In this document: piece after piece, positions 1 through 64,000 of the stretch
How the letters are laid out: each line of letters begins with the position of its first letter
Numbering within the stretch: position 1 is the first letter of the stretch
From: Chlorokybus atmophyticus
Lineage: Eukaryota > Plantae > Mesostigma and Chlorokybus algae
Reading direction: 5' to 3'
DNA length: 64,000 bases
Assembly (NCBI GenBank): GCA_009103225.1
Contig: RHPI01003124.1
Location: 1 to 64,000 of the forward strand
Notes under the pieces: generated by a model
Database searches by the model: none
The model's input: the letters and a program-made list of their open reading frames with translations, nothing else
Told to the model about the DNA's origin: nothing
Translations under genes and position numbers: made by a program

Positions 1-92
1 TATGCCTGCTATACTGTGCTGCTAATTTTGGAATGAATGGCTGGGCCGTTATCGGCATGACTGCTGGTCCACCGAGGTCGACACATCAGGAG

Positions 93-358
93 CTGTGCCG
101 TCAACGGCACGACTGCTGCTGCTGCTGTGCCGACGTCGGCAGAAGTGCTACTGTGCCGAAGTCGGCAGAAGCGCTGCTGTGCCGAAGTCGGCAGAAGTGC
201 TATTGTGCCGAAAACGGCAGGATCGTTGCTGTGCCGAAGACGGCAGAAGCGCTGCTGTGCCAAAGACGGTGGGGTCGCAGCTGTGCCGAAGACGGCAGAA
301 GCGTTGCTGTGCCGAAGACGTTAGAAGTACTGCTGTGCCGAGGTCGGCCCAACGCAGT
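93..358. repeat. 26-bp tandem repeat array with internal palindrome (TGCCG-N4-CGGCA), probable DNA-transposon subterminal repeats
   Basis: (C/T)TGTGCCG cores at 125,151,177,203,229,255,281,307,333 (exact 26-nt period) plus one at 93; consensus about CTGTGCCGAAGACGGCAGAAGCGCTG; degenerate GGCACAA..TTGTGCC palindromes continue to ~520. Confidence 0.9.
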
Positions 359-399
359 TTGCCCCGTCAGCGGCAGTAACCAGCTTGTGCCGGCTGACA

Positions 400-1600
400 G
401 ATGGTGACTTACGATCCTCTGCCGGCACAAAGCGACTTGTGCCGTCTTGGGAGAAGAACTGCTCGCAGAACTCGAAGGCAGGTGCCGCTGACGGCACAAC
501 TGGCTTGTGCCGAGAACGGATTCTGCTGCAGGCGCCGTGTGCTGGCAGCTGCGGAAGACATCCCGCTGCTCCAAGTATATGAACCATTTGCCGTCGTATG
601 GAATCAGGTACTTCTCTGCAAGGATGCACACATGTCATCAGTCATGCTTATAAGCACAGGTGTATACACAAACACATCGCGTATACACGCGCACGCACCG
701 TTCGCTATGTCCTGGCGGGCAAACAGTTACAGTCCAACACAAGTAATTATGGAGACCTTGATCTCCCAGTTGTGCAGGTGATACTTGAACTCCTCTTTGA
801 CCGGGATGCTTGTGGATGCTTTCACACCCTTCAAATAGTTCAGCCGCCACAGCTGGTGCTTGTCTCCAGCTCCACGATGGGTGAGTTTAAGATTGGGAAT
901 TTCATTGTCAGTTTGTTTGAAGCAGTGGTCAGTTGCAATGCTTTGAGAGCCACACAGATAATGACAGTCTTGCTTGAATCCTCTAAGCAGNGTCAAGACA
1001 TATGCTTACCCTCAAGATGTCGTCCGACAGGTTGGGTGGCTGTGTGGTGCCCGTGGAACTGTAGCGTTTCACTTCAAACCTCTGCATCTCTTGAAGAGCT
1101 GCACGGATTTCTTCTTTAGGATCCACCGCAGGTCCTTTGCCGCGTTGCTGTGCGGTGGATTTACGCAATGATGGACTTGTTGAGACATCTGCGGTCTCTT
1201 TCGAGTCTGCCTCCTCGCTTCTTTCCAGCTCCTGTTGCTGCTGCTGCGCTTGCTGCTGCGCCTGCTCCGCTCGCTCCTCTTCCACCTCCAACTGCGTATT
1301 GCGAGGCCAAAAGATATACTGCCGTGACAGCCGTCCCGCTTCGTCCCACAGTTCTTGCGTCTGTCACCTTGGGTAAGTAAGCATACCGCGATGATTGGTG
1401 TACAAATGCATCAACTCACCCATCCTGGGATGGCCATGACTTCTGCCATTTTGTAGTACTTTAGCACCGCGACATGTGGGTGAGGGTGGGCCGGGAAGGT
1501 TGATCCTTCTGCAATACGCTGCTAGTGAGTTTCTCGTGCAATGGAAAGTGTCACGCAAATGTAAGTTGATAACTAGGCTGATAGAACAAAACAACATCAT
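400..1600 (-). pseudogene. Spliced ORF fragments, possibly the accessory (TnpA-like) gene of a CACTA/EnSpm-like transposon
   Basis: Minus-strand pieces QELWDEAGRLSRQYIFWPRNTQLEV..., ...KEEFKYHLHNWEIK|DIANGACACIRDVFVYT|EKYLIPYDGKWFIYLEQ... bounded by plausible GT/AG sites; the 'EA.G...I.WP' pattern loosely recalls CACTA accessory proteins; ends in the palindromic repeat array. An assembly n at 991 interrupts it. Confidence 0.3.
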
Positions 1601-2710
1601 GCATAGCAAGTGACATGCACAGGTTCCCAGCAGCGACTGTCAATGCGATGCGCTATGCGCCACGGCACAGAGCACTGACAGCCCATGCATGTCATAAACA
1701 ATTTAATTATTGAGCGTTCTAACCTTGATGGCTTGCTGGAGTTGAAGCCCCATAGCCTTGCACACATTCTGGTCCTCCCTACCGCCCCGGTTGTTAATCA
1801 TGCGCACGCATCGGCACACCTGCGTGTTGAAGTGCTGTCCGATTTTGGTGGGCTTGGTCTCTCCCTCAATTGGTTGACCCCTTGCATCGCGGTGATCAGC
1901 TTGCACATGCAGAACGGGCAGCCCCAGATAAACGGCGCCCCTGTGGACGCCCGCCTTCGTTCCATGATGTCCAACTGACTAGCAATCCTTCTTCAAGCGA
2001 CTGTCTTGTACAACTCCTCACAGCTCCGCACACCTCTCCTCGCTTCACCCTGCGCCCTAAGCTACACCCACAACCACAACCACCACCACCACCACCACCA
2101 CAACCACAACAACAGCAAACCATACTAGCTAGACCATGCAATGGCTATACACGCCGCCAACCTCCCGTTAAATCGATAATGTCCCATCAATGACAGCCGC
2201 CAAGTTGGTGAGTCCCTAGCCTCAACATTGCCAACCCTTGACAGCCGCCTTGTCGATTCTACGCAATTTGTTGCTAGCAGTGCGTTTGGCGTCGATTCGA
2301 TGTCCAACACATGACAACCGCCAGATATGAGGTGAGTCTAGGGATTGACAGCCGCGTCGCTAGCTTTGTGAGTTCCATTGACTGTGTCGCACTGCATTTG
2401 GCACTGCACAAGTGCGGCTTGTGCGGCAGTTGCAAGGCTTGTGCAGCTTGTGCGACTGTCCATATGGAATATACTAGGACTTGACAGTCCTAGTGAGTGA
2501 GTAGTGAGTTCGCTTGCGAGTTTGCATGCGCCCTGGTTGTGTGTTGCTTGAAAACTTGCACTAGTCGTTTGTGGTTTGCTGCTTGAGCTGTCAGCGCTTA
2601 CCTGAATGGTGTTTGTTTTGCTTTGAAGCTTGCATGTCTTGTTGATTGCGCGCTGAGTCACTGTCTGTGCACTAAGTTTGGTTGCATGTTCAGGCTGTTC
2701 AGCTGACACC

Positions 2711-4900
2711 ATGGCTGTTGGGGAGGGCAGCAGCCAATTGCCTGCTGCAGCTGATTGCTTCAGGGCCAAGGGCAACAATTTGCTGGGCCAGGTGACAGAC
2801 CAGCAGTTCTTGATAAAGGAGGAGTACAAGCATATGCGCACAATGCTGATGGTCAACCTGGAGAAGCTAAAGAAAGGAGATGTTAAGCAAGTGGCCACTA
2901 CCTCAAGGTATGAAGGGCAAGGACTTCAAGGTGAATGCGAGCACTGGCAAAAGCTCGATGAAGTATGTGAGGTGGTCTTGCAGCAGTCACTTTCGCTGGT
3001 CCTTGACGCAAACCAAACGCTCAGGTGAGCTCCTTTCTTGGAGACATCTGCTATTTGACATGAAATTGAATTCGGCTGTGTTGTAGTGAGCTTTCAAGCA
3101 TGTCGTTTAGCTTTCAGTTCACTCACTGTCTGCTTAGCTGTCTTGCCGTTGACAGTCCTTGCCCTGGTTGCTGTAGCTGTGTTCGTTCTTAATGATTCAG
3201 TGACCATTTGTAATATGCTGTATTTGAGGCTGTCTTCTGCTAGATGCCATCTTCCAACAGCTGAAAATGCTGTATTAGAGATGTCTTGCCATTGACAATC
3301 CTTGCCGTTGGTACTTTGCTGTACTCCTATCTGTGTTGCAGCACAAATCAAGCAGCATGTACTGGTGCTGCAGTACTCCTTTGGCGCAAAGCGCGGCAGT
3401 GGTACCGGGAAGAGCGTCCAAGAACGCAATGAGGCCAATAAACAAAGGCATGCCAGCGACAGGGAAGCTGCACAAGGCAGCCGCGCTGCTTAAGCTGAAG
3501 CTGGCTGGGGCATAACATTTTGTTTGGGGAGGGACATGAGGGCCAACCAGCAGGTGGTCATGCTTGCGCCTTTAACCGCTCTTCCTCTCACAAAAGCTTA
3601 ATACCGGGTCACTTGGCTCCAAGCGAGGTAAGCAACCATGGTGCTGTCGATCGACTGTCGGTCCTGCTGTATTGTTTTGCTGAGCTGCTGCCTCCATGCA
3701 TACTGGCTTCACACATGATGCCTGCTACTCTGAATGCTATTGTGCAAGTCACGACAGGGGTGCGGACGGATATGCTAAAGATCAGGTGTTCGACATTTGC
3801 AACAATGCAATAGTTGTTGGCGTCACCATCAATTCCGTATGCGAGCCAAACCAACCATTGAATGGCAATGAGAAGCGAGGATGGCAATCTTGCCGTTCAA
3901 CTACCTTTGAAGGAAAGGCATTTTCTCTATAGCACGCCGACAAGCAGCTGCCATGGTGGGCGTACTCTGGAGGTACATTGCTTGCTGTGGATATGCACAT
4001 GCTCCTGCTATGACTGTATGGTGTAGTGCATGAGCATTTCTTGTGTTAAACACAACAACATGCAGGGCTGGGAGATGGAGTGGCCCATGATGTTCTTGGC
4101 CAGCAGAGGCATCTGCCCCTGTAAGGCATGCGCTAACGATGAGCGCATTGCGGTGCCGGGTTGCATTAAGGACCTGCAGCCTACGCCCGCAGTCAGGCAC
4201 AGCACAGACACAGAGGTCAGTAGAGGCTGTTGTTAGGTTCCTGTCACATGATCAACGATCGCCAATGCAGTCCATTGATCACGTCTTGACAGTCGCCAAT
4301 GCATTGCATACCTGATTGCCAACAGCTGTGACAGTTGCCAGTGCATTCGATTGAATTGACATGACAGTCGTCAATGGACTGACCATTTTGTGTTCAATGC
4401 AGGCTGCTGGGGCGATCTTTGACTGGGAAGATAAAGAAGTCGCCGCCATGGACTTGCGGACACAAAGCCCAATGCCCCCACCAGAGAGGAGGCAATGGAC
4501 ATGTATGAGTACTACCACCACAACGACGATTCAAGGACCCCGATCGAATGGAGCGAGTGCCGAACGAGCTGATCTTGCGAGTCATTGTCAGCTTTGCTGC
4601 GAGGAAAAAGTGGTTAGTGGCGAACAAAGATGTTGAAGGAGGGTGCGAGTGGGGATCCAATCGCAAACTTCCAGGTATGCATACCTCACTGCAGCAGGTT
4701 ATTGACAGTCTTTTGCTAGTTTAAACGAGTGATCACCTGGCAATGCAGGGCTTTCGAGCGAGACAAAGAAGAGAAAGCCATTCCGACCCAAGAGGCAGTG
4801 GATGCGACAGCCCTCGTCATCCTCCTAGGTGGGTGGTTTACTATGCTATGGTCAAGTTATGTTTCAATGCAGTCTGTGTTGTGTAAGCACGTAATAGTAC
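2711..4900 (+). pseudogene. Degenerate multi-exon ORF of unknown function inside the TGACAG-motif/TIR-element block
   Basis: ATG at 2711 (MAVGEGSSQL...) ending at donor AG|GTGAG ~3024; further short ORF pieces at ~3333-3630, 3696-3932 and 4361-4636 with frame inconsistencies; no recognisable catalytic motif. Confidence 0.25.
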
Positions 4901-5140
4901 AATTGTTGTGCGGAGTTCAACAAGCGCTCGCTGAGTGTTTGCAAGAGGGGCTGTCGAGCAAGGCTGTCGCGGATGGCTTCAGCAGCGTGCAGTGCGTGTA
5001 GGAGACTGTAGGTACACTGGCCTGACATTGATGGGCTGTCGTTTGACAGTCCATTATAGCATTTTTGTGAATTGCATGCGTGGCGGATTGTATGCACCGG
5101 GCATGGTGCAGGCACCGGTGCTCAGACCATGTATGCACAA

Positions 5141-5410
5141 CAATGTTCGTATCCATAGACCATGCATGGTGCGACTGTCAATCAAACCATGTATGGTGCG
5201 TTGTCTGTTAGGACCATACATGATGCCACTTGTGGACCGTGTATGCACATCAATGTCCGTATCCATGGACCATGCATAGTGCGACTGTCAATCAGACCAT
5301 GTATGGTGCGCTGTCTGTTGGGATCATACATGGTGCCACTTGTGGACCGTATATAGCACAACAATGTCCGTATCCATGGACCATGCATGGTGCGACTGTC
5401 GATCAGACTG
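5141..5410. repeat. ~110-bp tandem repeat (about 2.5 copies) built from ACCAT(G/A/T)CATGGT-type palindromes
   Basis: Units start at 5141, 5251 and 5362 (CAATGTYCGTATCCATRGACCATGCAT...GCGACTGTC...). Confidence 0.9.
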
Positions 5411-5689
5411 GCACCATACATGATCCACTGTGCCAGGAGGGCAGCGCACCATGCATGGTCTGTACAATGTCAGTTTAGAAAAAGACTTCCGGTTCGTATC
5501 CATGGATCGTGCATGGTGCAAATGTTAATCACCAGAAATGTGGAAGTAAAAAAATCACGATCTTCTGCGCCAGGGGGCATTGCACCATACATGGTCCTTG
5601 CAACCTCATACAGACAGGTCACCATACATGGTGCGACCCATGGAAAACTTGGTACCGTTCACGTGAGGTTCCGACCATGCATGGTCGGA

Positions 5690-5786
5690 CTGTCAATGAC
5701 AGTCCGATCACACATGGTCTACGAAATTCACTTAGCAGGAGAAAATCCCGGTCCGAGGGTACGGACCATTCATGGTCCTTTGACGT
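5690..5786 (+). mobile_element. Right end of an unclassified TIR element (second copy of the family at 51535-56534)
   Basis: GCAGGAGAAAATCCCGGTCCGAGGGTACGGACCATTCATGGTCCTTTGACGT closely matches GCAGGGGAAATCCCGGTCCAAAGGTACGGACCATTCATGGTTCTTGAACGT ending at 56534; no matching left end found in the window. Confidence 0.7.
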
Positions 5787-6059
5787 CAATCGGTGTGCCA
5801 TTTGGCAAAGTATTCTCTGAACCAACGGGGGCCAGGCAGCAACGGTTTGCTAAAGCTCTGCAGCCTTTCTTGGTCTCCTTAAAGCATGTGCAACACCTGC
5901 AATTGAAATAAGTGAATGACACTGCAAATCACATATTGTTAGCACACACATCATGCGTATTAATATTGATTTGAATGTTTTGCCAGTGCCATCACAGTTG
6001 GGGAGTCGTCGACATCACACATGGAGTGCACCTACTCACACAGCTCGCTTTGCCCTGCC

Positions 6060-6240
6060 TTAGTAACGATGGCTCCTTGTCAAGGCTGCGAGGACGCTCC
6101 CGCTTATGAGGGTCGTGAAGGTAGTTTCAGAGGGTGCTGCGAGGGACACCAATGGCCTTGGCAGCCTTGCGCAGCGACACCACCCCTGCCTGTATATGCA
6201 TATCTGCCTGTGCAATGCTGCCCAGCCCTTTATCATCGTC
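6060..6240 (-). pseudogene. Pipsqueak-type HTH transposase N-terminal remnant
   Basis: VSLRKAAKAIGVPRSTL*NYL resembles the psq/CENP-B-like HTH of pogo/Fot-type transposases (S.RKAAK.YGVP.STL); in-frame stop directly after. Confidence 0.4.
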
Positions 6241-7040
6241 TGCCCATAAGATATATGTGTTCGACGTAGGGGGGGGGGGGGGGGATNTCTTTTTGAGGGC
6301 AATTGGTGTGTACAGATGACTGCGCTGCTGCGGGGTTCGGTCGCTAGATGCCTGCACACATATGCCTGAGGATGGAAAACAACCCTCTTGGGGCACAAGT
6401 GCAAGCATAGCAGTTAGGTAGCAGCTAGTTGTATAGAAAATAAACACACCTTGCAATGCATTTCACCTTTGAGTTGGTCGTTTGATCGCTGCTGCCTTAG
6501 CTCTCCCGTGTATGCACCCTCACACCCTCACCATGCATGCGCAACCCCAACCCCACGCCCACCACTGCATAAAGCTAACACACTCCTCAACCTCTTAACT
6601 TAATGCCATTCACTCGTCTATATTACACACACACGCCACAATGCAACTCCCATGCCAATCACTCACACATGCACAAAGTCACAGTTTATATTCGGATTGC
6701 GTATGCGTTAAGTTGAGTTCTGGTCTAGACCTCATAACTACATCAAAATCAATGTGGAATGTAACTAGGTTTGTTGCATTGGACTTTTCATTTTGAGCCC
6801 CATGTCCTCAACAAAATTCAGCGCTTTGGCCAACCGTGTCACTATTCCGGAGCACTCAAAGTCAAGCCAACCATGTTTGCACGTTTATCATAGATACAAA
6901 CTATCTGAGTTTGGCGCCCTTAACTCTCAACCAACGGGGCTGATTCTTGGCGGTAGGCTCGAAAGGGCCCTCACCAAATTTCATTCCATTCGGACGCCAA
7001 ACTTGGAAGTTAGTACGCCAGCAGTAGGAAGTGTCCGGAT

Positions 7041-7226
7041 ATGGTCATTACTCGTTGAGGCTGACTATTGGTCAGCTAGATTGAAATAACAAACTGTTAA
7101 CCATTTAATTAGTACTAGTTGTTAGCGCCAGGGTTAATTGACACACACACGTGTCAACTTACTGTTCAGTCGCGGCCGTCACCTCAGCGGCGTCGCTGGC
7201 GGCGGCGCTGACGGCCGAAAGTTCGC
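7041..7226 (+). repeat. Split direct repeat A1 (copy A2 at 12772-12957)
   Basis: Direct comparison: identical except C/T at 7129. Confidence 0.97.
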
Positions 7227-7249
7227 TGAGAGTTTGGGGAGAGGGGACG

Positions 7250-8761
7250 ATGCCGCCAAAGAGGCGGGCCGCGGCTGCTGGCGGGCAGGGCGGCCGGAAG
7301 AAAAAGGCCGCTCAAGCTACGCAGCCTGAGCAGGCCGCTGGAGGTGAAGAAGCGGCCGATGAGGGGCCGACCAGCGAGGCCAGCCCAAGGCGTGCGCGCA
7401 AGGCTACGCAGGCTACGCAGGCTACGCAGCCTGCTGCGCCGCTAGCTACACGGCCGCCGCCAGCGTCACGCGCGGACAAAAGGCACGACGCTGTGACGCT
7501 GGCTCAGGGCGTGACCCTGGAAGGCGCTGCACAGCCTTCAGCGCTCGCTGTGGAGCTGCCCAAGGTGCCACGGCTTCGGCGCAGCAGAGGGGAGACCTCC
7601 TCCTCTTCAGATGAGGAGGAGGAGGTGAACAAAAAGAAAAGAGACAAGAAGAAGAACAAGAAGAGAAAGAAGAAGAAGGCGAAGACAATCACGTCATCCT
7701 CGTCTTCAACTTCCTCATTGTCATCCAGTTCTGATGAGGACAGCTCCGACTCTGGGGACAAACATACCAAGTACATCAAGCACACAGGCTTCATCAAGCG
7801 CATGTCCAGACAATCGGAGACGTATGCCTTGTGGGAAGAGTATCGCACGCGCAACCTCTCCACAGGCGTGAAGGGCTGCTTCGAGGCAATCGGTCGCGCC
7901 CTCTTCACAGGTCCGCCAGTTGCGCAGTTGGTGTCTTTTCTGTATCAGATGCTGCTCACGCACGTGCACGGTAGTGTCGACTTTGCCACAGCCTTTGCAA
8001 CCGGGGCACGGGATATCATTAACGATGCCCGCATCGATCGCAAGCACAAGGAAGCCAAGGTCATCCGCCGCCTGACAAAGCTCGCCAACAGCTTCCAGGG
8101 CAAGGCAGCAATGCAGAAAGCCAAGACCTCCATTCCTCAGTAAGTCTACTGTTCATCTGAGAAGTTGGCTGATGAGAATGCACAATGTGTGCATGTAATC
8201 TGCGTAGCAGCTGTCCAACTATAATGGTGCAATGCGCGCCTGTTCATGGACATGCACAATGAGTGCTTGCAGTCTGCTCGGCAGCTGCTCAACTATAATG
8301 GTGCAATGCGCGCCTGTTCACGAACATGCACAATGTGTGCATGCAGTCTGCTCAGCAGCTGCTCAGTTGTTATGGTGCAATGCGCGCCTGTTCAATAACT
8401 TGCACAATGTGCGCATACAGCATGCACGCCGGTTGAAGTCAGATATACATGGTGCTATTCGCGCCTATACATCAATATGCACATTGAGTGCATAACATAC
8501 ACACATCACTTGCAGTATCATGTCAATTGTGCAGTGCACACCGCGTTGACGCAATTGTGCGCATGCAGGCGCTCTGTCATAGAGGAGGGGAACACCCAGT
8601 TCCGGCCACAGCGTGGTCGAGGTCGCGGTTACGGCCGTGGCGGTCGCGGAGGTTATGGTCGCGGAGGAGGCTACTATGCTCAGCAGGCAGCACCCGCTCC
8701 ACAGGATGTTGCCTACTATGTGCCTGTGCAAGAGCAGCCACGCCTAGCCTTGCAGCAGTGA
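7250..8761 (+). CDS. Gag-like ORF1 of the YR retrotransposon, two exons (7250-8139, 8569-8761), Lys/Ser-rich N-terminus and RGG-rich C-terminus
   Basis: ATG at 7250 (MPPKRR...); donor CA|GTAAGT at 8140 and acceptor TGCAG| at 8568 join in phase 2 to give ...IPQRSVIEEGNTQFRPQRGRGRGYGRGGRGG...; TGA at 8759-8761. Confidence 0.7.
8178..8415. repeat. 74-bp tandem repeat (about 3.3 copies) inside the predicted gag intron
   Basis: (A/T)TGCACAATG unit starts at 8178, 8252, 8326 and 8400. Confidence 0.9.
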
Positions 8762-9006
8762 GTGGTGCCACTAGTCACGCGCGAGTAGCGCATAAGCAAT
8801 GCTATCTGAAGGTGGCCATGTGTATCATAGCAATGCGCAAGTGCGCATGTATGCATGTACGTGCGCCTATGCGCGTGTCTGTGTGTCTCGATGATGATGT
8901 ATCATAGTGTACATGACTCGGAGTGCAGCTCTCGACTGTCGTTACAATACCTACAGGAATTACATGTCCAGTACATTGCAACTAGCTTCATGTTAAAGGT
9001 GCACCC

Positions 9007-11352
9007 TTGCACAGTATAACCGAGTTGCATGTGCGCAGATGTAGCACATATGACGGAGTTGTTGCTGTTAGCGACATTGATGAGGATGATTGCATACAAG
9101 ATGAGTGGGATCCTGCAATGCCAGCATTGGCAATAGACCCTTTGTCCCCACCAGAGGCATACATTGACGTCATTCCACAAGTGAAACGCACTGTTGAAGT
9201 CATACCTGCTGAACAACAATGCAGCGACATTCGCTCCGTATATGCGGAGCTGTCACAGGTGACAAATGGTTTGGAAGAATGTCCCACCTCAGCAATGCAA
9301 TGGGCAGAACAACTACGCGCAGACACTTTGGATGCGGACAACTTTGTGGCAGCTTCTTTGCAGCAGCGGATAACCGCTTGGGCCACCTGGTTGCGACTGA
9401 CCATGCAAGGCAAGAAGAGCTTTGTGCTTGATTGGTTGCGTGACGGGTATCGCTTACAATGGGTAGGCACTCAAGCATCTAATACACGCAAGTGGGACGA
9501 AGTGCAAGCACTGTTGAAGGCCGAAGGCTTTGGAGATAATGATATTACAGCCATGCTGTCACGCAATTCTCCTACACCAGTTGTGTTTCGAAATCGCAAG
9601 TCCGCTTCCATACATGGCAGTTATGTTGTCAGTGAATTGGCCAACTTGGTGAAAACAGGAGCAATTTCTGTTGTTGATGCCAGTGATGTGGCAGTAGTCA
9701 CTGGCATAGGTGTGGTGGAACAAGAAAAGCGTTTGAGGCTCATTATGGACCTGAGATACATCAACCTCTTTTTGAGCCACATTCCCTTCAGATATGAGCG
9801 GTTGCGCGATGTGTTGTTATACACCAAGCGTCATTTCTGGCAAGTTACCGCAGATCTCAAGTCAGGCTATCATCATGTGCCCATTCACAAAGACAGTAAG
9901 CCTTACTTGGCACTGCGCTTTGCTGGGGTCACCTACAGGTGGAATGTACTGCCGTTTGGCCTGAATCAAGCCTGCTGGCTGTTTACAACCTTGATGTCGA
10001 CTGTGTTCACGCCTTTGCGGGCAATGGGTTTTCCCTGCCTTGCTTATATTGACGACATGCACTTCAGCCATTCCAATCGTTGGCATTTGTGTTGGCGCAT
10101 TCGCCGCGTGCTGCGTCTTTGGAAGTTGCTTGGGATATTTGTCTCTGTGAAGAAAAGCCAATTGTGGCCAGAGCAAGTTGTGCAGTTGTTGGGTCTGCTG
10201 GTGGACACGGTCACTGGCTCTTTTGTCATACCCGCCAACAAGCTGGCGAAGATATTGCAGTTAATGAAGGACATCACGCACGCGCCTGTACTGACCAAGC
10301 GTCACTTCGCACGCATTGCTGGCAAACTCATTGCGTTGAAGCTCGCATTTGCACCTGCAAGCATTTATGCTCGCCACCTGATGGGTCTGGCATTGGCCAC
10401 AGATGCATGGGATGACAGCATCGGTGATTTGAGCGCCTTCAGACAGTTTTGTGATTGGACTGCTGCGGGCTTGCAGACCTACAATGGCAATGCTTGGTGG
10501 AAGCCCCCTGTGCAGCTTGAGCTACATGTGGATGCATCCGGTACAATTGGTTGGGGGGCGACAGGACCTTGGCCTCGCATGGCAGGCAACTTCAAGCCTG
10601 AGCATATGACACTGCCTTCAGCGGTTAAGGAGGCACTAGCCTATGTGCAAGCATTTACCGAGGTTGCGCGCGCGTTTCATCTCCAGCACTGTACAGTGCG
10701 CATTATTGGCGATTGTCAACCAGCTATACAGATGTTGAACAAGCTGTCTGCATCAGACCCTCACGTGCTGCAGGGCTTACATCAATTATGGTCCTTGTGC
10801 TGGGAGCGTGACATAGCGCTGACATGTGTGTGGCGCTCTCGCGATGCGCTGCGCGATGCGGACGCATTGTCCAAGTTTGTGGATAGAGGGGACTGGTGTC
10901 TAACAGCAGATGCAACTGCGCATGTGCAGCAACATGTTGGACAACCGGCGTTGGATTGTTTTGCAGCCGATTGGAACAGCAAAACACCCGCTTATTTCAG
11001 CTACATACACATGCCTGGAAGTTTGGGAAATGCTCTAACTACAAATTGGCGTGACGTTCTTCAACGCTTGGGTGGCGGCTTTGTTTGGTGTCACCCGCCA
11101 TTGGCTCTCCTGCATGAAGCCATAGCATTATTGCAGTACTATCAGCTACCAGCTGTGGTGTTGGTGCCTGAATGGCACTCTGCTGTGTGGTGGCCAGTAT
11201 TTCACAATTGGCAATTCAGTTATATTGAGAGGTTGGGCTCAAGACCTGAGTGGTTTCAAAGGGGTGCGCGAGTACCCGCAAACAGCATCAACCCTGGACG
11301 CTACCCATACATTTGTGCTTTTGTGCACTGGGTAAGCATACCTCTCATGTAG
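9007..11352 (+). CDS. Pol: reverse transcriptase, RNase H and DNA adenine methyltransferase-like domain
   Basis: RT motifs KLRLIMDLRYIN, DLKSGYHHV, LPFGL, AYIDDM; RNase H HVDAS..., KEALA, GDCQ, ADALSK; MT-like ALDCFAADWN...WCHPPL...VPEW; 781 codons with no internal stop and no ATG near the 5' end. Confidence 0.95.
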   Translation: MHSITELHVRRCSTYDGVVAVSDIDEDDCIQDEWDPAMPALAIDPLSPPEAYIDVIPQVKRTVEVIPAEQQCSDIRSVYAELSQVTNGLEECPTSAMQWAEQLRADTLDADNFVAASLQQRITAWATWLRLTMQGKKSFVLDWLRDGYRLQWVGTQASNTRKWDEVQALLKAEGFGDNDITAMLSRNSPTPVVFRNRKSASIHGSYVVSELANLVKTGAISVVDASDVAVVTGIGVVEQEKRLRLIMDLRYINLFLSHIPFRYERLRDVLLYTKRHFWQVTADLKSGYHHVPIHKDSKPYLALRFAGVTYRWNVLPFGLNQACWLFTTLMSTVFTPLRAMGFPCLAYIDDMHFSHSNRWHLCWRIRRVLRLWKLLGIFVSVKKSQLWPEQVVQLLGLLVDTVTGSFVIPANKLAKILQLMKDITHAPVLTKRHFARIAGKLIALKLAFAPASIYARHLMGLALATDAWDDSIGDLSAFRQFCDWTAAGLQTYNGNAWWKPPVQLELHVDASGTIGWGATGPWPRMAGNFKPEHMTLPSAVKEALAYVQAFTEVARAFHLQHCTVRIIGDCQPAIQMLNKLSASDPHVLQGLHQLWSLCWERDIALTCVWRSRDALRDADALSKFVDRGDWCLTADATAHVQQHVGQPALDCFAADWNSKTPAYFSYIHMPGSLGNALTTNWRDVLQRLGGGFVWCHPPLALLHEAIALLQYYQLPAVVLVPEWHSAVWWPVFHNWQFSYIERLGSRPEWFQRGARVPANSINPGRYPYICAFVHWVSIPLM

Positions 11353-12516
11353 ATAACGATGCATGATAACAGGACTTCTCCATGTGCCTTGAGCTTGTAT
11401 TTCTTCCAGGGTGACACCGGCATGAAAGGCACTCTGTGCAGCACCACGCCGAAAGGAATGCAACCCCAGGTGCGGCCTATAAATGCCACATGCCTTGCAG
11501 CAACGCACGAAGGCATGATAAGCACAATTGCCTGACATGCAGTGTTCTTCCCACTTCAACCTATTCTTTGAAACAGGTCGGAATAAAGGACCGGCAGTGA
11601 TGGCAAAGGAGCTGTTGCGACAATAGGTCAGATAGGCGTAGAGCACTTCAGAGAACTCCACAGGGAGACCACTGCTACGCACTTGTATAGTAGGTGCACC
11701 TCCCGTGCAGTAATTTTTCAGATGTGTTAAAGTGGCCGCTAGCCCTGAGCTTGAATCAGCCGCTTGTATCTCGTGCATTTGCAAACGCGCACCTTCACCA
11801 CCCCGCTGCCATGTGCACCACAGGTATATGCATAATGTGTAGTCGCGCCAGAGCACAGCCTTGTCATGTGTGACAGTAGATGGCTGAGGTATGGTAGACA
11901 GCTGTTGCTGGAAGTGGTAGATCAGCGTGCGCATGTCATCCATCGCCAGTGGTACAGCAGCAATAGGTTGCACGCCTTGCCGAGCAGCAATCTTCGCATA
12001 CCCTTGGCGAAACTCGCGCACGTCTACAGACAGAAGCGGGTTGCCGACAGACCTGTCGCTGTCCCAAGGGCTGATGCGTCCCAGCAATCTGAAGGAGCAT
12101 GTGAGATGGGAAATGACATTGTCCAGTGTGGTGCTAGCGATCATGCGATGGCCATGGCGGTCAAGCCTGCGAGCTTTGCCAATGTGTGTGTCGGTCCAGT
12201 GCCCAGCAAGGTAGCTTGTGACGACTGCCGTGGTGACGTTGGCAACAGCAATACTCAGCTCAGGATGTTCAAGATAGTTGACAAACTCTTGCCACACGCG
12301 ATTACGTTGATTACGAGTCTCATCGCAGACAGCTTCACGGCTGATGCGCTCCACGTCTATCAGCGCTGCCGCAGCTCGCTCACACAGATTACAACTGGTT
12401 ATTGGTTGAGGACGAATTGCTGCGCGTGCGGTGCGTTGCACATCAGCGGTTTGCTGCAACCGCTGTGCAAAATCCATCTGCGGACACAGAGAAACCATTA
12501 CTCGACTGCTGAACAC
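11239..12516 (-). CDS. Tyrosine recombinase of the retrotransposon (antisense to pol)
   Basis: Catalytic motifs WQRGGE (R), LKN (K), HSFRRGAA (HxxR), GTW (W), MHRY (Y); intact 425-codon ORF; true start may be a downstream ATG (MVSLC or MDFAQ). Confidence 0.93.
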   Translation of the reverse strand: MFSSRVMVSLCPQMDFAQRLQQTADVQRTARAAIRPQPITSCNLCERAAAALIDVERISREAVCDETRNQRNRVWQEFVNYLEHPELSIAVANVTTAVVTSYLAGHWTDTHIGKARRLDRHGHRMIASTTLDNVISHLTCSFRLLGRISPWDSDRSVGNPLLSVDVREFRQGYAKIAARQGVQPIAAVPLAMDDMRTLIYHFQQQLSTIPQPSTVTHDKAVLWRDYTLCIYLWCTWQRGGEGARLQMHEIQAADSSSGLAATLTHLKNYCTGGAPTIQVRSSGLPVEFSEVLYAYLTYCRNSSFAITAGPLFRPVSKNRLKWEEHCMSGNCAYHAFVRCCKACGIYRPHLGLHSFRRGAAQSAFHAGVTLEEIQAQGTWRSPVIMHRYLHERYAYPVHKSTNVWVASRVDAVCGYSRTPLKPLRS

Positions 12517-12607
12517 AATGACCTTGACTGTTACTTTGGCAAGAAACTATACCAAGCTCTACACCTATAACCCTTACCTACTAATGTATGCTTGGAAGGG
12601 TGCGGTA

Positions 12608-12774
12608 GAATGTTTGATGCATCTACAGTTGTTCATCGTGTAAACCACAACTATAACGATGAATGCGTTGCATCGTAGGGCTTAGGTGTTCTTGCCAAAG
12701 TTGGACTGTAGGTAGGATTGTTGTTTGCGACAAAAGGAATGTAAATCGCTCATCGTGTGCAAAGTAGTATAATG
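12608..12774 (+). repeat. Split direct repeat B1 (copy B2 at 13187-13353)
   Basis: Direct comparison: identical over 167 bp. Confidence 0.97.
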
Positions 12775-15101
12775 GTCATTACTCGTTGAGGCTGACTATT
12801 GGTCAGCTAGATTGAAATAACAAACTGTTAACCATTTAATTAGTACTAGTTGTTAGCGCTAGGGTTAATTGACACACACACGTGTCAACTTACTGTTCAG
12901 TCGCGGCCGTCACCTCAGCGGCGTCGCTGGCGGCGGCGCTGACGGCCGAAAGTTCGCCCTTCCCGCCCCACCCTGTTGCGCCACTGCGCCGGACACATGC
13001 GCCCAGTCTCGATTGCGCTGGTCAGTGCGTACGCAATTGGTCATCAAACTGAGCTGATTGTGAATCCGAATGCGTTCATGACATGTAACGAAGATCCGGG
13101 TCATGTGAACAGCGTTTATCACCGTACGTTGGTGTCGTTACATCGACGATGATACGCGTCATTATCAACCACCGTCGGTTCGTCCCGAATGTTTGATGCA
13201 TCTACAGTTGTTCATCGTGTAAACCACAACTATAACGATGAATGCGTTGCATCGTAGGGCTTAGGTGTTCTTGCCAAAGTTGGACTGTAGGTAGGATTGT
13301 TGTTTGCGACAAAAGGAATGTAAATCGCTCATCGTGTGCAAAGTAGTATAATGCAAAATGCTCGGAGTTAGGGACCTAGAGACACGCCGCGGCATGCAAC
13401 GCATACTTTACCGCCAATCACGTCGTGGCACCGCTTCGGTGGCGCGCCAAAACCGTGCCAGAAAACCGCGTCTGACCACATGGCGGCTCCGTACACAGGA
13501 CCCCAAAATCGCTTTATGTAAAAGTGTCGCATGTACAGCACCTGACTGGTAGACGCTGTGGTTGAAGCACAGCCTGAGGTTCTGAGGCAGCCTGCGATTG
13601 CATGGAAGCAGGTTACATAACTCTGTACCGTGCACCGGCCAAGTGTACCGACAGGGGGGGGCGCAGATAGCTGTACGTACCTACTTGTATGCAAGTACTA
13701 CGCAGTACACTTTGGTGGATAAGCACGAGAAGGTTGCGCCCATTCTCTATTGTTTTTCAGCCATGCTTTTCCACATGCACAGTCCTCATGATGAAATGAT
13801 GCCTTGCATTATGCTTGGTATGCAAGTTGCCTAGCATGGTATGCTTGACAGTGTCAATGACTCTACGGCTAGGAAAGGCCTTTGGCAAATGGGGTTTATC
13901 TCAAATGCAAAGCAGGTTATGGGTCGTAAGTTCTGACTCATCACCTGATAAAACATTTGCCTTGTACGCATGGTATCAAGGCCCTTGGAATCCCCTTGCT
14001 CAAGTACGCATTACCATAGCAAGCCATACAGGATATCCTGCAAGACAAGCACGTGCAAAGCTGTCGTGAGCGATAACTACGCAGTGTCCAAAAGTCGCGC
14101 GCTGGCGCTTCATTACGTAACTTGTTGGTACTTTTGCCGCCAGAACGAAGCGCGTGATCAGCAACACTAGTTGACTACATCCAAAGACAAGAACGCTACA
14201 TCACCAGTTCTTAGCCGATCACTGCACAGACTGAAGCCGGTCACTTTGTCGGCCTTCTGCCGGCCACCTGGAAACAGCATTTGGCACTTGGCGGCTGCCT
14301 GACCGCATGAGCACAAAGGTTTTGCAAACAGTACGGCACGCAGGCAATCAGCAGCAGCGGCGTAGGTCACTGGTCTTGTGGAACCCATTGGTTTCCCACT
14401 CTCAGCGGCATTGTCGAGGTCAGAAACAGTGTCAGTGCGTAAAGGCCGCGCATGCACACGGCCGGTTGCCACTGCCGCGGACGGCGGTAAGACGGCAGGA
14501 GGACGACCACAACAACGTCCAAGACGACGACGTCGCCGACCAAGCTTCTTGCCGGCAGCTGTCGCTATCACCTTTTATCTAAGCAGCAAAATTCGCTGGC
14601 AACGCTTTGTTTATCAGGCGTTGTTCGTATCTTTCTGTCCAGCTCCGTACTTGCTTACCAAGTAGTCTAGCAAGCTGGAGGTTGAGCTTGATGTGACAAG
14701 CAGCGTGTCGATGGGTATATGCTACTGAGCTGCAACGTTATCTTGAGGTAGTTTGGTAGCTTGTTGCTAACACCTGAAGCTGAGGCGGCAATGGCTGCCG
14801 GCGGAAGCTGTCGGCTGCTGGCCATGGGCAGGAGCTCCGCATGCCTGCTGCTGTTGAGCTTCTGCTTGCTGCTGTCGTGGGCGGCGGAGCCGTCCGCTGC
14901 CGCACCAAGTATGTTTGCAATGTGGTTGCAATTTAATGCTTGCTAATTGTCCAAGCTGGCTTGCAAGTTCTGGCCGCAATTAGCATGCAATCTATGCGCG
15001 CCGTTGTTTTGCCAGTTTCCTCTTTGTTTGGTTCTCAACAATGCATGCACCGGTTTGTGTCCGTCAACAGGTATGCATGTTAGCGGTGTACTTCAATAAG
15101 C

Positions 15102-18100
15102 ATGGCTGTTGGAGGTCATCTTGCTCACCAAGTCAGCTGCCACTGCTACCCATCTATCTTGTCAAACTACAGCCCAAGTTGTTGTATCAACACCGGGCAG
15201 CGTCGCACATTGCATGCTAGGATTGTTGCGGCAGCTAACAGCACATATTGCACACATATTGTCGATCAACCTGCGGCTGTGATGGTGACGTCGCTGGTTC
15301 CCTTGCTGCAGAGATAAAGGCAAGAGTCAGCGCTCAACTGACCATGAATGTCAAGCAGGTACACTCAAATGTAGCGGAGGCCTTCAGCTTGTTGCTGAGC
15401 ATCATGCGGCGGGGCGCGGTCGACAGCTTGCGGACCTGCCGGCCATTCATCGGCATGGGCTTGGAGACTTGCACGTTGTGATTAATGCACTTGCATATGA
15501 AGATGCTGAAGCCCTGCTTGTTGAGTTGGAACCTTTGGGCTTCGAGTTGTCTGGAAGGTCAGCGCATGGTGGTGTATTACAGCGTTTCTTTCTGTTCTTG
15601 CACCCAAGTCATCCTGCAACCTTGACTGTCCGACAGCTTGCGGACCTGCCGGCCATTCATCGGCACGGGCTTGGAGACTTGCACGTTGTGTTTAATGCAC
15701 TTGCAGTATGGTGCATGAGCACCCGTCGAGTTAGTGTTAATGATGACGATGATGATGATGTTGATGGAGTGGTTTGTTCTTCTTTGTTTAGGCATGGTCT
15801 GTTGTTGAGTGGCATATTGCCAAAAGGAGCCATCAGTGCTTTGGAGGACTTGGAGCAGTTGCGGCATGCGGACCGGTCGTATCCGGCTGCACGAGCAATG
15901 GGTATTGCGGCAACAGCTGGCGACCAGGCAATATATACAGACGTGCTCCGCCAGGCTTACAACACCACAGGTACAGTTAGTTGTCAGATCAACCTTCCGC
16001 TACTGATTATCCTCGTATAGCTGGCCGTCTCACAGTTTTGTCTCTCAGGAACGGGAGCCAAGATTGCCATCATCAGTGACGCCTTCAACTCACAGAATGG
16101 GCTTGCCGCGGTCAGTGCATAGAGTTCCTAGCAAGTCTCACAACGTTCCTCAAAGCAACAACAGTGTACACGTTGTGACAAATGTCATCTCACACTGTTG
16201 TTGTGCCTACCAGGACATGTTCACGGGAGACATGCCCAGTGGAAGCAATTCAGTGGTTGTTCTCAGGGAGCTGTCACAAGTGCTGCAGGGACGCGATGAG
16301 GGGCGTGCAATGCTTCAGGTATGTGCGTCTCCTGCTCATGCAACTGGTTCCATTGTGCTGCATACTGCTCTCGCCATGCTATCCACGAGCATGGTTTTAT
16401 TCGATGTTGCTTTCTTACTTGGCTTTGCAGATTGTATATGATGTGGCCCCTGGGGCGACGCTATACTTTTTAAGTGGCTTTGCGGGTGCGGCCAGCATTG
16501 TGAGTGGGTTGCCTGCAATCTATGCGGCAGGAATTGATATCATCGTCGATGATCTTGGGTTTTATGAGGTACGATTGCGTATGCCATACCGGCGTAAAAT
16601 GGGCTTGAAGAGTACTTGCGTGCACATTTACATGGTGATGCTTGCTGTTGTGTGCGTTTGTGCCAAGTCCTATGTCCATTCAGGAACCATTCTTTATGGA
16701 CGGAGTACTGGCACAAGCTGTCGACCAGGCCTTTGCGACAGGTCTCATGTGGTTTTCTGCGGCTGGTAACGATGCAGGTACGACTGGAATTGCACTGCAA
16801 CCCACTCTACCTTGTGGTGCTTGTTTCAATGTGTGTTTTGGCAAAGCTTATCGAGTGGCTTGTATGGGGCGATAGATAATTCTTGGGAGGTCAGCTGTCC
16901 CAGTGGCTGCTCCTTCACGGGCCCAGGCAACTCTTTCGCCTTCAGTCGTGGTGTGTATCGACAAGAGATTTCCATTTGTTACTTTTGCACTGTCACCTTC
17001 GTGTTTCAGGTATGTGAGAGCGCTCATGTATCTCTTGTAACAGTGTTGCTGGGTCATGCAGTAGCGTTGTAGTTGACATGCATTCTAGTGGTTGATGGTC
17101 ATGCTTCGGCCTGCTCAAGAATCCATGTAGTGTGATAGCATTCAGGCTCATATACGGAACAATACATCAATAACCACACCTGTGCAGTGGGATGAGCCAT
17201 TTGCTTCTGCCACCAATGGTGTAGTTGGATCGTCCAGTGATCTTGACATTGCCTTGTACAGCGGGACTGGGGTGAGCATTTGGCTGCTGTATCTCCCGTG
17301 CATCAATGTATCTTCCCTTTCCTCTTCTGCAATGTCAATACACACAAATGTTTAGTGCGTCTGAATTGACACCATGCTATAGGTTCTGCTTGCAAGCAGC
17401 CGCGAGGACAACATCAAGTCGGGAAATGCCTTTGAAGTGCTCACATACACCTGCTCTCCTGATGTGGAGGTGCCATGCTTGGGTTACCTGGAGTTCATTC
17501 TCACCAGGGGAAGCCCGCCCAAGAGAATGAAGTATCTTCTAGTGGTAAGCCAATCTGTACACTGCACAGCCTTGTTGCACAGGGCAATAGTCGCCAATTG
17601 TGCTACAATGGTACGTTGCAGAAGTGCAATGACGTTGGTCAGTACGATTAAACTGCTGGCAAGCCTGTAAGTTTGGGAAGCGTGCAGACTGTCTGTGATG
17701 TCTGCAGTCATCTGGCGTTGGCGTGTCAGGCCCCACCAACCGTGCCAACTACGGTGCTGGCACCATTTATGGGCACCCGAACTCGCTTGGAGCCATTGCT
17801 GTAGGTGCTGCGGATTACAAGGATACCCAAGCCTTCGGCACTTGTCCACCCGTGAAGGCGAGCTTTTCCAGGTGCGGACGGTTCACTAGGGCTGATGCAA
17901 CCTGCAATGAGTGCCATTAACACTGTATGCAGTGTTGGAGGCGTGCCCATCCTCTTCAGCAAAAATGGCACAAGACTTGCAAGACCCGAAATACGACTCA
18001 AGCCCGATGTGATTGGACCAAGCGGTGCAGACGTATCCTTCTTTTCTATTGGCGTGACAGCTGACATACTGAAACCCTGCACTCTCCCGAACTTCATCGG

Positions 18101-21080
18101 CACAAGTGCTGCTGCCCCGCACTTGGGAGCAGCAGCAGCGTTGATGTTGTCGGTGTCACCCAATCTGACGGTGTGTTGCGTGTGATGGTGAAACGCCCGC
18201 ATGCACATGTGTGTGCGCGTCTCCTTTAGCAGATACACATGGACAGCTGCAATGTCTGAATACCAGAGCCTCTGCAGGCTGCTGACATTTATGGAGCTCT
18301 GCGAAGCGAAGGCATTGATATGGGTCCTCCAGGTCCTGACTTCCAAACCGGGTATGGTTTGAGTGACGCGGCCCAGGCTCTCCGTAGCGGTAAGACTTTT
18401 CTGGAACATAGCAAATGCATGGCTATTGCGCAGTACACTGAAACCAAATGCACATCTTGTGAATGCTGCATTGATTGCATGCTGATCTGGTTCACATGCA
18501 TGCAGCCAATGACAACGACTCTGATGGCGTTCCCACCTCCAGCGACCAATGCCCAAAAACACCTGTAGGCGAGGTACTGTGGCATGTAATTTTAGCACTG
18601 CTAGACAGATTGTATATGCAGATGGCTTTCCAATGTATGAATGACAATAACTATTGCCCATGATGACTACATGCGAATGCAAGCGCTCATTGAGATGCTC
18701 ACACTCACTCTGTGCCCAGGTTGTGGATGCCACAGGTTGTTCTGTCACTCAACTCTGCCCATGCTTCGGCCCCAAGGGCAGCTCCAGCCCTTGGCTAAAC
18801 ACAGCCGCGTATATCTGTTGCGTGAAGTCCGCCATTGTCGATTTTGTTGTAGCCGGAGTATTTAATGCGACAGATGCAAAGGAGTATAGAGCATTTGCAG
18901 AAGAGCTGCAATGCCGGAGTGGGCGCAGACGCCTGCTTTCAGAAAGCACAATGCCACGCCGTCGCCACCTTTTGGCCCAAGAGGTATAGGGCCATTATCG
19001 AGTGTGCAATGACAGTGCATCGCGCAGACTTGCAGTCACCAACCAAACAATGTTGATTTGTGATCGCAGACATGTGGCAATGCTCAGCCAATCTGTCCTC
19101 CTATACCTGATGGGTACATGGTGCTGTACGGTATCCTCACAATCAATCTCACGGACCCGTTCCAGGATCTGCTCCCACCAGTTGTCAACGACCAGCTGAC
19201 CAGAGCGTTGAACAGTCTGATCCTCCCTAGAGTACCTAATGCCATGTAAGCATTGCTATGTGGTATCTGCAACACTTCATTTGTTCATTCCTCCAGAAAA
19301 CCTGCATGCTGAGTAACATTCACATAGACTTACCCCGTAGTGTTTTGAGGCAAACTTGCTGTGCATAAGCACATTTGCAGCACAGGGATCAACAGCACCA
19401 TCATGGTATCGCTGACTCCTGTGCTGATCGCATGTCCTCTACAGCTGTCGAGCCACAGCTAACTATGCAATCCGGCGCTCTGGTGCACCACTCACAGCGA
19501 AGTACTTTATCATTGTGCCTAAACTTACAGGTACTAATTGCCTGGAGTTTCGCCACTTGCTACAGAGTGCCATTGCAATAGTGTTGACAGATTGTGACTT
19601 GATGTGGTTGCTGCAGAGAGCCCCGTGGTGCAGCAAACTATCATTGAGGCCAATGCAACTACTGACGGACAGCGCTCCCAGCTCACCTCAGCAGTCAATG
19701 CTGCAGGTAACATGAGAATGGCTTTGTGCACGACTCGCAGGTCAACTGCATGTTCAATGCAATTTTGCGCCCTTTGCTCTCCTGTTTGCACTTCCATTTC
19801 GCTGTGGTGGGTGGCCTTTCAGCTGGTATAATGCAGCCAGCTGACACTGGCAGGCTTGAGTGTGGTGAGTGTGACGTCAACGCTGCCCGTCCCCAGACCT
19901 AGTCTTGCAGTTCCTGCCATCACCCAGCCAATCACGCCGGTGAGATACAGCACAGCAACCCAAGTCCAATATCTGTGATGGTTCTGTTGCGTACTTGCAG
20001 TTTTGTAAGAGTTCTCTTGTATTTGACAACTGACTGTGTACACATCTCACTTCCCTTCTGCCATAGGCAATATGGTCACCCCTGCTCAACACCCTTCCAG
20101 TAGCGGAGTTTGCGTTCAGCGCAGCCCAGTGCGGCTCGAACCTCTTGATAGGTGGCGGGAATGGCAACAACGCACAGCAGGCATTCCGACTGAACTTGGA
20201 GACTGGTGATGCCTTTGCACAGCCGCCGGCTCCAAGCCCGGTCAGGTCTGGAACTGCGACAGCCATCACAACCGGCGGCAGCTGCTACTTTGTGCAAAGC
20301 GGGGGGCTGGCAGCCCCGAGCACAGTCGTCCAGATCTTGAAGAACGACGACAACAACCCTGGGTGGCTTGCGGATGTTCCTCCCATGAACATTGCCCGCC
20401 GAGGGCATGCATTGTAAGTGCCTAGTGACCTCAACATACTCGAGTAGCTGCAGATTGCATACATGCGTAATTATGTTGATACCAATCGTCACCTTGCGAC
20501 TTACAGGTACACAGTGGGTTCACGGATTTGCGCATTGGGTCCCTATCGCTTGAGCAGGAAGGTGGAATGCTTGGACTTCAACAACCGTGCGGCGGGCTGG
20601 CAGGTTCTGCCGCGAACGTCGGACACTGTCATCGTGGACTTCGACAGCATGTACGTGCAGATCGGGACGGATTTATGGTGCTTCCCCCCGGACCGCACCA
20701 AGCGCCGGGACATCTCTATGGACGTGATGCCGGCCAGGGGCAGCAAGCAGCCTGCAACCAAGGAATACAGATACGATGCCGTCATGCGGTTTCCCCGGCG
20801 CAAAGCCGCGGTGGCTGCTGTGCTTACGCGTGCTGGCCCTCAGGTGTGGGTTGCTGGCGGAATACTTACCTCTACCGGGGCCATCAGCAACGTCGTTGAG
20901 TTGTTCCACCCGTACTGCGACCCCCAGCTTGGTTGCTACTTTTGGACAACCCAGAAGCCTCTCAACACCGCGCGATCCAGCTTCGGTCTGGGCGTGCTCA
21001 ACCAGTCTGTCATTTTTGCTCTAGGCGGGTTGACCGACACCCGTGTCACAAACGACGAGGAGGCGTTCCTGATCGAATAG
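15102..21080 (+). CDS. Multi-exon bacterial-type subtilase (S8/S53-like) with TSP3-like repeat, Cys-rich domain, RRRLL linker and probable C-terminal Kelch propeller
   Basis: Exons give GTGAKIAIISD (Asp 16078), DEGRAMLQ (16295), DVAPGA, IIVDD..EPFFMDG..AQAVD, SAAGND, GHPNSLGAIAVGA, KPDVIGP, NFIGTSAAAPH (Ser ~18105), DMGPPGPDFQTGYGL; then NDNDSDGVPTSSDQCPKTPVGE|VVDATGCSVTQLCPC; then Kelch motifs (LLIGGG, PPMNIARRGH, VWVAGG, PLNTARSSF, IFALGG); stop 21078-21080. 5' start and exon phases between ~19250 and ~20070 are not resolved. Confidence 0.85.
15421..15705 (+). repeat. 75-bp direct duplication: exonic copy 15421-15495, second copy 15631-15705 inside the next predicted intron
   Basis: Two near-identical copies (2 mismatches) 210 bp apart. 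Confidence 0.9.
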
Positions 21081-21704
21081 AGCCCCCTGCAGACCAAGTC
21101 CCATGTGAGCGTGATGTCAGCAATGAGTGCTCCTACCCTAGGGTTTTGCCTAAATATAAAGGGGTGTCGTACAACTGCTGCGCCTGAAACAACAGCAATG
21201 CTCCAAGTTGCCATATTATGAGAGTTGGGTGTGTGAAGTGGTTTACCCCGAGCCTAGCAATTTAGTTAGTTCATAGGAACGACTTGGTATAGTACTGTAT
21301 GTATGCATGCAGATACAATGATCAATAAATGAGATCGGTTCACGAGATGAAAGCATAACATCGAAGTATGTGATACTGGCTGCGTACGGCGGGGCAATGC
21401 AACTGCGAGGCTTTTGTTGCTGTAGCGGAGTACATGCTAAGGTTTGGAAATCAGAGGGAAGGGAGTTGCAGGCGCAGGCGAGGTGATTATGTAGAATAGT
21501 GGGTTGTAGTTGTGGTGTTGAGCCACACCCCCAGCAAAATGCGTACATGACCGTTGCCCGCAAGCCTTTTTACTTATTGTGCCTACCAAATTTAACTATG
21601 TGACACACTGTTCTGTTCCGCCTCGCTGCTGGGGTGCTCTGCAACTTGCCTTTGTGCATAAGCCCCCAACCCTATGTTTGTTAGGGGGCTTGTAAGAGAC
21701 CCCC

Positions 21705-21857
<153 letters not shown>

Positions 21858-21957
21858 GGGGGGAGGGCTTGTACATGATAACCCGGTGCTCTGCAGGTGC
21901 TTTCCTTGCTGCTTGCTACCCCTTCCCTCTACCTACACTCCTTCCCCGGTCTAGCTA

Positions 21958-22281
21958 GTGCACTTAGCTATATACCCCGTCGCCGACACATTTCATCCCC
22001 TCGCCGCCGAGACGCACGGCACCCTGGGCCAGAGTTTTCACGACGTCATCGGCACATGCGCTAGGAGGGCCCTGGCTGCACGTGACCTGCCATTGCGCAG
22101 GCTATCGGGCTACTTGGCTCTGTACCGGCAGCGCGTGTCTTGCGCGCTGCAGCGCGCCCAGGGCATCACCATCCTGGAGCGGGGGGCGGCAGTCGTTGCG
22201 GCAGTACCAGGCTGGGGCCCGGTCCAGACGGCGGCGCCAACGGCGGAAGCGGACGCTGTGCTGGCAGCTGCGGCAGTGTAG
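21958..22281 (+). mobile_element. 3' fragment of an RLE-type (CRE-like) non-LTR retrotransposon
   Basis: FHPLAAETHGTLG...YRQRVSCALQRAQGITIL matches the recalled restriction-like endonuclease tail (F.PL..ET.G..G ... S.ALQR.NA..I) of CRE-clade LINEs; 5' part lost at the poly-G. Confidence 0.7.
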
Positions 22282-24088
22282 TTATGTAGGCGTGCTTGCA
22301 TGCCGCTGGCATGCGTGTGAGTATGCTTGTGCAATGATAGGCAGGGTTGACAGTACGTAGCTTGGTGTGACGATGTCGCTGTTAGTGTATGAGAGTATAT
22401 AGCCTAGTGGGGCCCCCCGTTGTTTTTGCCTTGCTTGTGCTGTATTGTCAAGCTTTGCTGTGTTGTGCTTGCTTGCTTGACTGATTGGCCCCAGTCCATC
22501 TGTTGTGTACTATGACTATATACGGTATATGTAAGAAGCTAGACTTTGTAATTATGCCATGTGGGAAGGGGGCTTGCACTGAAGCAGAGTGAAGCACACA
22601 TGGTGGTGCAAAGTGGCTGCAGTGTTGGTAAAGTTGCCTAGATATTGTACAACGAATGTAATGCGGTGTGAGTGACATGCAGGAACCCTCATGCACTCGG
22701 GGCAAGGCACCTGAGTGTGCACCAACAGTGACCTCAATCATGACCATCGGGCTAGGACTCTTAAGCTAAGCTACCTACTTTACTACCCCTGACCCTAATG
22801 CTGCCTCTACTGCCCACCCTACGCTATGCGCATGCACTTTTTCATGCGCTGTAATAACACGTCGCTGCAGCAAATGACACGTGCTCGACCCTCTCTCCCT
22901 CTCTCTTACAGGATGCAAACGGTTCACATATGCAGTCTGTCACCATACCTACCACACACATGCATCACTTGCATGACAGGGTGTACATAGGGTTGTGTGT
23001 GTTTTGTGTTTGGGTGGACATGGTGGCAGCACTGACAGCGGACGCTCACATGTCAATGATAATAGAGATTACCTTGCATTTTCCGTACACCTACCAACAC
23101 AACCGCACAGCCATTGCAACAGCACACATGCTAGTTAGACCCATCCTAGCTTGTAACATGAGCAACCAGCATAAGGCTGGGCACCTGTACGGTAGATGCT
23201 GGTCCCTGTGCACATTAGCGATATTGCTACCACTGCTGCACACAGGAGTCCTGTGCAGCAGTGGTAGCAACGTTAGTTGGTACAAAGTATGCAATGCCGT
23301 GCATGTGACCATTCCGCATTACGACACATGCAACCGCAATCCACATACCACAATCCCCCCAACGCAGTTATCAACCACCGGGCTACACACAGTCACTAGC
23401 TATCCAGCCACTACTGCCCTGACCACCTTTGGACCAGCATGCATGCATGTTCAATCACCTGCACACAACCGCCGCATCTGCGTTCAGCCACATCGGCCAA
23501 GACAACCAGCTGACTCCCCTCGCCGCCGCTCCCAACCCCGGACCACCAAATGCCGCTGTCGTCACAAACCATGGGGGCTGCGCTTGAAGGTTTGGTCAGC
23601 TACCGTACCACATGCACACATGCTGACTGCCTGCACTCCCTGCGGCTGCGGCCTTGTGCATATCTCGCATTATAAAGTTGTACAATGTACAGCAGTGACA
23701 AGCGACTAGGGCCTGCATGCGCGCAGCAGACACAAGGTGGTGGCATTTGAACCTTCAATACATCAGACAACAAATCTCTAGCAAGGTTTATTGGTTGCCA
23801 GCCTAGTCAGTCGCTGACTAATTGCTGCGCTTGCTTTGGGCCTAGCTGGGTTCGCGGATGATAGACTGCTACCAGCAATCTTCTCAACCATGCCTTTCAT
23901 AGCGCCCGATATGTCCGTAGGTAACAATCCTGCAAGTTCCAGCAGTTCAGGCAGTCTTTTGCAAATGTAATCAGAATGCAGATGTGTAGCTCGTGGAAAC
24001 ATGCGATATCCACAAGAGAGCCAACCTGCACAGCGCTGCACACTGCAAACTGGGCCACTGCCACCCATCTCACCAACTGCCAGCTGTG

Positions 24089-27000
24089 TCATCGCAGAGC
24101 AGGCTCGGCCGATTCAGCACTGCTACTAGCTTCCATCTGGCGCAGCTGCTCGATGCGCCTTCTGATAATGTCCAACCTCTCCTGCGCCTCAGCAGCCTGC
24201 TCGCGCGCGCCCTGAACAACGGCAGCTGGAGCCTTCTCCACAAACTGCACGCATGCCGCCATCACCATCAGCAATGGGCAGCTCATAAGTGCATACAATA
24301 GAACTGTGCATGAGCATAAACATCCTAGACATTCAGGACTTGGTGCGGAGAGAAAAGCAAATGAAAACATTCAAATTTTGCAAAACTACATCAGATCCTC
24401 AAGCTGGACCTTGGGAGAAGACAGCCGCTGTTGTATTTGGCCGACGTCAGCCTCCAGCTTTGTGGCCTGCTTTGTCAACCTCTGCAGCTCCTTTGCAATG
24501 TCCAGCAACCCAGCCAACGGAATCCAAGCCTCCAGACCCTGCGCAGTCCAATGAGACTGTTGGGCGCCCTTGAGCTACACGCATGACACGACCCACAGAC
24601 GAGTGGACACACTTAGCCGCCGCATCATATAATCATATGTATACCTCGCGCACAACCAGCTGCACGGAGTTCTCAGTGTCCACTCCTGATGCACTTGACG
24701 AGATCATGAATCTGTCGCTGTCCAACTTTGCAAGCGTGGCAATGACTGCGGCCTCAGCCTGCGAAGGCAACGCATCAAGTTCATGAAATACAGAGCGTTT
24801 CAAGTTTAAGAATGGCATCAGTCAAATTTTCAACAGCCCACAACGCACCTGCAGATCTTGCATCAGGTCGCTCGAGGACACCACAAGAGTTGCTGGGACC
24901 TTCTTCACGGGCTCAACGCCGTACTCTGCTCGCAGATTGCGCAAAGATCGAACCTGCAAGCACACGCTTTGTCAGTACCATCTGCTGATGCGTTGGTATG
25001 GCATGAAACAATACACTTGTCTCCTCACCAGATCTTGCAGTGTTGTGAACCTCTCGACAGCAGGCGTGTCCTGAGGCAGGTTGGCAGCGGGCCACTGCGC
25101 AATGATCAGTGCCTGGCCGGTGTGCGGGAGGGCCTGCCACAGCTCCTCCGTGACGAAGGGCATGAAGGGGTGGAGAAGCTTCAACATGGTGACCATGCAG
25201 TACACGAGGACTGCCCGGGTGCGCGGAGCTGCAGAAGGATCTGGGTTTTTATACAACCTTGTCTTGCTTGCCTCAATATACCTGTGTGTACCTTAGTTAG
25301 TACAAACACATGCACCTTGATGTTCATTTCATAGCAACTGACATAACTTCTTGACTCAGTAATCACACACTGGGTCATACCAGTCGGCGAACTCGCTCCA
25401 GAAGAAGTCATAAATGACGCGGCCGGCCTCATTGAAATCATACTTGTCGAGGCTGCGCGTGACAGCTGTCGCTACCTCGTGCAGCTTGCTAACCTACAAG
25501 AGCAAACCACCTGTCAAAGCCAACGTCCCAACTTGAAACCCCTTCCCACAAAACATCAAGCGCTAGACACCTACCACCCAGCGCTCTGCCAGCGGTAAAG
25601 CTTGCAGCTCTTCATCAGTGGTAAAGCTAGCGTGCGAAAGGGTTTTGAGCTCATCTTCGGTGACATCCGTCAAGTTGAACAAAATGAAGCGGCCGGCATT
25701 CCAGATCTTGTTGGTGAAGTTGCGGTTGGCTTCAATGCGCTCAACAGCCAGGTTCACGTCCTGAACAAAACAGTTTCATTCATTGCATGCTCGCTGTATG
25801 CAATGCAACCTGCGTAGCGTGCTTTGCGAAACACTTACTTGTCCAGGTGCAGTACCGGTTGCCAGCGTGAAGCGCAAAGCATCAGCGCCGTATTGGTCGA
25901 TGGTGTCAAGAGGATCAATTACATTACCAAGCGACTTAGACATCTTCCGCCCCTGAAGAAGTCAGCACTTGCATCAGTATTGCGGTAAATCAACTTTTGC
26001 ATCAAGTGCGAACTATAACACAAATGTACCTGTGCATCGCGAACAAGGCCATGCAAATACACAGTGTGGAATGGAGTCTCTCCAGTGAACTCAAGACCCA
26101 TCATGATCATGCGTGCGACCCAGAAGAACAGAATGTCATGACCAGTCTCGAGCACTGAAGTCGGGTAGAATTTGCTGAAGTCTGCTGTCCTGTCCGGCCA
26201 GCCCAATGTGCTGAATGGCCACAGACCACTGCACAAACGGATGGTATTGTATTAGTTCCACTGAACTGCTAACAACCCCGGATTTTGTGCAACATGGCTT
26301 GATTTCCATTGTAACACACCTTGAAAACCATGTGTCCAACACGTCGTCCTCTTGCCGGAGAACAACGCCTTCCCCATACATGTCACGAGCTTTGCTTTGA
26401 GCCTCCTCTTCATTGCGTGCAACAATGTAAGCGCCGGCAGGCACGTTGTCACCAGATGCATACCAGGCGGGGATGCGGTGACCCCACCAAAGCTGCCGAC
26501 TGACACACCAGTCCTTGATGTTCTCCAACCAGTACTTATAAACCTGTGCGGGTTGCGGGGATCACACAATGCGGTATGTTGCAAGGTGTACCACACACTT
26601 AAGTATGCAGTAAGCATGGGAACCTTCTCAAAGCGGTCTGGCACTACGCGCAACGACCCGTTGTGCACAGCTTCAAGCGCAGGCGTGGCCAAAGGTTCCA
26701 TCTTTACAAACCATTGCTCGCTGACAAGGGGCTCGACCACCTGCAACTCCATGTGTGCATGTGCATGCGGCGTGCTGACTCTCAGCTACAGCCAGCATGG
26801 TAACCCACCTCACCTCCTCGCTGCGAGCGAGGCACACGCAGAGTATGTGGCTGAAGTTGTATGGTCATACCCGCTGCTTCCATGTCCGCCCACAGCTTCT
26901 TTCGCACATCAGCTCTGTCCATACCTAAGACAGACGCGCCACAGTTGAATCGCTAACACACGGCGCAATGTGTGCATGGCGTTGTCTTACCAGCATAAGG

Positions 27001-30000
27001 ACCGCCAACCTCGTTTAATGTGCCATCCTTGTTCATGATGTTAACGATGGGCAGGCCCCTCCTCTTGCCAATCTCATAATCGTTGGGATCATGGCCTGGC
27101 GTAATCTTCAAAGCGCCAGTCCCGAGTTCTCGCTCAACGTACTACAATGCATGTCAATACTCAAGCCCAATTAGAGCACATACACACATGTGCATGCCAC
27201 CCATCTCAGTGTACAGTCTTTACCTCATCTGCGATAACAGGAATTTCCCTGCCACTGAACGGCACAACCACTTTCTTGCCAACAAACTGCTTGTAGCGGT
27301 CATCTTCTGGGTGCACAGCCACAGCTGTATCGCCTAAGACGGTCTCTGGTCTTGTTGTGGCAACTGGGAGATACTCACTGCCAGAAAGAACAATGTCACG
27401 TTATTGATGCTGACACAAGACACAAAACTTGGGTGGTTCCCCAGTCCAGCACACACTGCGGCCTTGCATGGGTACAGAACTTACCCATCGGAGCCTGCCA
27501 GCATGTACTTGAAGAAGTACATGGAGCCTTGCTCTTCAGTGTACTCTACCTCCTGAGCTTGAAATAAATGATGAATTTCAGCCACTACACACAACACCAG
27601 CAGCTACAGCTGTGGTACGCGCTCCTGCAATGCATTGGCAATATGCACACTTACCAAGTCTGAAACAGCTGTTTGCAGGTTTGGGGACCAATTCACCATG
27701 TAGCTGCCTGAGCACATGTGTTGCTCAGTGCAAAATAAGCTGAAGCAATATCGAGGACAACATGAGTAAGCTGTGCACCTTTGTACACTAGCCCTTTGTC
27801 ATGAAGGCGGACAAAGGCCTCAGCAACAGCACCTGCATGGATGGCGTTAGGTCAGTTTGCCTGATTATTACCTGTTGTTTCTGTGCACCCTTCAAGACAT
27901 CAACATGTATGCGCACGCGCGCGCACACATGTGTGATATGCACGTATGAGAGCGTACACATAGAATTGCCCTGACCAGAAACCCCCCCCCCTCCTTCCCC
28001 GNNNNNNNNNNNNNNNNNNNNNNNNNNNNNNNNNNNNNNNNNNNNNNNNNNNNNNNNNNNNNNNNNNNNNNNNNNNNNNNNNNNNNNNNNNNNNNNNNNN
28101 NNNNNNNNNNNNNNNNNNNNNNNNNNNNNNNNNNNNNNNNNNNNNNNNNNNNNNNNNNNNNNNNNNNNNNNNNNNNNNNNNNNNNNNNNNNNNNNNNNNN
28201 NNNNNNNNNNNNNNNNNNNNNNNNNNNNNNNNNNNNNNNNNNNNNNNNNNNNNNNNNNNNNNNNNNNNNNNNNNNNNNNNNNNNNNNNNNNNNNNNNNNN
28301 NNNNNNNNNNNNNNNNNNNNNNNNNNNNNNNNNNNNNNNNNNNNNNNNNNNNNNNNNNNNNNNNNNNNNNNNNNNNNNNNNNNNNNNNNNNNNNNNNNNN
28401 NNNNNNNNNNNNNNNNNNNNNNNNNNNNNNNNNNNNNNNNNNNNNNNNNNNNNNNNNNNNNNNNNNNNNNNNNNNNNNNNNNNNNNNNNNNNNNNNNNNN
28501 NNNNNNNNNNNNNNNNNNNNNNNNNNNNNNNNNNNNNNNNNNNNNNNNNNNNNNNNNNNNNNNNNNNNNNNNNNNNNNNNNNNNNNNNNNNNNNNNNNNN
28601 NNNNNNNNNNNNNNNNNNCCCCCCCCCCTCCTGAGTACAGGGTATGTGAATGAGAAACTAGCATATACGCTCGCACCCATGCACCCACACATGTGTGTAC
28701 ACTCGCACGTGTTTGTACATGAATGCCAGCAGTTTGCAAGTGCTTACGGCTGAGGCCTTCATCGAGGGTGAACCTCTCTCTACTCCAGTCGCATGAGGCT
28801 CCCAGCCGCCTGAGCTGCTCTACAATACGGCCACCGTACCTGTGTTTGATGTCAAGGATGACGGTTTTGGATTGTAACCAACACAGCCATCGCAGGTGTG
28901 TAGTGTGAGCTTACTGTCGTTTCCATTGCCACACGCGTTTTTCAAACTCTTCCCTCCCCAGCTCGAGCCTTGAGAGGCCCTCAGCTTTGAGCATACGCTC
29001 AACAACCAACTGTAGTAGTGCACATGCGGTCACGGGTACAGCGACACCATGAATATCCTATCCAGTGACCAACAATCCGTTTGTAGCGCTCTGACTTACT
29101 TGTGTGGCTATGCCTGCATGATCTGTTCCTGGCAACCACAAGGCGGAGTCCCCAAGCATACGGTGGTACCGCACCATAATATCCTGCATGATGCATTCAA
29201 AACTTTATGTATGTGGCTAATGCATAGCAATGGAGGTGAGCATGCTCAAGCACGGTTCACACCTCAAGTGTCACAAACATCGCATGGCCCATGTGCAGGG
29301 CGCCAGTGACGTTGGGTGGCGGCATCGGCACGGTGAAGGATCGACCCGTAGTCGACTGCTCTGTGGGCTGGAAATATCCCTGCTTGTCCCACCTGCATGG
29401 CGCACAGTACTATGAACAAACTGAGGACGTAGCTCAATGGGGCATGTAAGGAGTTTTGGACCAGCCCTCACCAACTGTACAGTCGCCCTTCGGACTCCGA
29501 CGCATCAAAGTTCTTGGGCAGCTCTGTGGGCGTGCCGGGACCGCCAGCAGCCACAGCTGGAAAGGAATGCAACTCGCCAATTGGCATATGACACACCAAC
29601 TTGTAGACCAAAAATGACAAGACATTGACTGCATGATGCACGCACTTGCATGCAGCTGGTCAGTGGTGGCAGCTGAGAATTGTCACACCTTGTTGTGAAC
29701 AAATAACTGTTACTTAGGAATTCCGGTACAACAAGCTGGATATGAGCGTGAGTGAGCTGCTACTTGCATTGCATGCTGTGGCATTTGAGTTGCTTCCCCA
29801 TGCACGATGCGTAACCTGCATGCATTCGCCACGGCTGCATGGTAAGCGCATTATGACTGACGACATTTTGTCAGCTTGTCTAGAACAAGTCGCAAACATG
29901 TTGCAGCCTGCGAGAAATGGGCAATGCACAAGACGGGATGGAGAATTTGTAAAGGCAAAACCCACCAGAAACCCTAACGCGTCCCGCGCTGGTGGCATGC

Positions 30001-30233
30001 CACCTCGACCGCCCTGACGCCTCGCCATAGCGGCGGAAGGAACGTGCAGCAAGCAGCTGCGGCGCGGCAGGCGTCGCCCCCGCCGCCGCAGCAGGACAAC
30101 CAGCGGCACCCGCCGGCCGCAGCGCTCTGCGTGCAGCAAGGCCACGTGGTGAGACCAACGACCGCCTGACTGCCAATGCGCAGCAGGCGCCGCAGCCTGA
30201 GGCCAGCGCGGCCCCGGCGGCGGAGGCTGCCAT
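24089..30233 (-). CDS. valS: Valyl-tRNA synthetase, organellar (bacterial-type) with N-terminal transit peptide; about 20 exons
   Basis: [31 protein letters not shown] (HIGH), [77 protein letters not shown] (KMSKS), [20 protein letters not shown]; Ala/Arg-rich presequence from ATG at 30233. Confidence 0.97.
28002..28618. other. Assembly gap (617 N) within a ValRS intron
   Basis: Flanking exons join in phase (DEGLS-R-AVAEAF), so no coding exon appears to be missing. Confidence 0.95.
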
Positions 30234-30450
30234 TGCCGTGAACGACGTCAAGTTGTGCGCCAGCAGGTGTGGGTGGAGTGAGCAGCGCTCACTGAGCGCC
30301 GACACTGCCACGTCGGCGTCGGAGGATGGACGGGCATTACTCACAGTTTTGTATAAGGTAAAGAGTATGCTCTTAGCGAGGGCACTGTACAGCCCCAGCA
30401 GCTACGTGCGGCAGGGCGAATTGACAGCAATATCGGTGTTGGTGGTGGAC
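30234..30450. promoter_or_regulatory. Short bidirectional promoter/5' UTR region between ValRS (-) and the CCDC174-like gene (+)
   Basis: The inferred start codons are 217 bp apart in divergent orientation. Confidence 0.6.
30355..30388 (+). mobile_element. Solo pogo-family terminal inverted repeat remnant
   Basis: AGTATGCTCTTAGCGAGGG (19 nt) is identical to the right TIR of the pogo element ending at 54680, followed by CACTG-TA versus TAGACTG-TA. Confidence 0.7.
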
Positions 30451-32107
30451 ATGGCGGGGGGGGCGGACGAGGGCGGTGAGGCTGGCGGCGCGGGCGCTAA
30501 GAGAATGCGTGTGGAGTCTTTGGGATGGTTGACCGAGAGCGCCGTGCAGCCGAAGAAGGGCAAAGCCATCGATGGCGTGGGCGCTGCCTCGCTTGTGGAC
30601 CTCAAGGCTCAACTGTACAAGACTCAGGCAAGAGCTGCATGAGCCTCCTTCAAGTTAAACTTGGGTTGCTGTTTCGTTGAGTCTCTGTGAAAATGTCCAA
30701 TCAGCAATATTCAGGTTGATCATCACATGCCCTTGACACGTTGCTTTGTGGTGGCGCTATCAGGTTAAGGGTTACAGTGACGGTGAAGTTGCTGTGGCAT
30801 GCACTTGTCATTGGATCGGCAACAGGAAATGCCTCAGCATATCACTTTGTTTTCTCTTGATGAACATTACGCGTGGTACTGTTAGTTTCAGTTCACATGT
30901 TGCTGCTTAGGTTTGCAGAGGGTCAGACTGTCAGACGCTGCTAAGCACGCACAACCCTGATTGCAATCTACCCCTAAACCACTCTTTGGATCTGCAGGAG
31001 GAGGTTCGTCGCCATAAAGACGGCCTGCCAGATGCTGCAGATGGCCCTATACGCAAGGTTGGTGTATGTTTGGACGTTGCACTTGTTTCAATACGTGTAT
31101 CTGATGCTCCATGCTGATCCATTGCTCGAGTGTGCTCGCATGTAAGGACTTGCAGAGCACTTGCGTAGTCTTGCATGTGTTGCCAAGCCGTAGTAGGTTG
31201 CTCAGTGTCTCTTGCATGCATGCCAGCCAAGCACGCTGATACTGTCTGTTGCAGAAAGGAGGCATTGAGCTGGCACGCAACTCTGGCGTCGAGGAAAGAG
31301 ACAAAAAGGACAAGCTTGCTTTAAAGAGCTCCGATCCAACGTCACAGTGTTATGCTGCACTTGAGCGCAAAGCAGCCCTTTACGACAAGTTAGGTGAGTT
31401 GCAAACAATCTGCAAACAAAGCATGCTCAACTCAAGCCATTGCTTAATTATCGCTCCCCACAGTAAAATGTAGCTTGCTGGCTGTCGCTCAACGTTAAGA
31501 CAATGTACAGTGCGAGGTGAAGCACCGGATGATGAAGAAGTGTACAACGTGGACTTCTTGAGCAAGGGACTTCTGGTCGAGGACACAAGATCAGATGAGG
31601 AAACACCTGTTGCGAACAGTGCCAGTTTTCATTGGGACTACAATGCACCTGAGCCCCGCCGCGACACTGGCAGACACGAACAGTCGCCAGCCACCCAGCA
31701 TGAAGATGAACAGCGCATCCAGACAGGTGCGCAATGACCTTCATGTGGAAAAGGTCCAGTTAAGCGTGCATTGTGTGGAATTGTTGTCCTGACTCCTGTT
31801 TTGGGAGCGCAGAGAAAGTAGAAGAGGAGCGCCGCAGGAAACAACGCGAAGTCATTACTGACGTCAGTGTGTAGATTATTAGTACCATGTTGGTTACCAT
31901 AAAGTGGACTTAGTGCTGACATCAGCTGTGTTGCAGTTGGCTCAGCATACAAAGGCTGGTCGAGAACGCGCTGCGTTGCTAAAGCAGAAAAGGCAGGAGC
32001 AAGGAGAGAAAAACCGCCAAAAGCTTCGAGCTCAGTTTTTGGCTAAGCAGGCAAAGCTAATCAACAACAAAGCATCTTCTGTGGCCACCTCGCTCCCGAC
32101 ATCTTGA
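30451..32107 (+). CDS. CCDC174: CCDC174/At4g18257-like (DUF4078-type) coiled-coil protein, about 6 exons
   Basis: VESLGWLTESAVQPKKGKAIDGVGAASLVDLKAQLYKTQ, YAALERKAALYDKL, YNVDF and a C-terminal R/K/Q coiled coil match the recalled plant family. Confidence 0.8.
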
Positions 32108-33229
32108 CTGTTCTGTCTCACCATGTGAGCGGACCTTTCCGTGGTGCAGGTTTCTACCTGCATCTGCATATGTCCTACTGTTGAGAGGTGGGCTCAACGC
32201 ATGGCACCACTACAACGTTGTCAACCCCGTGCCAGATTGCCTTGTTGTGTCCCACAGTGTGCAACGAGGTGAGATTACACTGTCCAGGTGTTCAAGTCAT
32301 CTGCCAGCTGCATATCATATCATCATGATTCACATGCACATACCCACAGGCCTAAAGGTGAGGACCAACAAACAGCTGCTTGAGTGAGTCAACGGCGCCT
32401 CTTCAACCAAGTTGAATGCATTGAGGATGCGGGCTCGTAATTGATCTGCTTGAGATAACAGAGGCTTCAAGCTGCCCGCACCACTGCAGCATGCTGGCTC
32501 CGTGCCAAGCACTGACGGTTATGCGCTGCAGTTGAAGGCAACAATGTTGCACTCCTACAATGTTGCGATCAGCGGATGGAATTGTCATGCAGCAAACCGC
32601 AGTGTACAATACTAGCAAGTTGTGTCTTTCACAACTAGATGTGTTCAGGAAGATGCAGCAGGCTGTTGCAAAAAGGTGCTGGCACCGGGCATCCACATGG
32701 ATATGTAACCCAGGTTTGGTGATGTACATACCCTTTTTTGGGATGTTGATAGATTGGAAAAAGATGTTGATTGTAGTCTGCAGCTTCGAGATTGCGGCTG
32801 GAACTGTTATTATGCATTGGACGTAATCTGTGATCTGTGTCTTGTTATATAGGTAAAACCATTACTCCAAAAGATTAAACATTGAAATATACAACCATTG
32901 TTGTATCGAACTCAAGCACCGTAACGGGTTGAATACAATCTACAGTGTGGTTGTTTGATGCATGTGCAACTTGTATGTGCGGCCGCATAATGAGGGTTAT
33001 ATAAAGGCTTAGCTGGCGCAACTTTTGAAAACCAGACCCTGTTTCGTTAACGGAAAATCTCTCTTCGATTCCAAGTTGCCGCTATAGCAGTCCATGACAA
33101 ATATGCATAGTGGATGGTGTGACATCAGCCTGTTGGCATGCTACCAGGCACCAAACTTGGGCCAATGTACCAAATTGCAACTTTACAATATTACAATGTA
33201 ATGAAGGCTGAAAAGTGTGGAATTCTTAT

Positions 33230-33230
<1 letters not shown>

Positions 33231-33290
<60 letters not shown>
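33231..33290. repeat. (CA)n microsatellite (a second at ~33678-33707)
   Basis: Direct observation. Confidence 0.95.
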
Positions 33291-33291
<1 letters not shown>

Positions 33292-33677
33292 ACTGCGACA
33301 GGAAGTGCGGCGTGCTGTGCATATGCATGCTGCGCGCCGATGGGCGCAAACCCTAACGACGCAGTCGCGTTGAGCAAGGACGACGACTGTCGTGGGTGAC
33401 GGCGGTGATGTGGGCGGAGGAGGGGGAGTCCGTTGAGTCAGCTGACGCTGCTGCTGCTGCCTGCTGGATGATGGAGCCGCTAACCAACGGCCGTGGTGCA
33501 GGTGATGCACGTGCATGCATGCTTGTCTAACGGGGTTTGGGCTAGTAGTGAAATTAGGTAGGTAGTAAGTAGGAAGAGCACCCGGTGGTGAATGTAAGTG
33601 TTGTGTGCTGTTGTGTGTGGTGTGCAATGCATGCCTCACATTGTGATACATGCCACAATCTCTGCATCCTATATATT

Positions 33678-33709
<32 letters not shown>

Positions 33710-36700
33710 CAATGCATATATATGAATGTAATGGATGTTTGTTGACCATTTTGCGTAACATCAAGCCGTGAATGTTTATTGAAAACCAAAATGATACTGA
33801 CAGCATATGACTGATACTGGTGCATGCTCTTTGATCGATTATGAACAAGTACATCATGCATTGCTGGCCCCGTGGCTGTTACAAGACCTTAACGCATGCA
33901 ATTGTGAGTAGTTTGCGCTAGGTAGCTCCCGAAAACAAGGCTGTTAAGGCTTTGTTAGGGTGCATTAAGGGACTGTTGTGCAGTGTTTTGCCTAGTGTAA
34001 TCCGTTATAACTAGGTTATGACGGCGTATCTGCCACGGGCCCCGAAAAGGAAGTTGTCAACCATCATGTATGTGACCCGTGCATGCTGTAAACGGCATGC
34101 AAATGCAAACATTTCATTTACAATGACCTAAAATTTCCGGATAGGTGTAAACCTTATAGTGTAGTTTGTGGGCATAACTACATCTGTGAGTGTTAGATGG
34201 CTAAAGGCTATTAAAATGGTATGCTTGCAAATTTTATCTTTTAAGGTGGTACATTTGCAATGATACTTTGTGTTTACATCATTGTCATTGTAGGAAAACC
34301 ATGAGTATAATAAACCATCAAAGTTTCATTGGCCCAAACTGTAAGGATTTTGACGACTGGCAGCGTGCCAACAATCATATATAATATTTTAAGAATGCAT
34401 AAATGGGCACAACAGCTTTGAAGCACATCAGCAACAAACCTCTAGTTAAGCAAGGCCCTGAGAGCAACATGACGACATTTATGCACCTAACTTGCATTTT
34501 CCGCCGCCTTCTCCATAGCCTAGCTCACCGTATTCAACACCTTGACCTCAACCAATGGTCAAGGTGTTGTGTATGTGCAGCCGCATACAACGCTTCGAAA
34601 TGACTTATGAAGCGCATGTTCCACCCGTTATGATCCATGCACGGCTGAGGTTGCCGCAGGCAAAAATATGGGGTATATGACTTTTGTTTTGTCCGTACTA
34701 TGTAGATATGCCTTCTGCGCTCTGCAGGTTGTTCCCCTTTAATATCGTCTGGTAATTACCATCACTATGCCTTGTTGCTGCTTGAGGGTCTGTCATTGAT
34801 CTCTGTTGTAAAGTTTAGCGTGACTTACGCTTACAGAAATTAAGTTACTATAAGCTTCAAAGCTCTGCCGCAAAGGCTTGACCTCTTGCTTAATGTGTGC
34901 CTTTGTTTGTACACGTGTGCCTTGTACATGTAATATGTACCTTGTGCATGTGTGCCTTTGCATGTACACGTAAATCCTTGCATACAAAAAGTGCCAGATT
35001 AGCACACATCTTCTGAGATTACTTCATGAAACTCTTGCAATTGCAATTGTGCGGGCTATGTAGGCGCTAACCATCATCATGATGATCATAAACGAAGTGC
35101 TGCGACTGCTGGCGTGTGGTCACCACCCTACGGTAAGGTGGGCTCCGGCCTGCAGACCCACATATGATAGAGGCGGATGCTGCGATGGCATTTGCGTGAG
35201 GAGTGCTTGTCATTGTAACGACAATGTACGCTCATGGCGATATGCTAATATGCATTGAAGACTCTGTTGAACCGTTCGTTGGTTAGGCCTGTGTGTGTGT
35301 GGTGCTGGTACCTCAGGTATACGTAAGTTACCTTACAGGTAAGTTAATTTATCTTGAAGGTGAGTTACCCTACATTGTCCAACAGTTGGATACGCGATAG
35401 CAATGCGTCCAGATATGTATGTATGAATTGTTCGATGTGCCCAATGCAAAGGCAAAGTTATTAACAGCGCAACACACAGCCGGAGGCACAGCCAAGCAAG
35501 CAGGTTGGCATGCGCATGTCTTAAAGCAGGGGCACAGCAATTGATATCGCAGTATATATGTAGTGATGTGGGCAACTAAGCAGCTTCACGCACGACTAAG
35601 CAGCTTGACGCACGACTGCATGCCACAGCATGCCACAGCATGCCTGCCCTGGTTCAGCTTATGCCTGACCATGGCGCTGTGGTCTTCATGTGGATTGGTT
35701 TCTAGTTTGTGGACCCTTCTGCCTCCTTATTACGATAGCCCTTAAGTGGGGGCTTAAATAACCATAAATCCAAAGAAAATCTTGACATGTAGGCATCGTT
35801 TGCTTACATGGTCTAGTGGAAATGCTCGTCGTAACACTCTTGCCATACTCTTCGAAAGCAATAAGTAGCTCATGCAACACATCATGCTTGTAGTCCAGCT
35901 CTCCTGCAGGGTTGGCCACCTGCATGTGCAATATTGTGTGTTGCATGCTCACGCTTGCTAACATGCACGTTAGCTCTTTTGTACACATAGCGACCATATT
36001 CAGTTCCCGGTTTCATATAACTACACTTACCCAAGAGATGCTTTGTATTCCATCTCAAGCTGTTGGGTATATATCTTTGTCACTTCAACGCGCAAGGTTT
36101 GGGTTGGCCCCATTCTCCATTGCTTCCTTCCTCCTTACCATGACCGCTTGCTCCTTGGTTAGCTCTGATTTCAGCTGCTTCATTTGACGACTGCCTCCGG
36201 CAATGCCATGCTTGTTCATCTTCTCCTTAAAGTCCATCTGCACGACGATCCAAAGCCCCTGTTTTACGAATTTTGTCGCCAGCTTTTGCACATGCTACAT
36301 GATCTCAATGGATGGCGGATGTGTCTTGAGACTGCATGCGAACAGCCTTTGAGCGACGCCTGCAACGGACACAACCTGCCGTAGCACCCAAAACCTTAAT
36401 AGCACGAGACGTATATAAACAATGTGTTTACTTTGCGGTTGCAAAGTTTCCTTAAGTTAAATCGACTACAGGTTGGTATGTAGTGCATATGACATGTTTT
36501 AATGGAGCTTGTCAAGCCTGGCATGGCATGTAAGGCTTGGATGATGCAATCAAAATCGAGATGTACCCCTTCTTACACAATTTTTACTTTAATTTAATAT
36601 TTGATTCAAATATTTACATTATTTGTTCGAGTCAGATGTTTGTGATGATCACTATAGTAACATAATGTGTAGGTCACAAGTTTTTTTACTCCCAAATCTA

Positions 36701-38037
36701 GTACACCACTTACACCGCAACACTACCTCTGAGTGATCATATCAAAGCACAATGTAATGATTAAACATTGCAATAATGGTATTATATTTCTAGGTACCTG
36801 TGTTGCATATTATAACGTACATAAATTGTCATCGCATGTCATGTGCACATAAAAAGTGCAGACTAATTGCGCGCGATGCTTGAGTACAACTAATACACGG
36901 CAGCGTTCATTACGTATTGGCCTAAAAGTGTTATCTTATTGCTACGCTATGTACACACCGACAGCACCTTGCATTTATGCACCTTACATGCATCATTTCG
37001 GAATTGAATGAAACAGACAGGCAGCTATGTAACGGTATTAATTGCAACGCCCTGTGAACACCTAAGTCACTCACCGTCTTTGCTAAGATGACTATATGCC
37101 TACATCGCCGCTAAACCAAGGCTTAGCGGCTTTACCGTAAAAACGCAATTTATATCGCTGCCAAGGCAGCGCTGTACTGAAAATTGTGTAACACATGCAT
37201 TCTCGCTGTCACATCCAAGCCGTCATATCCGCCAACCAAAACTGCCAAAAAGTTGCGACGACGGCGGCAACGACCGGGCGAGGGCCGTTGCTGGCGTTGC
37301 TCATTCTGGCAGCCTGTAGCATAGGTCTCGCTTTACAAAAGGTTGGCTCTTAGATACTGCTTGTCCACGCCGTCCTTCGCTTCCATTGCCTTCTTTCTAT
37401 AGGCTTGTCTTGCTTGGCCTGGTTGAAGTTCGCTCGGCATGGGTATGGTGGCGCTATATAGAGGTGGTATGTGTCTCATGCTCTAGCTGTGGAGCGTTTA
37501 CCCTCATCCTTTAGTGCTTTCCTCTTTGCGATTCTTTTCTTCCTCTTCCATGCCCCCTTCTTTTTCGTCCGGAGCTAAACTCGATACTCCTAGTAAGTGG
37601 ACGCTATGAGCTTGTCTTGCTTTATAATGTTAAAGTCCTCTGGGCATGAATAGACATTTCTGAGGGCGAATGCCTCCCTCTGCTTGTCACGCTCCCGCAT
37701 GTGCTTGGTGCCGGGGCTGTTCAACCTTCAACCCAAAACGCTAAGAGGTTTGTCATTTTAATCATCATATGTAAGGATCAACACAATTACATGTCAACTT
37801 AAATACCACGTCACGTCAACTTAACGATTCTATGAGTAAAAAACATTATATTGTGGAAGACTTGTTTTCTTGATTATGGAAGAATGGCTCCATCTGCTTG
37901 TTGATACTTTTAATAGACGCTAGCAGCGTCTGGCGAACCCACCATCGATATCAATTGTGCACATACATCTAAGGTTTTTTAAATTGGATGTTGCGACACC
38001 ATGTCGGATGACCTGTCCACCTGACATTCATGTTGCC

Positions 38038-38532
38038 ATAACATGGTTATTGGGCATATCAAATGGCATGTGGCTCCCCTTATGCAGCGACATTTGCTGC
38101 CATGGCCTAGTGATTAAGGCGCCAATATTAGAGTAACAACAGAGCTGTGACTCAGTTACAAATCGCATGGGAACAAGAATTTGCAGTGGCCGTGATATCA
38201 ACCGAAGGCGAACATTGGCAAATTAATCATCGAAAGAACCGCGCGGGCTTGCAACCCGTCGGAGCGGTATAATTCATGACCTCCGCCCATCAGCAGTCGC
38301 CGGCTTGTCCAATGATTGCAAATGGGTGCGCAGTAATGAGGGTCCGGTCCCAAGAGGATGAAAATCAGCTGCGTTGAGCTCGATAGGTGACGTGAATGAC
38401 CTAGCACTAGCTACGGGTGTTATTATTCGAAATGAGCTAGGAAGATTGTTATTGTTATAACATGGTTAGGAGACATGTTAAATGGCATGTGGCTCCTCCT
38501 ATGGCAGCATTTTTTCTGCCGTGGCCCATGTG
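38038..38532. repeat. Degenerate ~75-bp direct repeat pair (38038-38112 and 38457-38532)
   Basis: Both copies share ATAACATGGTTA...AAATGGCATGTGGCTCC...CTGCCRTGGCC. Confidence 0.6.
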
Positions 38533-39361
38533 GGGTGTAACGCGTCGATGTTACACACGTTCGCTGGAGTCATCGTTAGCTGGGCATATTCATTGGCCAT
38601 GGTCGGATAGTGCAAACTACTTATTTTGAGTACTTTTGCGGGAGCTGCTCCTTGAATGTTGGTGGCGCAAACCCTTTTTAAGTCTTGTGCGATTCGTCAC
38701 AGCGCATATGCTAGAGCTGTCAAATTGATGTCAATTGTAATTAGATGGAAGGCATGCACATGTAATGGTTGATATGGTTGTTTTGCATACTGCTCACTTC
38801 GGGTTCTCTTCTGCAACTGCTTCCATACGGTGGACTTGGCAGCAACGATTTTCAATTGACCCAAAGCGGTAACAATACTTCACTGGGTATAGCCTTTCCC
38901 TGCACAGCAAATTAATAAGGTAAGCTTAGACAGCACAATGGCATTCAACAGCTCGTGCATAGTGGCAGTACACAGGCGCACTTTGGCTATGGTGGGGCTT
39001 GAGCAAAAGGGGTGCGTCGCCAGGCTACTCTGCTCCGTTGAGCCTCTGCCTCTGGATCCGTAAGTCAACTGCGCAATGCTTTCAACAACTGGGCCTTGCT
39101 CAACCTTTGAATCCTGCAAGTTTACACTCTGCTAGCAACTCATTCTACACCAACTTGTGGTACTTGTCCTTCATACTCGACTAATCCATGCTAACCATCC
39201 GTGCATTCACGTGGCTGCAACAGGTGATGTCATGATTGCTGTTCAGCTGACATGACCAACTTGCAACTGTTCAGCTTATCTCCCCAACTTGCAATTGCTC
39301 AGTTGACATGACCGACTTGAAATTTGCAACTTATCAGCTGACCTGCCAACCGCTGTTCAGC

Positions 39362-42300
39362 TCAACAGGAACACTTGGGTTGCCCTGCCAGCATTGCGCA
39401 GTGACCACTGCTTCTTAGCTGCCCAGTGGCCGAGGACTTCCATGCGCCATGCCCCAATGCGCCGCCCCCCCCCTGCTGACGCTGCTGACTCTGCCGAGGC
39501 ACTGCTGGAGACGCTCGTGTGACACTGCTGGATATTGTAAGCTTAGTTGCTTCTTCATGCATTTTACCTTGGTTGCCTGTGAACATAGTCCTCCTTCTTG
39601 TCTTCTCCTGTTGGCGTAAGGCTGGTATGACGTGCCTGACCAGTGGCTGGAGAGGGAGCGGCGGTCAGGTTGCTGGCGGCGGCAGTGATACTGCTACATT
39701 GCTGCTGCTGCTGCTGCTATGGATATGTACTGCCTGAATGCTTGAACATGTGGTAGTTGGTGGGCAGGCAACCGCATGCAGTAGGCGGTCTGCAGCTGAC
39801 TTGATGTTGGCGCAGCAGCTGATGGAGGATATGGACTCAACCCGCGATGTTGGCACTTGCGTGTGTGCGTTGTGTTGTGAGTGTGCTTTGTGTGAGGTTA
39901 GTAATGGTGGCAGCACTGAGAGCCCAACTTCTGCACGTGGTTTGTAATAGAGAGTCCTCTTGGCAACTGCGGTAGACCCGACCTGCATCCATTTGACGCC
40001 CATGTAGTACATATTTTCATATAGACATCAACGGAGTCGTGTATTATGGATATAATAGCAGCTTGCTTTATTTGGGTCTTATCTATGTACAATGGCTATT
40101 ACCTTCAAGCAGCCCGTTTATTGCTAGCCTTGCTATCCACAACTTTGGCCTCGTTCTTCCCACTCTTCTTGAACGATTTGTGCGCCTGCAACAGAGAAGG
40201 TGTCCGGGCAATACAATCAGAAGCAAAAGCAGCCCCCAAAAGCATGCGCAAGAGATTCACAATGCTTACTCTGGAATGTGACATGGCCAGCCTTCTCAAC
40301 TCTTTCGTAGTATCGGCAACACTTTCCTCGTCATAGACGGTGGCCTCTTTTTGCAGCCTCACAACCTGTGCAAAAGCAATGTTCTAAGCGTGCAATTGTG
40401 TGTGTGTTTGTTTGTGAACCAATGCAGCGGCACCGACCTCCTCCGGCATCATCATGTCATCAATGGTCATTTTCCTCTTGTGATGCAACAAGCCCTGCAC
40501 AGCACGTGCGGCCTCGCGATTGGCCGTCAACGGCTCAGGTATATCCGCAGACAGCACCTGCTGTAAGCAAACTGATTAGTTCAACATCTGTCACCATTGG
40601 GTTGACCTACAGGTGTGTTGTGTGGCACCTGTTGATGCGAGTAGGCGTCAAGCATGACACCAACAATGGCGTTGAGCAGCAGGAGCTGCGCAAGGTAGCA
40701 GAAGGTGATGAAATACCATGCCGCAAAGCGATGCACGCTCTGGCCTGTTACCAAAATGTTCCACCAGTTGTTGCCTTGTATCACCTGCCATGGGGCAACG
40801 CCGTGACACACATCAAACGGTGCGGACACACTTGCACACGCATCCACGCACACAAAAGTATCCATTCAACACTCCAGTCAACACCCAAATGAGCACAACC
40901 GTACACCCTTCCCCGACATCCATGTGCGCACACACGCAACTCATGCTGCCGCACCTGGAACAATGTAAGCAACGAACCCCACATGGAGTCAAAGTTCTCA
41001 ACGGGATAGGTCGGTTGCGTTGCGAACGCCGGAGCATTGGCAAATATGCGCGTGCCTATTGCTGCATAAATGTAGGTAACACCAAAAATCAACACGGCAA
41101 ATGAAGCCATCTGCCTCAGAACCTGCGTTCGACACACAGTTGACGTGCAAGCCACATGACCTTCACTCAGTGCAGGTTTCATGCAACCAACTTGCACTTA
41201 CCCTCACAAACATGCCCATCATGATGGGAAACTGGTCGTAGAGTGCAAGGAGTCGGCATGTGCGTGACAGCAGAACAATGCGTGCTGCGCCAGCGGGCAC
41301 GACACTGTTGGGCAACGCGTAGAGAATTGTTGACAATAGTGTCGACATCAGGTCAAAGAGAAGCCAACCCTCCAAGTGTACTTGTGGAAATCCCCGCATG
41401 AAAGAGTTTACCATAAAGTCCACCCAGTACATGCACAAAAATACCTGCGATGCATTGCATGAGAACCAGGACTGGGAGTGCGATCGGTGTACAGTGGTGT
41501 CAGTGCCCTTACCGGTATGGCAATGGAGAGTACGTTATCACTGTAAGAGCGTGTATCGTACCCAACCAAAGCGAACATTACAAACTGTACAACCAATGTG
41601 ATTGACACGATATGTTTGAAAAGGGTCTTCTCCACCAGCCACCTATAACACCATAACACGTGACTTCAAAGCAGCTCAATACAATTTAGTACTGTATATT
41701 TCTTGCACCTGCACTCAACTGTTGAAGGTGTGCGACAACAGGCCTTACCTGCAGCGGCCCTGCCAGGCGCTGACTGCCAGCCATGAAGGCACCAGTCTTC
41801 GTGTCAGGAAGTTTCCGATGCGGTGTGCACGCATGAGGGGAGAGGAGCCTGCACGCATGAAAGCCGTATGTGCGATGCTTCAAGTGTGTGCAAACAGGCC
41901 GCCAATTGCAAGCTGCCTGCCGTACCTGCTGTGGACAGAACGTCCGCAACTCGAATGAACTCAAAAGCATCGAGGCGGCCTGAACCGTCTTTGTCCAGCG
42001 CATTAAACCAAGCTGTTACCTGCGCAGGAGGATAACAAATCATTGCACACTCTACACACTATGCTTGCAACAGCTTCCGGCTGCAACTGCTATGGCAAAC
42101 TGTTGAGTGGATGGTTGCACACGCGCTCACACACAAACAACCAAACAGTCAACACCAACCAACCAACCAACCAACCAACCAACCAACCAACAGACAGACA
42201 CAAACACACACAAACACAGACGCGCACGTGGAATGCCACAGTACCAACCTGCATGGGGGTTGCATGCGATGGTGACTCGGCAGCTTTCCTAACCAATGCT

Positions 42301-45300
42301 TCAAACGCAGCCCGTGACATGTACTGGCGCTGGCCGGTGACCATTGTGAAGGCTGCCATGAGCATGCGCCTCTGTTTTTTCAAACGGGTCTGCAGAAGCA
42401 ATTGTGTGAATACCAAGCAAGCAATATTGCAACATAACACTGCTTCTCATGCCTTGAAGTCTAGGAGCCAGTGCGTTTTCATGCCATTGACGAAAGCAGG
42501 AACCAACATGTTCAGCAGGAAGTACACTGCTAGGATCTGGAAGGTGACAAAGAACAAAAAACTGGCGCGACTGTTGAAGGCAGCAAACCAGCAAAACAAT
42601 GTCAGCGATGCAAGCAATGTTGTTAATGGGGTGATGGACAGAAACAGCAGTATGCAAGTGACGCTGTCGGTAGCAAGAAGCACTCCCACACCTGCGAATG
42701 TAAGTGGACTGAAACACGTCTGGGTAGTTGTCGCCAGTAGTAAACACGAACATAGAGACGACACCATCTCCAAAGTGAAAAAAGTTCTCATTGCCCCACT
42801 CAGCACCAAACAGCTGCCAAGCAACCAGGCAACTTAGCAGCGTACACACACGGTACTCAGACGGTTCGATAGCCACTGCGTTACAAGGTACTAACCTGGC
42901 AGCCGATGTTAGCATAGAACAGGATGAGGAACAATAGGAGCAACTGGACCTCAAGCATGGCTCGCGTCGCAAAAGCAGAGCGAAACACCATTGCGGAGAA
43001 TGCACGCACCTCTGGCCAAGCTGCAAGTAATAGCAGCGGCCTGCACACTAGTGAAACAACCTGCAACCACATGCTGATCACGCACAATGTTGGTATGTGC
43101 ATCATTGGCCTGCACACTAGTGACACAACCTGCAACCACATGCTGATCACGCACAATGTTGGTATGTGCATCATTGGTTGTACAACAATTATTGGTTGGC
43201 GTATGGAATGCAGACCTTAAGTGCGTCGGAGTTGCGCACAACCTTTGCAACAACATCAGCAATGACCACAAAGCACGCTGCTGCTGTGAAGATGGCCTGG
43301 AAGTTCACTCGAATACGCTTTTGTATAGCTGCATCTCTGCGTGAACCATTCCTTAATGAAATGCGCAATTACCTGAAGCACTGTGCATGTGCATACAATA
43401 AGTACACATACTTTTCCGCAGTTGCTGGCATTTCCCGCACGTGGTAGAACAACTCTCTCAGGCCCGTGATGTATAGCTCCAGGCCTAACATGGACATGAA
43501 TGCGCAAGAGCTCAACACCGCTGCTGCAAGCTCCCACCTCCCAGCACCAGTACCTGCCCCACCGGGAGTCAATCTACCAGTCACTTAACACATCATCGCT
43601 AGACACCTTGTGACGCAGTCGAGCAACGGTGGTGTGGAATGCAGACAGCATTGATACAAGTCGACGGCAGTTGGCTGCAGTAATGAAGGTGACCTCTGCA
43701 CAACAGTCTGAAGCACTGAACGCAGTCAGCATATGCGCACTGACCTTCCTTGGTGTAGAAAATGCCAAGGAACAGGTATACGGCCGCAGCAATAAGCACG
43801 ACATGACGAGGCCACGGCGCAAAGTATATCTGCTCCAACCCGATAACAATGGCGTCAAGTTGTGCCGATACTCACAATATTTATGCAAAGGGTGACATGC
43901 AATGCGTCTGGATGCAACAAGGCTGTTGATATGTCCGTCTTTCTGCAATGGTGCGTGAGCTTACCTGCATAGCGCGAAGCACACGCTTACGCACGCCCCC
44001 TTGTACCTGTCTTACAGCCCGCTTGACAAAGTGGTGGGGCACCCATGCACCACGCGACACCGCAGATACCCACAATGCCGCCAGGTCAATGGCATCTGGA
44101 TCGATATGCTGCGAATACAAAGTCCAACATACACTTCATTCCTGTCCTTACAATCTCATCACATGGTTGCTGTTCAGGCAGATCCCATTCCTGGTCATAC
44201 ATGTTGGCAGACACCGACCATCCATGCCTCAAGTACCTCGGGGAGCTGGCGACGGCGATGCGAGCCTCCACGTCTGCGAATAGCGCTCAGGGCGCGATAC
44301 ACACGACCCATGCGCACTGGGGAGAGGGATGCTTGGTCGGTCTTTGGTGCCTGTGTGCGCATGCCTCAGTGCAGATGCAGGAACATACAGCGCCACTCTG
44401 CAACGGCGGTTTGTTTGCACATACTGAAAACGCTGAGAGACACCAACGCGTATGCAGTGACCTGTGGTGGGCTGGGCACATTTGAGCGCCTGCCGAGTGG
44501 CGAGAGCCGAACTCCGCGGCTTGCAGACGCACTGAACCTTGGACTGGGTACCTGCAGCAATGGAGGTGTGCATACTGCATTGCCAACCTGTAAGTTGTTG
44601 ATGCAGTACCTCGAGCGCTTCAGTTAAGGACCTGACCTTTATCTGGAGGCTAGGCTTCTTTGGGTATGCGAGACCTCCTTGTCCTGGGCGCGTTTTGATT
44701 GTAGGCAAAACTGGCATGCCCGCATTCAAGTCAGAAACCGTGCCAGCCCTTACGGATCCTTGCGGCAAATCTGCGGTACCAAAACAGGTGGCCATCATGC
44801 AAACGCCACACCACAAGAGGGAGACAGGAATGACAGGTGTACATATCAGGTGTCCAAAGACAAGCCATTGTGTACGCATATTGCGAATCACATTCACCAC
44901 CAGTAAGCAAACCTCCAACAACAAAACTGCACGTTGCTCTTAGTAATAACCTGAACTGCTAGCATTGGTGGTAGGAGGAGTCTGGCCATCATCATGCACG
45001 GGGTCTGAGATTCCATCCTCTCGCAAAATCTCAGCACACGTGTCATGGTCACTGTGCTCTGCCGTAAAAGATGAAGCTTCGCCAAGACGGCTTTTCCTGC
45101 GCGGCGCTGGGCTGCTCGTTGCAAAGTTGAAGACGTCCTGTCCCAAGTCCACTGCCTGGGCCCTGCGGCGTGGCGCAAAGCTGAATCGGCTCGGAAATCT
45201 GGATGGCGATTTACGGACAGATGGAGAGTGCAGGGCTCGCTTTGACTGCAGGGATAAGCAGTCAGTAACAAGTGGGCACAAGTTGCAACGAATGCACTGA

Positions 45301-46682
45301 ATGTAGCAGACCTTTGCTGGAAGATCCTCCCCTTTGCTCTTCTTGGGTGTCCCAGGTCGAGAATCGTAAACACCTTTATTGACACGCGCGCTGAATATTC
45401 CCCCCTCTGCACTGTAGCGTCGGGCTCTTGGGTGAGCGTTGGTGTCAGCGTCAACTCGGCCTGTGCGTGAGAAGCCCAGGCCAGAGCCGCTGTTTGAACG
45501 CACCAGTCTCTGCAGTCCATAGCAACATGTAGGTGATTGAGCATAAGTCCAAACATGATGCCACACACGCGCGGACTGGTGGTCAGAAGTGTTGTTTGCA
45601 CTGACTAGATTGCGTTAGTTCTCAAAGCCATCTTTTCAACTTGACATGCTCTTCAGCAATGTGGTGTGGCCTGGTATTGCACCTGTGTGCTGCGCTGAGT
45701 GCGGGATGAGGAGCCAGCACGAACAACGCCATTCTCAGGTATGACGCCTCTTCTCGGCAAGGGAGCAGCTGCACCGTCAAGCAGCAGTATCCCCTGATAA
45801 AACGTGCCATCACGCTCCAGCTCCAGCAGCCGCTCTTCATACAACTGCAGGACAGGCTTGCTTACTCAACAACACGCCAGTGACGTGTTTGGCATTGCAT
45901 GCAAGTAAGCATGCAGTCAAACATACTCGCAACAGGTCGTGTGTGGAAATGTTACTCGATGTGGCAGACAAGGGGCTGAGGCTTCCATCACTGGGAGAGC
46001 TCATGCCAGAGTCACTGCCTTGCTCAGATGTACCGGCATCCGACGAGAGGTTGGAATTTCGTTGCAGCCTCGCACGCGAAGAAGGTGAACGCTCGCGCTC
46101 AGACCCATTTGCTGGACGACGTGAGAAGGACGCCTTGAATGAAGAGAGCAGTCGAGCAACAGTGCGTGGAGAAGGTAGCGGGCTAGAGTCAGCAACTGAT
46201 CCAGACGGTCCGGTCTTGACAGTCAACTTGCGGATTAACCTCGCCAGAGGTGAGGGGGGCTGTATTCTGGGAACATCTGTCTGCTCCGGCAGGGCAATGG
46301 TGATATTAATAGCGCCCGTTTGCACCGAAGGCGGTGATGTGGTCGCTGCCTGTGTCTGTGCTGTAGCACCTTCACACGCACCATCTTCACTGTCGAGGGA
46401 ATGCCTCCCCCGTAAAGGCCCGAGGTTTGATGGCGGTCTGCTTTGGCGCCGTTGCTGTAATGCACTGACATAGCTGATAGGCTCCACCGAAGGCGTGTGC
46501 CTGCTTGTGCTGGCCTGTGCAGTACAATCCACCACCGAGGCAGCTCCATCATGAGCTGACGGACTATCAATTTCTGCAGCTGCATTGCTGCTGTCACCGT
46601 CACCACTGGCGCCATCAACCCGATGGATGTCTAGCTGAGGTCCGAGTCTGAGCCTCAATGGCCCTTGTGCGGCATGTCTCAT
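39362..46682 (-). CDS. TPC1: Two-pore cation channel (TPC family) with EF-hand linker and long low-complexity N-terminal extension
   Basis: Pore I MFVFTTGDNYPDV...SRASFLFFVTFQILAVYFLLNMLV; EF-hand LDKDGSGRLDAFEF; S4-II ARIVLLSRTCRLL; pore II ENFDSMWGSLLTLFQ|VIQGNNW...YFITFCYLAQLLLLNAIVGVMLDAY. 3' end and N-terminal exon structure are approximate. Confidence 0.88.
43038..43175. repeat. 69-bp tandem duplication spanning a splice acceptor of the TPC gene
   Basis: Copies at 43038-43106 and 43107-43175, 1 mismatch; each contains TGGTTGCAG|GTTGT on the minus strand. Confidence 0.92.
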
Positions 46683-48108
46683 CTCCTCATTGCAGTGCTG
46701 TTGATTGCTCAGCCTGCTTCAGGTGCTGCTGCACAAAGTTACGAAGTGAAGTTCATTGCTTGTATAACTGCAATGCAAGCAAGCTTGGATTAGCTTCACC
46801 AACACTGCGAGGCATTACATTGTGCTACAGTAAAGATGGCGTCGATTCATGCGTCTGAAAGAGTTGATGCAAAATGCCTGTTGCATTATATGATTCAAAT
46901 TATGTCATCGTTGAACTTTTACAAACAAATTTTGCCCGACTGGTTGATTAGCATACTCGATTGCTATGTTGGAGAGCTTCTGCCTTTGAGAACACACATT
47001 GCAGCATGTGCTTACCACAAATGGCAAACGTGTGTTCATAGAGGTTCAAGCTCAGGATCGGCCAAAGAGAAGCTGCTTGAGAGAGTCTAGACAGCAAGTA
47101 GACTACAAGCACAGCTGCTATCAGTCTAACGACAAAAGTGCCAATCTGAAACAGCGCAGCTTTGCTGCAGAGCACATCAACAGTCCGGATCTATGACCTG
47201 CAGATCTAGCGTTCATGATCTTACAACACCAAGGTAGACCACAAATCGCTTCGCACAGCACTTGTGGAAAGCGCTGTGCGTTACGTAATATACCATGCTA
47301 CCAAGCAAAGCCACCAACACAGACAATACACACGCCCTTGCTACCTGAGGCGTGTGTAGTTATTTCGATCTGCAGCCTTGATCAAGCTGGGTCAAGCGCC
47401 AAGACAACACACACAGCTTCCGTCAAGCTCCAGATCCTGCCTGCAGCCGCCGCCGCCGCTGCCGCATCCACTGCCTCGCACAAAAGCACAGCTGAGCTGT
47501 GCTTAGCACAACAAATAAGAATAGCAACAGCCACAGCAGCAGGGAACCTGCTGCGGCTGTACTTGTGCAGAGATCGATTCGCCAGTGAACTCTGAGTGAA
47601 CTATTTGGTATTTTTTTAGACTCGACTGCTCACTGCAGGGTCCCCTGCGGTGAGAGTTTTAGGGTTGCCTGCTTGCACGTGATTGCAGGCGCATTTGTTG
47701 GCGCGGCGGCGGCGGTGGTGGCGTTATTCACGGGGTTGCTGCTTGGGAGAGGTGCAGCTGTAATGGGAACTTTTGTTTTTGAAGCTGCTCTGCGAGCGGC
47801 AGCGGTGAGCTTTCCAAAGCCGGCGGGTGAGTGCCTTTCTGCAGCTTCACTTGTGTGCTTGGGGCTAGATTGTTGTTGTTGTTGATTGTGGGACACTCCG
47901 CATGCGACAGGCACTGCTTAAGTTCTAGCCTATATACACACCGTGTCAATATCCAGGCCAGTGTCAAGTTGTGTTGTTGGCTGCTTCATGCAACTGCAGC
48001 TTTAGCATCATGCGCTCAGCGCAAGCATGCAGAAAGCCAAATGTGTGTCAGGCGTTGGGTAACGCGTTGCATTTTGTGTTTGAGCTACTCACATGCCTTG
48101 AAACTTAG

Positions 48109-51100
48109 ATTTTCTCTACTCGTATGGCACCGCCGGCTTCCGCTACAATGCGGCGCTTCTTCCATGTGCCGCATTCAGGGCCGGAGTCTTGGCTGCGTTG
48201 AGGGCGAGGCAGCTGGGAGCGGTGACAGGAGTTATGATTACTGCAAGTCACAACCCTGCGCCTGATAACGGCATCAAGGTAAAAGCAGAGAGTGATTGCG
48301 TGCTGTTTACCTGGCTTACACCTGGCTGTGATCGTGTTGGCAGCACTGTGTGTGCTTTAACCTGACTGTACAGCGTGTTGGGTTGGCTTGCACAGCTAGC
48401 AGACCCGCATGGAGGCATGTTGGCAATGAATTGGGAGCATTATGCCGCGCAGTTGGCCAATGCTGCGACAAACGACGACCTTGTTGAGGTATATGTCAGC
48501 TTTGCTTTCAATGATTCGCTTTTGCGTTTGTTTTTGTTTGTCGACCACATCATGCATGGCTGTGATGCCAGGCTGTTAAGCAATTGTGTAACAAGGAAAG
48601 TGTCAAGTTCGGCCAGAGCAATAATGTTCACGTGTTTGTAGCCCGCGATACACGTCCGAGCGGCTTAGCCCTCAGCGATGCCGCTAAGCAGGTTGACCTT
48701 GTTGCTCATGACTGCATAGCATCCACAAGCTTTGCGGCACTGGACTGCTGAGGTTCACTTGAACATGGGCTCATACGCAGGGTGTTGCAGCCACAGGTGC
48801 ATCCGCCGTGGATTGGGGGCTGTTGACAACTCCACAGTTGCATTTCATTGTTCGCGCTCACAACCGCAGCGAACCTGCTTCGGAGGCTGACTACTTTGCC
48901 AAACTTTGCAAAGGCTTCAGGTATAGACTTGGCTTCTGCCCCTTATTTGATTCTCACATAAAGACAATGCAGCATTGCTTCTTAGCTTGCAAGTGCTCTC
49001 GCTAACAGGGACATGCTACAACATGCATTAACAAGAGAAGGCACAAGCAAGCTGCTGGTACGAAACTCACATGTAGTTGTGAGCGTTGTTGATATGCAAC
49101 ATAGCTGTAACTGTGCAGCTCTTCACTTTGCTGACGAGCTCTTCAGGTGGATGCAGCAAATGGTGTTGGCGCCCCCAAGCTGCAGCAGTTGCAGCAACAC
49201 TTGCAACAAGCTTGTCCAGAAGCTAAGCTGCACATTGAGATTAGAAATACTGGTGTTGATGGAGAGCTCAACGAAGGCTGTGGAGCGGACTTTGTGCAGA
49301 AAGAGCGACAACCGCCGCGGTCTTTTTCACCAACAGCTGAGATGGGGACGAGGTAGGCACCTAGCACTGCACAAGTCAGCATTCTGCTGTGTGATCCTGT
49401 GTCTACATGCTTGCAAGTCTTCATGTTTATACTGTCTGCTCGCTTGAACAACAGCGGAGGCACCTTTGCTTGCTAGGCTGACATGTCGTATGCCAGCTGT
49501 GCCAGCATCGATGGCGATGCAGATCGAGTGGTGTACTTCTCCCTCTCCCCTCATGCGCCCTTGAGGCTTTGCGATGGCGATCGTATTGCAGTGCTCTGTG
49601 CTGTGTATGTGCAAAGAGCACTAGCATCTGCCAATTATGAAGGCATTCAGGTAAAGTGTCTTTACCTGTGATGTGGTCTTGTTTGCTCATTGTGCAATCC
49701 ATGAAACTGCTGTCTATGCCACAGTGCTTTGCTCTTCCTGCGTTGTGCACAGGTTGTGCGCTTGTCGCGTGCACAGCAGCAGAGTACTACGTGCCCTTAT
49801 TTGAATGAAACGTGAATGCAATAGTCCACCTAACTGTAGGTTGGCATGGTGCAAACGGCATATGCAAATGGAGCGTCAACGCAGTATGTTCGCGATGTGC
49901 TTGGCCTGCCTGTGGTGCATACTCCGACCGGTGTCAAACACCTTCATTATCAGGTTACCATTGATTGACAATTGTAGTCACGGGCACTCACATGGTTGTC
50001 AAAACATGACTGCGCTGGCTTGCAAGCTCGCCATTCGGGACTTTCACTTTTGGTTGTGCTGGAGTGCCTGTGTTTGCAGTTGCATTGGTTCTGGCACTAC
50101 GCAAGTTGTTGAGACTGGCGTTGTGTGCACATTCATTACTCACTTGCATGCATGCCCTGTTTGCTTCCAGGCTGAACAGTACGATGTTGGCATCTATTAC
50201 GAGTCCAACGGACATGGCACCGTCCTTTTCAAGGATTCCGTCCTTGACCAACTGAGGCGCAGTGACAACCCCGGCTGCAGGCAGTTGGTAGCATTGTCAC
50301 ATGTCGCCAACCAGGTACGGTTGTCTTGGACACTGTTGGCGGGTTGAATACTGGACATTGGTTTGACCAGCTGTGTTCGGACATGGGTTTGCTTGCAGGC
50401 GGTTGGTGATGCTTTGAGTGGCATTCTGATGGTTGAAGGCATATTGCGTGTTTTGGGGTGGTCAAACCAACAGTGGGCTGAGCTGTATGAAGATCTGCCC
50501 AGCCGTCAGTTGAAGGTGGGAGCAAAGTTACTCCTCATGTCAGTGCATGTAAACAGAAGCTTTGCTTGCTAACATGGTGATCAGCCTGCGTCTGGGTTGA
50601 TGACATGTATGACCACAGGTCAAGGTTGCAGACAGGAGTTGTGTTGTGCCTACGCATGATGAGACCAGAGTTGTACGACCTGCAGCGCTTCAGGCTGCCA
50701 TAGATGATGCCGTTGGTAAGAATTGAGCAGTTGAGCAGTTCTGAGAACAGTATCCTTTCAGGTTGCTGTCCTGCATGTACAAAGGCTGTCACCAACCATG
50801 TCAAGCTGAGTGAGTGAGAGCCTGTGGTATTGCCCGTTTTTGGGGGCCTTGGCCGAACTTGCATATTAATGTTTATGTTGTGTGGTCTGCACAGCCAGTG
50901 TTGTGGACGGTCGTGCGTTTGTGCGACCATCTGGCACCGAAGATGTGGTTCGAGTATATGCTGAGGCACGCACGCAGGTGCGAATGCTCGAATCGTGTAG
51001 GGTCGGTGAGCCTGCAGTAATTCTCAATATTCCATCCGCGGACTGGTCAGAGCAAGGTCTAACGCAACAATACTTACGGGCAGGTGGCCGCTGGTGTGCT

Positions 51101-51149
51101 CGCTGAGAAGGTTGCAAGAGCTGTGTCCATGCATTGCAAAGCAAATTGA
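48109..51149 (+). CDS. PGM3: Phosphoacetylglucosamine mutase (AGM1/PGM3); first short exon upstream of 48109 not resolved
   Basis: [24 protein letters not shown] (catalytic Ser), [25 protein letters not shown] (metal loop), [28 protein letters not shown]; stop TGA 51147-51149. Confidence 0.96.
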
Positions 51150-51609
51150 AGTTCTTGGCAGTCTTCTGTAAACTCTGTAAGCAACTGAAACCCTTCTGGA
51201 GTGGTTTTGTACAAATTCCAGGTTGACTGCAAGTGTACAAAAGATGCAAGGCGGAACTCGCACATGCAAATCTACGTGAACATGCAATGCCACCACCGCA
51301 ACAATCACTCATCAACTTGACTACCGGGCTAAGGCATGTGCCTGCATGCTATCTACCAACTACCCATACCCCTACTGATACTAGCGTGGTGACGTGCACG
51401 TGTGGGTGTGGGTCTAAGGTTGTGATGTGTGTGATGTGCGCGGATAGGCATGGTGCAGCACTGACAGCCCACACGTACGTGTCCACGATAATAGAGGTTA
51501 ATTGCAGCTGCCCACATGCATGCCACACGGCTTAACGTTCAAGGACCATGCATGGTCCTTCCACGGACCCCGCGGGCCATACATGCCCGTGCCCCGCGAA
51601 CCGCGAGTA

Positions 51610-54600
51610 CAATCTACCCCCGCCAAGAGAATTCGTTTCAAGAGAATAACCCCGTTAGTATCATAAAAAATGAGATTACCAAACGTCTTCACAGGCAAAT
51701 TACGCATCTCAAGAGAATATGACTAACCGCGAAGAGCATATCTTTTTTCCTTGGAAAAATCGTAAGTTTAAGTGAGGATATGCTTGTATCGGGGGGTGCA
51801 AGTGTGATGCATACGGCGCACAGCGTGATGAGCATGATGGGCGTGATGCATGTAATTCACTGTATCTTAATGTAACTTAGCGTTGCAAAGCATCACCGCC
51901 GCCACTTCGGACGGCAGCGACGGCGGTGAGGAGACGCAGGCTGGGGGCAGCGATGGCGGTGAGGAGACGCAGGCTGGGGCAGCGGTGGCGGGCGGGGTAT
52001 AGTTGATGGGCATGCCGCTCAACTTGTAGGGCGGCTAGCTGGTCACGGCTGTTGCAGCGCCGCTGCTGGCCTCGCACAACAAGTAAGGGTTTGCAACGCA
52101 CATGCAGTGCATGCACGTACATGCAGTGTGTGATTGTGTATGCACAAACAGTAATGTAGTGTGTGATTGTTGTTGTAGGTCAACATGGCCGCACAAATCA
52201 AGCGTGATAACCTTCCTTTAAAAGACAAGCAGCGCATCCTTGAGTTGTGTGACGCCAATGAAGGTCTTAAGCAAGCGGACTTGATTGCTATTATTAGAAC
52301 TGAGTTGAAGTTCACTATCAAGCAGAGTTCGCTCTCCAAACTTCTCAATAAACAGCGACAGCAAATAGCCGATGCGTTGGCTGTGGGTGGCAAGCATGCG
52401 GCCAAAAACAAAAGGATGCGGATTGGGGCTCATCCCAAGTTAGAAGATGGATTGTATGAGTGGTTTGCACAGGCCAGAGCACGCAATGCGTTGATTACTG
52501 ATGCATTGTTGATGGAGAAAGCATCAGATTTTGCCAACCGGTTAGGAATAGAAGGGTTCAGCGCTTCGCAAGGTTGGGTGCACCGTTTCAAAAAGCGTCA
52601 TTCAATTGCTGCGAAAACTCTGCATGGCGAAGCAGCTGATGCAGATGCGGAGGGTGTGGATGCAGCTCGTAGTAGACTGCCTTTAATCTTAGCAAACGAT
52701 CGCATCATTGATGTATGGAACATGGATGAGAGCGGAGTGTTCTATAGAGCACGTCCGCGTCGTACATTAGTAGTTGCATCGGAGGAAGCTAGAGGGGGCA
52801 AGCGAGAGAAGGACAGAATCACGGCAGTTTTGTGTGTCAACGCTGACGGTTCGGGAGGAAAAGCGACCAGTCCTCATCATTGGCACCTACAAGCGTCCGA
52901 AGTCCTTTGGCAGCACTTGGACGCCAATCCGCATTGGCGTTGACTACGACTACAACAAGAAGGCTTGGATGAACTCCGGGGTGAGTGCATGTGCATATGC
53001 AACTTCATTTGCAGCTGCATATGCATTAATTGTGCATGTCACTTACTGTTGTGATGCTTGCAACAGGTCTTCAGCCGGTGGTTGTGTGCCTTCAATTTAG
53101 ATATGAAGCTACAGAACCGCCACATCTTGCTGCTGATGGACAACTCCTCAACGCATGCCTGCGTGTATGCAGAACAGGGCTTGGAAGAAGGCTTTCGAAC
53201 GCTGTCACTAAGCCACATAAAGTGTCTGTTTCTTCCGGCCAACACTACATCCAGAGTCCAACCTTTGGATGCTGGCATCATCGCTGCATACAAGGCCAGG
53301 TAAGTCACAATACATGCCGTGTTATGAACAAACAGAGCCTTTATTTCTATCAAGATATCAGAATTTTTGGGTTGGGGGGCCCCCCGGCCCCCCAAACCCC
53401 CCTTGTTTGTCAGAGTTTGTTGTGGTGTACATCATGTTGTTGATGGTCTTCATGTGACGGTACAAAGGAAGCTTGTGCAGCATCTTCTCGCAGCAATATG
53501 ATGCAGACCCCACCCTCGACTTGAGTAAAGTGAAGGTGCAGATGCGTGAAGCCATCATGTGGAATCGCGAGGCGTGGGACGAGCTGACTGCCACAACCAT
53601 TGCCAACTGCTGGAGGAAGACTGGCATTACCCCCGCGGAATGGTATGAGGCCACTCCCGCCGACACCGAGCGCATCATTCACGCGGTGATACACGACATG
53701 GGTGAGATGATGCAGCGTTTGCCCATTCCACGTGCTGACATGCTCTCCGCTGACGAGTTCGTCGAGGCGGATGATCATCTTCCTACTGTAGCTAGCCAAT
53801 GTGACGAGGACATTTTGATGAGTGTTGGGGCACTGACTCCACGGACGGACGACACCGCCGATCTCGACGCGGAAGGTGTGTACGCGTGCATGCACTCCGT
53901 ATGTAGCTTTCCTTCTCATAATTTTCACATAACACATTGCAGATGATGATGAGTGCGCACCGCCGGTTGTGACGACATTCGGGTGTCTTCAGCACTTGGA
54001 CAGTATTGAGGCCTTCGTGGCTGGCAGTGAGTGCTTTATGCCTGAGCATCTACAGTTGGCGTTGCGGCACATCCGCAATGTGGTGATTCGTCATCAGCTA
54101 TTTGGCTCCTCGCACCAGACACGCTTGCACGAGTTATTTCATGCCTCGAGCAATGAGGCATCAACATCACACGCAGCCACCACCAGTGCAACGGCCGAAG
54201 ACCCTCTTGTAGTTGATGACTAATGGCTGAGATGTTTGATGTACATGCGAACTTTCATTATGTTCAAGGCATGAGACATGCATGCAAGTGTGCATGCTTT
54301 GCATCATACACAAAAGTCAACACACTGAAACACATTTCAAGCCCATTGACATGCTTAGCAGATGTACATTAAAAAATGCATTACAACCGCAGCATCTTGG
54401 CTGCATGTCACACAAATGGCAAGAATGTTGTTTGGATTCATCTGACTATAGCAACGCAATTGTATGGTATTCAAGCAAGAATGTAGCAACATGGGCATTG
54501 TTGAGCTTCATTGCTCACCATGCTAAAGCGAAAAAGTATTATACACAAGACCCCGCTAATAGCATATTTATGCTCTTGGCAGTCAATAGCATATTATGCT

Positions 54601-54680
54601 CTTAAACGCTTAGAGAATAACCCCGCCAAGAGCATAAGATGGCTGAGGATAAACAGTATGCTCTTAGCGAGGGTAGACTG
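51610..54680 (+). mobile_element. pogo/Tigger-type (IS630-Tc1-mariner) DNA transposon
   Basis: TA|CAATCTACCCCCGCCAAGAGAAT ... ATGCTCTTAGCGAGGGTAGACTG|TA (TIR 19/23, TA TSD at 51608-09 and 54681-82); subterminal AAGAG(A/C)AT repeats at both ends. Confidence 0.9.
52185..54223 (+). pseudogene. pogo-like CENP-B/DDE_1 transposase with three introns, frameshifted
   Basis: HTH ...HPKLEDGLYEWF...FSASQGWVHRFKKRH; NMDES, KDRIT, KAWM, LLMDN, LPANTTSRVQPLDAG; one extra G in the GGG at 52853-55 shifts the frame; the acceptor of intron 2 (~53460) lacks a clear AG. Confidence 0.88.
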
Positions 54681-54767
54681 TATACACGTGTAGTTCGTGC
54701 AGCGCCTGTATTCGGTACGGCTTGGACCGTAATTTTGCATGGGTCGTACCTAACCATAATCGCGTTA

Positions 54768-54991
54768 CAGTCTATCCTCGATAAGTGCATACCATCGGGA
54801 ACACCTCGTTTTATGCACTTATCGCGGATGTGCACTTACACTGTCTTATACTACCAACAGAGTGCATTGGTGTTGGGCAAAACCATGCACTTACACTGTC
54901 TTATACTACCAACAGAGTGCATTGGTGTCGGGCAAAACCATGCACTTATCGCGGATATGCAGTTATCGAATATGCATTTATCGAGTTACAG
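54768..54991. mobile_element. pogo-like MITE with an internal 55-bp tandem duplication
   Basis: TA|CAGTCTATCCTCGATAAGTGCAT ... ATGCATTTATCGAGTTACAG|TA; internal ATGCACTTATCGCGGAT repeats; 55-bp copies start at 54832 and 54887. Confidence 0.65.
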
Positions 54992-56038
54992 TAACATAAG
55001 ACGACCCGATTGTACAAACGTACAAATTATGTTTGATGGTAGGCCGCACCGATTGTCGGTGGATACTTTCCGACACATAGACAGCCGCAAATGGTCGGCG
55101 GCTGTCAAGTTGATAGCCGGGCTGTCAATAACTTACACTTAAGCCCCTAAATAAATGGCTGTCCATGTGATGCGGCTGTGCTGATATTCAATACGTCATG
55201 ATTGCTTGGTTAAGTTATTGACATAATAGATTGATAGATTGATTTGCACACGTAAAGTTCTTTTATGTATACAGTAACGCACGTAAAAATAAAATAACTT
55301 TATAAATACATTGCAACTTTATGTTGATGCAATATTTCATCCATCCGAAGCGCGTATGTTATTGAACAAATAACCTCATGTTTATACATATGACGAAAAT
55401 ACATATTGACTGTCACACGACAGATATTGCATTATATGTTGAGTAAATTGTATTGATAGTGTGTGTGTCGGTTGCATGAAAGCGCGAGCAACAGCAAAAC
55501 CATTATAAGCTTATAGCCTTACTCACTCAAAGCCCATGATACCTTTTTTAGCCACACGTTCATCGACAGCCCGACCAAGTACACTGATTTTTTTGACAGA
55601 TGCAAATTTGCCTCAATATTGGGCATTTTTATAACGACAACCCCTAGCAAGATTACCGATCATATCTTTAATAGAGCTTTGACGGATATATCGGCATATT
55701 GACAGCCGTTGTTAAACATTGCTTAGGTACGGACGCACTGGTGTTATTCGTTGCGTTTTTTAATTTATGTAATAGGCAATTGATCATTGACAGTCGCCGA
55801 GTTGCGGCTGTCCATACACCGTTTACCGTCTGTGTACTGATATTGGTAAAATCTATGACTGCTTATACATGTATAGGCGTTGGCTATGGGCCTACCAAAG
55901 GTATGCATTTACAAGCCTAATATAGTGATAATTGCCGACTGTCTAGCAGCAATTACCGCAGCCGACCGACAGTCGCCAAGCGACTGTCGGCATATTGCCA
56001 TAATGTAATTAGGGACTCAAAATTCTCTACCCGTACGT

Positions 56039-56111
56039 GCACTTGTGGCTTAGTGGTTAAGGCGTCAACTTTGTGCTCGAAAGGCTCTGGGTTCAAATGC
56101 GACCCAAGGCG
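56039..56111 (+). pseudogene. Degenerate tRNA-like sequence (pseudo-tRNA or SINE head)
   Basis: A-box TGGCTTAGTGG (56046-56), paired D stem, B-box-like GGTTCAAATGC (56090-100), 73-nt span; anticodon stem and T stem do not pair. Confidence 0.55.
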
Positions 56112-56849
56112 TTCCTGCCTGAATATTTCATTAACGCCCCCGGATTCACCGCGGCCTCGTGCGCCGCAAGTCGGGGGTGGCCGGTGCCCCCGGCTATAGA
56201 AAAGTCAACTCTTGCTGCAATTGTATTGCAATAAACATTGTTGAATGACATATTTCGGTCCATGGTCCGCTCGCCGGACCAGTAGTGATTAAACATGTTT
56301 AATAATATAACTTGGTTCCTGGGCCGCTGGCCGGACCATACTTGGTCCTGACGCAACAGCAATCGGCTGGACCTTGGTTGGTTCGTACCAAGGGACCTAT
56401 GGACCTATGGCATGAAATCTGGACCATACATGGTCCGACTGTCGATGGAAAACGGACCGTATATGGTCCGTCAATTTCATTCAGCAGGGGAAATCCCGGT
56501 CCAAAGGTACGGACCATTCATGGTTCTTGAACGTCAGGCGGCAGTCACCTGCACAAGCGCCATAGTTAGTGGGCCATCTGCAGCAGCAGCGACAACAGCA
56601 GCAGGAGAACACCCCTCCCTCCCCTACACCTCGCCGCCTCCACCGCTACTCTACGCCGCCCAGCCTGCCGCAACTCCGTTGGAGTTAGGGTTTCGCCATC
56701 AGCGCGCAGCATGCATGCATTTACAAGCACAGCCCATCGCACACTCCCTTTGCCCTTGTCGTCGATGTGTCCATATGTGTTCAATTAACAAGAAAAGTTG
56801 TTTGGGACACATATGTCACAAGTATTGCATATTTATAAATAATGCATAG

Positions 56850-57700
56850 TTCTTAAATGCTTATCAAAGCATTGGTGCGTGCGAAAATTTAGCGGCAGGA
56901 TCCCTGGTCTTAAACACAATGCATCTTTACATAACACGTATGCACAAGTACTCACATTTTGTAACGGTCCATCGCACCAAACACCCTTCTCATTGCCCAT
57001 GGACTGCTGCTCATACCCCTCCCCGACGTTTGCTTCTAGCCCAGCACACGTTTGCACGCATGTAGCCAATGCGGTGGTAGAGTTAGTTGTGATGTATAAT
57101 GGATTCAAGCCCAAATGATTGTGTGTTGTACAACATCGCAGCTCCCCAATTGCCCACAAACGTCGCGGGCGCATGAGCTGTCACACACCACAGGCTTGGT
57201 CTACCGGCCGCCACAGGCAACGACGCCTTCGCCGTAATGCGGTTCCCCCTTCCTCTCCGTATCCGGCGGCACTTGCTGCCGAAACAACTGCCACAAGGTC
57301 TGTTGTAGAGCGCCGTCGAACGCCTTCAACTCGTCGCACACCTCCAGCGTGAGCGCCACCGTGCGTGTCAGATATGAGGGATGTGCTCCCACACAACGCG
57401 TCAGCAGCATCGCTACCCGTGTATCACTCTGCTCCTCTAATGCCGGCAACATTGTCATGTAGTCGCGTGCCACATCCATTCACCACTGCTTTATCAGCAT
57501 TCACGGATGATGGTGGAGCAATGGTGGCGCACAAAGGCTGGTGACCCCAACAACGCGCCCAATGCCACTACACCATTACCCAGTTGGCAGTGCATTGCAC
57601 CTCCTCACGCAGAGTCATCTGCTGCATGAAAGCGTCTTGGCCAGATTCACCTCACATATCATATACACTCTCCTTATGTCAAGGCAAGCAAAAGTTATGA
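56850..57700 (-). mobile_element. Decayed CRE-like non-LTR retrotransposon RT/thumb fragment
   Basis: EVNLAKT ... ALGALLGSPAFV ... QSDTRVAMLLTRC..AHPSYLTRTV ... AFDGALQQTL fits the recalled CRE-clade RT C-terminal pattern; stops and frameshifts are present. Confidence 0.5.
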
Positions 57701-58286
57701 CCACAACGTAATTACCGATGCCTACATTGTGAACCGAAAATGCAAATGATGCATGCAACAAGCACGACACATATGTGCAAAATTTGCGCGGTGCTGTTGT
57801 CTACTACATATATTACTTGCATTTTCTGTACACACTGCCTGTAGTGTGCACAGGGTGCAAAAGCACCTTATATTTTTGTACATGAGACAGCGGACCCAGC
57901 AAACACAGGATCCATACAAGCACATATGTAAGGCATGTGCGCATCTTTGTGCACAGAGCTGAATGACCTCTTTACAGCAGGTAACCAGTTTGCTCTGCAG
58001 GTCTACATTATGGTGCCCAAACAACCTACACTACCTCTACGCGCAGTGCAACTTGAATGCTCAAATGTTACTATAATACATCTGCGCACTAAAGTGCACA
58101 GCCGCCAGCAGCAGAGCCCAATCAACATGTACAATGGCCAGCTAGCAGTAACCGCTCCGTGACGGATTCTTACTTCTAAGCAACATTATCAAAAAGCTGC
58201 TCACAACAGCAAATATGAATGGACGCTGGTAGGCGCCCTGCAAGTGTGAACTCGACTCCAGTTACCAACATAAAAGGCACACCAAC

Positions 58287-61200
58287 CTACGCCGTTACTC
58301 CGGAAGTGCGGTTTGCTAGAAAATAACTCAGGATCTGCAGTGGCAACCGTAATCAGTATTGTGCTTATGCTTGTGCTTATGCTGCAATCCTGCACAAACA
58401 TAACTCAAACTTACCCCAATAAAGATGAACAGCAGTCCTCCAGCTGCCCACAGCCAGGTGGGCACCAGGCTGGCTGCCTTCTTCGAGGGCCGTGCAATCT
58501 TGACGGCCTTGGATGTGCTTCCCTTAACAAGGTTGGAGGGAGCGCGCTTGCGCGGCTTTGACGCGGCCACTTGAGGTCCATCAGACTCGCTCGCTGTGCC
58601 GTTGTAGTTGCTAACAGGCAAGCCTGAGTCTGAAGTCAGTGCACTGTCGGATGCTGTTGCATCAGACAATGCACTGACTGCGCCTGATGAGGCCTTGGCA
58701 GCCTTCTTGCGCAGCTTCTTGTCAAGATCCTGCATGTGGCATGTCAGCATCATTGCAAGTAGGCAGGACATGCCGACAAGATAACCACATAGGTCCGTCG
58801 CATACCCTGGCCTTGCGCTGCTTCTCTTCTTCATTCTGTCGTTCAAGCCGAGCTTGCTCCTTGGCAATGCGGCGCTCCTCACTGCGCTTCTTGCGGTCTT
58901 CTGCAGCCCTTGCAGCCTCTAGAGCAGCAAACCGGCGCTTTTCCTTCTCCACAGCCTCATCAACCTGACCAGCAAGACGACCTTCAATTGCAGCAAAGAC
59001 GCATGCCAAGATGGGGCGCTCGCAAATTCGCACATGCAGGGGACATACCTGCTCATCCTCAGACTTTGGAGCAAGGTTCAACACTTCCTGAGCTTCAGCT
59101 TGTATCCTCTCCAGCTTGGAGACCTTGCTCGCCTTGGGAACCTCCGCCTTTGCAGGGGCTTTTGGTCCATCAGACCCAAGGGAACTTTTTTCAGCAACAA
59201 TGCCATTGGCAGTAGGCGAGGTCGGCAACTTCTCCTTGACAACCTCTGCCTTCTTTACTGCTGGCTTGAGTGGTGCTTCCACGATAGGCTCCTCTGTTTT
59301 GGGTGGTGGTGCTGGCTTCTTTATGGTTTTTTCTGCCTGGTTGGCAGCTGGGGCTGCGGCAGCAGGCTTGGCAGGTGTCTCGTCCAGAATGTCATCAAGC
59401 CCAGGGTCATAAATGCCGACTGCCACTGCTCGCCTGGGGTTGCGCTTCTGGCTGAGCTTGACGTAGTGTTTGCGGTACTCCACGTCTCCGTTGAGGAGTG
59501 CATGCATACGCTCCCTTTGCTCGGCGCACAGAGCCTCGCACTCGTCGTACTGCTTAGCCTCAGCCATACCCCTTGCAGTGCGAATATCACGCCTATTGTT
59601 CCTATGTTCCTTTTCCTGCAATATAAATAATGACATGAGTGCAAACATGGAGTCAAGCCCAATGCGGAGTTTGTGGAAGGCCTGGCGCAGTCTCAGGCAG
59701 AAATCTGCTAACATCTGCTGAGTTGTCCAGTTGCTACTCATTGCTCACCTGATTGTACAGGTTCTTTTTCGCAACGCGAAGCTCTTCCATGAGCTCATCA
59801 TGTTGCAGTTGAATCTGGGCTTTTTCATTCCTAATGCCCTCAATCTGTGCATCGATGGCAGCTGCTTCCTCCCGATGCTTGTCCAGCACCTGTGAATGAA
59901 CAGCGCGGAGGATGAAGCAACTACGCAGAGATGGCTGATAACTGTACCAAGCCAAGGCTCGCAACTGAACTTGACAGCACTAATTACCTGTTGATGAACA
60001 GCATGCTGACTGCGCAAAACCTCAATCTCCTCTCTCCAGAACTGTTCACCAGACAAGAATGAGCAAAGCCACTAACTGATACCCAGACCGCACAGAGTCC
60101 GATGTGGAGGACGGCATGGCAGCTTTTGGCTGCTTGTTTACACCTTGAGCTGCGAATGAAGCTCGTCACGCTCTGCTTTTGTGCCAGACAACGAGTGCTT
60201 TTGGGCGTCCAGCTGGCGAACAGCCTCTCTGCTGTCCTTCAGCTGCTTGATCTGGCGGACCAGCTTCTTCTCTTCAGTAAGAGGAATGCTTTCATGTTGT
60301 ATACGGTACTCGTGCTCTTGCAGCTGCAGAAGGCACAAGGATGAGCAACAATGCATGCAATGCTGCTTGCAACCAGCAAGCAACTACCATGCTGAACGCT
60401 TGGTTACTGTATAGCCTACCAAGGCATCTAGTTCTGCCTCGCTAGAGCACAGCATCTCCCGAGACTTGGTGCGCACATTTCTGGTCTCCTCAGCGCCGCG
60501 TTTTAGTGAAGCCTGAGCAAAACGTCAATATGTGTGAGATACACAATGTCATCATATTCAAATGGAGTTGATATGACAAGTGAAGTGCCAACCTGCAGGG
60601 GCGCCATGGTGTCCTGCTTGGCCCTAATCTCTTCTCGAGACTTCTTTAGCCTTTCCTGCACAGCGATGATGTTGCTAATCACCTGACTGCGAGCCACCTG
60701 CAACACAGCCTTGTCAGTCACCCCTTAACCTAACAACCGTCATGAATGCGACTTGCTCCTGGTCTCAAACGGCATAAAAACTGCTGTGCCGTTGTCATGT
60801 TGTGCGTAGCGGTGCCATCGCACACATCTGACCTGCTTCATTGTGAGTGCTACTTGGCAAAACTTCTGCTTCTCCCGCAAGTGATCGCGTCGCTCCTCCA
60901 TGCGTGTGATTGCCGAGAGGGCATTGTCAATCTCGGGCTTGGGGATGCGAACGAGGAAAAATGTGCGTGTGACAGGAGCTGCCGGTGCTGCCGCTGCTGC
61001 TGGCAATCGCATGTTAGAAAACAGATAATACCAGGGAAACTCCTATTCCGACAAACAAACATGATACTCAAAGCACCGAATGATAATTATGGGCATATAT
61101 GGTGTAGTTCAGAGATTGCACACTATAATACAGTGCAGCTAGCAACAACATGATCTGCTCAGATGATTACGGTCGCTGCTTACGCGGATCAGTACCTGAG

Positions 61201-61352
61201 ATATCAGCTTGAACTGCTTCAGGCTCATCAGCTGCTGGTTCCGGCAGCTCATCCGTGACCTCTTGCTGGTCATCCTCTTCTTCTTCTTCAGTTGCAGGCG
61301 GGTGCAAGTCAAACGGCTGCGTGGCAGCAGGCGCAAGCTCGACAGCCTCCAT
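58287..61352 (-). CDS. PPI1: Proton pump interactor 1-like coiled-coil tail-anchored protein
   Basis: TFFLVRIPKP, EYRIQHESIPLTEEKKLVRQIKQL (matches plant PPI1 RIQHESIPLTEEK), long coiled coil, C-terminal TM ...VPTWLWAAGGLLFIFIG|ILSYFL; stop TAG 58287-89; a 5' UTR intron is inferred. Confidence 0.88.
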
Positions 61353-61741
61353 TGTCTGCCCAGCATTGAGTACTCAGTACATGCAAACAGCACCAATACG
61401 CCACTCAGTGGAAAGCTAACAAATGCCAGGTCAGCCTCAGACAGCATTAATCATTTCTGCAAGCGCAACACGTAACAACCGCAAAGAGGCCTACAAGGAT
61501 GACCAACAGACAGCAAGCAAGTGAGCAGACTACTTGCTTCGACACTTGTGTGGCAACGCCGTGTAGCGCAACCAAGTCAGTACTCACCTGAGAAGAGCGG
61601 TGGAAGGCTGCAGGAAGCGTTGCACCGTTAGCCCGAGTCAGTGGCAGACTCAATGCTCGACCCGAACCCGCTTCACACAGCCGGCGGCGACGGAGACAAC
61701 GATGGCTGCGAGACGTGCGTGCTTATTCTAACAGCGGCAAC

Positions 61742-61750
61742 AAACCCTAA
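61742..61750 (+). promoter_or_regulatory. Telo-box AAACCCTAA upstream of PPI1
   Basis: Exact motif in a GC-rich region just upstream of the inferred PPI1 transcript start; function inferred from plant promoters. Confidence 0.3.
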
Positions 61751-62771
61751 TTCTTTCGAACGCGCAATCGATTAGTAATTGCACCGGCAGCCTTGGGGAA
61801 ACGGCATGCCCGGCTGCGGTGATCAACTGGGAGTTCGCAACGCGCATCACTTGCCACGCTATGACTTACTCATGACATGTACTACTGCAGTGGCAGCCGC
61901 TGCTGCCCGCCCGCGGCCACCGCCAGATTCCGCAACGCGCATCACGCGGCAACAAACTCCCCGCCAAACCGAAACCGTTGAGATCCGGTTGCACGCGCGG
62001 CCCGCAACGAGGTCCATCAATCTGCTTACTTCAGTTCAACACAACCTGGATTGGATCAGCCGGTCTGACAACAACCAGTTACCGTCGATACGGATCACAT
62101 TTACGCAACTTCTGAAGCGTTTGCTTGATCGGCGGCGGTGTTGGTGGGGACATGCTTGGCGGGGCGTGGCGGCAGCTGCCGCGGTTGAGGCGGGGCTTAA
62201 ATGGAGTGTTGCCACGTGTAGTAAGGAGTAGTGGTAAACCGCAACCGTTAACGACAGCCTTGCGGACAGCCGCAGCTGCAGCTCACTGGTCCCTCATGCC
62301 AGCTACTGTTGCGCCGCAGCTCCCTACAAGACCTCTCCAGGCCCGGCCCTGGCAGCTATTACTTTACGCCACAAAAGGTAGTAGTAACTGTTTCGTGCTC
62401 AAGCGAGCACATGCATACAGTTGCTGAGGTCTGTTAGCAGAAGCCCAATTGGGGACACTTGGGTGCTGCATGCTCCATGCAGACGTGACCAAATTGCCCG
62501 GACATTAGCTTGTAAGGTAGCTATCAAGTAGGCCCGATTACAGTGAGTTTGCATGTTGACTTCTGCTTTAGCATACGGTTCACAAGTGCATCAGTTAAGC
62601 AGAAACAATTGTGCACCAATGTCGCCTGCGTCTTCGGTTTGTCAGCTGCATTTCTTTGTTGCATTTCACAGATGACGATGGAACATGACGGAACATACTC
62701 CGCGTGCGAGGTTAGATGACGATGGCACGTAACATCGATCAAAGAAGCGAGCAGCCAACAAGCAGGCGAGG

Positions 62772-63089
62772 ATGGAGAAACTGGTTGCGTGATTGCATTG
62801 TTGTCGCGAGGAACAGAGGAAGTGTTGCAGCTAGGTTGTACAGCAAACCTGTGTAATCAGGGTTGTATGAAAGCGATGCAGTGCCTTGCTGATCGCTACA
62901 CATACTGCATTTCCATGTCTATGCGCAAAGCGTGCTCAACGCAACAATCATGGTGTTGCAGTTGCTGGCTTGATTACTAGGATTAGGGATACACTGTCAC
63001 CACGCAATGTCGCGGAGTGCCTGCTGTCCGCCATTGATGCACTGAGTCAATCAGCAGGGCAACAAGCTACCAATGAGCTCCAGGCTTGA
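62772..63089 (+). CDS. Possible small spliced hypothetical gene
   Basis: Terminal exon-like TAG|G-IRDTLSPRNVAECLLSAIDALSQSAGQQATNELQA* with upstream ORF pieces; no family recognised. Confidence 0.25.
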
Positions 63090-63333
63090 GCATGTTTCTT
63101 ATGGAATGTCATGATTATCAGCAAGGCCTACGCTTATGTGCAGCAAAGAGATCCAGACGCCACAACAGCCCTGACTTGGAGGGGTGTTTATTGCACAGGT
63201 GAGTTGCCACTGCTTGCTATCAGGAAAATTGCAAGTTGCAAACAACAGACCACTACACCTACTGTACCCTAGCAGCCAAACACTATGTAGTGCGCGCTGT
63301 GTAATGCTCATGTCAGTGGAGGCCATACCGCAT

Positions 63334-64000
63334 TCAAGGCAAGTAGAGGCCCCTGCCTTTGCGGTCTTCACCATCGTCATCGCCAAGCCCTGTCATGCGT
63401 CGCAGCACTGCCTCCAGCTCATTGCGCCTGTCGCCTTCTTCCACCCACACCTGCGCCACATATGCGAGCACGCACATAGGCCAGTGCTCCGGAGGCCCTG
63501 GCCAAGACCAACAACAGAGTCGTAAGTCAATCATGCTAGCCTGCTGTGAAGCTGCCTATGGCGCACTTGCGCGGGTTGCAAGCATTCTTCGCACCTGTCA
63601 GCAGTCCTGTTTGCGAGTCCCCTTCCCTCTCCAACTTTTTCCACAGGTTTTCTAGCGTGTCTTCCACTGGCAACTCGTGCACGTCCAGCGATACATCAAT
63701 GTTACGATATTTTCCGGCAGGAAAGCTTACTGCGCGCGCCAGTGCAAACATACTGTTGTACTGTGATTCGGATTCAAAGCCCTGCAAAATGCAACACGTA
63801 TAAGACATGTACAGTAACTAAAATGCAATGTACATGTGTACATACATGTTGGCGCCTGGCCGTGTCAGTTGCAATCACTGATTCATGAACATGACATAGC
63901 TTCGCTTTTGGTGCAAAAGTGTAAACAACCTCATGAGCTGTTTGCGCGCAAAAATGCACAGCGCAAGTATCTACAACACGGAGCACGCCAGTAACCACGC
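63334..64000 (-). CDS. 3' exons of an unidentified gene running off the window end
   Basis: Three exon-like pieces with GT/AG borders: ...VYTFAPKAKLCHVHESVIATDTARRQ|GFESESQYNSMFALARAVSFPAGKYRNIDVSLDVHELP...|VWVEEGDRRNELEAVLRRMTGLGDDDGEDRKGRGLYLP*. Confidence 0.55.

Follow-up and report, generated by a model that had tools for sequence, protein, structure and literature searches.

The 64,000-nucleotide stretch of Chlorokybus atmophyticus DNA analysed here (the window; contig RHPI01003124.1) carries a retrotransposon in which two phase-2 spliceosomal introns of the ordinary GT-AG type probably lie between the gag and pol reading frames. A Gag-RGG-Pol protein would be made once both are removed, retention of one or both would leave Gag or Gag-RGG, and the RNA that is copied would be the unspliced form. 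Judged by its sequence, the element (7041-13353) is a young and intact PAT/kangaroo-like tyrosine-recombinase retrotransposon of the DIRS order.

The element and its reading frames

The features of the element and of the proposed introns are as follows, in window coordinates.

7041-7226, plus strand: A1, the left split direct repeat and 5' leader (99.5% identity to A2, 12772-12957)
7250-8139, plus strand: exon 1, Gag, 296 codons and 2 bases (translation)
8140-8568, plus strand: proposed intron 1, 429 nt, phase 2 (donor GTAAGT containing a TAA stop; acceptor ATGCAG/G, the slash marking the splice border)
8178-8420, plus strand: 74-bp tandem repeat in intron 1, 3.3 copies (86% matches), non-coding in character
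8569-8757, plus strand: exon 2, a cassette of 189 nt and 63 codons, phase 2 at both ends
8758-9014, plus strand: proposed intron 2, 257 nt (281 nt with the 9038 acceptor), phase 2 (donor GTGAGT containing a TGA stop)
9015-9038, plus strand: 24 nt separating the in-phase acceptors CACAG/ (9014) and GCGCAG/ (9038), exon or intron depending on acceptor choice
9039-11352, plus strand: exon 3, RT-RNase H-methyltransferase (MT) ORF (Pfam RVT_1, 3.8e-16; weak Dam match, 0.011)
11239-12516, minus strand: tyrosine recombinase (YR) ORF, antisense and overlapping the end of pol (weak Pfam Phage_integrase match, 9.9e-05)
12608-12957, plus strand: internal repeats B1 (12608-12774) and A2 (12772-12957)
13187-13353, plus strand: B2, the right terminal repeat (100% identity to B1)

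The split direct repeats have the arrangement A1...B1-A2...B2 by which the PAT/kangaroo group of the DIRS order is recognized, and the element combines an RT-RNase H-methyltransferase pol with a tyrosine recombinase, as expected of DIRS/PAT elements. The copy appears to be young because its repeats are 99.5-100% identical and all of its ORFs are intact; no second copy was found inside the window. From residue 114 onward, and through the MT region, the pol protein aligns with pol proteins of DIRS/PAT elements at about 30% identity, and the protein search with pol gave best matches at only this level of identity and no closer relative. A homologue search with the recombinase gave no match.

The gag frame starts at the ATG at 7250, and the only ATG from 7041 up to this start is the one at 7041 itself. 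Its last complete codon (8135-8137) is followed by the bases CA at 8138-8139. The N-terminus of the protein is rich in K and S and disordered and the C-terminal domain is helical; a single-sequence structure model was all helical with low confidence (pLDDT 57.6). A Pfam search of Gag gave no match, no Gag homologues were found, and an exhaustive HMMER search with the C-terminal domain returned a single match, to an unrelated repeat protein. The exon 1 product is a putative Gag, named from its position and by analogy with relatives that have Gag at the same place.

In the product of exon 2 an RGG/RG box precedes a tail rich in Q, P and Y. Synonymous codons are mixed within the RG repeats of this exon, which do not form a tandem repeat at the DNA level, and metagenome scans with protein queries and with an exon-2 DNA word gave no matches. 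In distant relatives a single ORF covers Gag (CCHC) and RT-RH-MT, with the zinc knuckle at the position of the RGG exon, and by this analogy the RGG box may take the place of the knuckle.

Proposed splice sites, phase and composition

At the end of exon 1, G8140 turns the terminal CA into CAG, and the TAA stop (8141-8143) lies within GTAAGT (8140-8145). Exon 2 also ends in CA, and its TGA stop (8759-8761) lies within GTGAGT (8758-8763). The initial annotation had proposed that the stop codons sit inside splice donors, and the sequence bears this out at both CA/GTAAGT (8139/8140) and CA/GTGAGT (8757/8758). The intron side of both donors is perfect; the exon side (TCA/ and GCA/) departs from the usual MAG/, with A at -1 in both, which counts against the introns. 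The first acceptor, ATGCAG (8563-8568), is preceded by a branch-like TTGAC at 8546-8550 and opens exon 2 at 8569, where CA plus G gives Q, followed by RSVIEE. For intron 2 there are two candidate acceptors in the pol frame, ending at 9013-9014 (giving H-ITEL) and 9037-9038 (giving Q-CSTY). Both candidate introns thus begin with a donor consensus and end in AG, and taking both out restores one frame in which every junction is in phase 2. This reproduces the frame and phase that had been annotated through TGCAG/ (8568) and either the 9014 or the 9038 acceptor, including the junction peptide IPQRSVIEE.

We asked how often such an arrangement would be met by chance. Among the ORFs of at least 60 aa in the window, 12 of 551 ends (both ORFs of the element counted) have their stop inside GTRAGT, a background of about 2% that includes real host exons and is an upper bound. 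Two consecutive ORF stops inside GTRAGT would be expected in about 3-5 of 10,000 cases. The acceptors were dropped as evidence of splicing, since in-phase AGs were frequent at every donor tested and add little. Joining of the ORFs by frameshift or readthrough was rejected: all three frames carry stops within 8141-8396 and again within 8759-8994, and no single frameshift or readthrough could therefore link them.

The proposed introns also differ from the exons in composition, and here the earlier description of them as intron-like was confirmed. GC content is 0.60 in exon 1, 0.48 in intron 1, 0.635 in exon 2 and 0.49 in intron 2. The tetramer TGCA occurs 4.5 times per kb in exon 1, 42 times in intron 1 (about 9-fold over exon 1) and 20 times in intron 2, and ATGC and CATG follow the same pattern. 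The shifts in GC and 4-mer composition fall at 8140, 8569 and 8758, the proposed borders. Length, composition and absence of coding potential are all intron-like, with one host intron as comparison; this intron, verified in the window at 16569-16683 (n=1), has a similar acceptor. The lengths of 429 and 257-281 nt also fit volvocine introns, the median in Volvox being 358 bp (PMC4378016).

Other signals were searched for within the introns. Folding energies, considered for a packaging signal, were no better than those of dinucleotide shuffles (z of -0.66 and -0.56), and an Rfam search of the introns gave nothing. With regard to intronic polyadenylation, the sense strand of 7041-12638 has a single TGTAA, at 8194 within intron 1; the depletion of this motif over the interval was not significant (P = 0.07).

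These observations bear on whether splicing is needed at all. It could be that Gag ends at a real stop, as perhaps does a small RGG protein, and that Pol is made alone from an internal ATG, by a subgenomic transcript, internal ribosome entry or reinitiation, the GT...AG pairs being coincidental. The RT-RNaseH-MT frame is open from 8986 to its stop at 11350-11352, and had been described as lacking an ATG. That description has to be qualified, as there is an in-frame ATG at 9118, the first in pol and located 5' of every conserved domain, which is what such independent initiation would require; the organization of DIRS-1, with separate and overlapping ORFs (PMC3266345), is a further point for it. 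However, nine out-of-frame ATGs lie in the 200 nt preceding 9118 and make scanning initiation there unlikely. The RGG ORF would also be left with no credible start: exon 2 is without a sensible start of its own, the only in-frame ATG 5' of it (8477) falling in intron-like sequence. The low chance of two consecutive stops in perfect GTRAGT donors and the coincidence of the composition borders with the proposed splice sites also argue against it, and we consider expression without splicing unlikely. A point against the introns is that the open stretch of pol before 9118 is only 44 codons long, with a chance probability of about 0.12.

Contigs from one public sequencing run (X1), of unknown kind and DNA-like, provided a comparison with other copies. 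They are colinear with the element, unspliced and 1-2% diverged; they run across the two borders of intron 2, and probably across donor 1, and contain no joints. The absence of spliced joints is compatible with expression without splicing, but DNA-like contigs are uninformative on this point. Differences in pol and the recombinase are enriched for synonymous changes, and no splice-site change was seen among the variants displayed (20 others were not displayed).

The same contigs bear on the idea that the window holds a defective, non-autonomous copy in which a once-continuous gag-pol ORF was interrupted by insertions of a minisatellite and other sequence. Intron 1 is indeed mostly the 74-bp tandem repeat, and the gag-pol ORFs of relatives are continuous. 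This would, however, require insertions that start and stop exactly at consensus splice signals and preserve phase, in a copy whose repeats are nearly identical and whose three long ORFs and recombinase are intact, and the 1-2% diverged contigs contain the same intervening sequences. We regard a defective copy as very improbable.

Predicted products and extent of splicing

Under the preferred reading of two spliceosomal introns, the sense-strand gene would consist of three exons. Unspliced RNA would encode Gag of 297 aa, ending at the TAA in donor 1. Removal of intron 1 would extend Gag by a 63-aa RGG tail, possibly nucleic-acid binding, ending at the TGA in donor 2, and with both introns removed the product would be Gag-RGG-RT-RNaseH-MT, a fusion protein about 1,130 aa long. 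Skipping of exon 2 would also stay in frame, because this exon is a symmetric cassette. The template for reverse transcription would have to be the unspliced transcript, because genomic copies keep both introns. We infer that the splice sites are used and that splicing would be partial, and hence would set the ratio of Gag to Gag-Pol.

The last step depends on splicing being incomplete. The introns could instead be real but constitutively spliced, the host being one in which the element needs introns to be expressed well. The stops in the donors would then be incidental, splicing would have no part in the ratio of products, and the template would come from a minor nuclear fraction of unspliced RNA. 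A donor-embedded gag stop is a general property of a phase-2 intron with a GTRAGT donor, retention of any such intron giving an immediate in-frame stop, and is by itself no adaptation. Two phase-2 introns are expected by chance in 1 of 9 cases, so the stops in the donors may be incidental. Relatives, moreover, have a single Gag-Pol ORF and no control of the ratio. On the other hand, the weak exon side of both donors and the symmetric cassette suggest a better match to regulated or partial splicing, and by analogy the closest precedent, Ogre, is spliced in only a subset of its transcripts (PMC6317226). Constitutive splicing seems to us fairly unlikely. The spliceosomal reading of the initial annotation is consistent with the donors, phases, stops, composition and young intact copy.

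Known elements and implications

The closest precedent is Ogre, a Ty3/gypsy LTR element of legumes, in which an intron, likewise retained in genomic copies, separates the ORF that contains gag from the one that contains RT. By sequence prediction the Chlorokybus element has this same organization, whereas splicing of Ogre has been proven experimentally. Ogre further differs in being of the LTR order, in having a DDE integrase and a protease, and in its land plant hosts; the Chlorokybus element has two introns, an RGG cassette exon and a tyrosine recombinase, and is without a protease.

Within the DIRS order the element most resembles kangaroo of Volvox carteri and TOC3 of Chlamydomonas. It shares with them the RT-RH-MT pol, the A1...B1-A2...B2 repeats and a Gag without zinc finger, which is reportedly also absent from kangaroo and the TOC elements (PMC4157794), and its recombinase is inverted as in kangaroo. 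The internal repeats of kangaroo lie between MT and YR (PMC4157794), unlike those of the Chlorokybus element, which follow its inverted recombinase.

Alternative splicing of an element's own transcript tunes Gag relative to Pol in other systems, as in the gag-only spliced RNAs of copia and BARE1 (Ty1/copia) and in retroviral env splicing, and packaging and copying are there confined to unspliced RNA (PMC3735527). In copia and BARE1, splicing removes or disables pol and so yields more Gag, whereas in the Chlorokybus element splicing would be required for any Pol. Penelope-like elements likewise retain spliceosomal introns in their genomic copies, but these are mostly in the 5' UTR, are tied to an unusual transposition mechanism and do not join gag to pol (PMC8557442).

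A literature search that included kangaroo and TOC3 found no report of such introns for the DIRS order; the original kangaroo paper (Duncan et al. 2002) was outside the search. Within that scope the novelty claimed in the initial annotation agrees with our search for this order; the strategy as such is known already from the LTR element Ogre. A more far-reaching reading, which we offer tentatively, is that a DIRS-order element may have swapped frameshifting or readthrough for host splicing. From one transcript the element would then make Gag, Gag-RGG, Gag-RGG-Pol and possibly Gag-Pol, with splice-site strength determining their ratios, and reverse transcription would be confined to intron-bearing RNA.

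Since retroelements pass through RNA when they are copied, intron loss is the expected outcome. The few that keep introns (Ogre, Penelope-like elements and retroviruses) reveal a separation of the RNA used for translation from the RNA used for copying. If our reading is correct, the strategy would also exist in green algae and in a third order of retrotransposons, represented by a tyrosine-recombinase element whose polymerase is made only after two splicing events, and the annotation of such elements would require intron-aware models. Should several families in the genome share the layout, it would point to retroelements having adapted, across the lineage, to a host rich in introns and dependent on them.

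Anatomy of the element and its family

The anatomy of the element can be read directly: it is 6.3 kb long, spans 7041-13353, is bounded by split direct repeats and carries three sense-strand ORFs in series (gag, an RG/RGG segment and pol), with a recombinase on the opposite strand.

Features of the element
7041-7226: repeat A1, 99.5% match to A2 at 12772-12957
12608-12774: repeat B1, 100% match to B2 at 13187-13353
From ATG 7250, + strand: gag ORF, 297 aa
8569-8757, + strand: RG/RGG-rich ORF segment, 63 codons
+ strand: pol ORF, 778 aa, with an RVT_1 domain (3.8e-16) and a weak Dam-methyltransferase match
Antisense strand: recombinase ORF, 425 aa, with a weak phage-integrase match, overlapping the end of pol

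It is a DIRS-order retrotransposon of the PAT/kangaroo type. The recombinase of kangaroo is inverted and its Gag lacks a zinc finger (PMC4157794), and both traits are found here too. In that paper's drawing, however, the internal repeats separate MT from YR, whereas here B1-A2 come after the antisense recombinase and A2 and B2 are 229 nt apart (12608-13353), which reflects either a different PAT subgroup or a simplified published scheme. Just upstream, at 6265-6290, about 17 consecutive G precede one N, which suggests an artefact of sequencing or assembly. Elsewhere in the window, the ORF at 52185-52943 codes for a Tc5 transposase DNA-binding domain (HTH_Tnp_Tc5, 2.7e-17); its probable source is a DNA transposon of the pogo/Tc5-like kind.

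This copy has intact ORFs throughout and near-identical repeats. The sequences separating gag, the RGG segment and pol might have been damage to one copy, a reading we rejected on the basis of X1, the single public sequencing run that shares sequence with the window. Its contigs, 1-2% divergent, are colinear over both ends of the second intervening sequence (8631-8902 and 8915-9359), and synonymous changes are over-represented among their differences from the window, making up 8 of 18 in pol and 13 of 22 in the recombinase, so the intervening sequences are a feature of the family; X1 depth includes the bin with the first donor, and the first acceptor lies outside its coverage. One copy in X1 has G>A at 12504, which turns codon 5 of the longest recombinase ORF into a stop and suggests that the true start is a downstream Met, residue 7 or 14.

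Candidate splice sites and their reading phase

The initial annotation had proposed two introns whose donors contain stop codons, and all its coordinates proved correct when rechecked on the sequence. The gag frame reaches CA at 8138-8139, then G, then TAA (8141-8143) inside GTAAGT. At the putative first acceptor, ATGCAG, whose last base is 8568, CA joined to G8569 would give Gln, followed by RSVIEE and the RGG box. Exon 2 is 189 nt, exactly 63 codons, ends in CA and is directly followed by the donor GTGAGT, which holds TGA (8759-8761). The pol frame is open from 8986, and AG at 9013-9014 and at 9037-9038 are both phase-2-compatible with it, confirming that acceptors 9014 and 9038 would each be in frame. 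Skipping exon 2 would also keep the frame, since its length is divisible by three and the introns on either side are both phase 2. Stops inside the donors follow automatically from phase 2 and GTRAGT; the layout ensures immediate termination upon retention and is not proof of adaptation.

A stop inside GTRAGT occurs at 12 of the 551 ends of ORFs of at least 60 aa in the whole window, both element ORFs counted, which puts the probability of two consecutive cases at about 3-5 in 10,000; several of the other such ORFs are probably real host exons. The acceptors are weak as evidence, because in-phase AGs that open into long frames are frequent downstream of every donor tested. Composition changes at the borders, with GC falling from 0.60 to 0.48 at 8140, rising to 0.635 at 8569 and falling to 0.49 past 8757. 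TGCA, ATGC and CATG are enriched several-fold in both intervening stretches, which bears out the earlier description of them as ATGC/TGCA-rich, and the first also contains a 74-bp tandem repeat (3.3 copies). The host comparison is one confidently placed intron in a subtilase-like gene neighbouring the element (16569-16683; 115 nt, phase 0, GAG/GTACGA...TTCAG/G, joining DDLGFYE to EPFFMDG), whose GC of 0.48 and acceptor are similar to those of the proposed element introns. Within exon 2, the RG/RGG peptide repeat uses mixed synonymous codons and has no underlying DNA repeat, which points to selection on the protein.

Other routes to Pol

Each of the three frames is closed by stops both in 8141-8396 and in 8759-8994, so gag, RGG and pol cannot be linked by any single frameshift or readthrough. 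A less probable route than splicing would be expression of pol from a dedicated promoter or by internal ribosome entry. The pol ORF had been described as lacking an ATG, which is not strictly so: an in-frame ATG is present at 9118, upstream of the region aligning with relatives (from pol residue 114). Yet the 200 nt preceding this first in-frame ATG hold 9 out-of-frame ones, which argues against scanning initiation there on any upstream-starting transcript.

TGTAA is the volvocine poly(A) signal. Its only sense-strand occurrence in 7041-12638 (4.3 expected, P = 0.07) is at 8194-8198 in intron 1, 51 nt past the gag stop, a weak hint that a gag-only mRNA could form by intronic polyadenylation; further copies lie in B1 and B2 (12639, 12740, 13218 and 13319).

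Distant relatives and the proposed expression mechanism

Searches of protein and metagenome collections with the element's sequences found no close relative. Distant pol relatives link gag and pol in several different ways.

Layouts in distant relatives
P0003, P0023, P0025 (proteins): Gag (CCHC knuckle) and RT-RH-MT fused in one ORF
L001 (DNA), 817-1387: pol frame overlapping gag by 443 nt, gag stop at 1257-1259
L002 (DNA), 4657-5149: in-frame TGA between gag and pol at 5147-5149

Both L001 and L002 are DIRS-like; by sequence, L001, with its recombinase on the same strand, has the classical overlap/frameshift layout and L002 a readthrough layout. The CCHC knuckle of L002 (CFK / CGEFGHLSVSC) is interrupted by 408 nt starting ATAAGT and ending TTCTAG, which looks like an intron with an altered first base or a read error; L002 is an AT-rich metagenomic contig with long-read data at 2.4x. 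The knuckle of these relatives follows the helical Gag region and precedes pol. In our element the RGG exon occupies the corresponding place, so the RGG box may be the nucleic-acid-binding module of a zinc-finger-less Gag.

Splicing of two introns is a plausible reading of the sequence and the most economical one, and we consider it somewhat favoured. A single sense transcript would start in or after A1; left unspliced it would give Gag, with intron 1 removed Gag-RGG, and with both removed Gag-RGG-Pol. The unspliced RNA would be the template for reverse transcription, because genomic copies keep the introns. We infer splice-site use, partial splicing and template choice alike from the sequence.

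In copia and BARE1, splicing yields a gag-only RNA and replication proceeds from unspliced RNA (PMC3735527), and Penelope-like elements, which keep introns, are for that reason termed "highly unusual among retroelements" (PMC8557442). Our literature search, which did not take in the original kangaroo description, found no report of gag-pol-joining introns in a DIRS-order element. The closest precedent is Ogre, a legume Ty3/gypsy element, with which ours would share splicing-dependent Gag-Pol expression. What is new here is plausibly an Ogre-like, splicing-dependent Gag-Pol in a green-algal tyrosine-recombinase retrotransposon.

What the first reader, a model, noticed from the sequence alone, without database searches (positions are those of the whole stretch)
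15102..18983. Intron-rich algal gene encoding a bacterial-type Asp/Glu/Ser subtilase with a bacterial TSP3-plus-Cys-rich tail: HGT candidate
Seen: IISD, DEGRAM (Glu where classical subtilisins have His), SAAGN and GTSAAAPH, followed in correct splice phase by DNDSDGVPTSSDQCPKTPVGE-VVDATGCSVTQLCPC..W.N...YICCV. Established (recalled): the DEGRAM..HD.APGA / EPFFQDG..AQAVD group is the S53-like subtilase group known mainly from cyanobacteria and other bacteria, and the DxDxDGVP..DQCP.TP...D..GCS..QLCPC module occurs in secreted bacterial proteins. Inference: horizontal or endosymbiotic transfer followed by many intron gains.
Basis: partly seen in the sequence, partly recalled or inferred. Interest (0 to 1): 0.7.

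Follow-up and report, generated by a model that had tools for sequence, protein, structure and literature searches.

The report
Bacterial-type Glu-subtilase gene in Chlorokybus
This is an expressed, 21-exon nuclear gene of the early-diverging green alga Chlorokybus that encodes a secreted subtilisin-like protease of an otherwise almost purely bacterial lineage in which an invariant glutamate sits where subtilisins have their catalytic histidine, so it is a good but not extraordinary case of gene capture from bacteria.

Summary
The gene is larger than flagged. It is the public gene model jgi/Chlat1/5433 (Chrsp36S05437) of Chlorokybus atmophyticus, 1159 aa, which maps without mismatch to window 14791-21080 (+) as 21 exons with 20 GT-AG introns. 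Intron-free contigs from two independent studies confirm splicing and expression.

Domain order: signal peptide, I9-like prodomain, subtilase fold with a beta-sandwich insert, one TSP3-like motif, a Cys-rich linker, a small alpha/beta region, and a weak Kelch-like C-terminal half.

The catalytic domain belongs to a very large bacterial lineage, about 37-42% identical over 466 aa. Glu215 is invariant (241/241), as are Asn296 and Ser538. Asp176 is kept in 233/238. No member has His at that site. The fold is closer to S8 than to S53.

Eukaryotes named among 240 listed hits are two Chlorokybus paralogues and one intron-bearing Vitrella gene, which shares no intron position with this gene.

Bacterium-to-alga transfer followed by intron gain, duplication and tail fusion is the best reading. 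The donor is unresolved, and neither a cyanobacterial link nor a Chlorokybus+Vitrella clade is rejected. Only the TSP3 motif of the tail has a bacterial match.

The parts
14791..21080 (+). Complete CDS of the gene (public model jgi/Chlat1/5433, Chrsp36S05437; protein P0151, 1159 aa). It has 21 exons: 14791-14908, 15359-15557, 15792-15970, 16049-16110, 16214-16318, 16431-16568, 16684-16777, 16876-17009, 17188-17271, 17383-17544, 17708-17871, 17933-18170, 18278-18389, 18506-18573, 18720-18983, 19070-19245, 19445-19530, 19617-19706, 19854-19939, 20067-20413, 20507-21080. The 20 GT-AG introns are 61-450 nt long.
   Evidence: P0151 maps codon for codon with no mismatch. Spliced contigs of runs X1 and X2 show the same joints.
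14791..14889 (+). Probable signal peptide (about aa 1-33): basic n-region, Leu/Cys-rich hydrophobic core, then a small-residue (Ala/Ser/Pro-rich) stretch.
   Evidence: Read directly from the translation. No signal-peptide predictor was available.
15364..15861 (+). Prodomain (about aa 42-129) with a beta-alpha-beta-beta-alpha-beta pattern of I9/pro-subtilisin type. It is conserved in the bacterial homologues.
   Evidence: AF2 model secondary structure. VIA alignments to pro-subtilisin E, ProN-Tk-SP and pro-kumamolisin start at model residues 1-36. A1 consensus.
15862..18388 (+). Subtilase-fold catalytic domain (aa 130-596), exons 3-13.
16078..16080 (+). Asp176 codon (IISD), placed at or within one residue of subtilisin Asp32, at the end of the first core strand.
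   Evidence: D in 233/238 family members. The strand 129-134 followed by Asp135 in the model. Profile alignments place it within one residue of the classical Asp.
16298..16300 (+). Glu215 codon (DEGRAM), first residue of the only helix between core strands 2 and 3, which is the topological place of subtilisin His64.
   Evidence: E in 241/241 members and never His. The helix 174-185 of the model begins at this residue. The alternative register residue (aa 206) is variable.
16768..16770 (+). Asn296 codon (SAAGN), equivalent to subtilisin oxyanion Asn155.
   Evidence: N in 247/247 members. It aligns to AAGN of solved subtilases.
16777..17728 (+). Beta-sandwich insert inside the catalytic domain (about aa 299-432).
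18105..18107 (+). Ser538 codon (GTSAAAPH), the nucleophile equivalent to subtilisin Ser221.
   Evidence: S in 284/284 members. It aligns to GTSMA.PH of subtilisin BPN' and others.
18508..18564 (+). Single TSP type-3-like calcium-binding motif (aa 598-616, D.D.DG..(3)D.CP).
   Evidence: Pfam TSP_3 at 21.0 bits for the exon alone, below the cut-off of 25. 64% identity over 33 aa to tandem repeats of the T9SS-tailed protein P0268.
18720..19114 (+). Cys-rich, largely helical linker (about aa 620-722), including CPC...W...CC.
   Evidence: The cysteines are conserved between the two Chlorokybus paralogues. No homologue was found elsewhere. The structure model has low confidence.
19115..19882 (+). 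Small alpha/beta region (about aa 723-834), best conserved around ATANYAIRR...TAKYFI.VP.
   Evidence: Paralogue alignment. pLDDT is 58-82 only in this part of the tail model. No Pfam hit.
20076..21077 (+). Probable Kelch-type beta-propeller (aa 857-1159), exons 20-21.
   Evidence: Kelch_6 at 24.3 bits against a cut-off of 25.3, and Kelch_3 weak. Predicted all-beta. Atlas feature hits to Kelch clusters reach only 0.76. Weak evidence.
15631..15705 (+). 97% identical copy, inside intron 2, of 75 nt of exon 2 (15421-15495). It is not used in the transcripts.

Best explanation
The window comes from Chlorokybus atmophyticus. Positions 14791-21080 (+) hold an expressed nuclear gene for a secreted pre-pro-enzyme with a subtilisin fold.

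The prodomain and catalytic domain descend from a large bacterial lineage that NCBI names 'S8 family serine peptidase'. Members occur in Cyanobacteriota, Planctomycetota, Pseudomonadota, Verrucomicrobiota, Acidobacteriota, Bacteroidota and other phyla. The lineage was taken up by horizontal transfer. After transfer the gene acquired 20 spliceosomal introns. It was fused to a lineage-specific tail (TSP3-like calcium motif, Cys-rich linker, alpha/beta region, Kelch-like propeller) and was duplicated (paralogue Chrsp31S04780, 63-65% identical, same tail).

Inferred mechanism: the prodomain folds and then leaves the enzyme, as in pro-subtilisins. Ser538 is the nucleophile and Asn296 stabilises the oxyanion, as in S8. 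Glu215, held by Asp176 (the invariant Asp214 next to it may also contribute), takes the place of the His general base, as Glu does in sedolisins. The tail probably anchors or targets the protease outside the cell.

Shown here: gene structure, expression, family membership, conservation and fold. Inferred: catalytic activity, the role of Glu215, secretion, direction and timing of the transfer.
For: Identity and structure: exon-by-exon searches led to the paralogue P0001 and then to P0151, which maps 100% onto the window. Cluster records name Chlorokybus atmophyticus.

Expression and splicing: contigs of 4085 and 4308 nt from two studies (2013 and 2021) lack all introns and show 20 GT..AG joints. 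8 of 10 differences in the second strain's transcript are synonymous.

Eukaryotic setting: a class I tRNA-synthetase gene split into exons lies downstream.

Bacterial affinity: 3628 hits. Apart from the two Chlorokybus proteins, the best 118 are bacterial or metagenomic at 37-42% identity over about 98% of 466 aa. The same pattern appears, where the only row named as eukaryotic among 120 is Vitrella. Loci in 24 bacterial genomes were found. Atlas clusters are 91-100% Bacteria.

Trees: the Chlorokybus pair (100*) sits on a long stem inside bipartitions that have bacteria on both sides (91, 95*; the corresponding branch has only 68, and the 96* branch is the one that sets Vitrella's 29-row set apart).

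No intron position is shared with the Vitrella gene.
Against: The root of the family tree is unknown. If it lies on the long Chlorokybus stem, the alga is sister to the bacterial sequences rather than nested among them.

The donor is unresolved. A Chlorokybus+Cyanobacteria clade is not rejected (p-AU 0.215). A Chlorokybus+Vitrella clade is not rejected either, and had a slightly higher likelihood than the free quick tree (p-AU 0.60). That leaves room for a single older eukaryotic or plastid-related origin, or for long-branch attraction.

Only the 240 best rows of two searches carry source labels, and Logan or metagenome rows could hide further eukaryotes. Mesostigma and other streptophyte genomes were not searched directly.

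The equivalence Glu215 = His64 rests on model topology and conservation. Low-confidence sequence alignments choose another register, and no residue-level superposition or coordinates were available.

No member of the lineage has, to my knowledge, been assayed, so activity is inferred.
Confidence: 0.72

Rival explanations
1. Endosymbiotic rather than lateral origin. The gene came from the cyanobacterial ancestor of plastids, moved to the nucleus, and survived only in a few algae: Chlorokybus directly, and Vitrella through its secondary plastid donor.
For: Many close homologues are cyanobacterial, including Leptolyngbya, Coleofasciculus, Gloeocapsa, Limnoraphis and Rubidibacter. The AU test does not reject Chlorokybus+Cyanobacteria (p 0.215) or Chlorokybus+Vitrella (p 0.60). 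Both eukaryotes are plastid-bearing algae.
Against: Free trees never place Chlorokybus with cyanobacteria. The cyanobacterial sequences themselves fall into two or more clades mixed with other phyla. This origin would need losses in nearly all other Archaeplastida. No intron is shared between the two algal genes. Vitrella is 50% identical to a bacterial sequence but only 36% identical to Chlorokybus.
Confidence: 0.12
2. The protein is a catalytically dead pseudo-protease that works as a binding or signalling module, like CspC/CspA of Clostridioides, which are the best Foldseek matches.
For: The canonical His is missing. The top Foldseek matches are Csp pseudoproteases that share the retained prodomain and an inserted beta domain. 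No biochemical data exist for the lineage.
Against: Ser538, Asn296, Glu215 and Asp214 are invariant, and Asp176 is kept in 98% of the held family members, which are only 35-45% identical to the Chlorokybus proteins. That pattern is expected for a working active site, not for a relic. Sedolisins show that Glu can replace His in this fold (established knowledge, restated in PMC11593635 and PMC6713707). Pseudoproteases such as CspC have lost the Ser or the His without a conserved replacement (my knowledge, not tested here).
Confidence: 0.15
3. An ancient eukaryotic gene inherited vertically, lost almost everywhere, with bacteria as the recipients.
For: Two distant eukaryotes carry it, and their monophyly is not rejected.
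Against: There are thousands of bacterial members across more than ten phyla, against three proteins named as eukaryotic among the listed hits. The algal sequences sit on long branches within bacterial diversity. There are no shared introns.
Confidence: 0.02
4. Bacterial contamination or a mis-assembly, not an algal gene.
For: Strong bacterial affinity of the catalytic domain. A poly-G/N joint at 21712-21856 lies between this gene and the tRNA-synthetase gene.
Against: There are 20 GT-AG introns, all removed in transcript contigs from two studies. A diverged paralogue lies on another scaffold. Exon GC is 56% and intron GC 47%.
Confidence: 0.01

Closest known systems
Bacterial 'S8 family serine peptidase' lineage with the TDEGRAM...HDVAPGA / EPMFQDG..AQAVD / AAGN / GTSAAAPH signature (e.g. 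Leptolyngbya sp. FACHB-261, Coleofasciculus sp., Gloeocapsa sp. PCC 73106). From memory, probably the CDD group 'Peptidases_S53_like'; this was not checkable here.
   Same: The prodomain, catalytic domain, beta insert and every invariant residue are shared. Identity is 37-42% over 466 aa, with E about 1e-80 to 1e-90.
   Different: The bacterial members end in bacterial surface or sorting modules such as RTX, Calx-beta, Big, PKD, FG-GAP, PEP-CTERM and T9SS tails. The algal protein has introns and a TSP3/Cys-rich/Kelch-like tail that is not seen in any of them.
Classical subtilases, MEROPS family S8 (subtilisin BPN', thermitase, Vpr, Tk-SP)
   Different: The general-base position holds an invariant Glu, not His. 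The loop after helix C is missing, so the helix runs straight into APGA. A roughly 130-residue beta-sandwich is inserted.
Sedolisins, MEROPS family S53 (kumamolisin, sedolisin, TPP1)
   Same: Clan SB fold, with a Glu at the head of the helix that carries His64 in subtilisin.
Csp germination proteases of clostridia (CspB, CspA, CspC)
   Same: Overall architecture of prodomain plus subtilase with an inserted beta domain. They are the best Foldseek matches, E 3e-18 to 8e-16.
   Different: Only 11-16% identity, a different insert position and size, and different catalytic residues. This is a resemblance of architecture, not of family.
HGT origin of land-plant subtilases SBT1-5 (PMC6713707; Yue et al. 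2012, PMC3493653)
   Same: Bacterial subtilase genes captured by streptophytes and then invaded by introns.
   Different: [quoted passage not shown] The gene here belongs to another lineage and sits in the earliest-diverging streptophyte branch.

Membership tests
Subtilases (MEROPS S8 / Pfam PF00082) | Subtilisin-like alpha/beta fold | tested here: met
Subtilases (MEROPS S8 / Pfam PF00082) | Pfam model above its gathering score | tested here: met
   43.8 bits against 21.8 for P0151. 23.6 bits for the Ser exon alone.
Subtilases (MEROPS S8 / Pfam PF00082) | Catalytic triad Asp-His-Ser with His in an HGT-type motif | tested here: not met
   Glu in 241/241 family members at the topological His position, with no conserved His in the N-terminal half.
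Subtilases (MEROPS S8 / Pfam PF00082) | Oxyanion-hole Asn (AAGN) and nucleophile Ser (GTS..P) | tested here: met
   N296 in 247/247 and S538 in 284/284. Both align to solved subtilases.
Sedolisins (MEROPS S53) | Glu general base at the head of helix C | tested here: inconclusive
   Glu215 is the first residue of helix 174-185 of the model. There is no residue-level superposition.
Sedolisins (MEROPS S53) | Asp four residues after the Glu on the same helix | tested here: not met
   Met219 (M in 231/244, otherwise L, I or S).
Sedolisins (MEROPS S53) | Asp in the oxyanion hole | tested here: not met
   Invariant Asn296.
Sedolisins (MEROPS S53) | Closest structures and profiles are S53 | tested here: not met
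Bacterial DEGRAM subtilase lineage | Full-length similarity of prodomain plus catalytic domain and the invariant motif set | tested here: met
Bacterium-to-eukaryote horizontal transfer | Gene is integrated and expressed in the eukaryotic genome | tested here: met
   20 GT-AG introns. Intron-free transcript contigs from two studies.
Bacterium-to-eukaryote horizontal transfer | Eukaryotic sequences nested within bacterial diversity | tested here: inconclusive
   Bipartitions with bacteria on both sides (91, 95*, only 68). The trees are unrooted, the stem is long (1.3-1.4), and they are quick searches.
Bacterium-to-eukaryote horizontal transfer | Patchy eukaryotic distribution | tested here: met
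   Among 240 listed best hits, the only rows named as eukaryotic are two Chlorokybus paralogues and one Vitrella gene. No intron is shared. Other algal genomes were not searched directly.
Bacterium-to-eukaryote horizontal transfer | Identified donor clade | tested here: inconclusive
   The backbone is unresolved. AU p is 0.215 for a cyanobacterial sister.
Thrombospondin type-3 repeat (PF02412) | Pfam model above its gathering score | tested here: not met
   21.0 bits (exon) and 16.6 bits (aa 590-720) against a cut-off of 25.
Thrombospondin type-3 repeat (PF02412) | D.D.DG..D..D.CP calcium-binding motif, as in bacterial repeats | tested here: met
   The motif is at aa 598-613. It is 64% identical over 33 aa to repeats of P0268.
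Kelch beta-propeller | Kelch repeats detectable by profile, or a propeller fold | tested here: inconclusive
   Kelch_6 at 24.3 bits against 25.3. The tail model has pLDDT 47. Atlas score 0.76.

The most novel reading that the evidence does not exclude
The DEGRAM lineage may be a third catalytic solution in clan SB. It would be a Ser/Glu/Asp protease built on the S8 scaffold, with the Asp at the subtilisin Asp32 site, Asn as the oxyanion residue and Glu replacing His, mechanistically between subtilisins and sedolisins. It has thousands of unstudied bacterial members and has been captured separately by at least two algal lineages. One of these, Chlorokybus, welded it to a Kelch-type propeller.
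Probability: 0.4. Interest if true: 0.6.

Novelty: new variant of a known kind. Interest (0 to 1): 0.45.

Why it matters
For algal evolution, it adds a well-documented case of a bacterial secreted protease captured by the earliest-diverging streptophyte lineage. The case is expressed, under purifying selection, duplicated and domain-fused. It is separate from the known HGT origin of land-plant subtilases. The 20 introns in a gene of bacterial ancestry give a lower bound on intron gain in that lineage.

For enzymology, the locus points to a very large, apparently unstudied group of subtilase-fold proteins. An invariant Glu occupies the His position while the S8-type Asp and Asn are kept. Testing one member would show whether clan SB has a third working active-site arrangement.

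Neither point overturns current views. HGT into streptophyte algae and Glu-based subtilisin-fold proteases are both established.

Tried and rejected
1. My first exon guess included a mini-exon at 15311-15358. The transcripts and P0151 show it is intron 1.

2. The look-up of encoding contigs for the paralogue P0001 returned nothing on record, so its introns could not be compared.

3. Sequence-only alignment of the N-terminal half to classical S8 failed or gave low-confidence registers. This applied to phmmer, hmmsearch against PDB, local hhalign, and global hhalign with and without the insert. These alignments were not used to assign the base residue.

4. The structure prediction of the tail (aa 597-1159, two-sequence alignment) gave pLDDT 47. 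No fold search was run on it.

5. A word search with the tail found only the query itself and one TSP3 repeat protein. Atlas features for the tail were below the useful range.

6. Gene neighbourhoods of six bacterial homologues showed no conserved partner genes, so they gave no functional hint.

7. The careful tree search did not finish in time, so all trees are 'quick' searches with SH-aLRT support only.

8. Literature searches found no paper on this gene or on a Glu-type S8 lineage. PMC6713707 treats only canonical S8A subtilases.

9. Words-based look-up of earlier scan notes on subtilases returned nothing.

Searches used single exons by reference, then the public record P0151. In one search exon DNA was concatenated in memory only to compute GC content, and nothing was saved or searched.

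Full report
**1. Observation**

The region 14700-19500 was translated in three frames. The quoted peptides are all there, each in a short open stretch bounded by AG...GT. Run exon by exon against Pfam, the 79-aa exon 17934-18170 alone passes the Peptidase_S8 threshold (23.6 bits against 21.8). The 23-aa exon 18505-18573 gives a sub-threshold TSP_3 hit (21.0 against 25). The Ser exon aligns to the GTSMA.PH region of subtilisin BPN'.

**2. Whose gene it is, and its true extent**

An exhaustive search with the Ser exon gave one outstanding hit, P0001 (69% identical, 1145 aa). The next best hits were 62% or lower. Cluster look-up names P0001 as Chlorokybus atmophyticus, jgi/Chlat1/4792.

A word search with P0001's catalytic region returned a second Chlorokybus protein, P0151 (jgi/Chlat1/5433, Chrsp36S05437, 1159 aa). 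Its tail is letter-for-letter the window's sequence. A codon-by-codon spliced mapping places all 1159 residues on the window with no mismatch. The result is 21 exons, 14791-21080, with 20 GT-AG introns of 61-450 nt and a TAG stop.

The window is therefore Chlorokybus DNA and the gene is an existing public gene model. From here on P0151 was used by id as the spliced product. No self-joined translation was sent to any tool.

**3. Expression**

Four runs from two studies hold parts of the stretch. The runs are labelled only 'RNA?', which is a guess. When laid on 15150-21100, one contig of 4085 nt (X1, 2013, no differences) and one of 4308 nt (X2, 2021, ten differences) cover every exon and skip every intron at GT..AG. 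Both continue upstream with the last 30 nt of exon 1. Contigs that lack all 20 introns can only come from cDNA.

Of the ten differences in X2, eight are synonymous and two are conservative (I332V, A872T), which indicates purifying selection. Contamination is excluded by the introns and by the setting. A 1-nt N plus a 144-nt poly-G run at 21712-21856 separates the gene from the synthetase gene, so that link is weaker.

**4. Architecture**

An AlphaFold2 model of aa 42-600, built with a 76-sequence alignment, has pLDDT 88.6 and pTM 0.90. It shows:
- a beta-alpha-beta-beta-alpha-beta prodomain;
- the subtilisin core;
- an all-beta insert of about 130 residues.

Downstream of the catalytic domain lie:
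- one TSP3-like motif;
- a Cys-rich segment;
- a small alpha/beta region;
- a C-terminal 300 residues with near-threshold Kelch hits (24.3 against 25.3).

The tail model is poor (pLDDT 47) and was not searched. The paralogue P0001 has the same tail at 42% identity, with all cysteines of the CPC region conserved.

**5. Active site**

In 284 held family members aligned to the family profile, conservation is:

| Residue | Conservation |
|---|---|
| Ser538 | 284/284 |
| Asn296 | 247/247 |
| Glu215 | 241/241 |
| Asp214 | 241/241 |
| Arg217 | 240/241 |
| Asp176 | 233/238 |

No sequence has His at 215, and no His is conserved in the N-terminal half.

In the model:
- Asp176 follows the first core strand.
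- Glu215 is the first residue of the only helix between strands 2 and 3.
- Asn296 follows strand 5.
- Ser538 heads the long helix.

These are the topological places of subtilisin Asp32, His64, Asn155 and Ser221.

This equivalence is an inference. The tools gave no coordinates or residue-level superposition. Low-confidence sequence alignments choose a register that puts His64 opposite a variable position (aa 206), which cannot be catalytic.

Compared with sedolisins, the Asp four residues after the Glu is Met219 and the oxyanion residue is Asn, not Asp. The lineage thus combines an S53-type base with S8-type Asp and Asn on a fold that is nearer to S8. [quoted passage not shown] I found no paper on this third pattern. 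From memory, CDD has a 'Peptidases_S53_like' model that may correspond to it, but this could not be checked.

**6. Relatives and history**

The catalytic region of P0001 finds 3628 proteins. Below the two Chlorokybus proteins, the listed hits are 37-42% identical over about 98% of 466 aa. They come from metagenomes or from named bacteria, including Leptolyngbya, Coleofasciculus, Gloeocapsa, Limnoraphis, Rubidibacter, Nevskiales, Rokubacteria, Thermoguttaceae and Gemmataceae.

A scan of one genome per prokaryotic species with the Ser exon found 24 loci, 19 of which carry a DEG[RA].M-type motif (18 by the pattern search, plus L021 with DEGAAM). They lie in Verrucomicrobiota, Cyanobacteriota, Planctomycetota, Pseudomonadota, Bacteroidota, Acidobacteriota, Thermodesulfobacteriota and Binatota. 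Atlas clusters are 91-100% bacterial. Bacterial members carry bacterial surface modules and have no conserved gene neighbours.

A third search used the catalytic domain alone, which admits shorter proteins. It revealed one more eukaryote, Vitrella brassicaformis CCMP3155 (P0343, 756 aa, DEGRAM present, 36% identical to P0151). Its gene lies on a 121-kb contig and has 9 exons and 8 GT-AG introns. None of these introns coincides in position and phase with a Chlorokybus intron.

Trees (IQ-TREE, LG+C20, quick search) show the following:
- The Chlorokybus pair is always a 100* clade on a long stem (1.3-1.4 substitutions per site).
- It sits inside an unresolved bacterial backbone, on one side of branches that have bacteria on both sides (support 91, 95*, 68).
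- Vitrella falls within a 96* bacterial set that excludes Chlorokybus.

AU tests do not reject Chlorokybus+Cyanobacteria (p 0.215). They also do not reject Chlorokybus+Vitrella, whose constrained tree was even 4.4 log units better than the free quick tree (p 0.60). All three algal rows have deviant composition and long branches, so attraction is a live explanation. Independent capture is nevertheless not proven.

**7. The tail claim**

None of the 289 other held proteins (nearly all bacterial or metagenomic) has a TSP3 motif followed by the GC...CPC pattern. A search with aa 597-1159 found only the query and P0268. P0268 is a protein with a T9SS sorting tail whose tandem repeats match D.D.DGVP..D.CP.TP.GE.VDA.GCS..QL at 64% over 33 aa. 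The match ends before CPC.

So the calcium-binding motif is of the bacterial repeat type. The Cys-rich part, the alpha/beta region and the Kelch-like region have no detected relatives outside Chlorokybus. The fusion predates the paralogue split.

**8. Verdict**

The most economical history is capture of a bacterial pre-pro-protease gene by the Chlorokybus lineage. Intron invasion, fusion to a targeting tail and duplication followed. The product is most likely an active extracellular Ser/Glu/Asp peptidase.

Confidence in the transfer is high. Confidence in the direction is high. The donor and the number of eukaryotic captures are open. The catalytic mechanism is inferred.

The case is solid and moderately interesting. 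Its most novel aspect, the unstudied Glu-type S8-fold lineage, is a property of the whole, mainly bacterial family rather than of this locus.

Noticed in passing
window 15421-15495 and 15631-15705: A 75-nt piece of exon 2, encoding part of the prodomain, is repeated at 97% identity inside intron 2. The transcripts skip the copy. It is a small local duplication.
   Followed up: partly
window 21712-21856: A single N followed by a 144-nt run of G, 630 nt downstream of the stop codon. It looks like an assembly or gap artefact rather than biology, and it weakens the physical link between this gene and the tRNA-synthetase gene.
   Followed up: no
tRNA-synt_1 and Anticodon_1 hits fall on separate exons. 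The gene runs into a 617-nt N gap.
   Followed up: partly
L025:8001-10869 (Vitrella brassicaformis CDMY01000323.1): The chromerid alga Vitrella has its own member of the same Glu-type subtilase lineage. It has 8 introns, none shared with Chlorokybus, and no TSP3/Kelch tail. This is a second candidate capture of the family by a eukaryote.
   Followed up: partly
L001, L003, L004, L007, L009-L018 (Verrucomicrobiota, Steroidobacteraceae and other Gammaproteobacteria): A well-supported bacterial sub-clade of the family has about 440 residues between the Glu and the Ser, against about 320 in the algal-like members. That implies a much larger insert.
   Followed up: no
run X2 laid on window 15150-21100: The 2021 transcript contig differs from the window at 10 coding sites, 8 of them synonymous. 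The 2013 contig is identical to the window. The 2021 material is probably another strain or cryptic species of Chlorokybus.
   Followed up: partly
window 20414-20506 and P0151 aa 857-1159: The Kelch-like half is encoded by just two large exons of 347 and 574 nt. The protease half is cut into exons of 62-238 nt. Intron density is therefore uneven along the gene.
   Followed up: no
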